Origin: Selaginella moellendorffii
Lineage: Eukaryota; Plantae; Lycopodiophyta
DNA length: 64,000 bases
Assembly (NCBI RefSeq): GCF_000143415.4
Contig: NW_003314265.1
Coordinates: 820,405-884,404, forward strand
Reading direction: 5' to 3'
Positions 1 to 64,000 of this stretch are shown here, one piece after another. Numbering within the stretch: the stretch's first letter is position 1; the number at the start of each line of letters is the position of its first letter. The notes beneath the pieces are model-generated. The model searched no databases, had not been told where the DNA came from, and saw only the letters and a list, made by a program, of their open reading frames with translations. The position numbers were made by a program, and so were the translations under genes.

Positions 1-1432
1 TCAGAGAGGAAGTCAATGCCTGCCAAATGTTGAGCCCACTTATACCATCTTGATGTTCGTTTTGGGTCCTCCACCAGCTTATTTTCAGCAAGAATTTTTC
101 CGGCCTGAGAGAAAGAGCAATGGTCAGCCAGAATAAACTTATCAAAACAAAACTTCTACCTGGTTCGGCAAGGTGACTCCTGCATCGTCGGGGAAAAGGT
201 TGGCAAGGAGATGAACATCACTATCTTGATGTCCTTCAACTCCAGCACAAACGACGTTTAACCTGGGCAGATACTCGAATTTGAGAGTAAGTAGCTTAGC
301 GGCTTTCTCCCCTCCTCGATCGTCATCGTCATAGATCTGGAGAATGACTGACAGGGGATGGGCGTGCAGTACGCCCGCATCAGCAGCAGCTTCCACATCA
401 TGTGTTCTCTTAGTTCTTTTCCTCCGGCGTTGAGACTCGTCATCATCATCCAGTACTTCATCGTCTGCTTTGTGTTGCTCATCGAAAGACCCAGGACCTG
501 TAGTTACAAGTCATTAGCTTCTGAAAGAAAACAGAAGACGTTAAAAATAACCTGATTCTCGGTTTGTACTTTGCTTCAAGAATGCTTGAGCTTCTTTAGC
601 GCTTCCGATGATCTCGACGTCAATCGGCTCTCCAAAGGCCTCTTTATACGACATGAGCTGCACGTAAAGTATATAAAGAGGAGAAGGAAGCAAGTCCGCA
701 AGCTGATGCTGCTTCAAGCGCTTGGTATGCAAGATCCCAAGGTGTTGTTGGACAGGCAAAGAAGCCTTTTTGAGAGCCTTGAGTTGGGATGGCAAGCTCG
801 AGAGGAATTTCTTCCGGTTTGCAATGTTCTCTTGCAGCATTTTCTTGCGAGCTTCTAGTAGTTCCCGCTGCTTGCATAGTTGCTTTCTCTGGAAAGAGCA
901 CCGAGTTAAAGAGAAAGAAAACAATGTAAAAACTTCCTTACCTGATGCATCTCAAAGTTGAGACGCTGCAGCATAAGCTTGTGTGGATCATTCTTGATGG
1001 CAGGATCAGACTGGAGCTCCTCCGGCGCATCCCGGAAGAACTCTTCCTCGGGAACGAGCTCTATGTCGGGATATTTCGACTTGAAATCCTTACACGTCTT
1101 AATCGCCTTGAGGTAATGGTTCTTCTCGTAGAGCAGATTGTGGAGCTGGAGCGTGGTCCGATCCAGCGGACTCTTGGCGGCCTCGGTCTCGACCTTGACT
1201 CTGTCCTCCTCTTGAAGAATCACTCGATTAATCTACAAGAATCCACATTGCGACTTATCAAGAGAAGGAGAAGGCAAATTCTCACCTGGCGCAAGTTGAG
1301 CAGGAGAATCGATGCCGCCGTCGTGAGCTCCGGAAGCTCCACTCTCGCCGTGCCGGCTTTCTTGGCGTGCAGCATCCTAGCGAGCGCATCCTCGACGTCG
1401 CCGCGAGCCTGCGCCAGGAGCTCGTACGCCAT
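1..1432 (-). CDS. THOC5: THO complex subunit 5 (3' end runs off the window start)
   Basis: Exons read by eye at about 1432-1286, 1232-942, 888-552, 497-160 and 104-<1, with GT-AG junctions. Peptides such as LQLHNLLYEKNHYLKAIKTCKDFKSKYPDIELVPEEEF, RLNFEMHQRKQL and LPSPLYILYVQL match plant THO5/FMIP. Confidence 0.93.
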
Positions 1433-1500
1433 TGAGCCTAAAGCCCTAGAAGAAGGAGAATCAGATTAGATTCACCCTATATCCAGGAATAAATTCAAAT

Positions 1501-4500
1501 TCAATTTTCTCCCATTCCCTCGCTCGCGATCTCCGCTGCTCTGGTGGGCGCTCTCGCCTTGAGCAGCATCTCCTCGTACTCGCTCTCCGGATCCGAGAGC
1601 GCGACGATGGCTCCTCCAGCGCCCAGAGAGATCTCTCCCCCCTGGATCACCAGCGTCCGGATGACAATGCTGAGATCAAACGAGGAGCTGAACGAGAAGA
1701 ACCCAATGGCGCCCGAGTAAACTCCCCTCGGGCAAGTCTCCACGGCGTCCAGGATCTCCATCGTTCTCAGTTTCGGGGCTCCCGTCATGGAGCCGCCTGG
1801 AAACGCAGCCTTTACGCAGTCGATCGGTGTCACGTCGGCCCTCTTCTTGCCTCGCACGGTGCTCACGAGGGTGTGAACCGTGGAGTATGTTTCCACCGCC
1901 ATCAGATGTGGGACGTGGACCGAGCCCGCGGTGCAAACGCGACCGAGATCATTGCGTAGGAGGTCCACGATCATGAGATTCTCGGCCTGGTCCTTCTCGC
2001 TGCACAACGACCCAAAGTTCACGTAGAGATCGTCAAAGAGTATGTACCTTTCTCGGAGTTGCGATCGTAGCATCTCGTCTTCCAGAGATGACTTCCCGCG
2101 AGGAACTGTTCCTTTGATCGGCTTTGCTTCTAGAGTCCCAGTCCTGTCGAGTTGGAGGAACCTCTCCGGCGATGACGAGCAAACACACGGGCCTTCGTTG
2201 CCAAAGTGTAGCCACGAAGCATAAGGTGCCGGATTTGTTCTGCGTAACACGGAGTACAGCTCGAGTGGATCTCGGAAGAGTGCTCTTCTCTTCATTTGCG
2301 CCGTCAAGCAAACCTCGTAGCTTTCCCCATCGGCAATGTACTTGAGACACCTTTCAACGTCGTCCATGTACTCGTCTTTGGTTCTCGACAGAGTGAAGTT
2401 TTCTGTGATTGTTAGGTTGTTCGAGTGCTCCGGATATTTTTTCTCACACTTCGAGTTATCTCTTATGGAACTTAGACCAGCAATTTTCTCGGCTGTTTGT
2501 TCGACCCAAGATACCGCAGCTTCAGTGGATTCTCTGGTTTCTTCATGTACAGCAACTGTATAAACATCGCCAGTCAAGTGGTCTATAGAAATGAAACGAT
2601 CGGCCTTAAAAAATGCAGCATCCGGAACAGAGGATTTGTGACGATTGGATAACGGACCACATTCACATTTCAACTCGTATCTGTTGAAGGCCTATGTAAT
2701 CTTTTCGAAATGGAAAGAAGAATATTTTGCTTACCCAAGATAGCCAACGAAACCACCAACAAATTCAAAAGGCAGCTGCTGGTAATCCTCTTTTCTGCAG
2801 CTGTAGCGTTGTGTTTCCTGGAGAGAAAAAAAGAGAGAGATGAAGTTATACATAGAAATCGTCACACCTTGTTCATAAACTCAAAGAAGCCGTCGCACAG
2901 CGCTTTCTGAAACACATCACCATTTACATCTTCAACTCGTAGAACACCTCGGCTTCTGTAAACACACCATGAAAAATTCATGCAGTTAAAAAGTAAGAAA
3001 CTTACGAGTCGTTTGACAGGCAATATGTGATCTTTTGCCACAAACAACCACCCTTCCCGCCCATGTAAGAAAATCTGCATCTATTCTGGAATGATAAAAG
3101 AGTCTTTTAGTGGAAGAAAGACGTCGAACCATAAGCAACCTTGTCCGCAGTGGCGCTGTCCAGCCAGAAAGTGTTCTCAACTGAGTTCCGGCCATAAACT
3201 ACACGAAAGATATTCTCGGATCCGCCAACAGCAGTTTCAAGGCTTCGAAGTTTTTTAAAACAAAGCCTTAAAGGGACACGCGCAACTGGCTTGAACGTCT
3301 CCGCGATCCTTCCCAAGGCACCGGTGGTTGCTCGAACCTACACAAAAAGTCTGCCACTTGAACCGGATTAAGCTCGTCTAGAAACACAAACACATACCCG
3401 TGAATTTGCTCTCAAAAAGCAGCGTGTGATTTCAGCGAAGTTCTCCAAGAGTTGCCTTCCATGTACAGTAGCAATACTCTCTGGATGGAACTAAAACAAC
3501 AATGTGGTCAATAAAGAGAACAGGATAATAAAATTTACCTGGACTCCATGATGCGGCCATTTTTTATGTGAAACGCCCATCAGCAAACTATTTGAGTGAT
3601 AAGTAGCCTCAAAAGTTTCATCTGTTTCCAACAAGCTCCTACGTTCCTCTACTGTTCGGCCACACGGAACAGGCTTCTCAGACAATGTCCACGCAGTTGG
3701 GATCAAACTCGAAGGAAGAGAAGCACTCTCTAATATCAACGAATGGTACCTTACGACCTGCCAGAAGACTGTACAACATAAAAACGCAGAAAACTTCGCG
3801 AGCTACCTTAAAACCGGAACCGGAAGGAATGTTTCTGAAAAGTGGATGGTGTGTATGTTGAATAGCACTACAAAGCAAGCCAAACAAATAACGATACCGA
3901 AACTCTATAAATGAATAAGAAAAACCTCAAACGCCCATGAACTGGCTCTGGTGCGTGTATAATTCTCATTCCGTGTGCATATCCCAAAGCCTGAAGATAA
4001 GTCTGTTTACCAAGAGAGCGAAACCAGCAGAAGAAAGAATAAAAACCTGATGTCCCATGCAAACTCCCAAAATGGGAATGTCATGACATTCTTGCAAAAG
4101 CCGCACACAAACACCTGGACCATAAGAAAGCTAAAGCCGAGCAAGAAAGTCACAAAACAAAAGAACCTATATCAGAAGAACGATCCGGCGATCCAGGACC
4201 AGGTGATATGACAACGTTGTCAAACTCGTATAGGAGGCGCTGGAGCTCACGGAATGTTAACTCATCGTTTTTCAGCACGACGGGAGCCACTGCAAAGATA
4301 GACAATCTTTCGTGAATGAGAGCACTTTCAAGTTCCAAGTTCTTACCTCCGTTCACTATCGAAAGCAACTGAAAGAGATTGTAAGTGTAGCTATCGTAGT
4401 TGTCTAGTATCAAAGTTCTAAGCGACCGTGATAATTTGTTATCCGGTTCCTGTGGACGTCCTTGCTGAAAAACGCCTTCTGTCGCTTTAAAGTTCCTGCC

Positions 4501-4807
4501 ATCATAATCGTCACTACCAGATCAATCCATTTACCCGGAGTACCTTGGAAGCGAAGCACCATTGAGAGTTTCCGCTCGCTCCGCTTTGAGCTGCGCCACG
4601 AGCTCGCCAGGCAGCTTGCATTCCTCCTGGCGAGGCATTGATCCACGCGTGAAATTCCAAAGAACGCGAGAAGATTACCTTGTCGGCGTACTCCGAGAAT
4701 CCGATTCTGGCGCATGACAGCCTTCCATCGCCAATGCGATCGGCGCGCCGTGTCGAGGGAAAGAATGGCGATGGCCCCTGAGAAGGCGGCAATACAAGAG
4801 CGCGCAT
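1501..4807 (-). CDS. ADCS: Plastid aminodeoxychorismate synthase (PabA-PabB fusion)
   Basis: GATase motifs [28 protein letters not shown] and GVQFHPES. Chorismate-binding motifs [39 protein letters not shown] and [11 protein letters not shown]. Transit-peptide-like first exon; the start codon is less certain. Confidence 0.95.
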
Positions 4808-5418
4808 TCTAAAACCCTAAAAACAGGGGTGAAAGAATGTCGTGTTCTAGTTGAGTAATAAAACTTTCCTTTCCCACTTGGGAAATATTCTCCGTACAAG
4901 GAAACCGACCAGATTGACCAGCCAGTCAAAACGAGAATCTTAGCGCGAATCTTTCTATTCGATTTTTCTTGAAACGAGAGAGAAATGAAAGAAGAAACTT
5001 ATGGTGTGATTGAGGATCAAATTACAATGCGGGACGATCGGCAACGCAAAATCTTTGTGACGGCATCCATTTGTGCCCCCATTTTGCCATGCTATCCCTC
5101 TTCTTCCAGCCTATTTACAAATGATCTTGTTCTTGCGTGTTCTTCACTGGCTCAGCAGCGAGGCAGACGCTGGATTCATACAAACAATGCCCAGGCAACA
5201 TACCCTGACGAAGGAGTGAATCCACGACAAGAGGCTGTGCCTGTCCAAGCCCAAGAACAAGCTGCGGCCACGCATTAGGAGATGGGCGGATCCAAATCGA
5301 GCCAGCCGAAACATCTTGTGCGCCGAGAACATCTTTGCCCCTTGCCGGTGGATCACGACGCCATCGCCCAGAAAATTAGGGCAGGAGGGACTCTGTGATA
5401 TTTTAGGGTTTATCCGCC

Positions 5419-8400
5419 ATGGCGACACTGTCGTGGGGGCTGGCGCCGAGTCCATGCCGCATTGGACGCCCCAGGCCGCGGCGATCGTCGGGCGCGAGCT
5501 GCCAGCACTCTGCGAGGTAGAAGTCTCTCGGCTCTGATCGGCATTTCCTGACGATTCAGCAGGCTCGCAGGATCGAGTTCTTGCATCCCGGCATTGCAAA
5601 ACGGGAGCAATGTAGCTGATAGCTCGCAAGAATCCGCTTGGATAGCCGCCCTAGATGGTCTGGAATACGAGGAGGAGCAGCAGGGCAGCTATGACAGGAG
5701 GAAGGATGAGAAGGACCGAATTGATGCATCGTGGAATCCTCTCAAGTACAAGGCTCCATGGACGCATGCCGATGAGCAGCAGCCGCGAGTGGACGAGAGA
5801 ACCTGGCGGAGGAAGGATCCGGTTCTCTCGACGATCTCTGGGTATCCGCTTGGATACAACCAAACCAGCACGAATCCCCCGCTGGTAACTTCTTACGAGC
5901 AGTTTCAACAGCACGAGGTAGCCGAATCCACGAGAGACTCTTCCGCAGTGTCGCAGATCGCTGACAACTTACGCAGGATAAAAGCTCCCCAGAGAGACAT
6001 CGTTCCGCAGAGGAATGAATCCAGGATTGGGAATCTAGTGAACCGGCTAGTTGGTCCAGCAATCACTCCTCCTGGCGAAAGCTCCATGTTGTCTACGTTT
6101 CCATCACAGACATGGAACGCCAACTTGCCAGCAATGCTTTTGGAGGAGCCGCCAAAGCCTGCTCCAAAGTTTCCGTGGGAAATGGAGGATTTTTCGAAGG
6201 CTCCGTCTGGAGAAGAAGAACAGCCGCAGCGAAGAGTGAGACCACCATCGCTTGCCGAGCTCGTGCTTCCGGATGCCGAGCTTAGGAGGTTGAGAACGAT
6301 GATTATCCACACAAAGGAGCGGATTAAAGTGAAGAAGCTCGGCATCACCCGCAACGTTGTGCAAGCGATTCACCAGAAATGGAGAACCAGTGAGATTGTC
6401 AAGCTGAAGTGTGACCAAGAGGTGGCCATGAACATGAGGAAAGTACATGAGGAGTTGGAGGTAAGTACCTTTCTTTTATCCTCACAATTGGCCTGAATTA
6501 TTTTTTCCTTTATTACAGAAAAGAACAGGAGGCTTGGTAATCTGGCGAGCTGGAGCTGCGCTCGTGATCTATCGTGGGAAAGACTACGCTGGTCCTCCTA
6601 AGGAACGATGGATTCCAACCGAAAGCGTGTCGAAACCGAAAGAAAGTGTGGAGAAACCAGAAAAGTCACACGTATCGGGAGAGTTGCTAGGCATTGATAC
6701 ACAGTTCAAGGAGTTCGTGAATCACATTCCGTTCATCGAGGCGGAGTACGAGATGCAGATGGATCGATTGTTGGCCGAGCTTGGTCCGAGATATGCAGAC
6801 TGGAAAGGTGATAGACCCGTGCCAGTTGATGGGGATAAGTTGCCTGCAATCGATCATAACTTCAAGTCACCATATCGACTTTTGCCATATGGAATGGAAC
6901 CCAAGCTTAGCGATAGGGAGTTTACGAATCTGGTGCGGCTTGCAAGACAAATGCCACCGCAGTTTGTTATTTGTAAGCTCTTTTGTTTTCTTCTCTCTCT
7001 CCCTCTCTCTGATGGTTTTTTTTTGTTTTTGCAGCAAGAAATAAGGGGCTCCAGGGTCTGGCCAAGGCAATGGTGAAGTTGTGGGAAAAGACTGAAATCA
7101 CCAAGGTTGCGATCAAGCAAAGCGTTCAAAGTACAGACAACGCAAAAATGGCTGACGAACTTAAGGTTGTCAATTCGTTTTTGTAAGTCAGCACGGTAGA
7201 GTTCCTGAAGTCTCATCTTACACTTTTGTTTGGTTGATGCAGCGGCTTACAGGGTGTGTACTTCTTGGAAGAGAGAAAACCCACATGATATTTTACAGAG
7301 GAAAGGATTTTCTTCCTGCTCCAATTGCTGCTGCATTTGAAGAGCGTGAAGCCATGTCTTTTGCAAACAAAGACGTTGAAGACAAAGCAAGAATGCTGCC
7401 TACGGGAAAAGTTACCGAGAAGATAGTCCACGTTGAACAAAGGCCACAGGAAACAGAAGCAGATATTAAGCTCAAGGAGTGGATTAAGAACCAAGAAGAG
7501 GAGAAACGCAGAGCGATCGTTATGAAAGCTGCCAGAGCAGCCAGAGCAAGACGGATAGAGAGGCGGCTCGACATTGTAAGTAGCTTCTTTTTCTTTATGT
7601 TTTTTGGTCATAGTGCGGTATTTGTTGTAGGCCGTTCGCAAGAAGGAAAAGGCAGAGGAAGCACTGTCTAAAGTTGAGAAGCTTATGAAGCCGCGTGAGC
7701 CTTCAGAAGACCGCGAAACGATTACGGAAGAAGAACGCTACACCCTGCAAAGAGTTGGGCTTAAGATGAAAGCATTTCTTTTGCTAGGTAAGTCTTCTGG
7801 AATTATCTTCTGTGTTCGCTGATTCAGTGCGTAAGCAGGACGGCGAGGAGTCTACTCTGGCATTATTGAGAACATGCATCTGCATTGGAAGTACAGAGAA
7901 CTCGTGAAAGTGGTGTACAAGGGAAAGGACAGAATGGACATCGAGGATACCGCGAAAATGATCGAATGCGAAAGTGGAGGCATTCTTATTGGCATATATC
8001 CAGTCTCCAAAGGACAGGTGTTTTTGTACTATCGTGGGAAAAATTACAGACGGCCAGAGGAGCTTAGGCCGCACAATCTTCTCACGAAAAGAAAGGCCTT
8101 AGCAAGATATACGGAAACTCAACGACGAGAGGTTTGTTGTCAACTGCTGTACTGGCTTGCTAATCCTGATTTTCTTGTAACTGCGACAGTCTTTGTCTCG
8201 CTACATTTTAAGCTTGGAGCATGACATTCGATCACTGGGTTATATTCTGGTATGATCTAGCTTCTCTCATAGTGTTGTCACCGATGGCTTCATTCACAGG
8301 AAAAGGCTAAAGCTGACGAAAGCGAGTCTGATGAAGATGCTGGGTCTGATGAAGATGCAAGTGACGCCGACGTCCAAGACGACAACAGTGATGACAAGGC

Positions 8401-9316
8401 AGTTCAGCTTTTGTCGACGAAAGGCGCCACTCAGGCTGAAATGCCTGTCGCGCCGCCATTAAAACGATACCAAAGGTCGAGGCATCTTGATCTTGGTCCG
8501 ATTCTTCGGGCGGAACCTCTCTCTAACAGAGAGAGGTTGATACTGCGGAAGCGGGCGCTACTGATGGGAAAGCCTTCGCATTTTCATATTGGTAAGGACG
8601 GTCGTTGAAAGCTACATTTCGGTTGATTAATTTCGTGATACAGGGAAGTGTAATCTCGTTGGGGGCCTTATAACATCAATCAGGATTTTCCTAAAGAAAC
8701 GTGCGCTGGTAAAGATTGGGATGAAAGGTCGTGCTTTAGGAACATCTGTCCAAGAGCTGGTAAAGCTTATCGAGGTAACTAGCTACAACTTTATCCTTGT
8801 GCCAATCTTTAAGCACTTCTTTTTCTGCAGGATGGTACGGGAGCAGCCTTTGTATGCCAAGAGAAGCATAAATTGATATTCTATCGTGGGTGGCCCGAAG
8901 GAACGAAGCACCCAGCGTACATGGACGAGGATCTGTCCGCCGATCTGGTCGCAGCGGTTAAAGAAGAAGACGGAACGGATTATGCTTTTGCGGATGAAAG
9001 TCGCGAAGAATCAAACACGGACATGGAAGGCGACTTGGCAAATGATAGTGGAGATGAGACTGCAGGGGAAGTTTCCGAGCTTGAATCTAGTAGTGACGAC
9101 GAGAGCTCTGAAGAGGATTACAGCGATGAAGCTGACTTCTGCAGCGGCGAGGCTGACTTTGGAAGGGATCATGCAGATAACTCGGCTCCCAACTACAGGA
9201 AGGCCGAGGAGGAATCGGCTTACAGCACTGGTGAGGAAAGCGATGATGAAGTCTGGAGTGTATATGACAGCCAGGATCAAGAGAAGCCGCGTCCGGCTAT
9301 AGTGGACGAGTTGTAA
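5419..9316 (+). CDS. CFM2: Chloroplast intron-splicing factor with four CRM domains (CFM2-like)
   Basis: Transit-like exon 1 ([19 protein letters not shown], 5419-5516). Four CRM repeats ending IYRG, FYRG, YYRG and FYRGW; the fourth begins [11 protein letters not shown] as in CFM2. Acidic C-terminal tail. Confidence 0.85.
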
Positions 9317-10529
9317 TTCAGTCAATCACACTGGTGAGTTCTTGCTTCGCTTTCTTACTCGTAACTTCTTTGTTTTGTTTATGCTGCAGTGCGATTTTTG
9401 TCGGACGAGCCTGACGTCAACGGGATTACGTGTCGAAAACTCGTAAAATATTCAAGGGAAGGCGAAGAATCTCCATCTCGTGGTCTTTGGATCATCTTTT
9501 AGCTCTCGCCAAAGCTCATGGTGCCTTGCGACCCGTAGGCTGTATTGTAAGGCGGCTTTTCTCTTTTTTGTTTCGTTTTTCTCTCTTCTCCATCGGTACG
9601 CTGATGCAGCACCTAACATTGGTATTTTATCTGCAGAGAAAACAAAATTATTCTTCGACCGTGCAGCAGGCAAAGTGGCAGAGGTCACTCCCCAGTAAGA
9701 TTTAGACATTGTACCCGTCCTAAGAAAAAACAAAGGGACTAACCTCTCTAGTTTTTCTTGGGTCCTGTGCAGTTCCAATCAATCGGTCTTCTGCAAAGAA
9801 AGCGAAGATAAGAAGCAAGAAGAAGCCGCCTCTTTCCAAGCCGAAAAGAAAATCCAACTTGGCGTGGGACCGAACTGTCGATGGCTGTGGCTAACAACGA
9901 TTCTTCCCTGCACAACGAAAGCGTCCCGGTAACAAGCACCAGCTCTCGCAACTGTCTCGAGTCGCTCCAAGCATCCGTGCTGCAAGACTGTATCTTGCAA
10001 CGCAACAAACGAGTAAGTGCGTGGTTTTTCTCTCGACCCGGACGAGGATCTAAGCGTGTTTTCTCCTCTTCCAGCATGATTTGGAGGCCCGCCGCTGTCA
10101 TGTATGATCATCCCAGCAAGAGTGAATTCGTCCCCCGCAACAGGATTTTTGGAACGCTGGCGACCAACACGCTGGGACCAAAGAGTGGTGCCCATGTCTA
10201 GAGAGGAGCTCTGACGAGAGATAAGAAGCCGCAATCCTCACGAGAAAACAAGCAAGCGAAGTCATGGACCACAGCCTGAGAGAGTAGTAAACACGAACAA
10301 ACGTCGTGCCACGACCGCCAAATGGAAGCCATTTTTTCAAAGACATCCGCCCGCGAACTGGACAGCGGCTGGGATGGCGCCACGCGGCCGCCCTAGCCCC
10401 CATCCAACGGCTACAGTTTGAAGTTTCTATTTCCGCCGTAGATGCGCCCCATCTAACGGCTGCCACTGACGAGTTCTTTCTCCTGTGTGGGCGGCATTGT
10501 GTGTTTTTATATTTCGTTTGGAAAGCTAG

Positions 10530-10572
10530 AGAGGAGGAGGAGGAGGAGGGCGAGGAGGAGGAGGAGGAGGAG
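10530..10572 (+). repeat. (GAG)n microsatellite, one interruption
   Basis: About 14 GAG units read directly. Confidence 0.9.
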
Positions 10573-10904
10573 AATGGCATGAAAATCTGCGCTCACAGGA
10601 TTCCTTCCCAGCGCGCGCACCTTTCCTCGTCGCAAGGCAGAGACCTTCTTCGTGTCCCGTGCGCGCCGAGGAGGCGGTACTACATTTCTACTTTGCTTGC
10701 GATCTCCTCCAAAGTGGCCGCGGATTCATCACGCCAGTCACAGGATCTGGCAGCCGCATTGGGAATTCGATAGCGCGCGCGCGCGCGGGCAATCCATCGA
10801 TCGATCGGCTTCGCAATTGCCCTCTTTTTTCTTCTCTCTGTCTCTTTCTCTCTCTTGTTCTTGGTTGTTCTTGGCCGGGGAATTTCGATAAGAAGCGAGC
10901 GATC

Positions 10905-12212
10905 ATGCGCGGGATTTCCAGATTCCTCCTCTCTCTCTCGCTGATAATCGCGGCGGCGATCCAGCAGGCATCGAGCAGCAGGATCGATGCTGCCGCCGCG
11001 CATTCACACACGCACATGAGGTTCCAGCGCCAGCGCCGGCTCGAGGGCGCGTCCGAGGCATCGATCCGGAGCCTGTGGGACGCCTACACGGCGCTCCAGG
11101 CGTGGAAGGCGGCAATCACCAAGGACCCACTCAACATCACCGCGACGTGGATCGGCGACGAGGTTTGCAGCTACAAGGGCGTCTTCTGCTCGGCTGCCCC
11201 GGACGATTCCTGCGAGAGGGTGGTCACCGGCATCGATCTCAACCACGCCTACCTCAGCGGCAAGCTCGTCGAGGAGCTGGGCCTCCTCTCCTACCTCGTC
11301 CTCTTCCACATCAACACCAATTTCTTCTCGGGCACCGTCCCGCCCTCCTTCTGCAAGCTCGCCCACCTCTACGAGCTCGACCTCTCCAACAATCGCTTCT
11401 CCGGCCCCTTCCCCAACGTCACGCTCGATCTCCCCAGCCTCCGCTACCTGGACGTGCGCTTCAACCGCTTCCGCGGCGGCATCCCTCCCCGCCTCTTCGA
11501 TCGCGGCCTCGACGCCATCTTCGTCAACGACAACGATTTCCAGTGCGCCGCCCCGGCCACGCTCGCAAACTCCACCGCCTCGGTGCTCGTCCTCGCCAAC
11601 AACATGATCCAGGGCGAGATCCCGAGCTCCATCGGCGCGCTCAACGGCAGCGTGGAGGAGATCATCCTCCTGGGCAACATGCTCACGGGCTGCATCCCCG
11701 ACTCCATCGCCAACCTCACGCAGGTCACCGTGCTCGACCTCAGCGGCAACCAGCTCGGCGGCTACGTCCCGGACGCCATCGCCGCCATGAAATCGCTCGA
11801 GCAGCTCAACCTCGCGGGGAATCTCCTCTCGGGGACGCTGCCTGAGGGGATCTGCGAGCTGCCCAAGCTCCAGAACCTCACGCTCGAGGATAACTTCCTG
11901 ACGGACATCGCCCACCAGTGCCTCGAGCTGCCCGCGTCCAACGGAACGATCGTGGACACGGACCGGAACTGTATTCCTTACCAGCCCAACCAGAGACCCC
12001 ACGACCAGTGTGCGGACTTCCTCTCGCAGCCGACGAGCTGCCAACCGGAGCCGCTGGTAATGGCGCCGCCCGTGCTACCACCGCCACCTCCATCACCGCC
12101 GCCACCATCACCGCCGCCACCGTCACCGCCGCCGCCGCCACCCGAGTACCACTACGAATCACCGCCGCCACCTTCATACCACTACGAATTACCGCCACCT
12201 CCACCGTACTGA
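10905..12212 (+). CDS. Leucine-rich repeat extensin-like cell-wall protein (LRX/PEX)
   Basis: Intronless. Signal peptide MRGISRFLLSLSLII, LRX N-cap (AYTALQAWKAAITKDP...VCSYKGVFC...VTGIDLNHA), LRRs, Cys-rich linker, then SPPPP and YHYESPPPP repeats. Confidence 0.92.
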   Translation: MRGISRFLLSLSLIIAAAIQQASSSRIDAAAAHSHTHMRFQRQRRLEGASEASIRSLWDAYTALQAWKAAITKDPLNITATWIGDEVCSYKGVFCSAAPDDSCERVVTGIDLNHAYLSGKLVEELGLLSYLVLFHINTNFFSGTVPPSFCKLAHLYELDLSNNRFSGPFPNVTLDLPSLRYLDVRFNRFRGGIPPRLFDRGLDAIFVNDNDFQCAAPATLANSTASVLVLANNMIQGEIPSSIGALNGSVEEIILLGNMLTGCIPDSIANLTQVTVLDLSGNQLGGYVPDAIAAMKSLEQLNLAGNLLSGTLPEGICELPKLQNLTLEDNFLTDIAHQCLELPASNGTIVDTDRNCIPYQPNQRPHDQCADFLSQPTSCQPEPLVMAPPVLPPPPPSPPPPSPPPPSPPPPPPEYHYESPPPPSYHYELPPPPPY

Positions 12213-12342
12213 TTGATTGGATTTTAGTTTGTCAGCGACGCTTGAGACATTCGATTCTCGGTTTGTTCGCGAGTTAGCTGGAAACAAGGAGCAAAAGAAA
12301 AGCAAAGAATGTTTGCCTGTCTGGTTTGATTGTCGGCGCTGC

Positions 12343-13392
12343 TCACACAGGATCCACGGCCATGGGCTCGGCAGCCGCCACTGGAGCTTCCATCGAGACA
12401 AAAGCGCCGCTGCTGCTCGTGTCCTGCTCGATCGCGCTGCTCTGCTGCTCGTCCTCGAGCGTGGTCTGTAGCGAATCAACCTGGAGTGAAACACAAGGCC
12501 AAGTTAGAACAACTAGGAAGATGTTTGATCGCGACAAAAAAAAAATGAAAGGATGGATGGATGGAATGGAACTTACGGCGTGTAGCAAGAGGGCGAATTG
12601 TTTCTTCCGGAGCTCCAGTGTCCGAGTGGCGGTCATGTTCTCGGCCTCGAGCGTCGCGATCTCTTTCTCGAGCTCGGTGATCACGTTCTGGGTCTCTGAT
12701 CGCGGAGGTTGAGCGGCTATCAGCCGACGAATGGCTTCGCACTCCTCTTTGTGCTGCCTCTCGATCTTGCTTTGCTCGAGTTGGATCTTCAAATCTTCGA
12801 TGTCATTCCTAGTCTTTGAAAGAAAAAAAAAAAAAAAAGGTTTTTCAGCCTCAGTGCGAAAGTGAGCTCGAGGAGAACAAAAGAAAACACGAACTCGATC
12901 GAATACCTGGATGGTTTGCTGGTCGAGCTGCTGCTGCAAATCCTTGAAACTCTGCTGCTCGCGCTTGTTGGCATCGATCACGGCCCTCGTCTTGAGCAGC
13001 GGGAGCTCGAAAGTGCTGAGCTCCTGCAGCAAGGATTTGTAGAGCTTCTCGCACTCCACCACATTGTCGGAGCTCTTATCCACCTCGGCCACGAAGGCGA
13101 CGAACTTCTTGAGCAACTTCTTGAGCGGCGGCTCGCCCCGGGTCGTGGTGGTCCGAGTGAGCAGCCGCTGCCGGATGATCGCATCGTCCTCGGCAGGCCC
13201 AAACGCAAAATGCCCGGTCACTTCTTCGCGCTTCCCAGCTACCTTCTTCACCTTCGTCCCCGACCTAACTCCTGTGAGAAGATCACCCGTGAGCGAAGAA
13301 TGCGAGAGATCTAGCGAGAGGTTCCAGCAGCGCCTAGCTACGATGATAAAGATGAACGATGGGAGCTACTTGCCTGCCGGCTCTGTCGCCAT
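12343..13392 (-). CDS. THOC7: THO complex subunit 7
   Basis: [25 protein letters not shown] and [14 protein letters not shown] match plant THO7. Proposed exon 1 (13392-13374, MATEPAG) splices in frame through a GC-AG intron (13373-13272). Confidence 0.93.
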
Positions 13393-13431
13393 AGCGCTTT
13401 CGCGCTCTCCTAGAAACCCATATTAGGGTTC

Positions 13432-15366
13432 ATGCTTCTTCCTCAAGCCCTAAGCCAGGAGGAGAGATTCTTGTCTCGATCTCAGCTAGCGTGCCTCATC
13501 CAATCCTGCGCCAATGCGGGCGATCTTTCCTCGACGCGGCAGCTCCACGCGCGAGTTCTCGCATCGCAGGACAGATACCTCGCCAATCTCTTGATCCAGG
13601 CCTACGGCAAATGCGGCAGCGCGAGCGACGCGGCCGATGTGTTCGCGCAGCTCATCGATCCAAATGTCTTCTCCTGGAATTTCATGATCTCGGCGTACGC
13701 CCAGAACGGTCTCGTCGATCACGCCAGGCGGCTATTCGATCGCGTCCCGCAACCCAACGTCGTCACGCACACGATCATGCTCCAGGTTCTTGCCGAGAAT
13801 GGGCATCTGGACGAGGCGGAGGAGCTCTTCGATAGAATGGCCGATCGAAACGTTGTGTCGTGGACGACGATGCTGGCAGCGTATGGGCGGAGCGGCAATG
13901 TCGGCAAAGCGGAGCATTGCTTCCGCCAGATGCCCGTCAAGAACGCCGTGACGTGGAGCGCCATGCTCTCGGCATATGCCGCAAATGGGCATCTTGAGCA
14001 AGCGAAAGAACTTTTTGACCTAATTCCAGTTAAGAGCGAGGTGGTATGGACGGTCATGATGCAAGCTTTTGCGCAGTGCGGGTATCTCGAGGAGGCCAAG
14101 AGCTTGTACGATGCAACGCCTGTAAAGAACAATTTTACGCACAGTACAATTATCTGGGCATATGCCCATTATGGGCATCTTGATATGGCCAAGAGAATCT
14201 TCCATCGCCTGGAGTCTCCCAATGTGGTTGTGGTGACCGCTATGTTACAAGCGTACGTACAGCACGGATGCCTTGAGGATGCCCGGAATCTCTTTGATAC
14301 TATGCCCTGTAGGAATATTGTGTCCTGGACTGTCATGGTCGTGGCATATGCCGAAGCGTGGCAAATTGACGAAGCCAAGGCTCTCTTTGATGAAATGCAC
14401 GAAAGGAATCTAGTGGCCTGGACTGCCATGTTCAAAGTCTATGCGGAACTTTGTAGCATTGACAATGCCAAATCGTTTTATGAGAGAATGCCCGAGTGGA
14501 ATTTAGTGGCAATCACCTCAATGGTGGCTGCATATTCCCACTCCGGGCATCTTGAGGCTGCGAAGCATCTCTTCGACTCCGTTCCTCGGGACGAACGGGA
14601 CGACGTTATCTGGAACACAATGCTACAGGCCTACGCCGAGAACAACGAACTCACATCCGCGAAGATCTTGTTCGATCACGGGATGCCTCAACGAACCGTG
14701 GTAACTTGGAGCGCCATGGTTCAAGCTTACGCTCGAAACCGTGAGGTGGAAGCGGCAAAGTTCGTGTTTGATTCCATGCCGGAGCGTAACACGACATCGT
14801 GGTCGACCATCATCGGGGCCTACGCTCAAAATGACAAGCTGGTGGAGGCCAAAGAGCTGTTTGATCGGGTACTGGCACGAGATGTTTTTACCTGGAACAC
14901 CCTCGCTGCTGGCTACTGTCGGCTCGGCCACTGCCAAGACCTTCTAGATCTCTTCCGGGCGATGCTCTTGGAGGGTCTCACTCCCACAGACGTCTCGGTC
15001 TTGTGCGTTCTCGTTGCCTGCGCGCACAGCCACGCCGGATCGTTCTTCCGAGAGGGACGGAGACTGTTCGTCAGCTTGGAGCTTGATTACAAACTGGAGC
15101 GAACGATGCAGCACTACTGCTCCATGGTGGATCTTCTCGCGAGGTCGGGACAGGCGAAAGATGCCCAGGAGCTGATCGACACAATGCCATTCGTGCCCGA
15201 TAGCGTCGCGTGGACCGTGTTGCTCGGTAGCGGCCAGTTCCACCGCAGGTCTATATCTCCCAGTGCAAAGTTTGCTGTTGCTAAGCTCCTCGGTTCTTCC
15301 AAACTAGACTTCGGCGGCTCGGCCTCTCACGTTTTGCTCTCCAACATCTACGCATCTAGCAGATGA
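13432..15366 (+). CDS. PLS-class PPR protein, rich in 31-aa S-type repeats, E-type end, no DYW
   Basis: Intronless 644-aa ORF. Repeats such as NVVSWTTMLAAYGRSG...A..LFD.MP; C-terminal HYCSMVDLLARSG, MPFVPDSVAWTVLL and HVLLSNIYA. Confidence 0.93.
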   Translation: MLLPQALSQEERFLSRSQLACLIQSCANAGDLSSTRQLHARVLASQDRYLANLLIQAYGKCGSASDAADVFAQLIDPNVFSWNFMISAYAQNGLVDHARRLFDRVPQPNVVTHTIMLQVLAENGHLDEAEELFDRMADRNVVSWTTMLAAYGRSGNVGKAEHCFRQMPVKNAVTWSAMLSAYAANGHLEQAKELFDLIPVKSEVVWTVMMQAFAQCGYLEEAKSLYDATPVKNNFTHSTIIWAYAHYGHLDMAKRIFHRLESPNVVVVTAMLQAYVQHGCLEDARNLFDTMPCRNIVSWTVMVVAYAEAWQIDEAKALFDEMHERNLVAWTAMFKVYAELCSIDNAKSFYERMPEWNLVAITSMVAAYSHSGHLEAAKHLFDSVPRDERDDVIWNTMLQAYAENNELTSAKILFDHGMPQRTVVTWSAMVQAYARNREVEAAKFVFDSMPERNTTSWSTIIGAYAQNDKLVEAKELFDRVLARDVFTWNTLAAGYCRLGHCQDLLDLFRAMLLEGLTPTDVSVLCVLVACAHSHAGSFFREGRRLFVSLELDYKLERTMQHYCSMVDLLARSGQAKDAQELIDTMPFVPDSVAWTVLLGSGQFHRRSISPSAKFAVAKLLGSSKLDFGGSASHVLLSNIYASSR

Positions 15367-15395
15367 TCGGACAAGATCTTTGATGACCACCTTGG

Positions 15396-17022
15396 TTAAG
15401 CTTGCTGGATGCAAGTTGGATTACAGGGATACGCACAATCAATAGCTTGTTCCGGCTGGGCAGTCCTCTCGAAGTACCAGTCGCCAACACTTTGCGCTGG
15501 AGACTGCAAAAACCAGGAAGCCGATCTCATCAGTAAACTCCAAACTCGAGGAGATCTTGTCACGCGACAGGGGAGACTTGCCTTGTCATTGATCTTGGGG
15601 ATGTTCCAAGTCGCATCCCAGGTTGCTTGGCAGTGCGTGAAGCATGCGTTGATGTAAAGAGCCAGCGAGCTCCATCCACCTGAAAGAGCATCCAGCATGC
15701 TTGCTCGAAATCCTTGGAGGAGTTCAACTGGTGGGCATGACGAGTAGCTGATGCAAGAGTTGTATGAGTCCCTCGAAAGATTAAGGCCGTGCTCGAGCTG
15801 TGTAAATTATCAAAAGCACGAAATTCTGAGTTTGTAAACCACGAAGATGAGCGCTTACTTGCCAGGAATCGTAAGCAGCATTCAACAAGAACAATGGTGG
15901 TTTGACGTAAGCTTTCATGATCTCAGGAAAGAAACACTGGCAAAAACAAAGAACAAATCAAGCAAAAGAAAGCGCTTCTTTTCGAGAGTACCTTCGTAGC
16001 ATCACCGTTTGAGTCACCAATGCAGGATTGATCCAGCGTGTTTTCGAGCTTGTGTAAGCTGACCACGTCCTTGTAAAGCTTTGACATGAGGTAGTGACCA
16101 CCAGGATCGGAACTGTACTCCAGCCAGATTTCTAAACGGTCTAAAAAATTCTTTGCAAGTTCTTACGTGTTTATGAAGAACCCAGCATCACTCAAGCATT
16201 TCAGTGTCACGCCTGGATCGAGGAGGCTCTGGACATCGTTGCAATGGAGTATAGTCGAAAGCCCTCCAGCCGAGCAGCCCGATAGAAGAACCTGATCAAA
16301 AATTCGAGAGATAAGTTCTAGAGTAGCCTTTCTTTTCGACAAACCTGTGTCGCGTTGCTCAATCCTTTGCTTCTCAAGTCATCAATGACTGCTCTGAGAA
16401 TCCTCTTCCCTCGAAAGTACAAAACCTGGAGGACTCCAGGAAGAACAAATAAATGATCGATATCGCGATTGATCTCACAGCTTTTTGCCGCGTTTCTTAC
16501 CTGGCCGGAGGATGAAACGAGGGGCTCCTCGACATCAGCAGTGAAAGAAGCTCCATCGCAGTACCTGACGAACACTTGTGTCCAGTTGAAAAAGTCCGGG
16601 TTTACGGAAGCGTCGTTGCTGAGCGAGCCTGCGAATCCAGTCGGGCTTTGCATGTAAATGGAGCTTCCCCAGTGACCTTTGGCGCGGTTAGCACAGGATA
16701 CCACGGAGTCACACCATCCTCCACCCTTGCATTTCCCAGAAACCAAAGCTATGGATCATCATCCTATAACTTGACCGAGCGATCGATCTTTACCTCCAAA
16801 GAAATATGCCATGAGTTTGAGGCTCCCGGTAGAAGATGATAAGCCGGAACGCTTCCATCCAGGCAAACTATATAGCATTGTCACACACAATTTAGAACAT
16901 GGATAGATCGCAAATGTCCTACCCGCTCCTGACGAATTGGACGCAGCTAGATAAGTTATTGGAACCAGAACGGCATGTACAATAACTGGAAACGCATGAA
17001 GCGAGAGAACTTGGAAGAACAT
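15396..17022 (-). CDS. Pectin acetylesterase, tandem copy 1
   Basis: [28 protein letters not shown], catalytic [26 protein letters not shown] and [11 protein letters not shown]; multi-exon. Confidence 0.92.
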
Positions 17023-17256
17023 TTGGAAATGAGGGAGCTGCTCAATTATGAGACAAAGTGTGTCAGGATGACCCGTGATCAGTTTTTTCCGCTAGAAAGA
17101 TCTGTCCACTGGAGTAACTTATGTTGGATTGTTTTTTCGCGGTGCTTTTCACAGGCACGGGCCACACGTTTGATGGAAACAGCCATGCACTCAGAGCTCC
17201 ACTAGCAGGGGATCCATTGTTTCTCAATTGCATTGTATTAAGATCTATTTATTCTG

Positions 17257-18891
17257 CTAATCAAAGATAGATACGCAAGTTGGATTGCAAGGATAGGCGC
17301 AATCTATGGCTTGTTGCCCAGCTTCACCATTTCTCTGAAAGTACCAATCGCCCACGGCCTGAGCTGGGGACTGCAGCAGCATCAACTTGGTTAGTGCACT
17401 TCCAGAGATTATAATCTACTTGCCTTGCTGTTGATCTTTGGGATGTTCCATTGATCATCGCTTCGAGTGTGGCAGTGAGTGAAGCAAGAGTCTATGAAGA
17501 CGCTCAGGGATTCCCTGTTGGACAGCGATCCAACTCGAAGCGCATCGATCATACTCATCCGCAGCTGCTGAAGTATTCGAATGGGTGGGCACGATGAGTT
17601 GCTCATGATGCAAGGTTTGTAGATCTCTCTCGACAGCTTCTTGACATGCTCTAGCTGCAATAGTTAACTTTGTTTGACAGCATAAAGAAGATCTACGTAC
17701 TTGCCAGAAGTCGTAAGCAGCATTGAGAATGAAGAGCGGAGGCTTGACGTAATCTTTCATGACTTGTGGAAAATAACACTACACAGAACACAAGTTTCAG
17801 CTGAAACACCGAATAAAATCTACTATTAGTACCTCTGTACCATTGTTGCTTGAATCGGACACACAAGATTTGTCAAGTGTCTCGTGCAACTTATGAAAGC
17901 TGACGATGTTTGTGTAAAATTTCAAAATGGAATTGCTTCCCTGGATGTCCGAGCTGATAATTTTTTTCATTTTGAGCTCCAAGATAACATTAAGATCCAA
18001 CTTATAGATTACTCACGCATTGACGAAGAAGCCTCCATCACTCAGGCATTTCAGCTTGACACCATGATCAAGAAAGCTTGCCATGTCGTTGCATCGATGG
18101 ATCGCGGCCAGCCCTCCGGCAGAACAACCGGACAGAAGAACCTGATAACATTTACGACGAGAAATCAGGAGATTGTGAGAATCTGAACTTATGTATAAAT
18201 ACCTGGTTAGCGTCGCTCAACCCTCTATATAATTTGAGTTCCTCAATCACAGCCTCGAAAATCCTCTTCCCTCTAAAATACAAAACCTGCGTGCTCGAGT
18301 AAGAGAAAAAGATGGTGGGATTAACATAAATGCCGCTTGAGGAACACCTTTCCAGAAGGAGCTGCGAGTGTGTCGCTAACATTGGCGCTAAAGGATGCCC
18401 CGTCGCAGTACCTCACTAGAACATGAGTCCAGTTGAAAAATTCGGGATTCACTTGGACCGAGCTGCTAAGCAGGCCATCAAACTTTACAAAGGGCTTCAT
18501 GTACTTGGAGCTTCCAAAGAAGCTCTGGGCTCGGTTAGCGCAAGCTTCCAGCGATTGGCACCATCCGCCACCCTGCATTTCTCATACAGTTCACAGTTTG
18601 TTCTCTTCTTGTACCTCGAATGAAATGTGCCACGAGCTTGGATCTCCTTGCTGGAGATGGTAAGCAGGAACGCTCCCATCTAAGCACACTGCAAGGCATC
18701 TTGAAAGTAGTTTCAATCAAGAATCGGGAACATGTATAATTACCAGCTCCAGACGACTGCGCCATGTTTCCAAGATACGTTATCTGGACATGCTGAGCCG
18801 TGTCCTCGTCGAGGGGATTCGCATCCAGAGAAGGAACCGAAAGTGCCGGGGCGAACGAGAAAAGAGAAACCATCATCCACAACAAAGTCAT
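17257..18891 (-). CDS. Pectin acetylesterase, tandem copy 2
   Basis: Same motif series as copy 1 ([44 protein letters not shown]) and a signal peptide [18 protein letters not shown]. Confidence 0.9.
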
Positions 18892-19322
18892 GGCCAAAGC
18901 CGAGAGAAACCAAGAGGGAAGTGCGCTTGTATACCCTCGTCATGTCACGCGCTACCTGTGTAGTTAAATCATGGTTCTCATGCATTATAGTGTGAATCAT
19001 GTGTCAATTATACTTGCCCTAAATCCGTCCTTTAAGGGCAGCAGGTTGTAAAGAGGTAGTTTGGCTCAAACACTTGATGGAATACTTTTATTTAATTATT
19101 TGTTAACTTGTTGGGTTGTATGACCCGTCTGTGTAAAAAAAATTCTTTGAAGATTTTAGACTTTAGCGTTTTGAAAGCCATGGGGAGAGTGGAAGCTTCT
19201 TTTGGGCATATCCTCGAGAGGTTGTGTGGCACCACGTCTCATCGTTCTTTCCGGCCAGCCCAGACACCTCGGCTGTTACGCACAATTTTAGTCACGAATG
19301 GCTTGAGCAGAGACCTTTGCAA

Positions 19323-21977
19323 ATGGCTGGAATTCCAGTTCCGCGGGTGATCATCCTGGAACTGGTTCTGCTCGCAATTTTACAAGCTGGTGCTTGTGCT
19401 GGAGCTGGTGATGCTACCGGTGCGAATTTGGGGGTCTCGGGGAGGTCTGCCTTTGGTTCCATCACAAGGCGGGCATTGCTGGAATGCCGGGATCCAAATC
19501 CATACCTCAACTTGATGCTTGACACCGCAGGCCCTCTCGCCAGTGTCCAGACAGTGGTGGCGACCGTGAGTGGTGTTCTTCGGCCGAGCTCCAGAGATTG
19601 GATTGGAGTGTTCTCGGAAGCAACTCACAAGTAAGCTCCCAATTTTCCGAATAACCATCTTTCTCTTCCATTTTCTTCTGTCCATTCTTCTTTCTCCCTT
19701 ATTCCCTCTTGCTCCATATTAGTTTGTCTGCTTGCTCCATTTGATATCTGGTGATTCTTCAATGCGGAAGCTCCGAAAACCCGCACTTCACATCGGTCGT
19801 TTTCGTTCTACAGCTACTCTGACTGCCTTGCAAACAAAGCACTTTATCTGCAGACAGGAGACTTTTCCAGCCTGCCTTTGCTTTGCGACTATCCCCTCAA
19901 GGTTGTTCTACAAAAGCAAGAAAGATAGCTCTAATGATCTTGATCTTAACTTGGCTCTTGATCGATTTTGATTTCTTCCAGTTCAAGTTCCTCAGCGATG
20001 ATCCTGGCTACATTAACTGCTCCAACAAGACGTGTGTCACTGATTCATGTAGCGTGAGGACTTGCTCTGGATCACTTGCTTTCCGTCTTGTCAACATAAG
20101 AACCGCCGTCACCTTTGTGTTCTTTGGCGGCGGGCTTGTAACTCCCTGCATTCTCAAGATCGCCCCACCGCTTTCGTTTGCGAGGCCTGGGGCCCCTTTA
20201 TACGGGCATTTGTCTCTCAAGGACTCCTCCGGCACCTCTGTAAGCTTTTAAATCTTTTCACAACTTTACTCTACTAATTTCTTTAACTCAAGATGGTGGT
20301 AACTTGGATCAGCAACGATAATGCCACTCAGAACGTCGAGTATGATGGTCGGAGCTCCACAAGCGAAATCACAACTTTCCAAAAAGAAGATATGTGTGGT
20401 AAAAGTTAACATTCTTTTTTTTTAACTTTTATTTTGGGTAATTCTTTTAGGTTCGCCAGCTACAGATTTTGGATGGCACACTCCTGGATATATGCATCAT
20501 GCAACAATGACAAGTCTTTCTCCTGGCAAGAGTTTTTCTTACAGATATGGAAGGTAAGAAAACTATGTGGGTTTCAGCAACATTAGCCTACGTCTGGTTA
20601 AATCCATAGTGAGAAAGTTGGCTGGAGCAAACTCAAGAATTTTACCACTCCTCCAGGCGAAGGATCAAACAGTGCAAGCTTCATCGTTTTTGGAGACATG
20701 GGGAAGGCCGAACGAGACAACAGCTTAGAACACTACATACAAGTAAATATAGACTTCTTGAAATTCTACCTTAGCAAGTATATATTGCAGCCTGGAGCAT
20801 TGCAAGTGATAGATTCTCTTGCCAACCAGACTGTGGACACCATATTCCACATAGGCGATATAAGTTATGCCACTGGCTTTCTCGCGGAATGGGATCACTT
20901 CCTTGAGATGATTGAGCCTGTGGCTTCCAGGATCCCTTACATGACGGCCATTGGAAACCACGAGAGGTACCGAAATCTATATCATTTGCTCCAAGTTCTT
21001 GATTTACTATGATCGCCCAGGGATCATCCTGGCTCAGGATCCAAATACAACTCCACAGACTCGGGAGGCGAGTGTGGAGTTCCATATCGATCTTACTTCC
21101 CGATGCCTGCCCAAGGCATCGACAAACCATGGTACTCTATAGAACTCGGTCCCGTGCATCTCACAGTAATCTCCACGGAGCACGACTGGACTCCAAACAG
21201 TGAACAGGTAAAAGAAAGTTCCGTTTTGCTTTAAGTTAGGTATAATATTTTGTTCTATCATTCCTATAGTATTCTTGGATGGAACACAATCTTGCTTCTG
21301 TAAACAGAACTCACACACCATGGCTGGTATTTGTCGGGTACATAACTCACCATTTATTTCTAAATTATTCCTAATTATTTTCATATTATTAGGCATCGCC
21401 CAATGTACTCTACGCAAGGCGGGCTTCTCTCCAAAATTTTACCCGCAATCGATCCTGATTTTGTAGAAGCTGTAGAGCCTCTTCTAGTGAGTAGCAAGGT
21501 AAATATAATATATATATATATGTCCAAGCTTTTCAATTCTTCTCTCCAGGTTGATTTGGCATTGTGGGGACATGTTCACAACTACGAGCGCACCTGTGCT
21601 GTGAATCAAAGCCGCTGCGTCCAGGTCCCAGCCAAAGACGATACTGGGGTCGATGTTTATGTCAGTAATGGATCAGCTCCAATTCATGCCGTGGTTGGCA
21701 TGGCTGGATTCAGCCTCGATCTCTTCCCAGCGAACGTAAGTTTTCAATAGTTCATAACTTCGAAACTATATGCTGCTTCAGTGGAGTTCATGGAGCATGG
21801 TTCGAGTCTCCGAATTTGGGTATAGCCGGGTCTCAGCCGACAAAAACGAGCTCCTGTTCGAGGTACCATAGTTGCAAACATTCCTAAAACCTAGCAAACC
21901 TGTTCTTCCAGTATATAATAGCGAAGGATGGAGCAAAAGCCGATCAATTCAAGATATTGAAGAACATTAATCCCTAA
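19323..21977 (+). CDS. Purple acid phosphatase (nucleotide pyrophosphatase/phosphodiesterase-type, PAP1/24/27-like)
   Basis: Signal peptide, DWIGVFS N-domain and all five metal-ligand motifs: GDMG, GDISY, GNHE, GHRPMY and GHVH. Confidence 0.92.
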
Positions 21978-22285
21978 GCGACGGCGTACCACACCTATCA
22001 CACGTAGGGGACGACTTGTAAGCAGCGTCCGGGTACCATGAGCGATCCACTCTGGAACCGGCAGCAGTGAAATTTCGAAAAACAAAAATCTAATAATATT
22101 GCTTCGCCCCGATTCAAAGAAAGTCAAATATCATTGACCCAGATCAAACTGAGAACTCGCCCTGCGTCGAGAAAAGATCCCTCGCATTCAGGATTGCGAT
22201 CTAGACAAGAATCTCTGGCATGCCAAAATACAGTATCTCTGCTCTTCTCTGGAGCTTAGGGTTCTCTCACTCTTGTTCACAAGTT

Positions 22286-23586
22286 TCATGCTGCCGAGTG
22301 GAGAAGGGATGATGAATTATTGACCGCATCTTCCCTGACAATCGGATGGCGCGGCCGCTGCAACGGGTAGACTGGGGATCCGTTAGGATAGAGCAGCCCG
22401 AAGTGCCTCTCCAGCTCAGGCCCGCCCTTCTGATTCTCGTTGAACAGAGCGAACACCCAAGCGGCGAGCCCTCCCGGCTTCCTGGGCGTCCCGACACCGC
22501 TCCTGGTGCGTCGGATCAATCTGCTGTTGAACGCCTTGGCATTCTCCACGGTGGCGCCTGGGGCTCCCCCGCTGGGCCAGCCGGATTCCCCAATTGCCAG
22601 CGGCAGGTTCCCGTAGCCCTTCCTCTCCATGGCCGAGTAGATCGCATCCACCATGGCATCGAAAAGATTCGTGTAGCCCTTGCCGCCGTCCCAGACCTTG
22701 ACATCGTTGCTTTGGAAGAGGGCGTATTCCAGGCTTATGTCGCGGGGATTCCCCTGCCAGGCGAAGAAGGTGTACACATTGGCCATGAACACCGAGTTCG
22801 TGGAGGACAGGAAGCCCAGCAGCGAATTCACGACTGAGTCCCTTCCGTTGTCCGATCTGAATTCTCCCGCGGATGGCGGGAATGATTCTTTCAGGATATC
22901 CGTTGCGATTGGCGTCGTGATCTTGATCTGGTTGAAGCCAAGCGAGTTCAGCGCGTTTCTGAGATTCCACATTGAAGGGACTAGATCGGGCCAGGGGAGC
23001 CCGGGATCCGAAAGGACTTCGTTCCCCACCGCGATGAATTCGACGTTCGTTGCGGGGTAAATCGGCGCGATTCTATTCCGGACCCAGTCCGACGCCGCGT
23101 TGGAGCTCCTGGCGATGGAGCTGAACTCCTGGTTGGTCACCGCGACTGTGAGCCGGATCCCCGAATTCGCAAAAGCCCGCAAAACTGTTCGGTCCGTGTC
23201 GAAGATCTTCACCCTCTTGAACTGCAGGGACTTGATGAGATTCACCACTTGATCCGGCTGCGGAAGATTGTTCGCAACTCTCCCATAGTTGACCCCAATA
23301 TCTTGGCAAGAACAAGAAACGAACATCAGCGATCAAACCAACTTCAAAGAAGATGAAAGTTCTTTCTACCATTTGCTCCTCCGTCTCCGCCACCCCCTCC
23401 TCTTTGGCACCAGTTGCATTGGCTCTGGCATCCAGCTCCGCAACCCGAATCGCACCCGCACCGTCCGAACTGGCTGCAGCACATATTGTCCGGGCATGGA
23501 TCGTTGGGACCGCATTGCTGGGCGATTGCCGCAACAAGAACGTTCGTCAGAACCAAGAAGCCCACAAAGACCCTGATGTTCTTCAT
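22286..23586 (-). CDS. Secreted hevein-like (CBM18) domain fused to a GH17 beta-1,3-glucanase
   Basis: Exon 1 (23586-23370): signal peptide, QQCGPNDPCPDNMCCSQFGRCG...CGAGCQSQC and a Gly linker. Phase-1 GT-AG intron 23369-23302. Exon 2 starts DIGVNYGRVANNLP and has the catalytic AVGNEV and IGESGWPS. About 410 aa. Confidence 0.88.
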
Positions 23587-24331
23587 GGTTGCTTGCTTCT
23601 TCGTCTTGGTGAAGTCCATAGCAAGTTCTTATAGTCGAAATAAGATGGTGTTTACAGTCCATTTGTGTCAGCATGGGACCTACGACTACGTAAGGGAGTG
23701 CAACTCGAATACGGCTTTACTCACTAATTATAATAGCACGTTGGGCCGCATGGTGGGGGGAATGAGCATTATCCGTACAGGAATTATAAGTGTTCAAGTC
23801 CGTGGGGCTTGACAAATTGAGGAGTTTGTGGTTGTTATGACTTCCTTGCGATGTTTTTTTGAACCCTATTCCAAGGTTGATTCTGCACCTATGTAAAATT
23901 TCATTCAAGACAACGAAATGACCAAGCATGTTGGCGATCGTCACCCGGTCACGTCAATCCCAAATGCCACGATCTTGTCTTCGGCCCCACGCCATCTTGA
24001 CTGTAAACATGGGCTCGTATCATCAGCAAAATTGATCTCAGTGTCACAGAACACTAGAATTAAATCTATTATATTCGAGGCGCTATTGGACTGAAAAGAC
24101 ATGGAATAATATAAAAGCTGACGATGTAGTGATATTTTTTTCATTTTGATAGTGATTACTCGGCATGAACTTATGCCCTTTAAATGTTGGATGTAGCCTT
24201 TTTTCTTAAGTTTTACCACTTCCAGGGAAAAGGATCCCGCTACAACACACGACTCGCTCATCCGACGGCTGAAAGCGTTGCCAATTGGCCCCATCCAGGC
24301 CGTTGGGCTTTCAAATGCTCGGTTTCTGGAC

Positions 24332-27208
24332 ATGGTGACGAGCAGCAGCGCGGGGCCTCTCAGAAGCGGCTCTGGCGTGACCGCGCAGCAGCCGCAGGCG
24401 CAGTATCTGGTGCTCGCGGTCGAGGCGACGGCGGCGCTAGGCCCGTCGTGGCCGCTGCTGCGATCCGAGTATCTCGACAAGCTCGCCAGGTAATTTCTTG
24501 TTTGTTGGCGAGGATTCTCCTTCCTGATCGGTATTTTAGAGCGTTCTATGGTCAAGATGGGAATGTCCAGGTGAGAATTTATTTTTTCTCTCTCGGTGGT
24601 TCTCTCACGGTCGTGGCTTTCTAGAAGGACAATGGGGCTACTCTGGAGATGGCGCTCGTGGTCTTTCGAGGCCATGATTCCTACAGTGGTAGGCAAAGAC
24701 TTTAGAGAGGTTTATCCATCTATCACAGGCTGCCTGCTCCAGAGAAGTGGCTGGACGCCGAGCTTGGAGCTGTTCCAGCTATGGCTATCGTCCATCGATT
24801 TCTCGGGTGGTGGATTTGGCGAAGTTGCTGTGGCGGAGGGATTAGCGGAAGCTCTTGTGGTAAGCATATATAAGTTTCATTTTGAATAATGAAGCTGAGG
24901 ATTTTGAGCCTTGCAGATGTGTTGTCCCACGACTCAGCCGCCAAGTAACCAGGCATGCCAGAGACATTGTATTTTGGTGCCAGCTTCAAATCCTCACAGG
25001 CTTCAAGCTCCCGTCCCTCATCCGCCTCTAAGCACTGGCGCGGACGCGAAGCCGGACCAGTGGTGGCTTGCGGATGCTGAAACCGTTGCAAGGGCATTCT
25101 CTCAGGTTGCTTTATGCATTTTCTCATAGACGATTGTTTTCTCACATCGTGTTTTCCTTCAGTGCCATATATCTCTTTCAGTTGTTTGTCCGCGGCAGTT
25201 ACCATCGTTAAAGAACCTGTACTCAGTGGTATGCTATTGCTAATTCTTATATGCCTTTCCTTAAGGCTTTTGAGATCAGGCCAAGCAAAATCCTCGAGCT
25301 TCTGACCCTTCGAATGAGATTGCCAAGCACACGCAGCACCTTGTCTTAATCTCCGAGAGCTTTTTGGAGGCCAGGAATTGCTTGCGTCGTGTCATTCAGG
25401 CTCCTGCACTTGCTGCTGTTAGTATGCCACCATCGCCTACAAGTGTAAAAGTTGAGCAGCAAGCTGCTGCTCCTTTGGCGGTGCAGACTACACAACCAGT
25501 ACCTGCAACTGCGGTGCCATCAGTATCCACTGGCACAGGTCTCCTTAATTTTAATTTCGTGAAGGCTTGGCTAACTTCTTTCTTTTGTCTCGCAGTGCCT
25601 ACCAATGGAAGGCAATCACAGATCATGTCAAATGGTAGCATACCCATGTCAACTGTAAAGATTGTAAGAAATTTTTTGTATGTTTCGTTTCTTGCAGGAG
25701 CACGTCTCGACCTCTGGTCCGCTCTCATATGGCTCGCCGCCTATGGTGAACACAAGTATGGCAGCAGTTTCTCTTCCGATACAAAGCTCGGGGGCCACTT
25801 CAGATATGAGCCAAGACGTTCTTCGTCCCCCACTCGCCTCAGACGCATCGACTGCTGTTCAGGACTTTAAGAGCATCAACACTAACCCTTTGCAATCGCA
25901 TCGTCCGGTTCCTGCTGCGAGCGTGCTGAATCAAATCAGGTAGGGAGCAGGCTCAGCAGCGGTATCAAGCATTCTCTCTGCTGGATCTTTAGCAGTGGGA
26001 CAAGTTGGTATGGGGATCACACAACCAGTTAGTCAGCCAGCCAGCATGGCACATGGACTTAGTGGCGATGCAGGTAGTGCAACCCTGGGACCAGTACAAG
26101 GAAATGCAAATACTAGCAGCATTCTGCCGTCGAATGCTCCTGCGGGGATGATGCAACCAGCTAGTATGCCAAGTGGCTTACCTCCGGTGGCGAGCACGGT
26201 TGGAATGGCCCAGAGTTTGCAAGCTGCAAATCCTCTCGTGGTTGCCAGAGCGTCCAGGGTGCCGGACTTGGAATGCCGCATAGATCGATAGCAGCACCGA
26301 GCAACTCTGTTGGGAGCGCTCCGAATGCTGGTGTGATGCTTCCGATGTCTCAGCCTGGTCAGAATCCAGCAACTGGCAACGCTGGAGTATCTCATCTAGT
26401 CTCGAATGGTGTTGCCACTACACCACCGCAGCAGCCTGCGAATACAAAGTACACGAAGCTCTGGCAGGTGCTGGTTTTGACTTTGTGTTGCTTCTCCTTT
26501 CTCAAAATTGGTGTGACAGGGGACATTGGCAGGCCAGAGGCATGGAAAGCCAGTTCAAATCTGTAGCTTGGAGGTGAAAAGTCTCGATATCTGGATACGA
26601 ATGCACATGAATTTCATCTCTATTTTTTTTATGGCAGGGATACCGGCAAACCTCGTCTCCTGAAACGTACGTATTTACTTATGGAAATTAACATGTGACC
26701 ATGCGTTGCAGGTTGGCTACCGATTGGCCGCTGACAATGCAGATAGTGCGTTTAATTACACGGGACTACATGAGCAAGTATGGAACGGGAACTTTATTTT
26801 CATCTGTTGTTATTGATTTTTCTTTTCCTTCCTTTCAGCAGGAAGGAAAGGCCGAGCTTCTGGTTTTCAGGCCACTAAATCAACATGGATTCCTCCAGCA
26901 GCTCGCAGATAAAAAACTGGTACATATAGAAAAAAAATTCTTCTCCAGGGCAACTGATTTTCCTTGTTTTACTTCCAGTGTGCTGTCATTTAGCTCCCCT
27001 CGCAGACGTTGCTGCTTGCCAGCGCTGATAAACCACAGCGAATGATTGGAATGCTGTTTCCAGAGGTAAGCACATCTTTCTCAAAGCCTGTGAGGTGTTC
27101 GTGACCGCACAACAGAGCAAACCTCCGCAGATGATGCCGGGTGGATCTCAAATGCCCATGGTCGGCTCTGGTGGCACACAAATTCCAGGACAAAGTTACC
27201 TCCTCTAG
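24332..27208 (+). pseudogene. MED25: Mediator subunit 25 (PFT1) pseudogene
   Basis: vWA exons (LVLAVEATAALGPSW...YLDKL; QRSGWT; RHCILV.ASNP) and ACID exons (KYTKLWQG; DWPLTMQIVRLI; LLVFRPLNQHGFL; LPSQTLLL). In-frame TAG at 25941 and 26991, frameshifts near 26236 and 26539, Q-rich region absent. Confidence 0.82.
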
Positions 27209-27341
27209 ATTGTAAGGTTTGGTTTGATGGACGGATTGGAGAAAAGTTCTCGAGTCGTCTTAGAAGGTGGCATGTTAAGAGTCTCATGCTTCAATAACAC
27301 TTTATACTACTCGAGTCACAAAAGATGTCCACGCTTCTGTT

Positions 27342-28690
27342 ATGGTGGCGATCACTACCTCGTCACAATCACTCCATCTCGATTGCTGCTATACCGCTGT
27401 TGACAAGTGCTGGCCAGATCCCCAAGCGTGGAACTCGGCAATCTACCTTGCCATGATCATAGTCGTGCTGATCGCGAGCGTCAGCTTGTGCCTGGAGGCG
27501 AAGCTCACGGTGGACGTGGGAGTGAGTCGTGACTTTGGCTACGTAGATTGGAACCGCGCCTTGCGAGCAGGGAGGCGATCAAGCAGCGCTCGCTGGTTCC
27601 GCTTGCTTCCCAGTTCGTGGCAGGCAGAAGGGAAAGCTCCATTTCTCTTGCGCTTGCTTGCAGGCTTGTTTGCTGTAGTGGGCCTACGGCCACCTCAAGA
27701 ACATCACCTTCCACGACAGCTTCGTTCCAGATCGATGCCTCGAGGAGCTCTACTCGCAGACCTTCAGACCTTCGAGCGGAAGGCCTCCTACGTGGGAGCT
27801 GCTAGAGGATACACCCAAGCCGCGGGGCGCAGCCCAATCTCTCCGGCTTTCGGCCTCTCGGCGGACAACTTTCTCTAGTACGGGGTAGAGCTCGCGGCCG
27901 AACGAGTGCCGGAATCTCTTCTGGGCACTCCGGGGCGGCCGGTGAGGAGTGGTGGTGGCGGCGACGCTCAAGACCCATTCCGAGCTTCCTCTCGGCGGTG
28001 TACAATATCACCGCCAAGAACGAGCTCAGATGAGTCGGACCACTTCTTCCGACCTTCCAGAGGTCGCTGGAGCCATTGTTGACTCTCGTCCGCCGGGGCT
28101 TGACCTGGTCAGCGTCTCATTGACCACATTTTCTTCCTTCGAGGAGTGGCAGGGTCGTTGGGAGCCTTTCTCCGGCTTCCAGGCTGATCCCGCGAGAGAC
28201 CCACTGGAGCTGCTCTTGTCGCCGGTGGCGCGCCCCCGAGACAATGCCGTGAATCCAGCATGTCTCTGGCAGGTCATTCCCTCGACGAGCTGGGCCGAGG
28301 ATGTCACAGGCTGTCCGGGATGAAGCTGCGAGAGATCTCACAAGTGCAAACAAGCTGCTAGCGCCTTATATGACAAACTGGGAGCAGTCGCTTGTTTGGA
28401 GAGCACTATCCACGGCTGTATGGTGTGTCATCACTTCTGCGCATCGAAATCTCCGCTGCTGGAGCTTCTGTTTCTCAAGATCTTTTAAGCAGGTTTGCGA
28501 GGCAGTGGAACAGGATCCTGTCGAGAACCGTATTGAGGAGAAAGAGGCTCCAATGAAGCCCCGGGCATCGCCATACGTCCTCGCAAACGCCAGCTCCCAC
28601 GATAGTGCAGTGTTCGCCGCCAAGACGACGCTGTCGCGGTTCCGAGTCGAGCTCCAACGCCGCCGCGACACCAACTTCCCCGGCCAGATT
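27342..28690 (+). pseudogene. Unidentified decayed gene remnant
   Basis: Chain of GC-rich + strand ORF pieces in shifting frames, with a hydrophobic N-terminal segment (IYLAMIIVVLIASVSLCL). Family not recognised. Confidence 0.3.
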
Positions 28691-30645
28691 TATGGAGAGA
28701 AAAGGAGCTCACTCCTGTTCACTCCCTCCGTCAGGTTCAGCGACCGGCTGTCCTGCCAACCATCGCAAGCATAATTTCCGACCATCTTTGCATCGTCCGA
28801 GGACAACCACACATTGTAGAAGATGACTTCCTCCTTCGCATGCGACGGTTTGAAGTCCTTGACAGCAGGCCGTCCGTCCAGGATAAAGTTGAGCATGTAG
28901 ACCACACAGGAGTGCATCTTCGCATACATCTCGGATTTCTCCCAGTGCTCTTCCAAGCTTTTTAGAGTTCCTTGCCTCAGAAGCTCTAACGCAAACCATC
29001 TGTTCCTGACACCGTCTTTGACAAATATATCCAAGCGACTCCTCTTATTGTCTTTCGTTTTTGGCTCCGGTATCACAATCCAGTTCTGATGGGGATACGC
29101 TCCCAACAAAACTGCCTTCAGCTTGACAAACATTTCGAACTGGATACTGTACTCCGAAGCAAGCGAATCCTCATTCTGTGACTCCGCTCTTTCAAAAATG
29201 CTCCGGTCCAGCCTTTCAATGGTCCTGCTGATCACCCAAGCGTGATCCAACCTTGGTGGACGTGGACCTGCTTCCACGCTATGGCTTAGACGAACATAAA
29301 GACCATAGAGTAGAGTCGACATGAGAAGCAGAGACGAGAACTTCAAGTCACATAGCACGCCATCCGGATTCGTATCAACCACCACACCTTCAGACAGCAG
29401 AAGTTCCACAGTTTCATCGTAGGGGACTTTGACGTTGCCACCGGCTCTCAATAGCAACAAGAGCAGCTCCTTTCCACGGGGCTCAAGAGCCTTGCAGGTG
29501 GAGATAATAGCATAGTACGTAGCCTTGACGAAAATCTTGCCAATGAGTTTGTCCTTGCGCAGTTGCAACCACATTTCAAGAGTCCTCGTGCTCTTGTCGA
29601 TGAACTCTCGGTGCAGCAAGTCACAGCATGCGCCTACCAGTCCCTTGTGTCCCGACGTCAATTCCAGCATCGATGCAGCTATAGCTTCCCTGTCAACTGA
29701 GATGAATGTATCCTTCTCGTACTGCCACAGCAACAACTCTATGTCTGACAGTGTAAAGCCGGTGGAAGCCATTCGGAACTCGTCCGAAAACGGAGAGTTT
29801 TCACCGCCCGGCGAGGGAAGATAGAAACCGGGAGGAGCCCCTTGGATTCTCTTTCGACGGGCAAGTTTCAGCTCCAACAGCAACGAATCTGTGCCAATAG
29901 CTAAGACCGAGAGCAGCCGATTCTTGTGCCGGTCCTGCTTCAAGTTCCGCACTGTGGCGAGAAACGATTGCTTGAAATCTTCAGACAGCTTCGAAAAAAC
30001 GTTCAACTCGTCAAAGATGAGAATCACCGGCCTGTCGTCTTTCCCTTGACCCTTTCTGAACATGCTCATAAACTTACTGGAGCCGAAAGTCATAGTTGGA
30101 TCCGGCTCAAGGTCCCCACTCGAACGCAGAAACTCCACAACCATGTCCCAGCGATCGCTATCAGTAAACTGTGGATCTACAATCTGCCGCGGAAAACTCA
30201 CGTAGATGCTGCAGAACTTCTCTTCTAGAAGGCGCCGTACATAAAGAGCCGTTGTCGTTTTTCCACTCTGCCTCACGCCGGTGAGAACACAGTACTTGCC
30301 TTGCTCTAGATCGATGGCAAGTGTGCTCACGTCAGGCTTGACATAGTAATTGAGAATCTCGTCACAGCCATTTGCGGGAGCAAACGATTTTGTCCCCTTA
30401 GGCAGCGACCTCTTGAGCTCTCTACTGAAATCTTCTTCTGAACCTGCCCTCTCTCTCTTAAGAGAATGCTGGGGTCTAAAACCTTCTGATCGCACACTAC
30501 TTCTACTGCTACTTGCATAACGTGTATGCTCGTAATCGTCGCCATACTGATCACCGCGAGAACGGCTGTGCCCGGAATGACGATGATCTTCTCTGTGCCG
30601 CGAAACCCTGTCTCTGTCACCTCTCAGCTCATACTGCCCTGCCAT
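28690..30645 (-). CDS. Intronless P-loop AAA-type NTPase with C-terminal PD-(D/E)xK-like nuclease domain
   Basis: 651-aa single ORF. Walker A GVRQSGKTT, Walker B ILIFDE, SPF and LTSGHKGLV motifs typical of AAA_35/STAND-like NTPases. C-terminal E...PE...RLDIFV...FALELL resembles a restriction-endonuclease fold. Confidence 0.78.
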   Translation of the reverse strand: MAGQYELRGDRDRVSRHREDHRHSGHSRSRGDQYGDDYEHTRYASSSRSSVRSEGFRPQHSLKRERAGSEEDFSRELKRSLPKGTKSFAPANGCDEILNYYVKPDVSTLAIDLEQGKYCVLTGVRQSGKTTTALYVRRLLEEKFCSIYVSFPRQIVDPQFTDSDRWDMVVEFLRSSGDLEPDPTMTFGSSKFMSMFRKGQGKDDRPVILIFDELNVFSKLSEDFKQSFLATVRNLKQDRHKNRLLSVLAIGTDSLLLELKLARRKRIQGAPPGFYLPSPGGENSPFSDEFRMASTGFTLSDIELLLWQYEKDTFISVDREAIAASMLELTSGHKGLVGACCDLLHREFIDKSTRTLEMWLQLRKDKLIGKIFVKATYYAIISTCKALEPRGKELLLLLLRAGGNVKVPYDETVELLLSEGVVVDTNPDGVLCDLKFSSLLLMSTLLYGLYVRLSHSVEAGPRPPRLDHAWVISRTIERLDRSIFERAESQNEDSLASEYSIQFEMFVKLKAVLLGAYPHQNWIVIPEPKTKDNKRSRLDIFVKDGVRNRWFALELLRQGTLKSLEEHWEKSEMYAKMHSCVVYMLNFILDGRPAVKDFKPSHAKEEVIFYNVWLSSDDAKMVGNYACDGWQDSRSLNLTEGVNRSELLFSP

Positions 30646-30951
30646 ACCCTCCCTAACCCTATGTTGAAATTTCAGGTATATCTTGGGATATTTCTACTTT
30701 CCCACAGATTTGTATCCTCGATTTTCCGATGCTGTGAATAAGTCAGGAAATAATAAACGATAGATATTCTCCCTCACCATACGCATACCTTGTCATGAAA
30801 TTTTTATAATTAAACTAGAAGGTGATCTCAAACAAAAGATCATCACACACATTTTACATCCTCGACTCCAAAGATAACAGACATACCTTCTTCCTCTAGC
30901 CACCTACCTTGGAGCGCAGTGGGAGGAAGACATTTCTTCTAGGGTTAGAGT

Positions 30952-32200
30952 CATGGAGCCGTGAGAGCGCTAGCAAGCCGATCGCGGGGCACTGGATGAC
31001 GCATTTCAAGTTCACGGCAGGTGATATTTCGAGTCTTTGTCCCTTGATCGCTCGAAGAATAAGCGTGCGTCAAGAGTAACCTGGAAATCGCGGTTTGTAT
31101 TTCCGATTCCCATTCTCGACAACGGCATCTTGTTTCGTAGAATTCCAAGCTTGCCAAGGCGGAGCAGCTACAGTAGCATTGAATGTAAGATCTCCAACGA
31201 GAATGCCATGCTGAAAGTAAAGCACAGCGAAGACACAAAGCTTTGGAATAGTGTGGAGGCCAAAGTCTTGTCGGCCAGCGCCTTCTTTGAGAATCACAAA
31301 GACTCTACACTCTCTTGAAAATCAAGTCTATGTCCTTTCATCGTTTTGAAACCATTTTGTTCTAATTTATGTGAACTAGCTGATGGTCTTTTCATACTGC
31401 TTTTTTTTTTTCTTACAGGCGATGCTTGAGATTAAATGCCATGAGGTGAGCAAAAACACATGAGTTCTCTCGAAATGTTCTGAGAAGTTTATCATCTTTC
31501 TTCTCTTTCACACAGGCAAAACATGGAGCACCAATGTACATATCCAAGACATCACGCTAGTCTCTTTGATGGAAGCCTTCATAATTCTTGGCATTTTGGT
31601 GAGCAAGCCAGAACCTTCTTTCATGTTTTAAATCACTCTTTGCAGCTTGGATATCTAGTGGGCAGCATAGAAATCTCTTCTTCCGCAAAGAGACGAGTTG
31701 AGAGGCCGTCAATGCCACGTTACTTGAGACAAGCGGCAGTGAAAGGCTCAAAAAGAAAAAGTCAAAGAGCTGAAATCCAGATGATTACACTTGCTTGTAA
31801 AGTACCTCAACAATCCCTCAAACTTCTTCTCTATCTCCTAGGATTTCTGTCACTAAGGATCACAATAAGTCTCTTTTCATGCTTCAATCTATCCTTTTCA
31901 GGCTTACATTGTACATCAATCTATCCTTCTCATGAGCCCCATTTACAAGTCCATCAAGGCACTGTGGCATGAACATCATTGAGTCCGAATGAGTACCAAA
32001 ACACCATTTGTGGCTGCCATCCCACAGGAGTTTCTTCTTCATGTAAGCTTCAGCTCAAAAGAAACTCTCATTTCTTTACTTCTTTTGTCCGTACAGATGA
32101 TACAACATTGTAGCACCAAAGCTAACAAGGATGGTCCTACATTTTACACTCCCACAAAATTTAAGTCTCTAGCCAGAGTAAGTATTTGTCAGGGATGATC
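30952..32200 (+). pseudogene. Spliced-looking gene remnant, unidentified
   Basis: TAGGGTT upstream of ATG 30952 and several AG/GT-bounded mini-exons that contain stops. No family recognised. Confidence 0.25.
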
Positions 32201-32646
32201 TCAAGTGAAACGAACTAGATCAAGAGAGTTTCCTTTCAAAGAGAATTTTTCTTTCAAAGCTGAACTAATAGGATTTTCATGAAAACTCACAGGTTGGTCT
32301 CATTGGAGTGAATTGCTACTCCAAAGATCTCTGGCTCTCTTGGTGTCACTGTGTTCCACTTTTTCTTGCTGGACACACTATCACTGTAAATTTTCTGTCA
32401 AGTATCACCACACTTAGTTTTTTTTCTTCAGTGCACCGCAGTGCTCACCCAACCCACCACTGCACGCCCACCCAGCACCGAACTGCACCACCTACCACTG
32501 CCCGCGCCACCACCGCCCATGCCGCCCACCACGCCGCCACCACCCACCGACCACCGGAAACTAACTATTTTGTAAAAAAAGGCTCATGACCAGGGAAACT
32601 ATCTATTCTTCCAGCCCTCGCTCTTGACTTTCTCAAAGCGGGATTA

Positions 32647-33797
32647 TTACTCCTTTATCACCTCTTGGTCTTGGAACTTTGCCTGGTCTTGTAGATCACG
32701 GATCTTCTCCTGGAGAAACAGCTTCTGGGCTTCGAGCTTCTGGATCTCATCCTGCAGCGACAACCTTATATTCTCCAAGAATGCAATCAAAAACTTGATC
32801 TGACCTTGTACTTCTCCAGCTCCTCGTTCGCTTCTACAAATGCCTCCCACACAGCTTCCTCGGACGAAGGGAAGTGGACTCTCTGGCTTTGAGATATGAG
32901 CAAGGCTCGCGCACCGGCGCTGGTCAGCTGCTGCTCGAACGCGTCCATCTCCTCCTTGGGCCGCAAGAGGCACAGATAGACGGGCCATGCGAATCGCGTC
33001 CAAAAGGGGAAGAAGACGAGGCAGACCTGTGAGACTGTCAAGAGGCATCTGCCAGAAACAAGACGGCTCACACTCGTCAGATACGAAAAGACATACACCA
33101 CGAGTATGGCGATGAACAAGGCCAGATAGTCGAAGGTGTCCATGTACTCAGCAGCCAGCAACGGATCCTGCTGGTGTTGCAACCTCCACATGACGACGGT
33201 GGCAAAGAGCCAATATGGAAGGTAAACCAAAAATCTGACGATCTGCCAGTTCCTGTTGATCCTGCAGTAGTGTATGCTATAGCCAGATATTCCAAATTCA
33301 ATCAACAAGCGTTAAGTCGGAGAGTCTGAAACAAGAAAAGCTTTTGCTTACCCTCCATTCTCCATATTGAAGTTACTGAAGATGGCAACGGTTGACATGC
33401 CCACGATGGGAACAAGACAGATGCCCGCAAAAGCGTAGTACTCCCAGCGCCATCTCTTGACGTTGTGGCTGAGCTCGTACATGCGGCGGAGCCGAAAAGC
33501 GGTGAACATGAACCAGAAGCAGAAGCAGAATCCTTGCAGCCAAAACAGCCAGAGCTTGCAGCTTTGCAATGGCCCGACTGTGCTGAAGTGCCCATTGTTA
33601 ACAAACACCGTTGCTATCCAAGCCAGCCCAGCCACGGAGCTAATGAGTATGAAGTGAATCCCACCCTGGGCAAGAAAGTAGGAGCGCTGGCGATGGACAA
33701 AGAGCACGCCATTTGCTATGGTGAAGGGTATTGTGGCGGCAATGCCAAAGCCTAGGAGGATGTAATCTATAGTAGAATCTGGGCGATTGGTGACCAT
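32647..33797 (-). CDS. Predicted seven-transmembrane protein (RGS1-like TM region) with C-terminal coiled coil and no RGS box
   Basis: Exons 33797-33352, 33276-32805 and 32751-32647 join in frame (340 aa). About seven hydrophobic segments; SCKLWLFWLQG...RLRRMY recalls the 7TM-RGS TM3 motif. Heptad tail EANEELEKYKDEIQKLEAQKLFLQEKIRDLQ. Confidence 0.7.
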
Positions 33798-33867
33798 CTC
33801 TTCCCAGTGCCCCAGTGATCAATTGATTTCTTGGCCAAGCTCGATCAATCCTTCAAGCTACAACCAC

Positions 33868-34051
33868 TGGAAACTTTCAAACTCCAGTGTAGCTAGAAGA
33901 ACTAAAAGCAAGTGGTGAAAACTTTCAAAGTCTAGAAGAACGTGGACACTTTCAAAGTCCTTAGAAGAATTAAAAGCAAATAGAACAAACCTAGTCAAAG
34001 TTTTGCTTGCTTTTAGTTCTTCTAGTTACATTGGACTTTGAAAGTTTTCCA
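33868..34051. repeat. About 45-bp imperfect inverted repeat enclosing partial direct copies (fold-back/MITE-like)
   Basis: 33868-33912 TGGAAACTTTCAAACTCCAGTGTAGCTAGAAGAACTAAAAGCAAG is a near reverse complement of 34006-34051. Confidence 0.85.
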
Positions 34052-34099
34052 TGGCACGTAGAAATGATGGATCACTTGATAATTTTCTTAGTCTTTATC

Positions 34100-37000
34100 A
34101 CTTATTTAGTTTGATGTGGTATTTTAGTTATTAGTTAGGGTGATGCTGCAACACAGTTGAACAACTAGTAGCGCTTGTTTATGGCAATCTATTTGTTACT
34201 TAACATTTACATGGCTTTTGAATAGTTCATCTGGTATGATTTTTGTATGATATTTGCATTAGAATTTAATATGGATAGCCATTTCACACACATTCAACTA
34301 TACTACATACCATTTGAACAAATTTAGAGATCTAACAAATATTCTTATCTAATGGATCAGAATTTTCTGAAGGGTAAAAACATTTGTCTGACCTGCCATA
34401 TTAGTGATAAATTTTGATAATGTGAAAAATCAATGGAAATTTTATTCTTCTTACCTCTAAGAAAATATTATTCACAAAAATTAGAATTTTTTCCAATTGC
34501 AGAAATAATTTTCCAAAAGGAAATTAATTTTTTATAGGAACCCTTAAATTCCTATGGGATAAAAGAAAGAATCTCCACTCAGAAAATTAATTCTCTCTAT
34601 GGGATAGACTTATAGAAAGTTTGTCTTTGCATTAGTGATAAGTTTTCTTGCTTGTAAGAAAAAAATAATTCCCAGCTGATATATTTTTCCTTTAGGGGGG
34701 TCTCCTATGTTGAAATGTATTATTTAATTTTCTTTAAATATACTAAAAAAGGTAAATTATTTTTTATAAATCTAGGGCCTTAATAAAAACCTTGTCCTCG
34801 CAAGTGATATATGCAATTAGTATATAGTGGGCTTTTTGGGCAAAGGAATCAAAGTCCAAGACACTTGTGAAACTAATCAGAATCACTAAGCAAATGTAAC
34901 AAGAGCTTTAACAAAATAAATAAATAAAAAATAACACACTAAAGAGAGAGAAAGGAATGACTTACTCTAAATCTTTACCTTACAACATGCATAAATAAGG
35001 ACCTTCCCATAAATATATGTTTAGCAGTTCCCAATGGGAAATAAATGTTCTTAACAAGAGCAAAAAAACATCCTATAGTAGAAGAGAGAAGATTATACAT
35101 TAGAAAATAATCATGAAAAAAGATTAATCAACCAAAATTAATATCCTTAATGCATTTACTAAATATATATACCTCTATGTGATATGTAAAAATGCATGGG
35201 ATTGAAATTATGCCTCCTAGTCATTTGAGATCTTAATCACTGCCAAGGGGTTGTTATAAGAAAAAATATATATGTGAGGATGATTCCCAATATACCAAAA
35301 TGAAGGAATATTTACTTTGTCATATGCATCCAAATTTCTTATCCAAATTGTTTAAGTTATCCTATCCCAATTAATCTTTATTCTAAAGATCATGGAGAAC
35401 CTATAGTTATGTGAATATATCCTTGGTCACTATACAAAAAAACTATTCTTTTTTCTTTCTACAATCTAGGACTTTAGGATGATATTTCGAAACACTACAG
35501 CCCAACACAAACCTCATAGGTACTTCCCCACCTTCTGCCTTTAGGTGCCTTAGCCATGCAGTTAAAGTGGGGTTCCAATAAGCTATACTAAGTATCTAAA
35601 TAGGTAATGCCACCTATATTTGGATTGGGAACATTGACCATTTGATTTCTTAAGGGAGATAAAGTTGACTTTTGAATACTTCACACCAAACTACCCCATT
35701 AGTCCATCCATATTCACTCTAGCCATGTGGTTATATCATCACCCACTATATAGGTGTAACCTTCTTAGATCACATTAGCCTTTTTTGGCCAAAATGATTC
35801 CACTAGAGTCTTAACCCCCACATTCTCTTTACTATACTTTTGGAACCCCTTGCAGCCCCCCTAACTAATTGTTTTAAGCTTTCACCCTTCAATTTGTATT
35901 AGTATTCGGACTCGAACTTAAACTCAAACTCTGACTTGGACTTAGACTTGAACTTTGACTTGGACTTAGATTTAGTCTCAGTCTCGGTCTCGGTCTCAAC
36001 CTCCATTTCAAACTTTATCTTAAACTCCATTACGGACTCCTTCTCAGACTCCATCTTAGACTCCTTCTTAGACTCCATCTCAAACTTTAGTTTTAACTCC
36101 ATTTTGGCAGAGTAGCCTTGCTGCTACGATCTGCTATATTAGACTCTTTCTCAGACTCTTTTTCGAACTCCTTGAACTCCTTAGACTCCATCTTGGACTC
36201 AGTCCTAACACTTGCCATGTGTCAATCCTTTTTGTGTCAATCCATAAATTGCTTTCCACAAAGATGCTAGTTTAGCTTTGGTGGGAACCAAACCTTAAAC
36301 CTTTACTCATGGGATTTGAATTTAATATTTTATATATATATGATAATTAATTCCATTACCCCATCAAAAATAGGGTTTTGAGGGATTTTATTTAAAGTGT
36401 TTGACATAAATCCATCTTTTCTTCTCTAATTTTTTAGTATTTTATTAATTATTTCATCATCTTTCATTTTCTCTAACAGTTTAAACACTCTAATATTAAT
36501 GGCTTCTTCATATGCTCTTCTTTAACTTTAATCAAATCTTAATACTCTATGAAAGTATATTAAACATTGGAGTACTCCAATATAACACTTCACTCACATT
36601 TCTAGTAAATTGTTCCACACTAATAATGGCTTCTTAATTTAGAGCCAAAATTTGATATATTAGCAAAGTTTGATGGTATATAGGTAATTCTATGGCTTCA
36701 TTAACAAATTTAAACTTTGAATCATCATACAGCCTAATTGACCTCTTTTCTAGTTCTTTACCTTCTTTTAAAAAGAGTGATTACGTTTTTTGAGATTTGA
36801 TCTTTTTGCTTAAACCCTAAAGAAAAAACACCAATATGTTTGACCCCATGACCTAGGGATTCGTTAGTTTTTAGGGTTTAGGAGACACTTCCTTGCCTTA
36901 GCATATAACTCTCGATGGTATTGTTACCTTCCTTCACAATTATCTTTGTTAGAAAAATAATATTAACATTACCGGAGATAGGGTCTCAGGGCCGCAAAGC

Positions 37001-38300
37001 ACCGCACGTCCTGCTTGTGATAATGTCAAAGATCTCATGCTTTCTCATCTAGATCTAACATCTCTCACAATTACTATTGATATTGTTGTTCAATATAACA
37101 ATTAATTGCAAGAATAAAAATTAAAGCATTATTATTAAACCTTTGTTCCTGATGTAATAGCCCTAGTTTTGGAGCAACTAATATATATAAGGCACAATTC
37201 TGTAGTATATGTGATTTTCACCTTTTACTTTATACATAGAATAACCATGGAATAGAATCTAAACCCTTGGACATATGGGCCAAAGGCAACAAAGCTAAAT
37301 AAAGCTTTAGGTCACTGAACGAAGGGATGGAACTAAACTCGCAGACAAGGAGTGAAAAAACTAAAATACAAAATGACTCATAAATGTATATCATAAAGAG
37401 TGAAGGGACAGGAACACAAAGTGACATTAGAACATTCCTAAAACATCTATCATCCTAGCGCCAACACTAATACGTCAAATGGAGCCAAATAGAGTTTTGC
37501 ATTATTTTAGCATACTAATGGCTTAATGAGAGGATATAGGTACTCAATTAACTACTATAGTATATGTTTAAACCTAAATCAAATGCAAAACAAGGATATA
37601 TATATAGTTAAACTATTTCTCAAATTGGTTCATCATACTCTACTATCCTTATTATACATTTGGAACCCCTCACAACCAGTATACATTTTAGGCTTTCACC
37701 TCAATCCTAGAAGTTAGTCTTTGGGACAATTATGAAAACTTACTAAATATAAAATAGTGTTAAATTGAAAATTTGGACAGGAGAATAACACTTTTGTATT
37801 TAAGACAATTTCTACATTTTGTAGATATGTTTCATTAGTAAATATAGATACTTTCTATAAATAGTTAATAGAATTGAAATAAAACCAACATATAGGGTAT
37901 GATAATAAGGGTGTTTGGTAGACATGGTAAGTTATTATGTAACAATATTGAGGGACTAATGCTCAATATATAATGGTTTTTGTAAAGCCAATGCAATATA
38001 GAGCAAAAAAGAATTAAAAGTCAAGCCAAGTATACTCAACAAAAAATATATAAGATTATATTTATCTAGTTAAATATAGATGCTAAACCAAGTTTACTAA
38101 TACTTGAACAAATATAATTACACTGTATTATATAATTGGGTTTAATGTTATGCTTCTACTAATAGTATATCTAAAATTCGTATTAAAATAAAGGATGTAC
38201 TAAAGTATTTATTTTATCTCAATAAGTGAAGATGTTTTTTTAAAAAAAGGTATAAAATCAAATCAATAATTGAATAAAAAACATTAATCATTTTCAATTA
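34100..38300. other. AT-rich, CpG-depleted decayed DNA (probable old mobile-element or gene remnants)
   Basis: Sharp drop in GC, almost no CG dinucleotides, and stop-riddled coding-like stretches on the minus strand near 35.2-35.9 and 36.3-36.8 kb. Confidence 0.55.
35900..36200. repeat. Degenerate hexamer tandem repeat (GACTCN/GACTTN-like)
   Basis: gacttggacttagacttgaactttgacttg...gactccatcttagactccttcttagactcc; it produces the low-complexity E/S/K ORF. Confidence 0.75.
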
Positions 38301-38352
38301 TTGGATCTTAAATTCCTTTAAAAACCTCATCAGCTTTGGCACAATCAATACA

Positions 38353-38757
38353 ATGGCATCATTCAAAATTGAGTTTATCATTTACTTGATATACTACTTA
38401 TTCTTATGTGCAGAATCATATTCTCATCAAGCTCATTTCAAATGTTACGAGGTTGCTCAAGTCAATCCCACTGTGGAGCAAATAAATCTCGCAAGAGAAC
38501 GTGCTTGGAATGCTGTTACAAATGGAAGGTTCTTGCCAGGTGGATACTTTGGTAGGGAGGGCCACATCTTAATTAACATTCATATGCTTCAACGTAAGAA
38601 CGATGATGTGATCATGCTCAGCGATTTTGATGAGGCTGTAAACAACATCTATCTCCAATGTATGGCAAGAGGACATGTTGGGGGTTACATTTGGTTTGAG
38701 GTACCCTTATACATGATTGTAGAGATGGAAAGTAGTGAGGGAATGACCTCCTCTTAG
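38353..38757 (+). CDS. Orphan small secreted protein (134 aa)
   Basis: Intronless ORF with ATG in good context (ACAATGGC), hydrophobic N-terminus and two Cys in the mature part. A decayed paralogous copy lies at 42.9-43.2 kb. Confidence 0.6.
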   Translation: MASFKIEFIIYLIYYLFLCAESYSHQAHFKCYEVAQVNPTVEQINLARERAWNAVTNGRFLPGGYFGREGHILINIHMLQRKNDDVIMLSDFDEAVNNIYLQCMARGHVGGYIWFEVPLYMIVEMESSEGMTSS

Positions 38758-39659
38758 AAACTAAAGCTCTTGGACATGCAACTATCAATGATGCACTTGG
38801 CAATCTCAAGGTTGGTCTCGTTCCTCTTGAGATCAATGTCCCTCATCAGCTCTAGCTTCTTCTCCTCGAATTCTAGCCTGTTCTTCTCGATCCTCTCCAC
38901 CGCCTGGATCAACATCGCCACCACCTCTGTCGCATGTCGATTCAGTGGCGATGCCCTGTGGTGCTGCTTCCTGATCGTCTTGTCCGAGAACTTTGGCAGG
39001 CTGGGCGGCGATCGAAAGTCGGCAGATCCAGCAGCAGCGGTGGCGGCAGCGGCGCAGATCCCATTGAGCGTGAGATTCAAGCCGCTGTCGAGAAATCCCG
39101 GCCTAAGATCGAACAGGAAGCTGGAAGGAGGCATTCCCTCGTCTTCCTCTTGAGCTTCCTCAGCTTCTTCATCATCATCATCATCTTCTTCTTCTTCTCC
39201 TTCATCTACTTCTTCTTCATCCCCGGAATTGGCAGCGCCCACCTCAACATCGTCGTCGGTGGCATCGTCCGCCGCTGCCAGTGGCCCCAGCTTCTCCCCG
39301 CTCGCGATTCCTCCCGGGATCCCTCTGGCGCCGCCGCTGCCACTGCTCCGATCCATGAGCTTCTCCATGTGATCGTACCACTTCCATTTTGCGCCCGTTC
39401 CCCCTTTGCTGCCGCTGCCCAACTCCCTCTTGCTCTTGATGATCTTGAATTTCTTCTTGAGCGCGTCCAGCTTGTTGCGGCAGCGCGCGTAGCTGTAGCC
39501 CTCGCCGCACGAGGACGAGAGGCGCGCGAGAATGTCCTGCCAATCCTTCTGCCGCAGATTGCTCCTCTGGAGCTCCACGAACTTGGCGGTGTAGCTGTCG
39601 ATGAGAATGCGCACCGCATCCTCGCTCCACACCCCACATTCCTTGCTCGCGCCCTCCAT
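38754..39659 (-). CDS. Trihelix (Myb/SANT-like, SIP1/ASIL-type) transcription factor
   Basis: WSEDAVRILIDSY...NLRQKDWQDI...CRNKLDALKKKFK...WKWYDHMEKL, acidic middle region and C-terminal coiled coil. ATG 39659 follows AACCCTAACCCTAA. Confidence 0.9.
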   Translation of the reverse strand: MEGASKECGVWSEDAVRILIDSYTAKFVELQRSNLRQKDWQDILARLSSSCGEGYSYARCRNKLDALKKKFKIIKSKRELGSGSKGGTGAKWKWYDHMEKLMDRSSGSGGARGIPGGIASGEKLGPLAAADDATDDDVEVGAANSGDEEEVDEGEEEEDDDDDEEAEEAQEEDEGMPPSSFLFDLRPGFLDSGLNLTLNGICAAAATAAAGSADFRSPPSLPKFSDKTIRKQHHRASPLNRHATEVVAMLIQAVERIEKNRLEFEEKKLELMRDIDLKRNETNLEIAKCIIDSCMSKSFSF

Positions 39660-39714
39660 CTCCGCGAGCCCTTGGAATTTTAGGGTTAGGGCGCGAGCTT
39701 TTTCCTTTTTTTCT

Positions 39715-40576
39715 TCATTGATAATGGCGACCATTGGATTTATGAACAACATGCGCGTAATAGTCTTCTATCGTCAATGGTTTTGGGCCACCAAAGAAAT
39801 CGATGAGAAAGATGTCTAAGATTTCCAGTTTGTAGAAATGGAAGTTGTGACTCTTTGGCCAATCTAGAAATCTCCAAGATGAGAATGCATTGTTAAAATC
39901 ATAGGAAAGAACTCACTGGGCATTTCATGGTGCTTGGAGAACAAAGCCGAGGCCGCGAAACGTTTCTCGCCATCGCTCACCAGTTTCACCATCTGCGAAT
40001 GAGTAGCGAGTGAGCAGTAAATCTTCCCATCAAGATCAAAGAGAGGAGAATTCCATACCTTTCCAGAGAGCGTGATCTTGGAGCAAATTGGACTCTCCGC
40101 ATCCGCTTTGCCGCAAGTTCCCAGCGAGGCCTCGCTGATCGTGAACGAGCAGCGGTCGTCCGCGGCCAAGTCTCTCGCTGTTGGATCCAGCTCGGTCAAG
40201 TAGAAGTATGGAGTGCCAGTGGAATTAAACGCGGGGCCATCGCTGAAAGAGACAATGTTCCTGCAAGAACCAATCCAGAGAAAGAAGAATCCTCGAAAGA
40301 AAATTCTCCAGTGAAATTCTGGAAACCATACCCGAAAGGAACACCCTTGAGATGAATCGACACTGTGCTGCATGTAGGGATTAGGACTTAGATGATAGAA
40401 ATGTAGAGAAATTTCTATTTTTCTCCACACCTTACAACGCCCCACAAGCCGCTGGCGACGAGCCATCTCGCGAATGCCGCGGATTCTGAGGGATCTGGCC
40501 TCCTGCTGCCATGAATCGATACCACCAGAAGAACGAGAGCGCATCCAAATGCCCAATGCCAGTGTCGTAGCGCCAT
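39715..40576 (-). CDS. CREG-like protein (PNPOx-like FMN-binding split barrel)
   Basis: Signal peptide, AFARWLV..GLWGV, NIVSFSDG....GTPYFYLT.LDPTARD, CSKITLSGK, and last exon WPKSHNFHFYKLEILDIFLIDFFGGPKPL. Confidence 0.9.
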
Positions 40577-40613
40577 TTCCAGCAAGAACCCTAAAAATCG
40601 ATTCCTTAGGGCA

Positions 40614-41510
40614 ATGCGTGCGGTGGTGCAGCGAGTCTTGTCCGCCAGAGTTGAAGTAAGCTCCTGCTCTTTCGATCGCTCTGATCTCTTCTGTCGATCA
40701 GGTCGATGGCCAAGTTGTGTCACAGATCGGACAAGGCTTGCTTGTGCTCGTCGGCATTTCGGAATCCGACACCAAAGAAGATGCAGATTTTCTGTGCGTT
40801 TATTCTTCTTCCTCTTTGTTTTTTTTTTTGCTTTGAAACGCTTGATCGATCGAAGTATTCCTGTCTGTTCTTCGCAGCTGCAGGAAAATCCTAAACATGC
40901 GCTTATTTGTGAATGACAAAACCGGCAAAGCATGGGATCAGAATGTAAGAAAGTGCTTCTTTTTCTATTTCCCACTCTCGAGATTCTCAGGAAAAAAAAG
41001 TTTTTTTTCTCTTTCTCGAACAGGTCATGCAAAAGAACTTCGACGTTTTGCTCGGTATTGATGAATGTATTGCAACATTAATTTGTTTTTTTTTTTCCTT
41101 CCACTGTCTAGTGAGCCAGTTCACGCTTTATGGATTTCTCAAGGGGAACAAGCCGGACTTCCACTTGGCCATGCCACCACTCCAGGCTAAGGATTTCTAC
41201 TCCAAGTTCGTCGAGGCTGTCGCTCACTCCTACTCTAAGGACAAAGTTAAAGGCAAGCATTGTGTGATCTCCATGAATCCCTCCAAAAGCTAAGTAGTGC
41301 GAGCTTGACAGATGGTATATTTGGCGCACTGATGCAAGTATGATCTCCTCCAGCCCTTGTTCATAAAATTGACGTGATGAAACCTTTATCTCTTTTTTTT
41401 CCTGGTTTCTGGATTGTTGACAGGTTCATTTGGTTAATGATGGACCAGTGACGCTGCAGCTCGATTCTCGCAAGCCTGGCGACGAGAACAATCACAATTC
41501 TTCTTCTTAA
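40614..41510 (+). CDS. DTD1: D-aminoacyl-tRNA deacylase 1
   Basis: MRAVVQRV, IGQGLLVLVGI, VSQFTLYG, GNKPDFH.AM, DG.FGALM and NDGPVT (Gly-cisPro motif). One GC-AG intron with its donor at 41253. Confidence 0.95.
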
Positions 41511-42105
41511 CTCCCAGGTTTATAATTGAACGATCATCACATTGGCTCCTTTCGCATAGAAAATTCTTTGGCTCCCTGACCTCTCTCCCTTTTGCAGTGC
41601 ACTACTAACGTACTACTCCACAGAAAGACAACCAAATTCGTTTGGAGCGATGGTACCAAAAGTGCCTGGGTCACAGGTGAGTGGCCTGTCGCTGGGACGA
41701 GACCGTAACAATTTTCTTTTCTTTCTTTCATTTTTTTGCCAGCGGATTTCACAAGCCGAAGCTTGTGGAGAACGTATTAGCAGATGAGCGGTGCTGGTTG
41801 GTCCTGGTTTCATCAATATAGCTGTCCAACAACTGTTCCAGTGATCACTAGAAAACTTGGGCCACCTTTTCTTCGTCTTCACCACTCAGCGGATGGCGTC
41901 TGGACCATCGTGAGAGTCTCGCTTCCGCAAATTTGCTCCCTCCCGGCCCGTCGATCGCATGGCTATGCAACTTGGTGGTCACATTCTTGGTGTGAAAGTG
42001 AAATCAGTTGGGGATCAGTTGGAAGGGGGTGATTTTCCGGGTGAAACTTTTCTTTCCATCGAAGAAGAAGAAGAATGAGAAGCTAAACACAGGATTTTTA
42101 TGAGT

Positions 42106-42212
42106 CATGGGACTGCTCTTGCTGCTGCTGCTCACTCTTCGTCTTTGTTCGTCAAGGTTGCTCGCCACCGAAGCCAGTTGCATTCGGGGACAGGACGGAG
42201 GATATCAGGCTC
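42106..42212 (+). pseudogene. Truncated 5' remnant of the lectin receptor kinase
   Basis: Matches 46104-46262 with internal deletions. Confidence 0.8.
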
Positions 42213-42867
42213 AGAAGAATCCGCGATGAACAAACCTGCTAAGAACTTGACGCTCTCTGAATCTTTTTTAGTTTTTTCGAAAGATCTTACCGCGTGTGGT
42301 GGCAGAAACACTTTCGCCAGACCCTTCCTCGCTGCCTTCTTTTCAATGTAATCTGCCCGGCAGAAGGAAGTATTTGAGAAGTCGAGAACGAAAGACAAGC
42401 AGGCTATCTCCTTGTCCGGGAGCTACTGCAAATGCAGCCATCTTCGCCTGATCTTTTAGCGGGATATGAGAACAGAGGCGATCAAACACCCGTCTCTTTC
42501 CACACCTTGTGAAACAATTCAGCAAGTCCTGAAACACGGGAACAGACTTTCTGAGTGTTTCCATTCGTAGCCACAGCCTTGACATAATCCGCAGCAGTGT
42601 AACTCTGACGCGTTCTTTTCCTGATGGCCTGGTCTGCTTGTTCATGAATCTCACAAGGCTGTTGCTTCTAGGCCCACAAGAGCTTATCCGCTTTCAAAGT
42701 TGTTGGGCAGGAGGTTGCAACTTCACGTTGCGAATCACAAAACCTTTAACTATCCTATTAAAAAACGCTATATGTGTTTAAAGCTTTTTCTATTTTACTA
42801 GAAACAATGTAAAACTTTCGTGACTAGTTTATTCCAAATCTTGTACAAGTGTGAATGCAGCATGTTC

Positions 42868-43432
42868 TTATTTATTTGCTCCACAGTGGGATTGACCTGA
42901 GCAACCTCGCAACATTTGAAATGAGCTGCCTGATAATATGACTCCCAGTACATTCCAATGAAAAAGCCTTTAAAAATCTCACAAATGGCATTGTTCAACA
43001 TTGAATTTTTTTATTTCTTTGGTAGGGAGTATTGAACATCATCATTCTTACGTTGGATTGAATCATATGAATAATTACTAAAGTATTACTCTCCCTAGTA
43101 TCCATCCAGCAAGAACCTTCCGGTGATTTGATGAGGCTGTAAACATCTATCTCCAATGTATGGCAAAAGGACATGTTGGAAGTGACATTTTGTCAAGGTA
43201 CATGATTGTAGAGATGAAAGTAGTGAGGAGCTCTTAAATACTAAAGCTCTTCGACATACAACTATGAATAGTACACTTGGCAATCTTGAGATTGGTCTCA
43301 CTCCTCTTGAGATCAATTGACGATTGGCAATGTCTCATCACATTCTAGCTTCTTCTCCTCAAATTCTAACCTGGTCTTTGGTAGATCTAGTATGGCGGTG
43401 GCGACATCACATTGAGTGTGAGATTTAAGCCA
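42868..43432. pseudogene. Scrambled remnants of the small secreted gene and the trihelix 3' end
   Basis: Inverted pieces (AHFKCCEVAQVNPTVEQIN; GRFLLDGY) are interleaved with direct pieces matching about 38310-39090. Confidence 0.8.
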
Positions 43433-44055
43433 CTGTTAAATGAATTGTGGTCAAGACATTTTATATGTATTATACTCCATGTATATATAAAAGACTTGAA
43501 AGATTAGGTGCTTGTGACCACCATATACTTGCTACATACACATGTCCAAATCTTGCCCAATCACAAATTTTGGGCATGACAGCATAGCACTGTTTGGTAA
43601 TGCAAGCAAGCTTAGGAAGGAGCTCTAAATGTATATTCATTTGGACCCGCTAATAAGAAGGTATTTCAAAATTTAATTTGTCAATTGCCAAGAAAATCTA
43701 GATAACAAATTAGCAGCACCCAAATCTAAGGGCTCCCCTTCCGGAGGGGTGACGATTTAATCCTAACAATGTCCTTACTTTCCAAGGGCACTTGGGAAGG
43801 CTACTCTACTGATCAATGCGATGTGTGTGCCGAGCCTTGGGCAGGGAGGTGTGTTTTTCATCCCGTGTGTGTGTCTTCCCAGGAATTGGGCTCTGATGAA
43901 CGAGTTAGAGAGAACGATGGAACGGGAAATTGTTACCAGTCTTTATTGTCAATGTAAGATGAATAGGTCAGCTTTTAACGAAAGCAGTTAAGAACACAAT
44001 TAATCATTTTGCACGGGTTAAGTTACTCAATAAAACACGATGGAAATTTTTAGGG

Positions 44056-44610
44056 TTAGGGCTGGCCCTTTATTAATTGGATCCAAATATTAGAATGCAT
44101 GACAGCAAAAAACTCATTGGGCATTTCATGGTGCTTGGAGAACAAAGCCGAGGGCAGTGAGTACCGAGTGTAGTAAATCTTGCGATGAGAACAAGGAGAA
44201 TTCCACACCTTTCCAGAGAGCGTGATCTTGGAACAAGTTGGGCACTCTGCGTCCGCTTTGCCGCAAGTTCCCAGCGAGGTCGTGAACGAGCAGCGGTCGT
44301 CCGCGGCCAAATCCCTTGCTGTTGGATCCAGCTCGGTCAGGTAGAAGTATGGAGTGCCAGTGGAATTAAACGCGGCGCCATCGCTGAAAGAGACAATGTT
44401 CCTGCAAGAACCAATCCAGAGAAAAAGAAATCAGTCCTTCACCAGTGACATTCAACGCCCTTGAGATGAATCGACACTGTGCTGTCACAAAGATGAGAGA
44501 AATGCGAGAAAATAAGCTCTCTCCACACCTTAAGCCGCTGGCGACGAGCCATCTCGAATGCCGCGGATTCGGAGGACCAGAAGAACGAGAGAGCGCCGTT
44601 TCCAGCAAGA
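44056..44610 (-). pseudogene. CREG-like pseudogene (duplicate)
   Basis: Aligns to 39900-40590 with many deletions; start codon and last exon are lost. Confidence 0.85.
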
Positions 44611-44644
44611 ACCCTAAAAATCAAGTCCTTGCTACTCGAGGGCA

Positions 44645-45450
44645 ATGCGGGCAGTGGTGCAGCGAGTCTTGTCCGCCAGAGTCGATGTAAGCGCGAGAGT
44701 CCTTCCCTTTTGATCGCTCTGATTGCTTCTTTCGATCAGGTCGATGGCCAAATTGTGTCACAGATGCTTGCTTGTGCGTTTTTTCCTTTCTTCCTTGAAA
44801 CGCTTTCCCTGCAGATGTCCTAATTGAGCTTCGGATGGGCAAGGAGATGCAGTTTTCTTTGGTGTGTTCTTCGCAGCTGCAGGAAAATTCTAAGCATTGC
44901 GCTTATTTGTGAACGACAAAACCGCCAAAGCATGTGTAAGAAAGTGCCTCTTTTTCTATTTCCCACTCTCGAGATTCTCAGAAAAAAAAAAAGTTTTTCT
45001 TTTGTGTTCTTTACGAACAGGTCATGCAAAAGAACCTCCGACGTTTTGCTCGGGATTGTATGAATGTATTGCAACATTTATCTTTTTTCTTCTTCCACTG
45101 TCCATTGAGTCAGTTCACGCTTTATGGATTTCTCAAGGGGAACAACCCGGACTTCCACTTGGCCATGCCACCACTCCAGGCTAAGGATTTCTACTCCAAG
45201 TTCGTCGAGGCTGTCGCTCACTCCTACTCTACGGACAAAGTTAAAGGCAAGCATTGTGTGATCTCCATGAATCCCTCCAAAAGCTAAGCCGTGCGTATAT
45301 TTGGCGCACTGATGCAAGTATGACCTCCTCCCGCTCTTGTTCATGAAGTTGACGTGATGGAAACTTCTGATAGTTGACAGGTTCAGTTGATTAATGATGG
45401 ACCAGTGACGCCGCAGCTCGATTCTCGCAATCCAGAACTCTTCCTCTTAA
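44645..45450 (+). pseudogene. DTD1: DTD1 pseudogene (duplicate)
   Basis: Aligns to 40614-41510, with an early frameshift (atgcgggcagtgg), a deleted part of exon 2 and damaged splice sites. Confidence 0.85.
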
Positions 45451-46103
45451 CTCTCAGGTTTCAGTATAATTGAATAAGCATTCGCATTTGGATCCTTGCG
45501 ATTAGAAAATTCGCTGGCTTCCTGACATCTCACCCTTTTGCAGTGCACTGCTAACATACTACTCCACAGTTTCATTGAAAGAACACCAAATTCGTTTGTA
45601 GCGATGGTACCAAAAGCGCCTGGGTCACAGGTGAGTGGCCTGTCGCTGGGACGAGACAGTAACAATTTTCTTTCATTTTTCGCCAGCTGGGATTCCACGA
45701 GGCGAAGCTGCCGAGCAGATTGTGGAGAACGTACTAGCAGATGAGCGGTGCTGGTTGGTCCTGGTTTCATCAATATTCCGCACCGGCTGTGCTAATGTCC
45801 GTCCAACAACTGTTCCATTGATCACTAGAAAACAATTTCCACCTTCATTAGCACTCCGTCGTCTTCACCACTCAGCGGACGGCCTCTGGACCATCGTGAG
45901 AGTCTCGCTTCCGCGAATTTGCTCCCTCCCGGCCCGTCGATCGCATGGCTAGGCAACTTGGTGCTCACAGTCTTGGTGTGAAGTGAAAACAGTTGGGGAT
46001 CAGTTGAAGGGGGTGATTTTCCTGGTGAGACTTTCCTTTCCATCGGAAGAAGAAGGACAAGAACAAGAAGGATGAGAAGCTAAAACAGGATTTTTATCGA
46101 GTC

Positions 46104-48269
46104 ATGGGACTGCTCTTGCTGCTGCTGCTATGGCTATGTGCTGCTCAAGCCCGGGACTCTTCGTCTTTGTTTGTCAAGGTTGCTCACCACCGAAGCCAGA
46201 TAAGGAGGAGTTTCAAGTTTCCATCTCGAGCATTCGGGGAGAGGACGGAGGATATCAGGCTCATTGGGAATGCGGCAGTGATGGGGGATGGATCGATAAG
46301 AATTCCAGCTCAGGATGCGCAAGCCAACCAAGCGGGACGAGCGCTCTTTGCATCGCCAGTCCGGATGTGGGATCCAAACACCAGCATCCCGGCCTCGTTC
46401 GACACTACCTTCTCCTTCGTCATCCAGAGCTCTTCGTCGTCCACAAGCCATGAAACTGGTGGAGGCCTGGCTTTTATCATAGCTCCGGATGAAATGACGG
46501 TTGGTCGAGACGCTGGCTATCTGGGAATGCTCAACGATGCGTGCGTCCACCACCGGCGAGGCAACAGCAGCGAGGGTAGGCGTCCCGTGATCGCGGTGGA
46601 GTTTGACACTTTCAAAGACGACGAGTTTGGCGATCCCAATGACAACCATGTTGGCCTGAACTTGGGAAGCGTCATATCCAACGAGACGGCCGATCTCTCC
46701 AACGCGGGAGTGTTCCTGAGGAACGGCTCGTCTGTGACTGCCAGGATCAGCTACGACAGCTCCATCCAGCACCTCCAAGTTCGAGTGAGCTCCACTCATT
46801 CCTCGCGCGACCCCGAGTTTGATCCGGCCAAGCAAGACAGCTTACTCGACGACGATCAGGTTCTTCCACTGATTTCCACGCCGGTCGATCTCTCCAGCTT
46901 TCTCAAGGAGTACATGTTCGTCGGCTTCACGGCTTCCACCGGTGCCGAGGCTCTCTCCCACAGCATCCTCTCGTGGACCTTCTCGTGTGCCAGCCACGCC
47001 GTCCAGAGGTTCCCGCCGGTGACTCTCAGCAACAGCAAGGAAACCATCTCCCACCGAGAGGAATGCGAAGACGCCATCGTGGAGGACAAGTTCGACCACG
47101 CCAGCGGCAGAAAGGGCCATCCCCCGGCCATCTTCTTCGTGTTCGTCAGCGTAAGTGCTACCGTCCTCTCGCTGGTTCTCATCGTGCTCGTTTCTTGGCG
47201 AAGGAACAGAGCTCACTCGAGCAAAAGCATTAGTGCTAGTATTAGTGGCGGTGGTGGTGATCCATGGAGCATGCCAGTCGTGATGCTCCCAAGGCCGAGG
47301 CCGCTCCACAGGCCCCGAGAGTTTGATCTTCCTGAGCTGGTGGTAGCAACCGGGGACTTCGCCGAGAAGCAGAAGCTCGGGCAGGGGCCGCTCGGAGTAG
47401 TTTACAGGGGAAGCTTGCAGGATGGCAGCTTGGTAGCGATCAAAGTTCTCAGCAACGTCTGGCCGGTCTCGTCCTCAGGTGTGCTGTGCGTGCCGAGCTT
47501 GAACATGAGCAAGAACAGGAAGCGCAAGCAGCAGCTCATCTCGGAGATCCTCCCGGCTTTCAGCAAGCTCAGGCATCCCCGGTTGGTTCCAGTCCGGGGT
47601 TGGTGCGAGTCAGGCCCGGATCTCATGGTGGTTTACGAGTACATGCCCAACGCGAGCCTGGATAAGTGGCTCCATCCCGCGGAAGCTCTCCTGGCGCTGC
47701 CGTGGATCCACCGCTGGAAGCTGGCAGGGGACGTAGCCGCGGCGCTCCTCCATCTCCACATGTCGAACTTCCTCCACGGCCGCGTCAAGTCGAGCAACGT
47801 TCTCATGGATATCACCTTCCAGGCCCGGCTCGGTGACTTTGGCTTGCTCGGCTCGAGCTCCTCGCGAGCTCCAAGCTCTTCGGATCATCATCCTCAGCCA
47901 GAGTATCATCTTCCTCCGGAGGCGAGCTCCTCCTCGGATCCGTGGACCCGAGAGATGGACGTCTATGGATTTGGGATCGTTTGCCTGGAGCTCGTCTCCG
48001 GGGGTCCTCCAAGTTCCGAGGAGGGTGGGTCTCTGGTGGATCGAGCGTGGCTGCTACACGAGCGGGGGTGTGGGATTGGAGAGCTGGTCGATCCGAAGCT
48101 TGGGGGAAGCTTCGTGTTTGATCAGGCAATGACCCTCTATGGAGTTGGATTGCTTTGCTCTCATCCGGATCCGAGATCCAGGCCCGCGATGGAAGGCGTG
48201 GCGCGCTTGCTGGAGCGCAGGACGGACATTCCCCCTATCCCGGCAAGAACTCCCGCGAGGTGTGATTAA
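46104..48269 (+). CDS. L-type (legume) lectin receptor-like kinase, probable pseudokinase
   Basis: Signal peptide, lectin motifs (ASFDTTFSF, GGGLAFII, AVEFDT, DPNDNHVG, MFVGFTASTG), TM helix, and kinase with VAIK, HGRVKSSN and LGDFG. Confidence 0.92.
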   Translation: MGLLLLLLLWLCAAQARDSSSLFVKVAHHRSQIRRSFKFPSRAFGERTEDIRLIGNAAVMGDGSIRIPAQDAQANQAGRALFASPVRMWDPNTSIPASFDTTFSFVIQSSSSSTSHETGGGLAFIIAPDEMTVGRDAGYLGMLNDACVHHRRGNSSEGRRPVIAVEFDTFKDDEFGDPNDNHVGLNLGSVISNETADLSNAGVFLRNGSSVTARISYDSSIQHLQVRVSSTHSSRDPEFDPAKQDSLLDDDQVLPLISTPVDLSSFLKEYMFVGFTASTGAEALSHSILSWTFSCASHAVQRFPPVTLSNSKETISHREECEDAIVEDKFDHASGRKGHPPAIFFVFVSVSATVLSLVLIVLVSWRRNRAHSSKSISASISGGGGDPWSMPVVMLPRPRPLHRPREFDLPELVVATGDFAEKQKLGQGPLGVVYRGSLQDGSLVAIKVLSNVWPVSSSGVLCVPSLNMSKNRKRKQQLISEILPAFSKLRHPRLVPVRGWCESGPDLMVVYEYMPNASLDKWLHPAEALLALPWIHRWKLAGDVAAALLHLHMSNFLHGRVKSSNVLMDITFQARLGDFGLLGSSSSRAPSSSDHHPQPEYHLPPEASSSSDPWTREMDVYGFGIVCLELVSGGPPSSEEGGSLVDRAWLLHERGCGIGELVDPKLGGSFVFDQAMTLYGVGLLCSHPDPRSRPAMEGVARLLERRTDIPPIPARTPARCD

Positions 48270-48564
48270 CGTGATTAATGTGTAAAGGTGGCCATGCAAC
48301 TCTGCAAGGAGACGCATTTTTTTTCTGATCTATCGTTCGCGCATTGTGGGAAAGGAAACAAAAACCGTTAATGGATAGTGTTTTCTTCCTACTAAAGTAA
48401 CGTGTAAGATAAAAGGTGTTCTAGGGCACATTTCTTTTATAAGGGTTGTCATTATCTTAAGCTTCTATCACTGTAACCCTTACCGTCAGATTTTGGGCAT
48501 CCAACGGTGGCCATATGCCCTAAATCCTGGACGGCCTAGAACCCTAAATCTTCTTTTCCTTAGG

Positions 48565-48573
48565 AAACCCTAG
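48565..48573 (+). promoter_or_regulatory. Telo-box-like element upstream of RPL10A
   Basis: AAACCCTAG about 30 bp before the ATG, with another AACCCTAA near 48540. Telo-boxes are typical of plant ribosomal-protein promoters. Confidence 0.6.
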
Positions 48574-48601
48574 CAGCGGCGGAGGCGGAGGCGGGGGCGC
48601 G

Positions 48602-49440
48602 ATGAGGTGAGCGTAGTGTGTGCGCTCTGTTTCTTCCCTCCTGACTCTCGCTCTTGTCGATGTGTGCAGTAAGCTCCAGGCCGATTCTCTTCGGGAGGCC
48701 ATCTCCCAGATCTTCACGGAATGCCGGGAGAAGAAGCGCAAGTTCCCCGAGACGATCGAGCTCCAGATCGGTCTCAAGAACTACGACCCGCAGAAGGACA
48801 AGCGTTTCAGCGGCTCGGTGAAGCTGCCTCACATTGCCCGGCCCAAGATGAGAGTGTGCATGCTCGGTGATGCGCAGCATGTAGGGGAGGTAAGATTGAG
48901 CGCCCTGTCTCCTTTTGTTGCCGGATTGAATCACTGGTCCGTTGCTTTTTTTGCACAGGCCGAGAAGATCGGTCTGGACTACATGGATCTGGAGGGGCTG
49001 AAGAAGATGAACAAGAACAAGAAGCTCGTGAAGAAGCTGGCAAAGAAGTACCACGCTTTCCTGGCTTCGGAGGCGGTGATCAAGCTCATCCCTCGGCTGC
49101 TCGGCCCGGGCCTCAACAAGGCGGGCAAGTTCCCCACTCTGGTGTCGCACCAGGAGAGCTTGGAGAGCAAGCTGAACGAAACCAAGGCCATGGTCAAGTT
49201 CCAGCTCAAAAAGGTTTTGTGCATGGGAGTAGCGGTGGGCAACATCGAGATGGAGGAGAAGCAGGTCTTCCAGAACGTTCAGCTCAGCGTTAACTTCCTC
49301 GTCTCGCTGCTCAAGAAGAACTGGCAAAACGTAAGTAGTAGTAGCGCTTCTCTCTTTTCTCGTGGCTTAACTTCGATTGATTCCAGGTGAGGGTGCTTTA
49401 CTTGAAGAGTACAATGGGCAAGCCAGTTCGCATCTTCTGA
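48602..49440 (+). CDS. RPL10A: 60S ribosomal protein L10a (uL1)
   Basis: 5-nt first exon ATGAG, then [43 protein letters not shown] and [11 protein letters not shown]...KSTMG. Confidence 0.98.
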
Positions 49441-49659
49441 TCGATCACTCACTTTCTACTGTGCAAGTTTTGTAATCCCGAAACCAAGAAATGCGAGAAA
49501 GATGTTTCCAAAGTGTGTATTCTAATTTATCTGATGGATATACCCAAGAATAATCACCGGACGGTAAAGGATAAACATAGCCAGGTACGGTAAAGGATAT
49601 ACCTTAGTATAATCACGTAATGAATATACCCAAGAATAATCACCGGTTTGAACGAAGGT

Positions 49660-51075
49660 CTATGATTTCTTCCTGTAGAGGCTGGCGAGCTCGACGTAGC
49701 CCGCCGGATCGCCGGGGCGGAGATCCAGCAGCCGGCCAGCGGCGCGCTGCCCTCGCCCGCGATCGCCAAATGTCTTGCAAGCTCCCAGGTACGCCCTCCA
49801 CAGCCGCGCGTCCGACTGGAGGTGCTCCACCGGGAGAGTGGCGATCATCTCCTCCGCCGCGTCCAGCCACCCGGCCCGCCCCAGCAGATCCAGCAGGCAA
49901 CCGTGGCACTCGGGCGTGGCGGCGATGCCGTGGTCCTGCGTCATGGCCGCGAAGTAGTCGAGCGCCTGGGCGGTGAGCCCGGCGTGGCTGCACGCCGCCA
50001 GCAGCGACACGAAGCTCACCGAGTCGGGCTCCACGCCGTGCTGCTGCATCGCCCGGAAGAGATCGAAGGAGCGCTCGACGTCCCCGGCGCGCGCCCAGGC
50101 GGAGATGATCGCCGTCCAGGAGATGACGTTGGGCGCCGCCATGGCGGCGAAGGTGGCGGCGGCGGCGGCGGGGCTCCCGCAGGTGCCGTACATGTGGACG
50201 AGCGCGTTGGCGACGCGGACATCGGCGTCGAGGCCCGCCTGGATGACGGCGGCGGCGATGGCGGCGCCGTACGGGAGCGCGCTCTCGTCCGCGCACGCCG
50301 AGAGCACGGTGATGGCGGTGATCTCGTCCAGCGCCTGGCCGTCGAGGAGCATGGCGCGGCACAGGCGGAGCGCGTCCTCGGCGCGCGCGTGCTGCGCCAG
50401 CACCGCCATCATCGCCGTCCACGCCACCTTGTCCCTGGCTGCGATGGCGGAGAAGACGGCCCTCGCCTCGTCCAGGCTGCCGCAGCGCGAGTACATCTTG
50501 AGCAGCGCGGTGGCGACGATCACGTTGGATTCCTGGAAGCCCAGCTCGCGGATGAGCCCGTGGATCCAGCGCCCGTGCGCCAGGAACTCCGCCCCGGCGG
50601 AGGAGCACATCGACAGGACGTCCACGAAGGTGATGCTGTTGGGGCGGACGCCGGCGAGGAGCATGGCACGGAAGAGCGCGAGGGCGGCGGCGGGGCGGTG
50701 GTGGCGCGTGTAGGCGGCGATCATGGCGGTCCACATTGTGACGCTGGTGACGCGGCGGGAGAGCTTGTCGAAGATCTCGCGCGCCTCGCCCAGGCAGCCG
50801 CATTTGAGATACATGTGGAGGAGATTGATGCGGAGGTGGATGTGCTGCTCCAGGCGCGCGTGGAGGATGAGGCGGTGGATCTTCTTACCGGTAGCGCCGT
50901 CGCGGGCGGCGGTGCACGCCTGGAGGAGCCGCCCATACTCGGCGGCGCTGGCGGGGCGCGTTGGCAGCGGCAGCGGCGGCGCAGCTGGCGCTGGTGGTAG
51001 TTGCTGGCGATGCCGGTGCTCCAATTGGCGCCCGAGCTCTGGATTTTGGAGCTGTGGAGAGGAGGAAAGGAGCAT
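49660..51075 (-). CDS. PLS-class PPR protein with E-type end, no DYW
   Basis: Intronless and very GC-rich. P-L-S triplets (TALLKMYSRCGSLDEARAVF; PNVISWTAIISA; SFVSLLAACSHAG; CLLDLLGRAG; GYVELASLY). Confidence 0.92.
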   Translation of the reverse strand: MLLSSSPQLQNPELGRQLEHRHRQQLPPAPAAPPLPLPTRPASAAEYGRLLQACTAARDGATGKKIHRLILHARLEQHIHLRINLLHMYLKCGCLGEAREIFDKLSRRVTSVTMWTAMIAAYTRHHRPAAALALFRAMLLAGVRPNSITFVDVLSMCSSAGAEFLAHGRWIHGLIRELGFQESNVIVATALLKMYSRCGSLDEARAVFSAIAARDKVAWTAMMAVLAQHARAEDALRLCRAMLLDGQALDEITAITVLSACADESALPYGAAIAAAVIQAGLDADVRVANALVHMYGTCGSPAAAAATFAAMAAPNVISWTAIISAWARAGDVERSFDLFRAMQQHGVEPDSVSFVSLLAACSHAGLTAQALDYFAAMTQDHGIAATPECHGCLLDLLGRAGWLDAAEEMIATLPVEHLQSDARLWRAYLGACKTFGDRGRGQRAAGRLLDLRPGDPAGYVELASLYRKKS

Positions 51076-51170
51076 CACAGAACATTAGGGTTCTTGGAAT
51101 GATTTGATACCGAGAATATTCCAAGTATGAACATAGAATTTTTCCAGTGACACTAAAGAATACTTTTCTT

Positions 51171-54100
51171 CTACGAGAAGAGAAGCTCAAACTCGTTTAG
51201 CCGGAGGTTTTGCTTGTCCGTCCGAATGCATCCCGCGACATCCAGTCCAGCCTTGCCCGTCTTGGAGCCTCTGGAAATCATCCATTAGAGATCGTGATTC
51301 TTCCTGCCTTGTTCTACTCACCGGTTCTCTCCATCCGGTGATAGAGCCGAGCTCCCGAAATTTCTACTCCGGAAGAGCTTTAGAATGTTGGCTTCCACGG
51401 AGTTCTCAACGTAGAGCCTGCGAGGAGATTAGATTTCTAATGACTCGTGGATATGGCAAAATACCTTTTGATTACAACGGGGCGTTCTTGGCCCATCCGC
51501 CAGCACCGCCCCACAGCCTGCTCTTCGAGCTGAAGCAACGAAAACGCTGGATGCGTGAGCGAGGCAGCGAAGGAATGAAAACTCTTACCGCTGGATTGAG
51601 GCATGGTTCTAGCTGCAAGCAGCAAGGAAACGTTAGTTGGGTCATCCAAAGAACATCGAATGCTCGTACCATGTAAACGTGAGAAGCGGCCGTGAGTGTT
51701 ATGCCCACGGCACCGGTTCGTATCGACAACAAGAAGACGGTGGTAGGAGACTCCTGTTTCCATTAAGTCAGTTCCAATTCCTTGTCGTAACAATCCAAAC
51801 CTTTTGAAAAGCTTCGATGGCTTGTGCTCGCTTCTTCATTGGCATGTCCCCACTGATGAACCTATAGTTGATTCCTTGCTTCTTGAACTGACACTTGAGC
51901 CACGCGACTGTTTGCATGAACTGGCTGAAGATCAACACCTGCAATAGTACCACCGGGTAACCAAGGTTCTCTAGTTTGAGTTAAATTCACCTTGGCGCCA
52001 CTGTTGTCGGCTCTAATCGCAGCCAGATCCGCAAGCAGCGTCCTCAACTTGGACTCCATCCGGACACCTTTCACAGGGGCGGGTTCTTCTTCGCCACCTT
52101 CTCCTCCAGCAGCTCCAAATGGAGGGATATCCGTGGCAGGCGAAGAAACAGTAGCTGCATTCCTCAGGTTGTTCACGGATATGGGAGTGGAGCATGTTGG
52201 ACAAGGTTGGATCCCTACACCAAGAACCGAGATCACGCACTCCGAGCAGAACCTGTTAGAGAAGAGCTATAAAGATAAGTTTTTTTCATGATTCAAACAT
52301 ACCAGTGACCGCATGGTGTTTTAGTGGGGTACTCCATCAATTCCGAGCAAATCCCACACTCTCCAATGCCATGCGTCTCCGGCAGCGATCCTATGCTAGG
52401 ATTAACGAAAGCACCAGCCGCCTCCTTTTTCTCCATGGGAACAAGCTCTTCATTGGACACAAAGCCTCCGCTACAGAGCCTGTCACGAGGAGAAGTTCTT
52501 AGTAAACAACACCAGACATGGTTTCAAGCTTTAAAGTCTCACCTTCGAAGCGGTAGCAGGAGCGACATTATCTGTAGGATGTTCTTGCTCACGACTGTCG
52601 GGCCCCAACATCGAAATTGCTCGAACTTTGTGATCACCTTCTGGTACACCGCATCGTAGACAGCCCGCTCCTCGGGAGTGAACGTGACAGGGAGATCCTG
52701 CTCCGTTTTGGGCGGTAGCATCAGCAGCTCCCTCCCGTTGAACTTCTGCTGCTTGGTGTGCCTCACCATAATCTGATTATGAAGGAAAGATGGCAGGGGT
52801 TTGGGTGTCGTTAATGGAAGATGTTGGTGTTGGTTCCTTTGTTATATGATAAATCCCGTCTTCAGAACTCAACCGTTAAAGAATCTTGTACCTTGTTTAG
52901 CGTCCACAACAATGCGGTCTGGTCGTCGTTCTTACAGTGCCGCTCGTACGGACGCCCGATCTTTTTCCTAAAAACGTTCTTATTGTCAAGAGGTTCCAGC
53001 TTCAAGAACAAGAACTACGAAACATAAAATCAGTAAATTCAGTAACGCATGTAACTGCACGAATGTAGCTGCTTACTTGGCCATACAAATCGTATATGCT
53101 GGTGTTGATCGGTGTTCCTGTACAGCACCAGCGGCGGTTCGCTTTCAGCCTAGTGCAGGCGCGGGAGTGCAATGGAGCTGGATCTTTCACCTTGTTAGAC
53201 AAAGAGAAGGAAAACGAAAAAGAAAGAAAACAAAAACGAAGATGAGAAAGCCTGTATAGTTGTAAGAACTACAAGACTTACTGTGTGTGATTCATCTAGG
53301 ACGACTCTCCACCAATCCACGCTGAGAAGAGGACAGAATTGTTCCGCAAAATCTGAGCCATGCCGCGTTGCCTGCGTTGCTTTACTGAAGTCGCTTCCCA
53401 GTGTTGCATACGTCGTGATTACCTGAGAAATGTAAAACAACAAAGCTCATCAACAAACTCTTTCTCAAGATCATACATACAAGATCAAACTTCGCAAGTT
53501 TCTTAGGATCACGAATCCTTTTCGAACCATGGTACATGTAAATGCTGCGATTGCATGCCGGATCCAATTTGCTTTTCACCTCGTTCGCCCATTGTCCAAC
53601 AATCGAAACCGGACAAACCACTGGAGAAGAAAAAAGCAACACAAAATAAAATACAAGAAAGCTACACGAGACGAATGATCTGACATGGAAGTCACCTAAA
53701 GTTCCTCGCGATGTTAGAGGTGTGTCACACCGATCAGCAGGGCAAGGATTTGCAAGAATGAGCGCTAAAATCTGTCAAACTAAATCAAATGTTACTCCGG
53801 AAAAAAAAAAGAAAAAAAAAACGATGCTAGTACCTCGATAGTTTTGCCAAGCCCCATCTCCTCGCAAAGAAACCCCCCACGGATCTCCCCTTCCTTGAAG
53901 TCCATTAGGTGGGCGAGCGATGACGAGTACATCAACTGGCTTCCATCTTGTGGGCAATGGAGCTCTTGATAGTTGACGCTCAAAAGCCCGCCTTCTCGCT
54001 GCTCCGCGTCGAGCATGAACTGCAAAGATTGGAGCTGGTAGGGGCGCAGCGGCACCGTCAATCCGCTGGGCTGCTCCGCCTCGCAGTAGACGTTGTTCTC

Positions 54101-54903
54101 CAGGTCGCGGAGGAGCCCCGAGAAGGACATCCAGTCGGTGCTGGATCGCCCCCACTGCCGCATCTCCTCCACCTCGGCCAAGCTCTGCTGCAAGTAAAGA
54201 TCCCCCGGGAACATCCTCTGGAGCGTTTCGTTGAGGACGAGCGGCTCCTCGCCGCGTTCTTTCTTCAAGAACACTTTGACCTCCACCCTGTCGCTCAGCT
54301 CCGTGGCGATGGTCGCCATTTGCCCCTGCGCTTCGTTGAGCCTGGATCGGGCCATGGTGGATCAAGAGGAGGGGAGGGAAAAAGAAGAAAATCCAAGGCG
54401 CGAGAGATCCTTACGCGAGCTCGTCGAGCAGCGCCTTGTGCTGGCCCCGGATGAGATCCAGCGGGTTGTGATCGCCGCCGCCGCCGCCATCGACATCGAA
54501 GCCCGGGAGCTGGAATTCTTTGCCCTCGCCCTCGTCGATTGGCACGCAAATAGCCCCAAATTCAAACCACCTGTTCTTCGCGCCCGCGCCATAAAAGAAA
54601 ATATTTCCAGCCATCAGCTCAAATGCGATGATCCATCGCAAGAACTTACACTGGATCGCTGGACGGATCCTTGCGCGGCTTGCCGCCGCCACAGCCCACC
54701 GCCCCGCCGCCTCCGCCGCCGCCGATCGACGAGGGCGAGAATGGCGGCACATCGCAGAAGAGGAAGTGGCTGTCATCGGCGGTGGCGGCGCCCACGAAAT
54801 CGAGATCGCTGCTAAAGAGGCTGCTGTCGAGCGTGTCGTAGTGGATCCGTGGCTTCTTCTCGGGGAAGAAGATGAAATCATCGGAAGCTGGAGAAGAAGC
54901 CAT
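51171..54903 (-). CDS. RAD5/RAD16-like SNF2 helicase with internal C3HC4 RING
   Basis: GGFLCEEMGLGKT, VCPVSIVGQW, LDESH, WCCTGTP, MVRHTK, RING CGIC...CGH..C..C...CPTC, VLIFSQF, GITLTAAS and EEQAVGRCWRMGQ. Confidence 0.9.
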
Positions 54904-55318
54904 GGATAGAATATACCCTCCTCCGTGCGCAGTCTTTTATACAGTAACGAATACAAAGTATATACAATGAGTAATACAGATCCGGTCCGATCCGCGAAAT
55001 CCGATATCCCGTTAACAAACTCTCGCATCTCGCCACATGGCGCAGTTACTGTCCGGAGCTCAACTGAAGTAATATCCCCGAATCTTTTCGTCGCATGGGT
55101 TTCCAATACTCGCAACTTACCATATCATATCATAGATTGATTGATCAGTGAAGACCATTATAGGAATTTTTGCTTCATTCGATCAGAGCTAGAAAGGAGT
55201 TACAAAGCTTATTTCTCTCTGCCTGGCGTGATGTTACCAACATTTCTCGTTTTCACTCTCATGATCTGGTAGAAATCTTGCCAATCTCCATTTCTTCCTT
55301 GGTTTTTTCTTGGATCTT

Positions 55319-55760
55319 CTACTTTGGGCCAACGCTGGCAGTCGCGACTTGGACATCAAACGTCTTGGGCTTGTGAGGCTCCGGCGGCGGCACTTTGGGC
55401 ACGGTGACGGTGAGGAGACCGTCCTGGCACGACGCGGACACAGCCTCGAGATTGGCATTGGCCGGGAGATTGAACTTCCTCATGAACTTCCCTACTGCTC
55501 GCTCCACTCTCACGTACTTGACGTCCACATTGGGCCCGTCCTCGCGCTTGCGCTCGCCGCTGATCTTGAGGATGCTGTCATTCTCGATTTGGACCTATGA
55601 TTGATGATCACCGCAATGAACCAACCAGGAAAACCGATGAAAATCCATTTTTTTCCTGGAGAGTACTAACCTTGATGTCGCTGTTCTTGAGGCCTGGAAC
55701 GTCCGCCACGAAGACGTAGCACGCGGGGAGCTCTTTCACATCCACCGAAGTGTTGGCCAT
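55319..55760 (-). CDS. Small heat-shock protein (class II/III-like alpha-crystallin domain); start uncertain
   Basis: [22 protein letters not shown], intron at about 55670-55596, then [35 protein letters not shown] and the C-terminal VQV motif. Confidence 0.85.
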
Positions 55761-56757
55761 GGAAAGCTCGGGGCCAATCCCAGAGATGTTGCTAGCGCCC
55801 GATCCGGAGCTGACGTTGTTCACCTCCTCCTCCTCCGGGATGGTGGAGTAGAGATCCGCGTAGTCGGTGTCGACGTAGCGGTTGTAGTCCAGGAAGCAAT
55901 TGTGGACGTAGTGGAAGTGCTCGCCAGGCGAGAGCGACCGCGACCGCGATTTGCTGCGCTCCCGATCGACGAGCACGCCGGTGCCCTGGTAGATGCTGCG
56001 CTTGCGGTTGTCGGCTGTCCAATTGGTGCGCTTGGTCGCGAGCTCCCTGCGAGCTGCGTTCTGCCGGGCCTCGCGCGACTGCTGTGGCGTGACGCGCTTG
56101 AACTCGTCGAGCGACTCCGTGGTGTGGTGAGGGCGAGATCGCTACCTGTGAGCGCCGATGGCGTCAATGCGGCGTTTTGCGCCATGGATCAACAGTCGCG
56201 CCCTCCCGCGCCCCCCGCCACGACCCTCAAAGCCCTACCTTGGTCTAGAACCCTAAGATCCAAAGTGGCGGGAAATCTCAAAAATCTAACTCATTGGATT
56301 GGCGGGAATTTGGAAAATTTAAATTAGACTTCCAAGGCCACAGCAACGGGAGACTCTTCGAGAGGTTGCTTCATAACAAAGCAACGCTGTGGTGCAGTTG
56401 CCAGTTTCTTGGATGGAATCGAACACGCGACGTGACGCGTTGCCCAAGTGCGGTCCTACGTCAGCGCTCCATTATAAATCACCCGCCACCATCTTTTTGA
56501 ACTCGGTTAATTCCAGCCGCACACGTGGTATAGCTGGAGCTTATCTGACGGTGGCAGTGAATTGAAAGCACTCGGAGCGATTGTTTTATCTTTCCATATT
56601 CCTTCTTCCATCGCTCCTAAAGCGCGCTCTAGGGGCGATAGGGTTTCTCTCTAGGGCCCCGGGGCTAGGCACTGTTTGATCGTCATTCTCGTCCCAGGTG
56701 AGATCATTGCTCCTCTGACCTTGGCGGAGGATTCTTAGGTGGCTTGTGTTGATCAGA

Positions 56758-58478
56758 ATGCAGAAGAGCACGGACGGTCGCCTGGGGGCTGCGCGACGGC
56801 GCTGGAGATCCTTCTTCGTCGGGAGGAGTGATCCTGAGATAGATTTCATGGAGGTGGAGGTAGAGGCGGGGGGCAAATTGCCCTGGATTGGCAAAAATGA
56901 GAATGCCAAGGAAGATAGCACAGGGAGCCCCAGCAAACACACTCACGGGCGGTCCCGGAGATCGTTTGTGCAGGGAATTAGTCAAAGGAGGATCCGTGCA
57001 AAATGGCTTCCTTCCAATGATCAGGTAATCATAGAACTTTGATGTTGTGAGATCTGACGTGACTGAGTCACAGGAGAGCCGGGGTTTTGGAGAGATTTCT
57101 TATGAACAATCTCGAGCGGCTGCAGAGAAACTCCGAGAGGAGAACTTGAAGAAGCAATTGCTTAACGCTGTTGAGAAGGGGGATTGTCCACTCGTCAAAT
57201 CTTTATCCTTGAATGGTGCTTCATTGGAGGTATTTTCGTGATTTGTTTGCTCTAACTAGTGAGAACAAACATAGTGGACAAATGCTGAAGGAATGACTCC
57301 ACTCATGGTTTCGTGCACCCGAGAAGATCTCTTCAGCATGGCACTGACGCTAATAAAATTGGGATGCCTTCCAACAAGTTAAGTTTTCCTTGCTTGTGTG
57401 ATGTTAGTTGATTCTTCGAAATCTGAAAGGTTCCGCGGGAAGATACGCTTTGCACCATGCTGCAAGTTCTGGGCTTATCAACACAGTGGCCTTGCTACTT
57501 TCTTGCGGAGGTCTAACGTAAATTAGTTATAATGCTTGCTGAACTTTCTAACTAGTCTTCCTTTCTTCCTTCATTTTCTTTCTTTGCAGCCGATTCTCTG
57601 GTGGCGAACGATGAAGGTCAAACCCCTCTCGACATAGCTAGAGAAAAGAAACATATAGCAGTGGTACGAATAATAGAGGTATGTTTCACGCTTTGCTTTC
57701 AAATCAATTGCACAAGTCTGGTTTCAGGATTGGGTTTGCTACTTCGGAGGATATTTGCGTGAGCTTTACAACTCCAAAAGCAGCAAGAAGCTTGTCTCCA
57801 AAAAAGTGTAAGCACTCAGCCAAGGAAGATTGTTTTTTGGTCTCTGACATTACATTGAAAACAGCTGGGCCGTCGTATTGCCGACATGCTCGACAGAAAA
57901 TGGAGCTCCAGCAAGGAACGAGCTTGCGTTGTATGCTTCAAGAAAGGTAATGGTCTTGTAGCAGATCTAAACAATTCTACAGAGGAAATGCTGTGGCAGG
58001 GAAATTCGCCAACAAGAGTGGTCTGGCTAGGAAGCTTTACCAGTGAAATACGAGAACCAAACATGGATGCGGCTGATCCTCATCTGGTTATTTTGGACAA
58101 AGTTACCAGTAAGCGATAGTTAACGTATGGTTTTATGTTTGTATCCCTTGTTTCAACAGAGCAAGAGCTTCGATTTCGAGCGGAGATGAGAGGAGATAAA
58201 GATCAAGTTAAGAGATTGCATGTAGCTTGCACACAGGTAATCATTCCAAGTCAGAAAAAAAAACCGAAAGAACAGCTAAAAAAATCTGTGATGCCTTTAT
58301 TTTTCAGGGTGGTGAAGCGCAAATGTCTGTGTATCACAACATAGCTGGAGTTCGTTCAGCTGATGATATCTCTCTTGAGATTGCCATGGAAACATCCATC
58401 CAAACAGCATTGCAAGAGGGAATGCCACTCTCGAAAATGGTTTCCTTGGATCTCAAAAAGAAGAAAATGGTTTTGTAA
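56758..58478 (+). CDS. XBAT34/35-like ankyrin-repeat protein lacking the C-terminal RING
   Basis: Exons GASLE/WTNAEGMTPLMVSC, LHHAASSGL.NTV.LLLS.GAD.LV.NDEGQTPLDIAR, CYFGGYLRELY, WAVVLP...ELALY and GDKDQVKRL..AC parallel XBAT35. Confidence 0.78.
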
Positions 58479-58688
58479 AAAACTCTTGATCAAATTAATA
58501 ATGAACAAATTATACCAAACAAAATTTATAAATACAAAGAATATCTCTATTACACTTCAACTAATCAAAGACATATGATATAGTTATACTAAAATGTCTT
58601 TGATATCTCAAGAAATATATATTTAGAGATTTAGACAATTCAAAGTTTCATCAATTTAAAACAATAAAAGACATTAGAAAAAATTAAT

Positions 58689-58862
58689 TGTGAGTGCATG
58701 GAATATGGAAAGGGAATATAGAAATGTGCATATCAATTAGCCCAAAAACCCTAGCTTATATACAGGAGCGAGTGGTCCGGATTGAAACCAATCCGACGGC
58801 TACCAAAATCCACTACGTTAATATTAGTATACGGCATCATAGCCGTACACTTGGCCCTCACA
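58689..58862 (-). repeat. 3' LTR
   Basis: Differs from the 5' LTR by 5 transitions; adjacent polypurine tract AAGAGGAGGGGATGA on the minus strand (58877-58863). Confidence 0.96.
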
Positions 58863-58894
58863 TCATCCCCTCCTCTTGGAATAATGGAAGGCCG

Positions 58895-61800
58895 TCAGGG
58901 TTCTCTTGTAGATGGGCCGGGATCTGGAGGAACGTCAGGAGGAAGCATTGGTGGATCTGTAGACGGTATTAACTGCTTCTGATCCCTTTGTATGAAGCGT
59001 TTTAACCGCTGCACATGCACAATCTCCGGAGGATCGGCCCGCTGAATGTTATGCCGAACCTCATAAACTTGTGGTCCAACTTGCCGCAACACCCGATACG
59101 GTCCTTTCCACTGCGCAAGGAGCCCCTTAGATAAACCACGTACCGTAAGATGGGGAAAACGGACTAACACCAAATCATCCACTTTGTACTCCGCAGGTGG
59201 ACGATGATGGGAATTGTAGCGCCGTTGTTGTCCCACTTGTATGCGGCCTAAGTGTTCAGCAGACTTTGCTTGGACAAGTGGAAGAATGCTTGTCAAATAT
59301 TGATCCCATGACCTAGCATCAGGAGCTCGTGGCAATCGCGAAGGTAAACCCAGCTCTGTTGGTAATATTGGATCATGACCATATAGAAGTTTATATGGTG
59401 AAGCACCAACAGAACTCTGCACCCCTGTGACATAGGCATACCGAAGAGACGGCAAATAACCATCCCAATCCGAATGTTGAAAGTTCACATACTTCGCAAT
59501 CATCCCTTTGAATGTCCGAACGAGCCGTTCCACCAGACCGTCTGATTGTGGATGATAAGCACTTGTAAAAGTGTGGCGTATCCCCAACCGAGATGTCAAA
59601 ACATGAAATACCTCAGCCATAAATGCAGGACCATTATCCGAAAGAATCCTCTCTGGACAAGAATGCTGGAACACCACTCGATTGAGGAGGAAGTATCCAA
59701 CATCAGTTGCAGAGGCACTAGCAAGAGCACCAACTTCCACCCAACGAGTCAAGTAGTCAGAAGCAATAATAACATACTCATTGCCAGCAGTCGATCGCGG
59801 AAAAGGTCCCATAAGATCAAACGCCACCAACTCAAACGGACGAGAAATTGCAATTGACTCCAATCGTCCTTCCGCAGCATAAGGGGGAGTATTACGAGCT
59901 TGGCACCAAACGCAGCTACGCACATACCGGATAATATCACGTCGCATCTCTGGCCAATAGAAAGATCTACGCAGCTTCTCGGTGACACGACGGTGTCCCA
60001 TATGCCCACCTAGAATAGGAGAATCATGGTAGGCATGGAGAAACCGCGGAATAAACACCGAAGGCACCACCAGCTGTAAATGATCAGCAGGATCCGTCCC
60101 TACAAAATAAAGAAGGCCATTTTCAAGGCGATATTGAGAATGTAAATGCCCAAAATGCAAGTCATCAGCAAGTGATGCAGGATTCTCAAACCCATCTCGA
60201 AGCCTTCGAATCCACGGCTCAATCTTTTGAGCCTCGCGAACCTCATCAAGAGAAGGTAGATCTTGCTCTACGCCCTGTGGACACTGAACGTCAAGGACAA
60301 CAACCGCTGACGGCATAGAATCCTCATCTAGAAAATCCACAGATGCTGGAACAATAGGTTCGTCAGAAACATGAGAAGTGAGTGGAGAAGGAAGAGAAGC
60401 TCGAGAAAGGGCATCAGCATTAGCCATAAAACTCCCTGGGCGATGAACAACATCGAAATCATATATCTGAAGCTTCAAAGCCCATCGAGCCGTACGACCA
60501 ACCAGGTTCTTCCGCTTCAATAATGAAGTAACAGCAGCATGGTCAGCTTCAAGTAATGTCCGAGAACCATGTAGATATGCATGAAGTTTCTTGAAACCCC
60601 AGACTGCTGCTAAACACTCCTTCTCCGTCGTGGAGTAGTTCATCTCTGCTGGTTGTAATGTACGGCTTATGTATGCAATGGGATGGTGCTGACCAGGCAC
60701 ACTCGAGCTCTCTTGCATCAACACACCTCCAAGACCAATGTCAGAAGCATCCACGCGCAAAATAAAAGGTCGAGTGTAGTCAGGATATGCCAAAATCGGA
60801 GGAGTCGTCAATAGCTCTTTGAGATTCACGAACGCTCGCTCACAATCGGGAGACCAGATGAAAGATGACGTTGATGGCTTCAGCAACGTTCGCAATGGTG
60901 TAGTGCGATCGGAAAGATGATCCACAAAACGACCAAGATACTGCACCTTACCCAAAAAGCGCTGCACATCATTCACACACTTCGGAGTAGAGAACTTTAG
61001 AACAGCCACAAGTTTGTCAGGATCAACTTGCAAACCCTCACGAAAAATACGGTACCCAAGATAAGTTGTGTCCTTGGACCCAAATACGCAATTCGACCGC
61101 TTCAGCTTTAAACCAACGTCGCGTAGCCGATCCAACACTTTACAAACATCACGAACATGCTCCTTCCACGTCCCCTCCGAGTGGATCAAGACATCATCAA
61201 TGAAGTCAGCCGTCACCTCCGGCATATCGCAAAGAACCTCGTCCATCATCCGCTGAAAAGTTGCTGGAGCATTGTTCAAACCAAACGGCATCACCAAAAA
61301 CTCGTACAAACCAAATGGTGTACGAAAAGCAGTCTTAGGAATATCTTCTTCGGCCATCGGTACTTGCCAATACCCAGAAGCAAGATCTAGCTTGGTGAAC
61401 CAACGACTTCGCCCCAGACGATCCAAGAGATTAACAGTGTGAGGAAGAGGGTACACGTCCGGGATCGTCACTTCATTTAACGGACGATAGTCGATGCAGA
61501 AACGAATACTCCCATCAGGCTTCGTCACAAGATGAGGTTCACATGCCCAAGGACTCCGCGACTTCCGAATAACACCCTTCTCCAACATCTCCTTGACGTT
61601 TGCACGTAAAATCTTGATCTCCTTGGGTGACCGACGATGAACAGGAACCTTGATTGGACGAACATCCCCGGTTGGAATGGGATGACGTGTGGCAATCTTG
61701 GCCCCAGACGATAGGTCAAATTCAAAGAGATCAGAATACTCCTTCATGAGCTGGTCAACAGCTGCAACACAAAGATCATCGGAGGGATCGGAAAAGGGAA

Positions 61801-62359
61801 GAGCAGAACAAGATGGAAACACAAGAGGAAATAGTGGGGGAACAAAAGTAATGGAAGCAGAGGTAGAAGTAGAGGGACGAAGAGGTACGGAAGTGAGAGG
61901 AATGGATGAAACATAAGGAAGTATGAGACAAGGGGGAGAAGCCTCAAAGTCACACTTGGCATGATTGTGCTGCAACCAATCCATACCAAGAATGAGGTCA
62001 AAAGCTTGACTTGGCACCACCCGCAACGACTGCAACTCAAGCTCGAGATTGCCCACACGCACAACCAGGTCTGCTTCATCTCGTGCACATGCATGTATAC
62101 GGCCGTTGCCGTAAAGAATGAAAACTGGATCCGCCGCACGACGCAAGTGTAGACGACAACGTGTGGCAACAGGTCGAGCAATAGAAGATAAACTCGAACC
62201 TGTATCAACCAACACGGAGAGAAGAATAGGAGACCACTTGTTATAAAAATGAACTTGGAAAGTAAACACTGGATGAACCGGTGCCGAGTGAACCCCTTGA
62301 TGATACTCCCGAAAGAAAGATGGAGGGGTCACTAACTTATTCGCGCAAAGTCCCTCCAT
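58895..62359 (-). CDS. pol: Pol polyprotein (protease, RT, RNase H, integrase)
   Basis: LVDTGSS, RFCIDYR, LDLASGYWQ, MPFGLNNAPATFQ, FIDD, VDAS...EKE...ADALSR, HHCC zinc finger, D-D-E core and WKGPY. Confidence 0.96.
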   Translation of the reverse strand: MEGLCANKLVTPPSFFREYHQGVHSAPVHPVFTFQVHFYNKWSPILLSVLVDTGSSLSSIARPVATRCRLHLRRAADPVFILYGNGRIHACARDEADLVVRVGNLELELQSLRVVPSQAFDLILGMDWLQHNHAKCDFEASPPCLILPYVSSIPLTSVPLRPSTSTSASITFVPPLFPLVFPSCSALPFSDPSDDLCVAAVDQLMKEYSDLFEFDLSSGAKIATRHPIPTGDVRPIKVPVHRRSPKEIKILRANVKEMLEKGVIRKSRSPWACEPHLVTKPDGSIRFCIDYRPLNEVTIPDVYPLPHTVNLLDRLGRSRWFTKLDLASGYWQVPMAEEDIPKTAFRTPFGLYEFLVMPFGLNNAPATFQRMMDEVLCDMPEVTADFIDDVLIHSEGTWKEHVRDVCKVLDRLRDVGLKLKRSNCVFGSKDTTYLGYRIFREGLQVDPDKLVAVLKFSTPKCVNDVQRFLGKVQYLGRFVDHLSDRTTPLRTLLKPSTSSFIWSPDCERAFVNLKELLTTPPILAYPDYTRPFILRVDASDIGLGGVLMQESSSVPGQHHPIAYISRTLQPAEMNYSTTEKECLAAVWGFKKLHAYLHGSRTLLEADHAAVTSLLKRKNLVGRTARWALKLQIYDFDVVHRPGSFMANADALSRASLPSPLTSHVSDEPIVPASVDFLDEDSMPSAVVVLDVQCPQGVEQDLPSLDEVREAQKIEPWIRRLRDGFENPASLADDLHFGHLHSQYRLENGLLYFVGTDPADHLQLVVPSVFIPRFLHAYHDSPILGGHMGHRRVTEKLRRSFYWPEMRRDIIRYVRSCVWCQARNTPPYAAEGRLESIAISRPFELVAFDLMGPFPRSTAGNEYVIIASDYLTRWVEVGALASASATDVGYFLLNRVVFQHSCPERILSDNGPAFMAEVFHVLTSRLGIRHTFTSAYHPQSDGLVERLVRTFKGMIAKYVNFQHSDWDGYLPSLRYAYVTGVQSSVGASPYKLLYGHDPILPTELGLPSRLPRAPDARSWDQYLTSILPLVQAKSAEHLGRIQVGQQRRYNSHHRPPAEYKVDDLVLVRFPHLTVRGLSKGLLAQWKGPYRVLRQVGPQVYEVRHNIQRADPPEIVHVQRLKRFIQRDQKQLIPSTDPPMLPPDVPPDPGPSTREP

Positions 62360-63291
62360 TACTCGCGCGACTCCTCATTTCCCGAATGCACCTCGGGATC
62401 CAAACCTTCCACCGCAGCAGCACCAACGGGACGTTGCTGACGCCAAGGTCTCCACCCAGGAAATGGAGGTTGCCAATCCGGAAAGCGCCGACAACGCCAA
62501 TAAGTATGACCAACTTCATCACACGCCCAGCAACGAACGTCACGACCACGACCACATCCTCGCCCTTGTCCTTGGACTCGAGTAGCAGCAGCATCAACCT
62601 CCATGGGAACAGGACCATCACTCATAGGAAGTGGAGCTGAAGGACGTGTAGCAAGAAGTGGATGAGGCGACATCTCATAACGTTGTGCCAAGCGAAGAGC
62701 ATCGTCAAGAGTGGCAGGAGCAAGTGCATGCACAAGTCCGACAAGATCTTGACGAAGTGCTGGCCACAGCATTCCTAGCTTGATCCGCTCCGACATATTT
62801 GGCTCCGCACGAAGCAAAAGACTTCGGAAACGAACGCCAAATTGCATCACCGACTCAGATGGCCCTTGGCGAAGACGATGCAATTGTTGGAAGGCATCAT
62901 CACAATCGTCGGCGTGTCCAAAAGCGCGTTTGAAGACGTCCGGAAGAACACTCCAATCGCCACGAGTAGTTGCGCTCAATCCATTGTACCACTGCAATGC
63001 CGTCCCTTGGAGACATGTGGGGAACTCACGCAAACGTCGAGCATCATCCCAAGAATGATATGTGGCAATCACCGTGAAGTGATCGAACCAATGGTATACA
63101 TCATCCCCAAGATTCCCATGAAAGAACTCCGGCCGAACACGAGGATTGGCACCAAAAGTAGGAGGAGTTGTACCATGTGCCGTGAACGCCGCCATCAACT
63201 GAATTTGATTGTTCAATTGCAACCGCATAGCATCAAGCAATTGAACCAACTGCTGCTCTAGAGTCAAAGGAGGAGATTGCGGATCAGCCAT
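62359..63291 (-). CDS. gag: Gag
   Basis: Retrotransposon capsid motifs (LQGTALQWY, LRQGPSESV), PVPMEVD and zinc knuckle CWACDEVGHTYWRC. Confidence 0.94.
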   Translation of the reverse strand: MADPQSPPLTLEQQLVQLLDAMRLQLNNQIQLMAAFTAHGTTPPTFGANPRVRPEFFHGNLGDDVYHWFDHFTVIATYHSWDDARRLREFPTCLQGTALQWYNGLSATTRGDWSVLPDVFKRAFGHADDCDDAFQQLHRLRQGPSESVMQFGVRFRSLLLRAEPNMSERIKLGMLWPALRQDLVGLVHALAPATLDDALRLAQRYEMSPHPLLATRPSAPLPMSDGPVPMEVDAAATRVQGQGRGCGRGRDVRCWACDEVGHTYWRCRRFPDWQPPFPGWRPWRQQRPVGAAAVEGLDPEVHSGNEESRE

Positions 63292-63505
63292 GAAGATGAA
63301 TGAAAAAGAAAGAGCAAAAGAAGAGAAATGATAAAAAGCTGGAAAGAAATGGTAGATCTAGATAATGCAAAAAGCTAGATCTAAACCAAAATCCTGAAAG
63401 GAAAGAACAAAAGAAAGGAAATGGAAAAAGCTAGATTTAGACAATGCAAAAGTTAGATCTAAACTGAAATCCCAAATCCAAGCACTCCCCAGGGACAATC
63501 AAAGG

Positions 63506-63523
63506 TGCCCCTCACCTCCACCA
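63506..63523 (-). other. Primer-binding site, tRNA-Ala-like
   Basis: TGGTGGAGGTGAGGGGCA begins 1 nt after the 5' LTR; TGGTGGAG is complementary to the ...CUCCACCA end typical of tRNA-Ala. Confidence 0.7.
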
Positions 63524-63524
63524 A

Positions 63525-63698
63525 TGTGAGTGCATGGAATATGGAAAGGGAATACAGAAATGTGCATATCAATTAGCCCAAAAACCCTAGCTTATATACA
63601 GAAGCGAGTGGTCCGGATTGAAACCAATCCGACAGCTACCAAAATCCACTACGCTAATATTAGTATACGGCATCGTAGCCGTACACTTGGCCCTCACA
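63525..63698 (-). repeat. 5' LTR
   Basis: 174-bp direct repeat of 58689-58862. Confidence 0.96.
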
Positions 63699-64000
63699 TA
63701 ATGAATTTAGAAATATAAAATATAAGCATACAATTACAATGTTATATACTATTATTAATGTAGTGGGATTTTGATAGCCATCAGATTAATTTCAATACAG
63801 ACCATTCATTTTTATTTTTTTATCTTCATAAAATTGAAATATACTCCTCCTTTATAATAACCTATTTTTTTTCTAACTCTAGAGTAGCAATTAGTGTAAT
63901 TACTTAATGCTATATACCTATAGTTGACCAATCATAATAACAACATTCATGGTGTGTAGTATAGCTCTTCATGCTCTTACTAAAAATCCTCATGTTTTGC

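Follow-up and report, generated by a model that had tools for sequence, protein, structure and literature searches.

Hevein modules have GH19 chitinases and Barwin proteins as their textbook partners, and GH17 glucanases carry either an X8 domain or no accessory domain at all. In a survey of plant lectin architectures by Van Holle and Van Damme, hevein is combined with GH18 and with GH19, and GH17 is combined with GNA (PMC6362431, Table S3); a second account pairs plant hevein only with GH19 (PMC5485960). Chimeras that the first survey records for bryophytes and lycophytes include GH17/GNA, from Marchantia, and hevein/GH18, from Marchantia, Physcomitrella and Selaginella (PMC6362431, Table S3). 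The pairing of hevein with GH17 is missing from both of these accounts, which bears out the view, taken in an earlier reading of the DNA by sequence alone (the sequence-only reading), that such a pairing is unusual. The gap in the first survey is probably explained by the absence of the pairing from P. patens together with an old Selaginella gene model that lacks the relevant exon. As to whether the CBM18-GH17 architecture occurs across plants, a point that the sequence-only reading had raised, the architecture does recur in sequence databases, where it is held by a few non-seed plants (mosses and the liverwort Riccia), and no description of it was found in the literature searched, including that on mosses and on Selaginella.

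We analysed a window of 64,000 nucleotides from Selaginella moellendorffii. Comparison with database sequences indicates that a gene on its minus strand is a genuine two-exon gene, encoding a hevein-like knot and an intact GH17 domain, with the following features (positions are those of the window).

23586-23370, minus strand: exon 1, encoding signal peptide, ten-Cys hevein-like module and Gly linker
23521..23586, minus strand: signal peptide, residues 1-22, with a basic n-region, a hydrophobic core and predicted cleavage between AIA and QQ
23407..23520, minus strand: hevein-like (CBM18-like) ten-Cys module, residues 23-60, from Pfam, phmmer against the PDB and the moss alignment
23370..23406, minus strand: Gly-rich linker, residues 61-72 and the first base of codon 73
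23302..23369, minus strand: intron of 68 nt, GT..AG, phase 1, with the same splice sites in the second haplotype (locus L006)
23301-22286, minus strand: exon 2, encoding the GH17 domain and the C-terminal tail
22361..23301, minus strand: GH17 catalytic domain, residues 73/74-386, from PF00332 and PDB matches
22286..22360, minus strand: C-terminal tail of 24 residues that contains an N-x-S sequon, followed by the stop codon
23617..23619, minus strand: upstream in-frame ATG, 11 codons ahead of the RefSeq start, in both haplotypes

At 100% identity, both exons match the RefSeq protein XP_002964390.2 (P0122; 410 aa; scaffold GL377569.1, 842690-843990), which has the same splice and begins at the same ATG (at 23586, minus strand). 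Thus, the proposal that a single exon encoding signal peptide, hevein-like module and Gly linker is joined in frame, at phase 1, to a glucanase holds for the RefSeq model. Codon 73 is split by the intron: exon 1 supplies its first base (23370) and exon 2 the other two (from 23301; G+AT gives Asp73). The IGVNYG strand of GH17 follows, and the stop codon TGA (22288-22286) comes after the 24-residue tail. Note that the sole alternative AG in the intron, as read from the sequence, would put GH17 out of frame, and that the signal-peptide cleavage site is a prediction from the -3/-1 rule. RefSeq labels XP_002964390.2 'probable glucan endo-1,3-beta-glucosidase' with no mention of the hevein module. 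The Selaginella proteins are named in annotation only as glucanases, and the module lies under the Pfam threshold. No transcript contig carrying the protein of either Selaginella allele was found in the contig collection searched. The upstream ATG is conserved in both haplotypes, but a TATA-like CTATAAG (23634-23628) precedes it by no more than about 10 nt, and this ATG is probably unused.

Further upstream lie two direct TGACG motifs (23956-23952 and 23943-23939, minus strand), at -370 and -357 from the ATG and 13 nt apart, which are kept in both haplotypes despite an upstream region that is only 92% identical. The pair resembles an as-1/TGA-factor element, a likeness that may be fortuitous. 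By synteny with loci L006 and L013, the neighbours of the gene are a Med25 VWA-domain protein gene (about 24400-25300, plus strand) and a purple acid phosphatase gene (about 19320-22030, plus strand).

Exon 2 matches PF00332 (GH17) at 299 bits against a cut-off of 28.2, over profile positions 1-304 of 306, and its best match in the PDB is CJP38 (6JMS, E 6e-85), followed by banana 2CYG, Hevea 4HPG and barley 1GHS. Consistent with the earlier claim of an intact GH17 domain with both catalytic Glu residues, Glu167 of the GNE motif (codon 23020-23018) and Glu311 of GESGWPS (codon 22588-22586) are present, align with their counterparts in 6JMS and 2CYG, and occupy columns that are invariant in an alignment of the moss and Selaginella proteins (A1). 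Glu361 is a third noted GH17 glutamate. By homology, then, the catalytic domain would be expected to hydrolyse beta-1,3-glucan. No X8 domain was found in the gene by Pfam. The 24-residue tail lies outside the Pfam and PDB alignments of GH17, and similar tails with N-x-S occur in the moss homologs; by analogy with class I glucanases it is possibly a vacuolar-sorting propeptide, which is speculative. (GPI anchoring was considered and ruled out: the tail is short, has a hydrophilic end and is too little hydrophobic for a GPI signal.)

Exon 1 covers the full PF00187 (Chitin_bind_1) profile at 21.5 bits, and the whole protein scores 18.1 bits, in both cases under the cut-off of 27.8. When exon 1 was compared with all PDB chains by phmmer, pokeweed lectin-C (E 9e-14) and WGA (3.5e-11) were found, along with the Hevea class I chitinase-like CBM18 (0.0016; 21.8 bits) and hevein (0.006-0.03). 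All 24 matches are hevein-type except one weak match (E 0.056), and the best single solved hevein domain reaches E 2.8e-4 at 24 bits or less. The eight canonical Cys residues are all present, as are the CC doublet and the CCSxxGxCG core. There are two extra Cys: the first immediately follows the CG of loop 4 ('CGC'), and the second lies two residues past the last canonical Cys ('CNxC'). These likenesses indicate that the module is homologous to hevein/CBM18. Structure prediction agrees in kind and adds little in strength. An AF2 model of the module alone has a pLDDT of 62, and its top 28 Foldseek matches are all hevein-type, the best at an E of only 0.05 and with TM scores of 0.4-0.5; a model of the whole protein, built on a 7-row alignment (pLDDT 62.7, with the hevein part near 50), was too weak for a fold search; and the ESM Atlas places the module with generic Chitin_bind_1 clusters (scores 0.77-0.80), which serves as a lead only.

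The module departs from hevein in its loops, its number of Cys and its binding residues. Its first loop has five residues (C-x5-C), as has that of the moss modules described below, whereas that of hevein has eight. Peptides of the 10C-hevein-like type are characterised by a fifth disulfide that ties the C-terminus to a loop. Like the 10C-hevein-like peptides WAMP-1a and Ee-CBP the module has ten Cys; however, the extra Cys of those peptides lie in loop 2 and in loop 5, respectively (PMC5093130), that is, elsewhere than in the Selaginella module. Hevein domains bind chitin through loop 3, which supplies a Ser and a pair of aromatics, and through loop 4, which supplies a third aromatic, a Tyr (PMC5093130). 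In the Selaginella module the loop 3 motif reads S-Q-F-G-R, so that Ser and Phe are kept and the second aromatic is replaced by Arg; in loop 4 the Tyr position is deleted, which leaves the loop short by one residue. One of the three binding aromatics is left.

A second copy of the gene allowed the two parts of the protein to be compared in their rate of change. The protein XP_002967643.2 (P0001; scaffold GL377574.1, locus L006) is encoded at a locus that is syntenic with the window, being flanked, like the window gene, by Med25-VWA-like and purple acid phosphatase genes, and therefore represents the other haplotype. The haplotypes differ at 6 of 217 positions in exon 1 (4 nonsynonymous, 2 synonymous), at 2 of 68 in the intron and at 9 of 1016 in exon 2 (2 nonsynonymous, 7 synonymous); the 800 nt upstream are 92% identical, with gaps. 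Splice sites, reading frame and all Cys are undisturbed. Constraint on exon 1 is weaker than that on the enzyme, with a near-neutral pattern, in a comparison of small counts that involves only six differences. Because the module is degenerate (in the Arg and the deleted Tyr position) and evolves faster than the enzyme, its affinity for chitin is probably weak or lost. The earlier idea that the module anchors the enzyme on chitin is accordingly doubtful for the Selaginella copy.

The fusion is no novelty of Selaginella. Three clusters among the relatives of the GH17 part carry PF00187 together with PF00332. The Ceratodon purpureus proteins KAG0560293.1 (P0140) and KAG0604346.1 are hevein-GH17 fusions (UniRef A0A8T0GMW5, automatically named 'Chitin-binding type-1 domain-containing protein'), and further moss fusions, P0031 and P0007 with their cluster members, come from metagenomes and sequencing runs. 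(Word searches with the hevein parts of P0122 and P0140 returned only their own clusters and were uninformative on distribution.) Each of the moss genes is an unbroken ORF of 407-423 codons in genomic DNA, and thus the two domains are joined there without any splicing.

The moss proteins have the same order of parts as the Selaginella protein (signal peptide, ten-Cys module, Gly-rich linker, GH17), and have in common with it the ten Cys, the short first loop and the catalytic Glu residues, with GH17 domains that are 47-49% identical. Their Gly/Ala/Ser-rich linker stands at the same place and can be as short as 6-8 residues. They differ from the Selaginella protein in that their genes are intronless, their modules exceed the Pfam cut-off (31.7-35.8 bits on PF00187) and have a complete binding set (S, W/Y, Y, Y), and their GH17 domains belong to a separate bryophyte clade. 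The Selaginella module aligns with the GH17-linked moss modules end to end, at 27-36 bits and with all ten Cys in common, and with the eight-Cys module of the liverwort Riccia at 23.8 bits. Among the sequences compared, the alignments make the moss modules its nearest relatives.

The Riccia protein came from a HMMER scan of a fusion profile against 1.84 billion representatives, of which the best 150 were inspected; one further clear fusion was seen among these 150, KAL3698904.1 of Riccia sorocarpa (P0163). As in Selaginella, a hevein module (44 bits on PF00187) precedes GH17; in contrast, the module is a canonical, long-loop hevein with eight Cys, and both catalytic Glu are replaced (GNQ, SSTGWPS). 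The protein forms a long branch in the GH17 tree. Judged from these replacements it is probably not an enzyme, and it may be a non-enzymatic protein that binds glucan and chitin.

Several moss proteins appear to hold stages of module loss, and these adjoin intact fusions on the tree. P0059 has a module with an internal deletion and both ends kept, P0041 has the linker alone, Physcomitrium patens XP_024400456.1 (P0305) retains an 'RRCGG' relic, and the P0019 group has a degenerate cluster of Cys. In Marchantia polymorpha, the intact GH17 domain of MpGH17.16 (P0246) follows a short Cys-rich segment in which Pfam finds no hevein; the segment may be another eroded module. A separate observation concerns gene neighbours: a thaumatin (PR-5) gene lies about 2 kb from the hevein-GH17 gene in Ceratodon purpureus and on related moss metagenome contigs (L007:1-940; L001:725-1108, L002:505-888), which suggests a small neighbourhood of defence genes.

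Taken together, these sequence comparisons make it probable that the Selaginella gene encodes a PR-2-type GH17 endo-beta-1,3-glucanase with a hevein-like knot that is partly vestigial or re-purposed, and that it is one of a patchily distributed set of hevein-GH17 proteins of non-seed plants. According to this explanation the protein would enter the secretory pathway with the knot held at its N terminus on a Gly-rich hinge and with an intact GH17 active site, which would cut beta-1,3-glucan in the manner of a PR-2-like endo-beta-1,3-glucanase. Chitin and glucan are interwoven in fungal walls. In mosses, modules with the Ser/Trp/Tyr/Tyr set probably tether the enzyme to fungal-wall chitin; the Selaginella protein is most likely mainly a glucanase. 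The hevein-GH17 chimeras would then be a small set that has been kept patchily, in mosses, a liverwort and one lycophyte.

How the fusion arose is a matter of the intron and of the GH17 phylogeny. In the hevein-less Selaginella paralogs P0004 (L011) and P0005 (L012), a phase-1 intron (65 and 73 nt, respectively) lies 2-4 codons ahead of the IGVNxG strand, and the intron of the window gene agrees with these in position and phase. Thus, the junction is formed by the ordinary GH17 intron after the signal-peptide exon, in agreement with the earlier statement that GH17 genes commonly have an intron there. The conserved phase-1 intron permits replacement of exon 1 and permits equally an insertion into exon 1. 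In a maximum-likelihood tree of the GH17 domain (56 rows, LG+C20), the Selaginella fusion groups with hevein-less P0004 (100/99) within a tracheophyte clade (98/97), and the moss fusions lie inside a bryophyte clade (100/98). An AU test, applied to a group that was chosen after the tree had been seen, rejects a single clade of Selaginella and moss fusions (delta lnL 70.6, p 0.0002). On these sequence comparisons, the non-sister position of the GH17 domains is in conflict with the derived ten-Cys, short-loop traits that are common to both modules.

Three routes to this conflict are possible: an ancient fusion followed by many losses, which are demonstrably frequent in mosses; transfer of exon 1 from one GH17 paralog to another; or recruitment of the same hevein subtype twice. 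What looks like one family may actually be two or three independent fusions, because Selaginella and moss fusions do not come together in the GH17 tree. We entertained the more general idea that the hevein-GH17 fusion is older than the split of mosses from vascular plants, and that it gave early land plants a chitin-targeted glucanase that has been repeatedly eroded or lost since. This idea is tentative, and on balance we doubt it. Were it true, the shared module on non-sister GH17 domains would record deep paralogy or the movement of exon 1 at the phase-1 intron, and the family would be a case of naturally occurring module swapping among the defence enzymes of plants.

The sequence-only reading had proposed a different history, in which the first exon of a class I chitinase was shuffled onto a glucanase to give a glucan-cutting enzyme that could anchor on fungal chitin; we considered it as a recent event in Selaginella. 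Part of this proposal survives, in that the junction at a phase-1 intron on an exon boundary makes replacement of exon 1 mechanically possible; moreover, the sister relationship of the GH17 domain to hevein-less P0004 and the AU rejection of a clade with the moss fusions fit a separate acquisition in the lycophyte line. The source of the module is where the proposal fares badly. The extra Cys pair and the C-x5-C loop are common to the GH17-linked moss modules, and the module is nearer to these modules, at the scores given above, than to the CBM18 of the solved class I chitinase at 21.8 bits. Furthermore, the module lacks all but one of the three binding aromatics, which does not suit chitin anchoring, and a difference of 2.8% between haplotypes in exon 1 argues that the fusion is not very recent. 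We therefore regard a recent chitinase shuffle as unlikely.

It is also conceivable that the protein is a precursor, from which a hevein-like antimicrobial peptide is released by cleavage at the Gly linker with GH17 as the cargo, as in the comparable cases of hevein/Barwin and Ee-CBP/class I chitinase. A module with ten Cys and a flexible Gly linker would suit such a role; however, moss linkers can be as short as 6-8 residues, and class I chitinases retain their CBM18, so that continued attachment is equally ordinary, and we consider release of a peptide quite improbable.

Finally, it is very improbable that the fusion is an artefact of annotation, with exon 1 outside the glucanase mRNA and either a 346-aa ORF as the product or exon 1 as a separate small hevein-peptide gene: although the first genome annotation lacked exon 1 (models of the EFJ30990.1 and SELMODRAFT types, 346 aa), the unspliced exon-1 ORF stops 9 codons past the donor to give a Cys-rich peptide of 80-91 aa, and exon 1 is weakly constrained between haplotypes, the 346-aa ORF lacks the signal peptide that a wall or vacuolar GH17 enzyme requires, the signal-peptide exon and phase-1 intron of the paralogs lie in precisely the same place, mosses have both domains in one continuous ORF, both haplotypes retain splice sites, frame and all Cys, and RefSeq has revised both alleles to 410 aa. 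(Note that the start of the 346-aa ORF of the first annotation is an ATG at 23326-23324, within the intron; for want of a signal peptide the 346-aa model was rejected as the true product.)

The preferred reading, that of a glucanase whose knot is partly vestigial or re-purposed within a patchy set of hevein-GH17 proteins, makes the family useful in two ways. The moss fusions with a full binding set offer a ready-made test of whether chitin tethering boosts the attack of a glucanase on fungal walls. Furthermore, the decay of the module can be seen side by side, intact in Ceratodon, degenerate in Selaginella and deleted in Physcomitrium and other mosses, with what appears to be a dead enzyme in Riccia, such that the family is a compact system for the gain and loss of accessory modules.

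Three described groups of proteins invite comparison with the Selaginella protein. The GH17/GNA and hevein/GH18 proteins of non-seed plants are likewise lineage-restricted fusions of a lectin with a glycosidase, although the domains paired in them are other than hevein and GH17. With plain PR-2 glucanases and with GH17 glucanases that bear X8/CBM43, the Selaginella protein has in common the catalytic domain, the catalytic residues and the phase-1 intron after the signal exon; in X8-bearing GH17, however, the accessory module is C-terminal and binds glucan, whereas that of the Selaginella protein is N-terminal and resembles a chitin lectin, and X8 is lacking. In class I chitinases (CBM18-hinge-GH19) and in pro-hevein/PR-4 (CBM18-Barwin), an N-terminal hevein module on a hinge precedes a defence cargo, just as in the Selaginella protein, and the core of their modules, CCSQxGxCG...CGxGCQSQC, is similar (PMC5093130). 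The Selaginella protein is set apart from them by its GH17 cargo, ten Cys, a first loop of five residues and the lack of two of the three binding aromatics.
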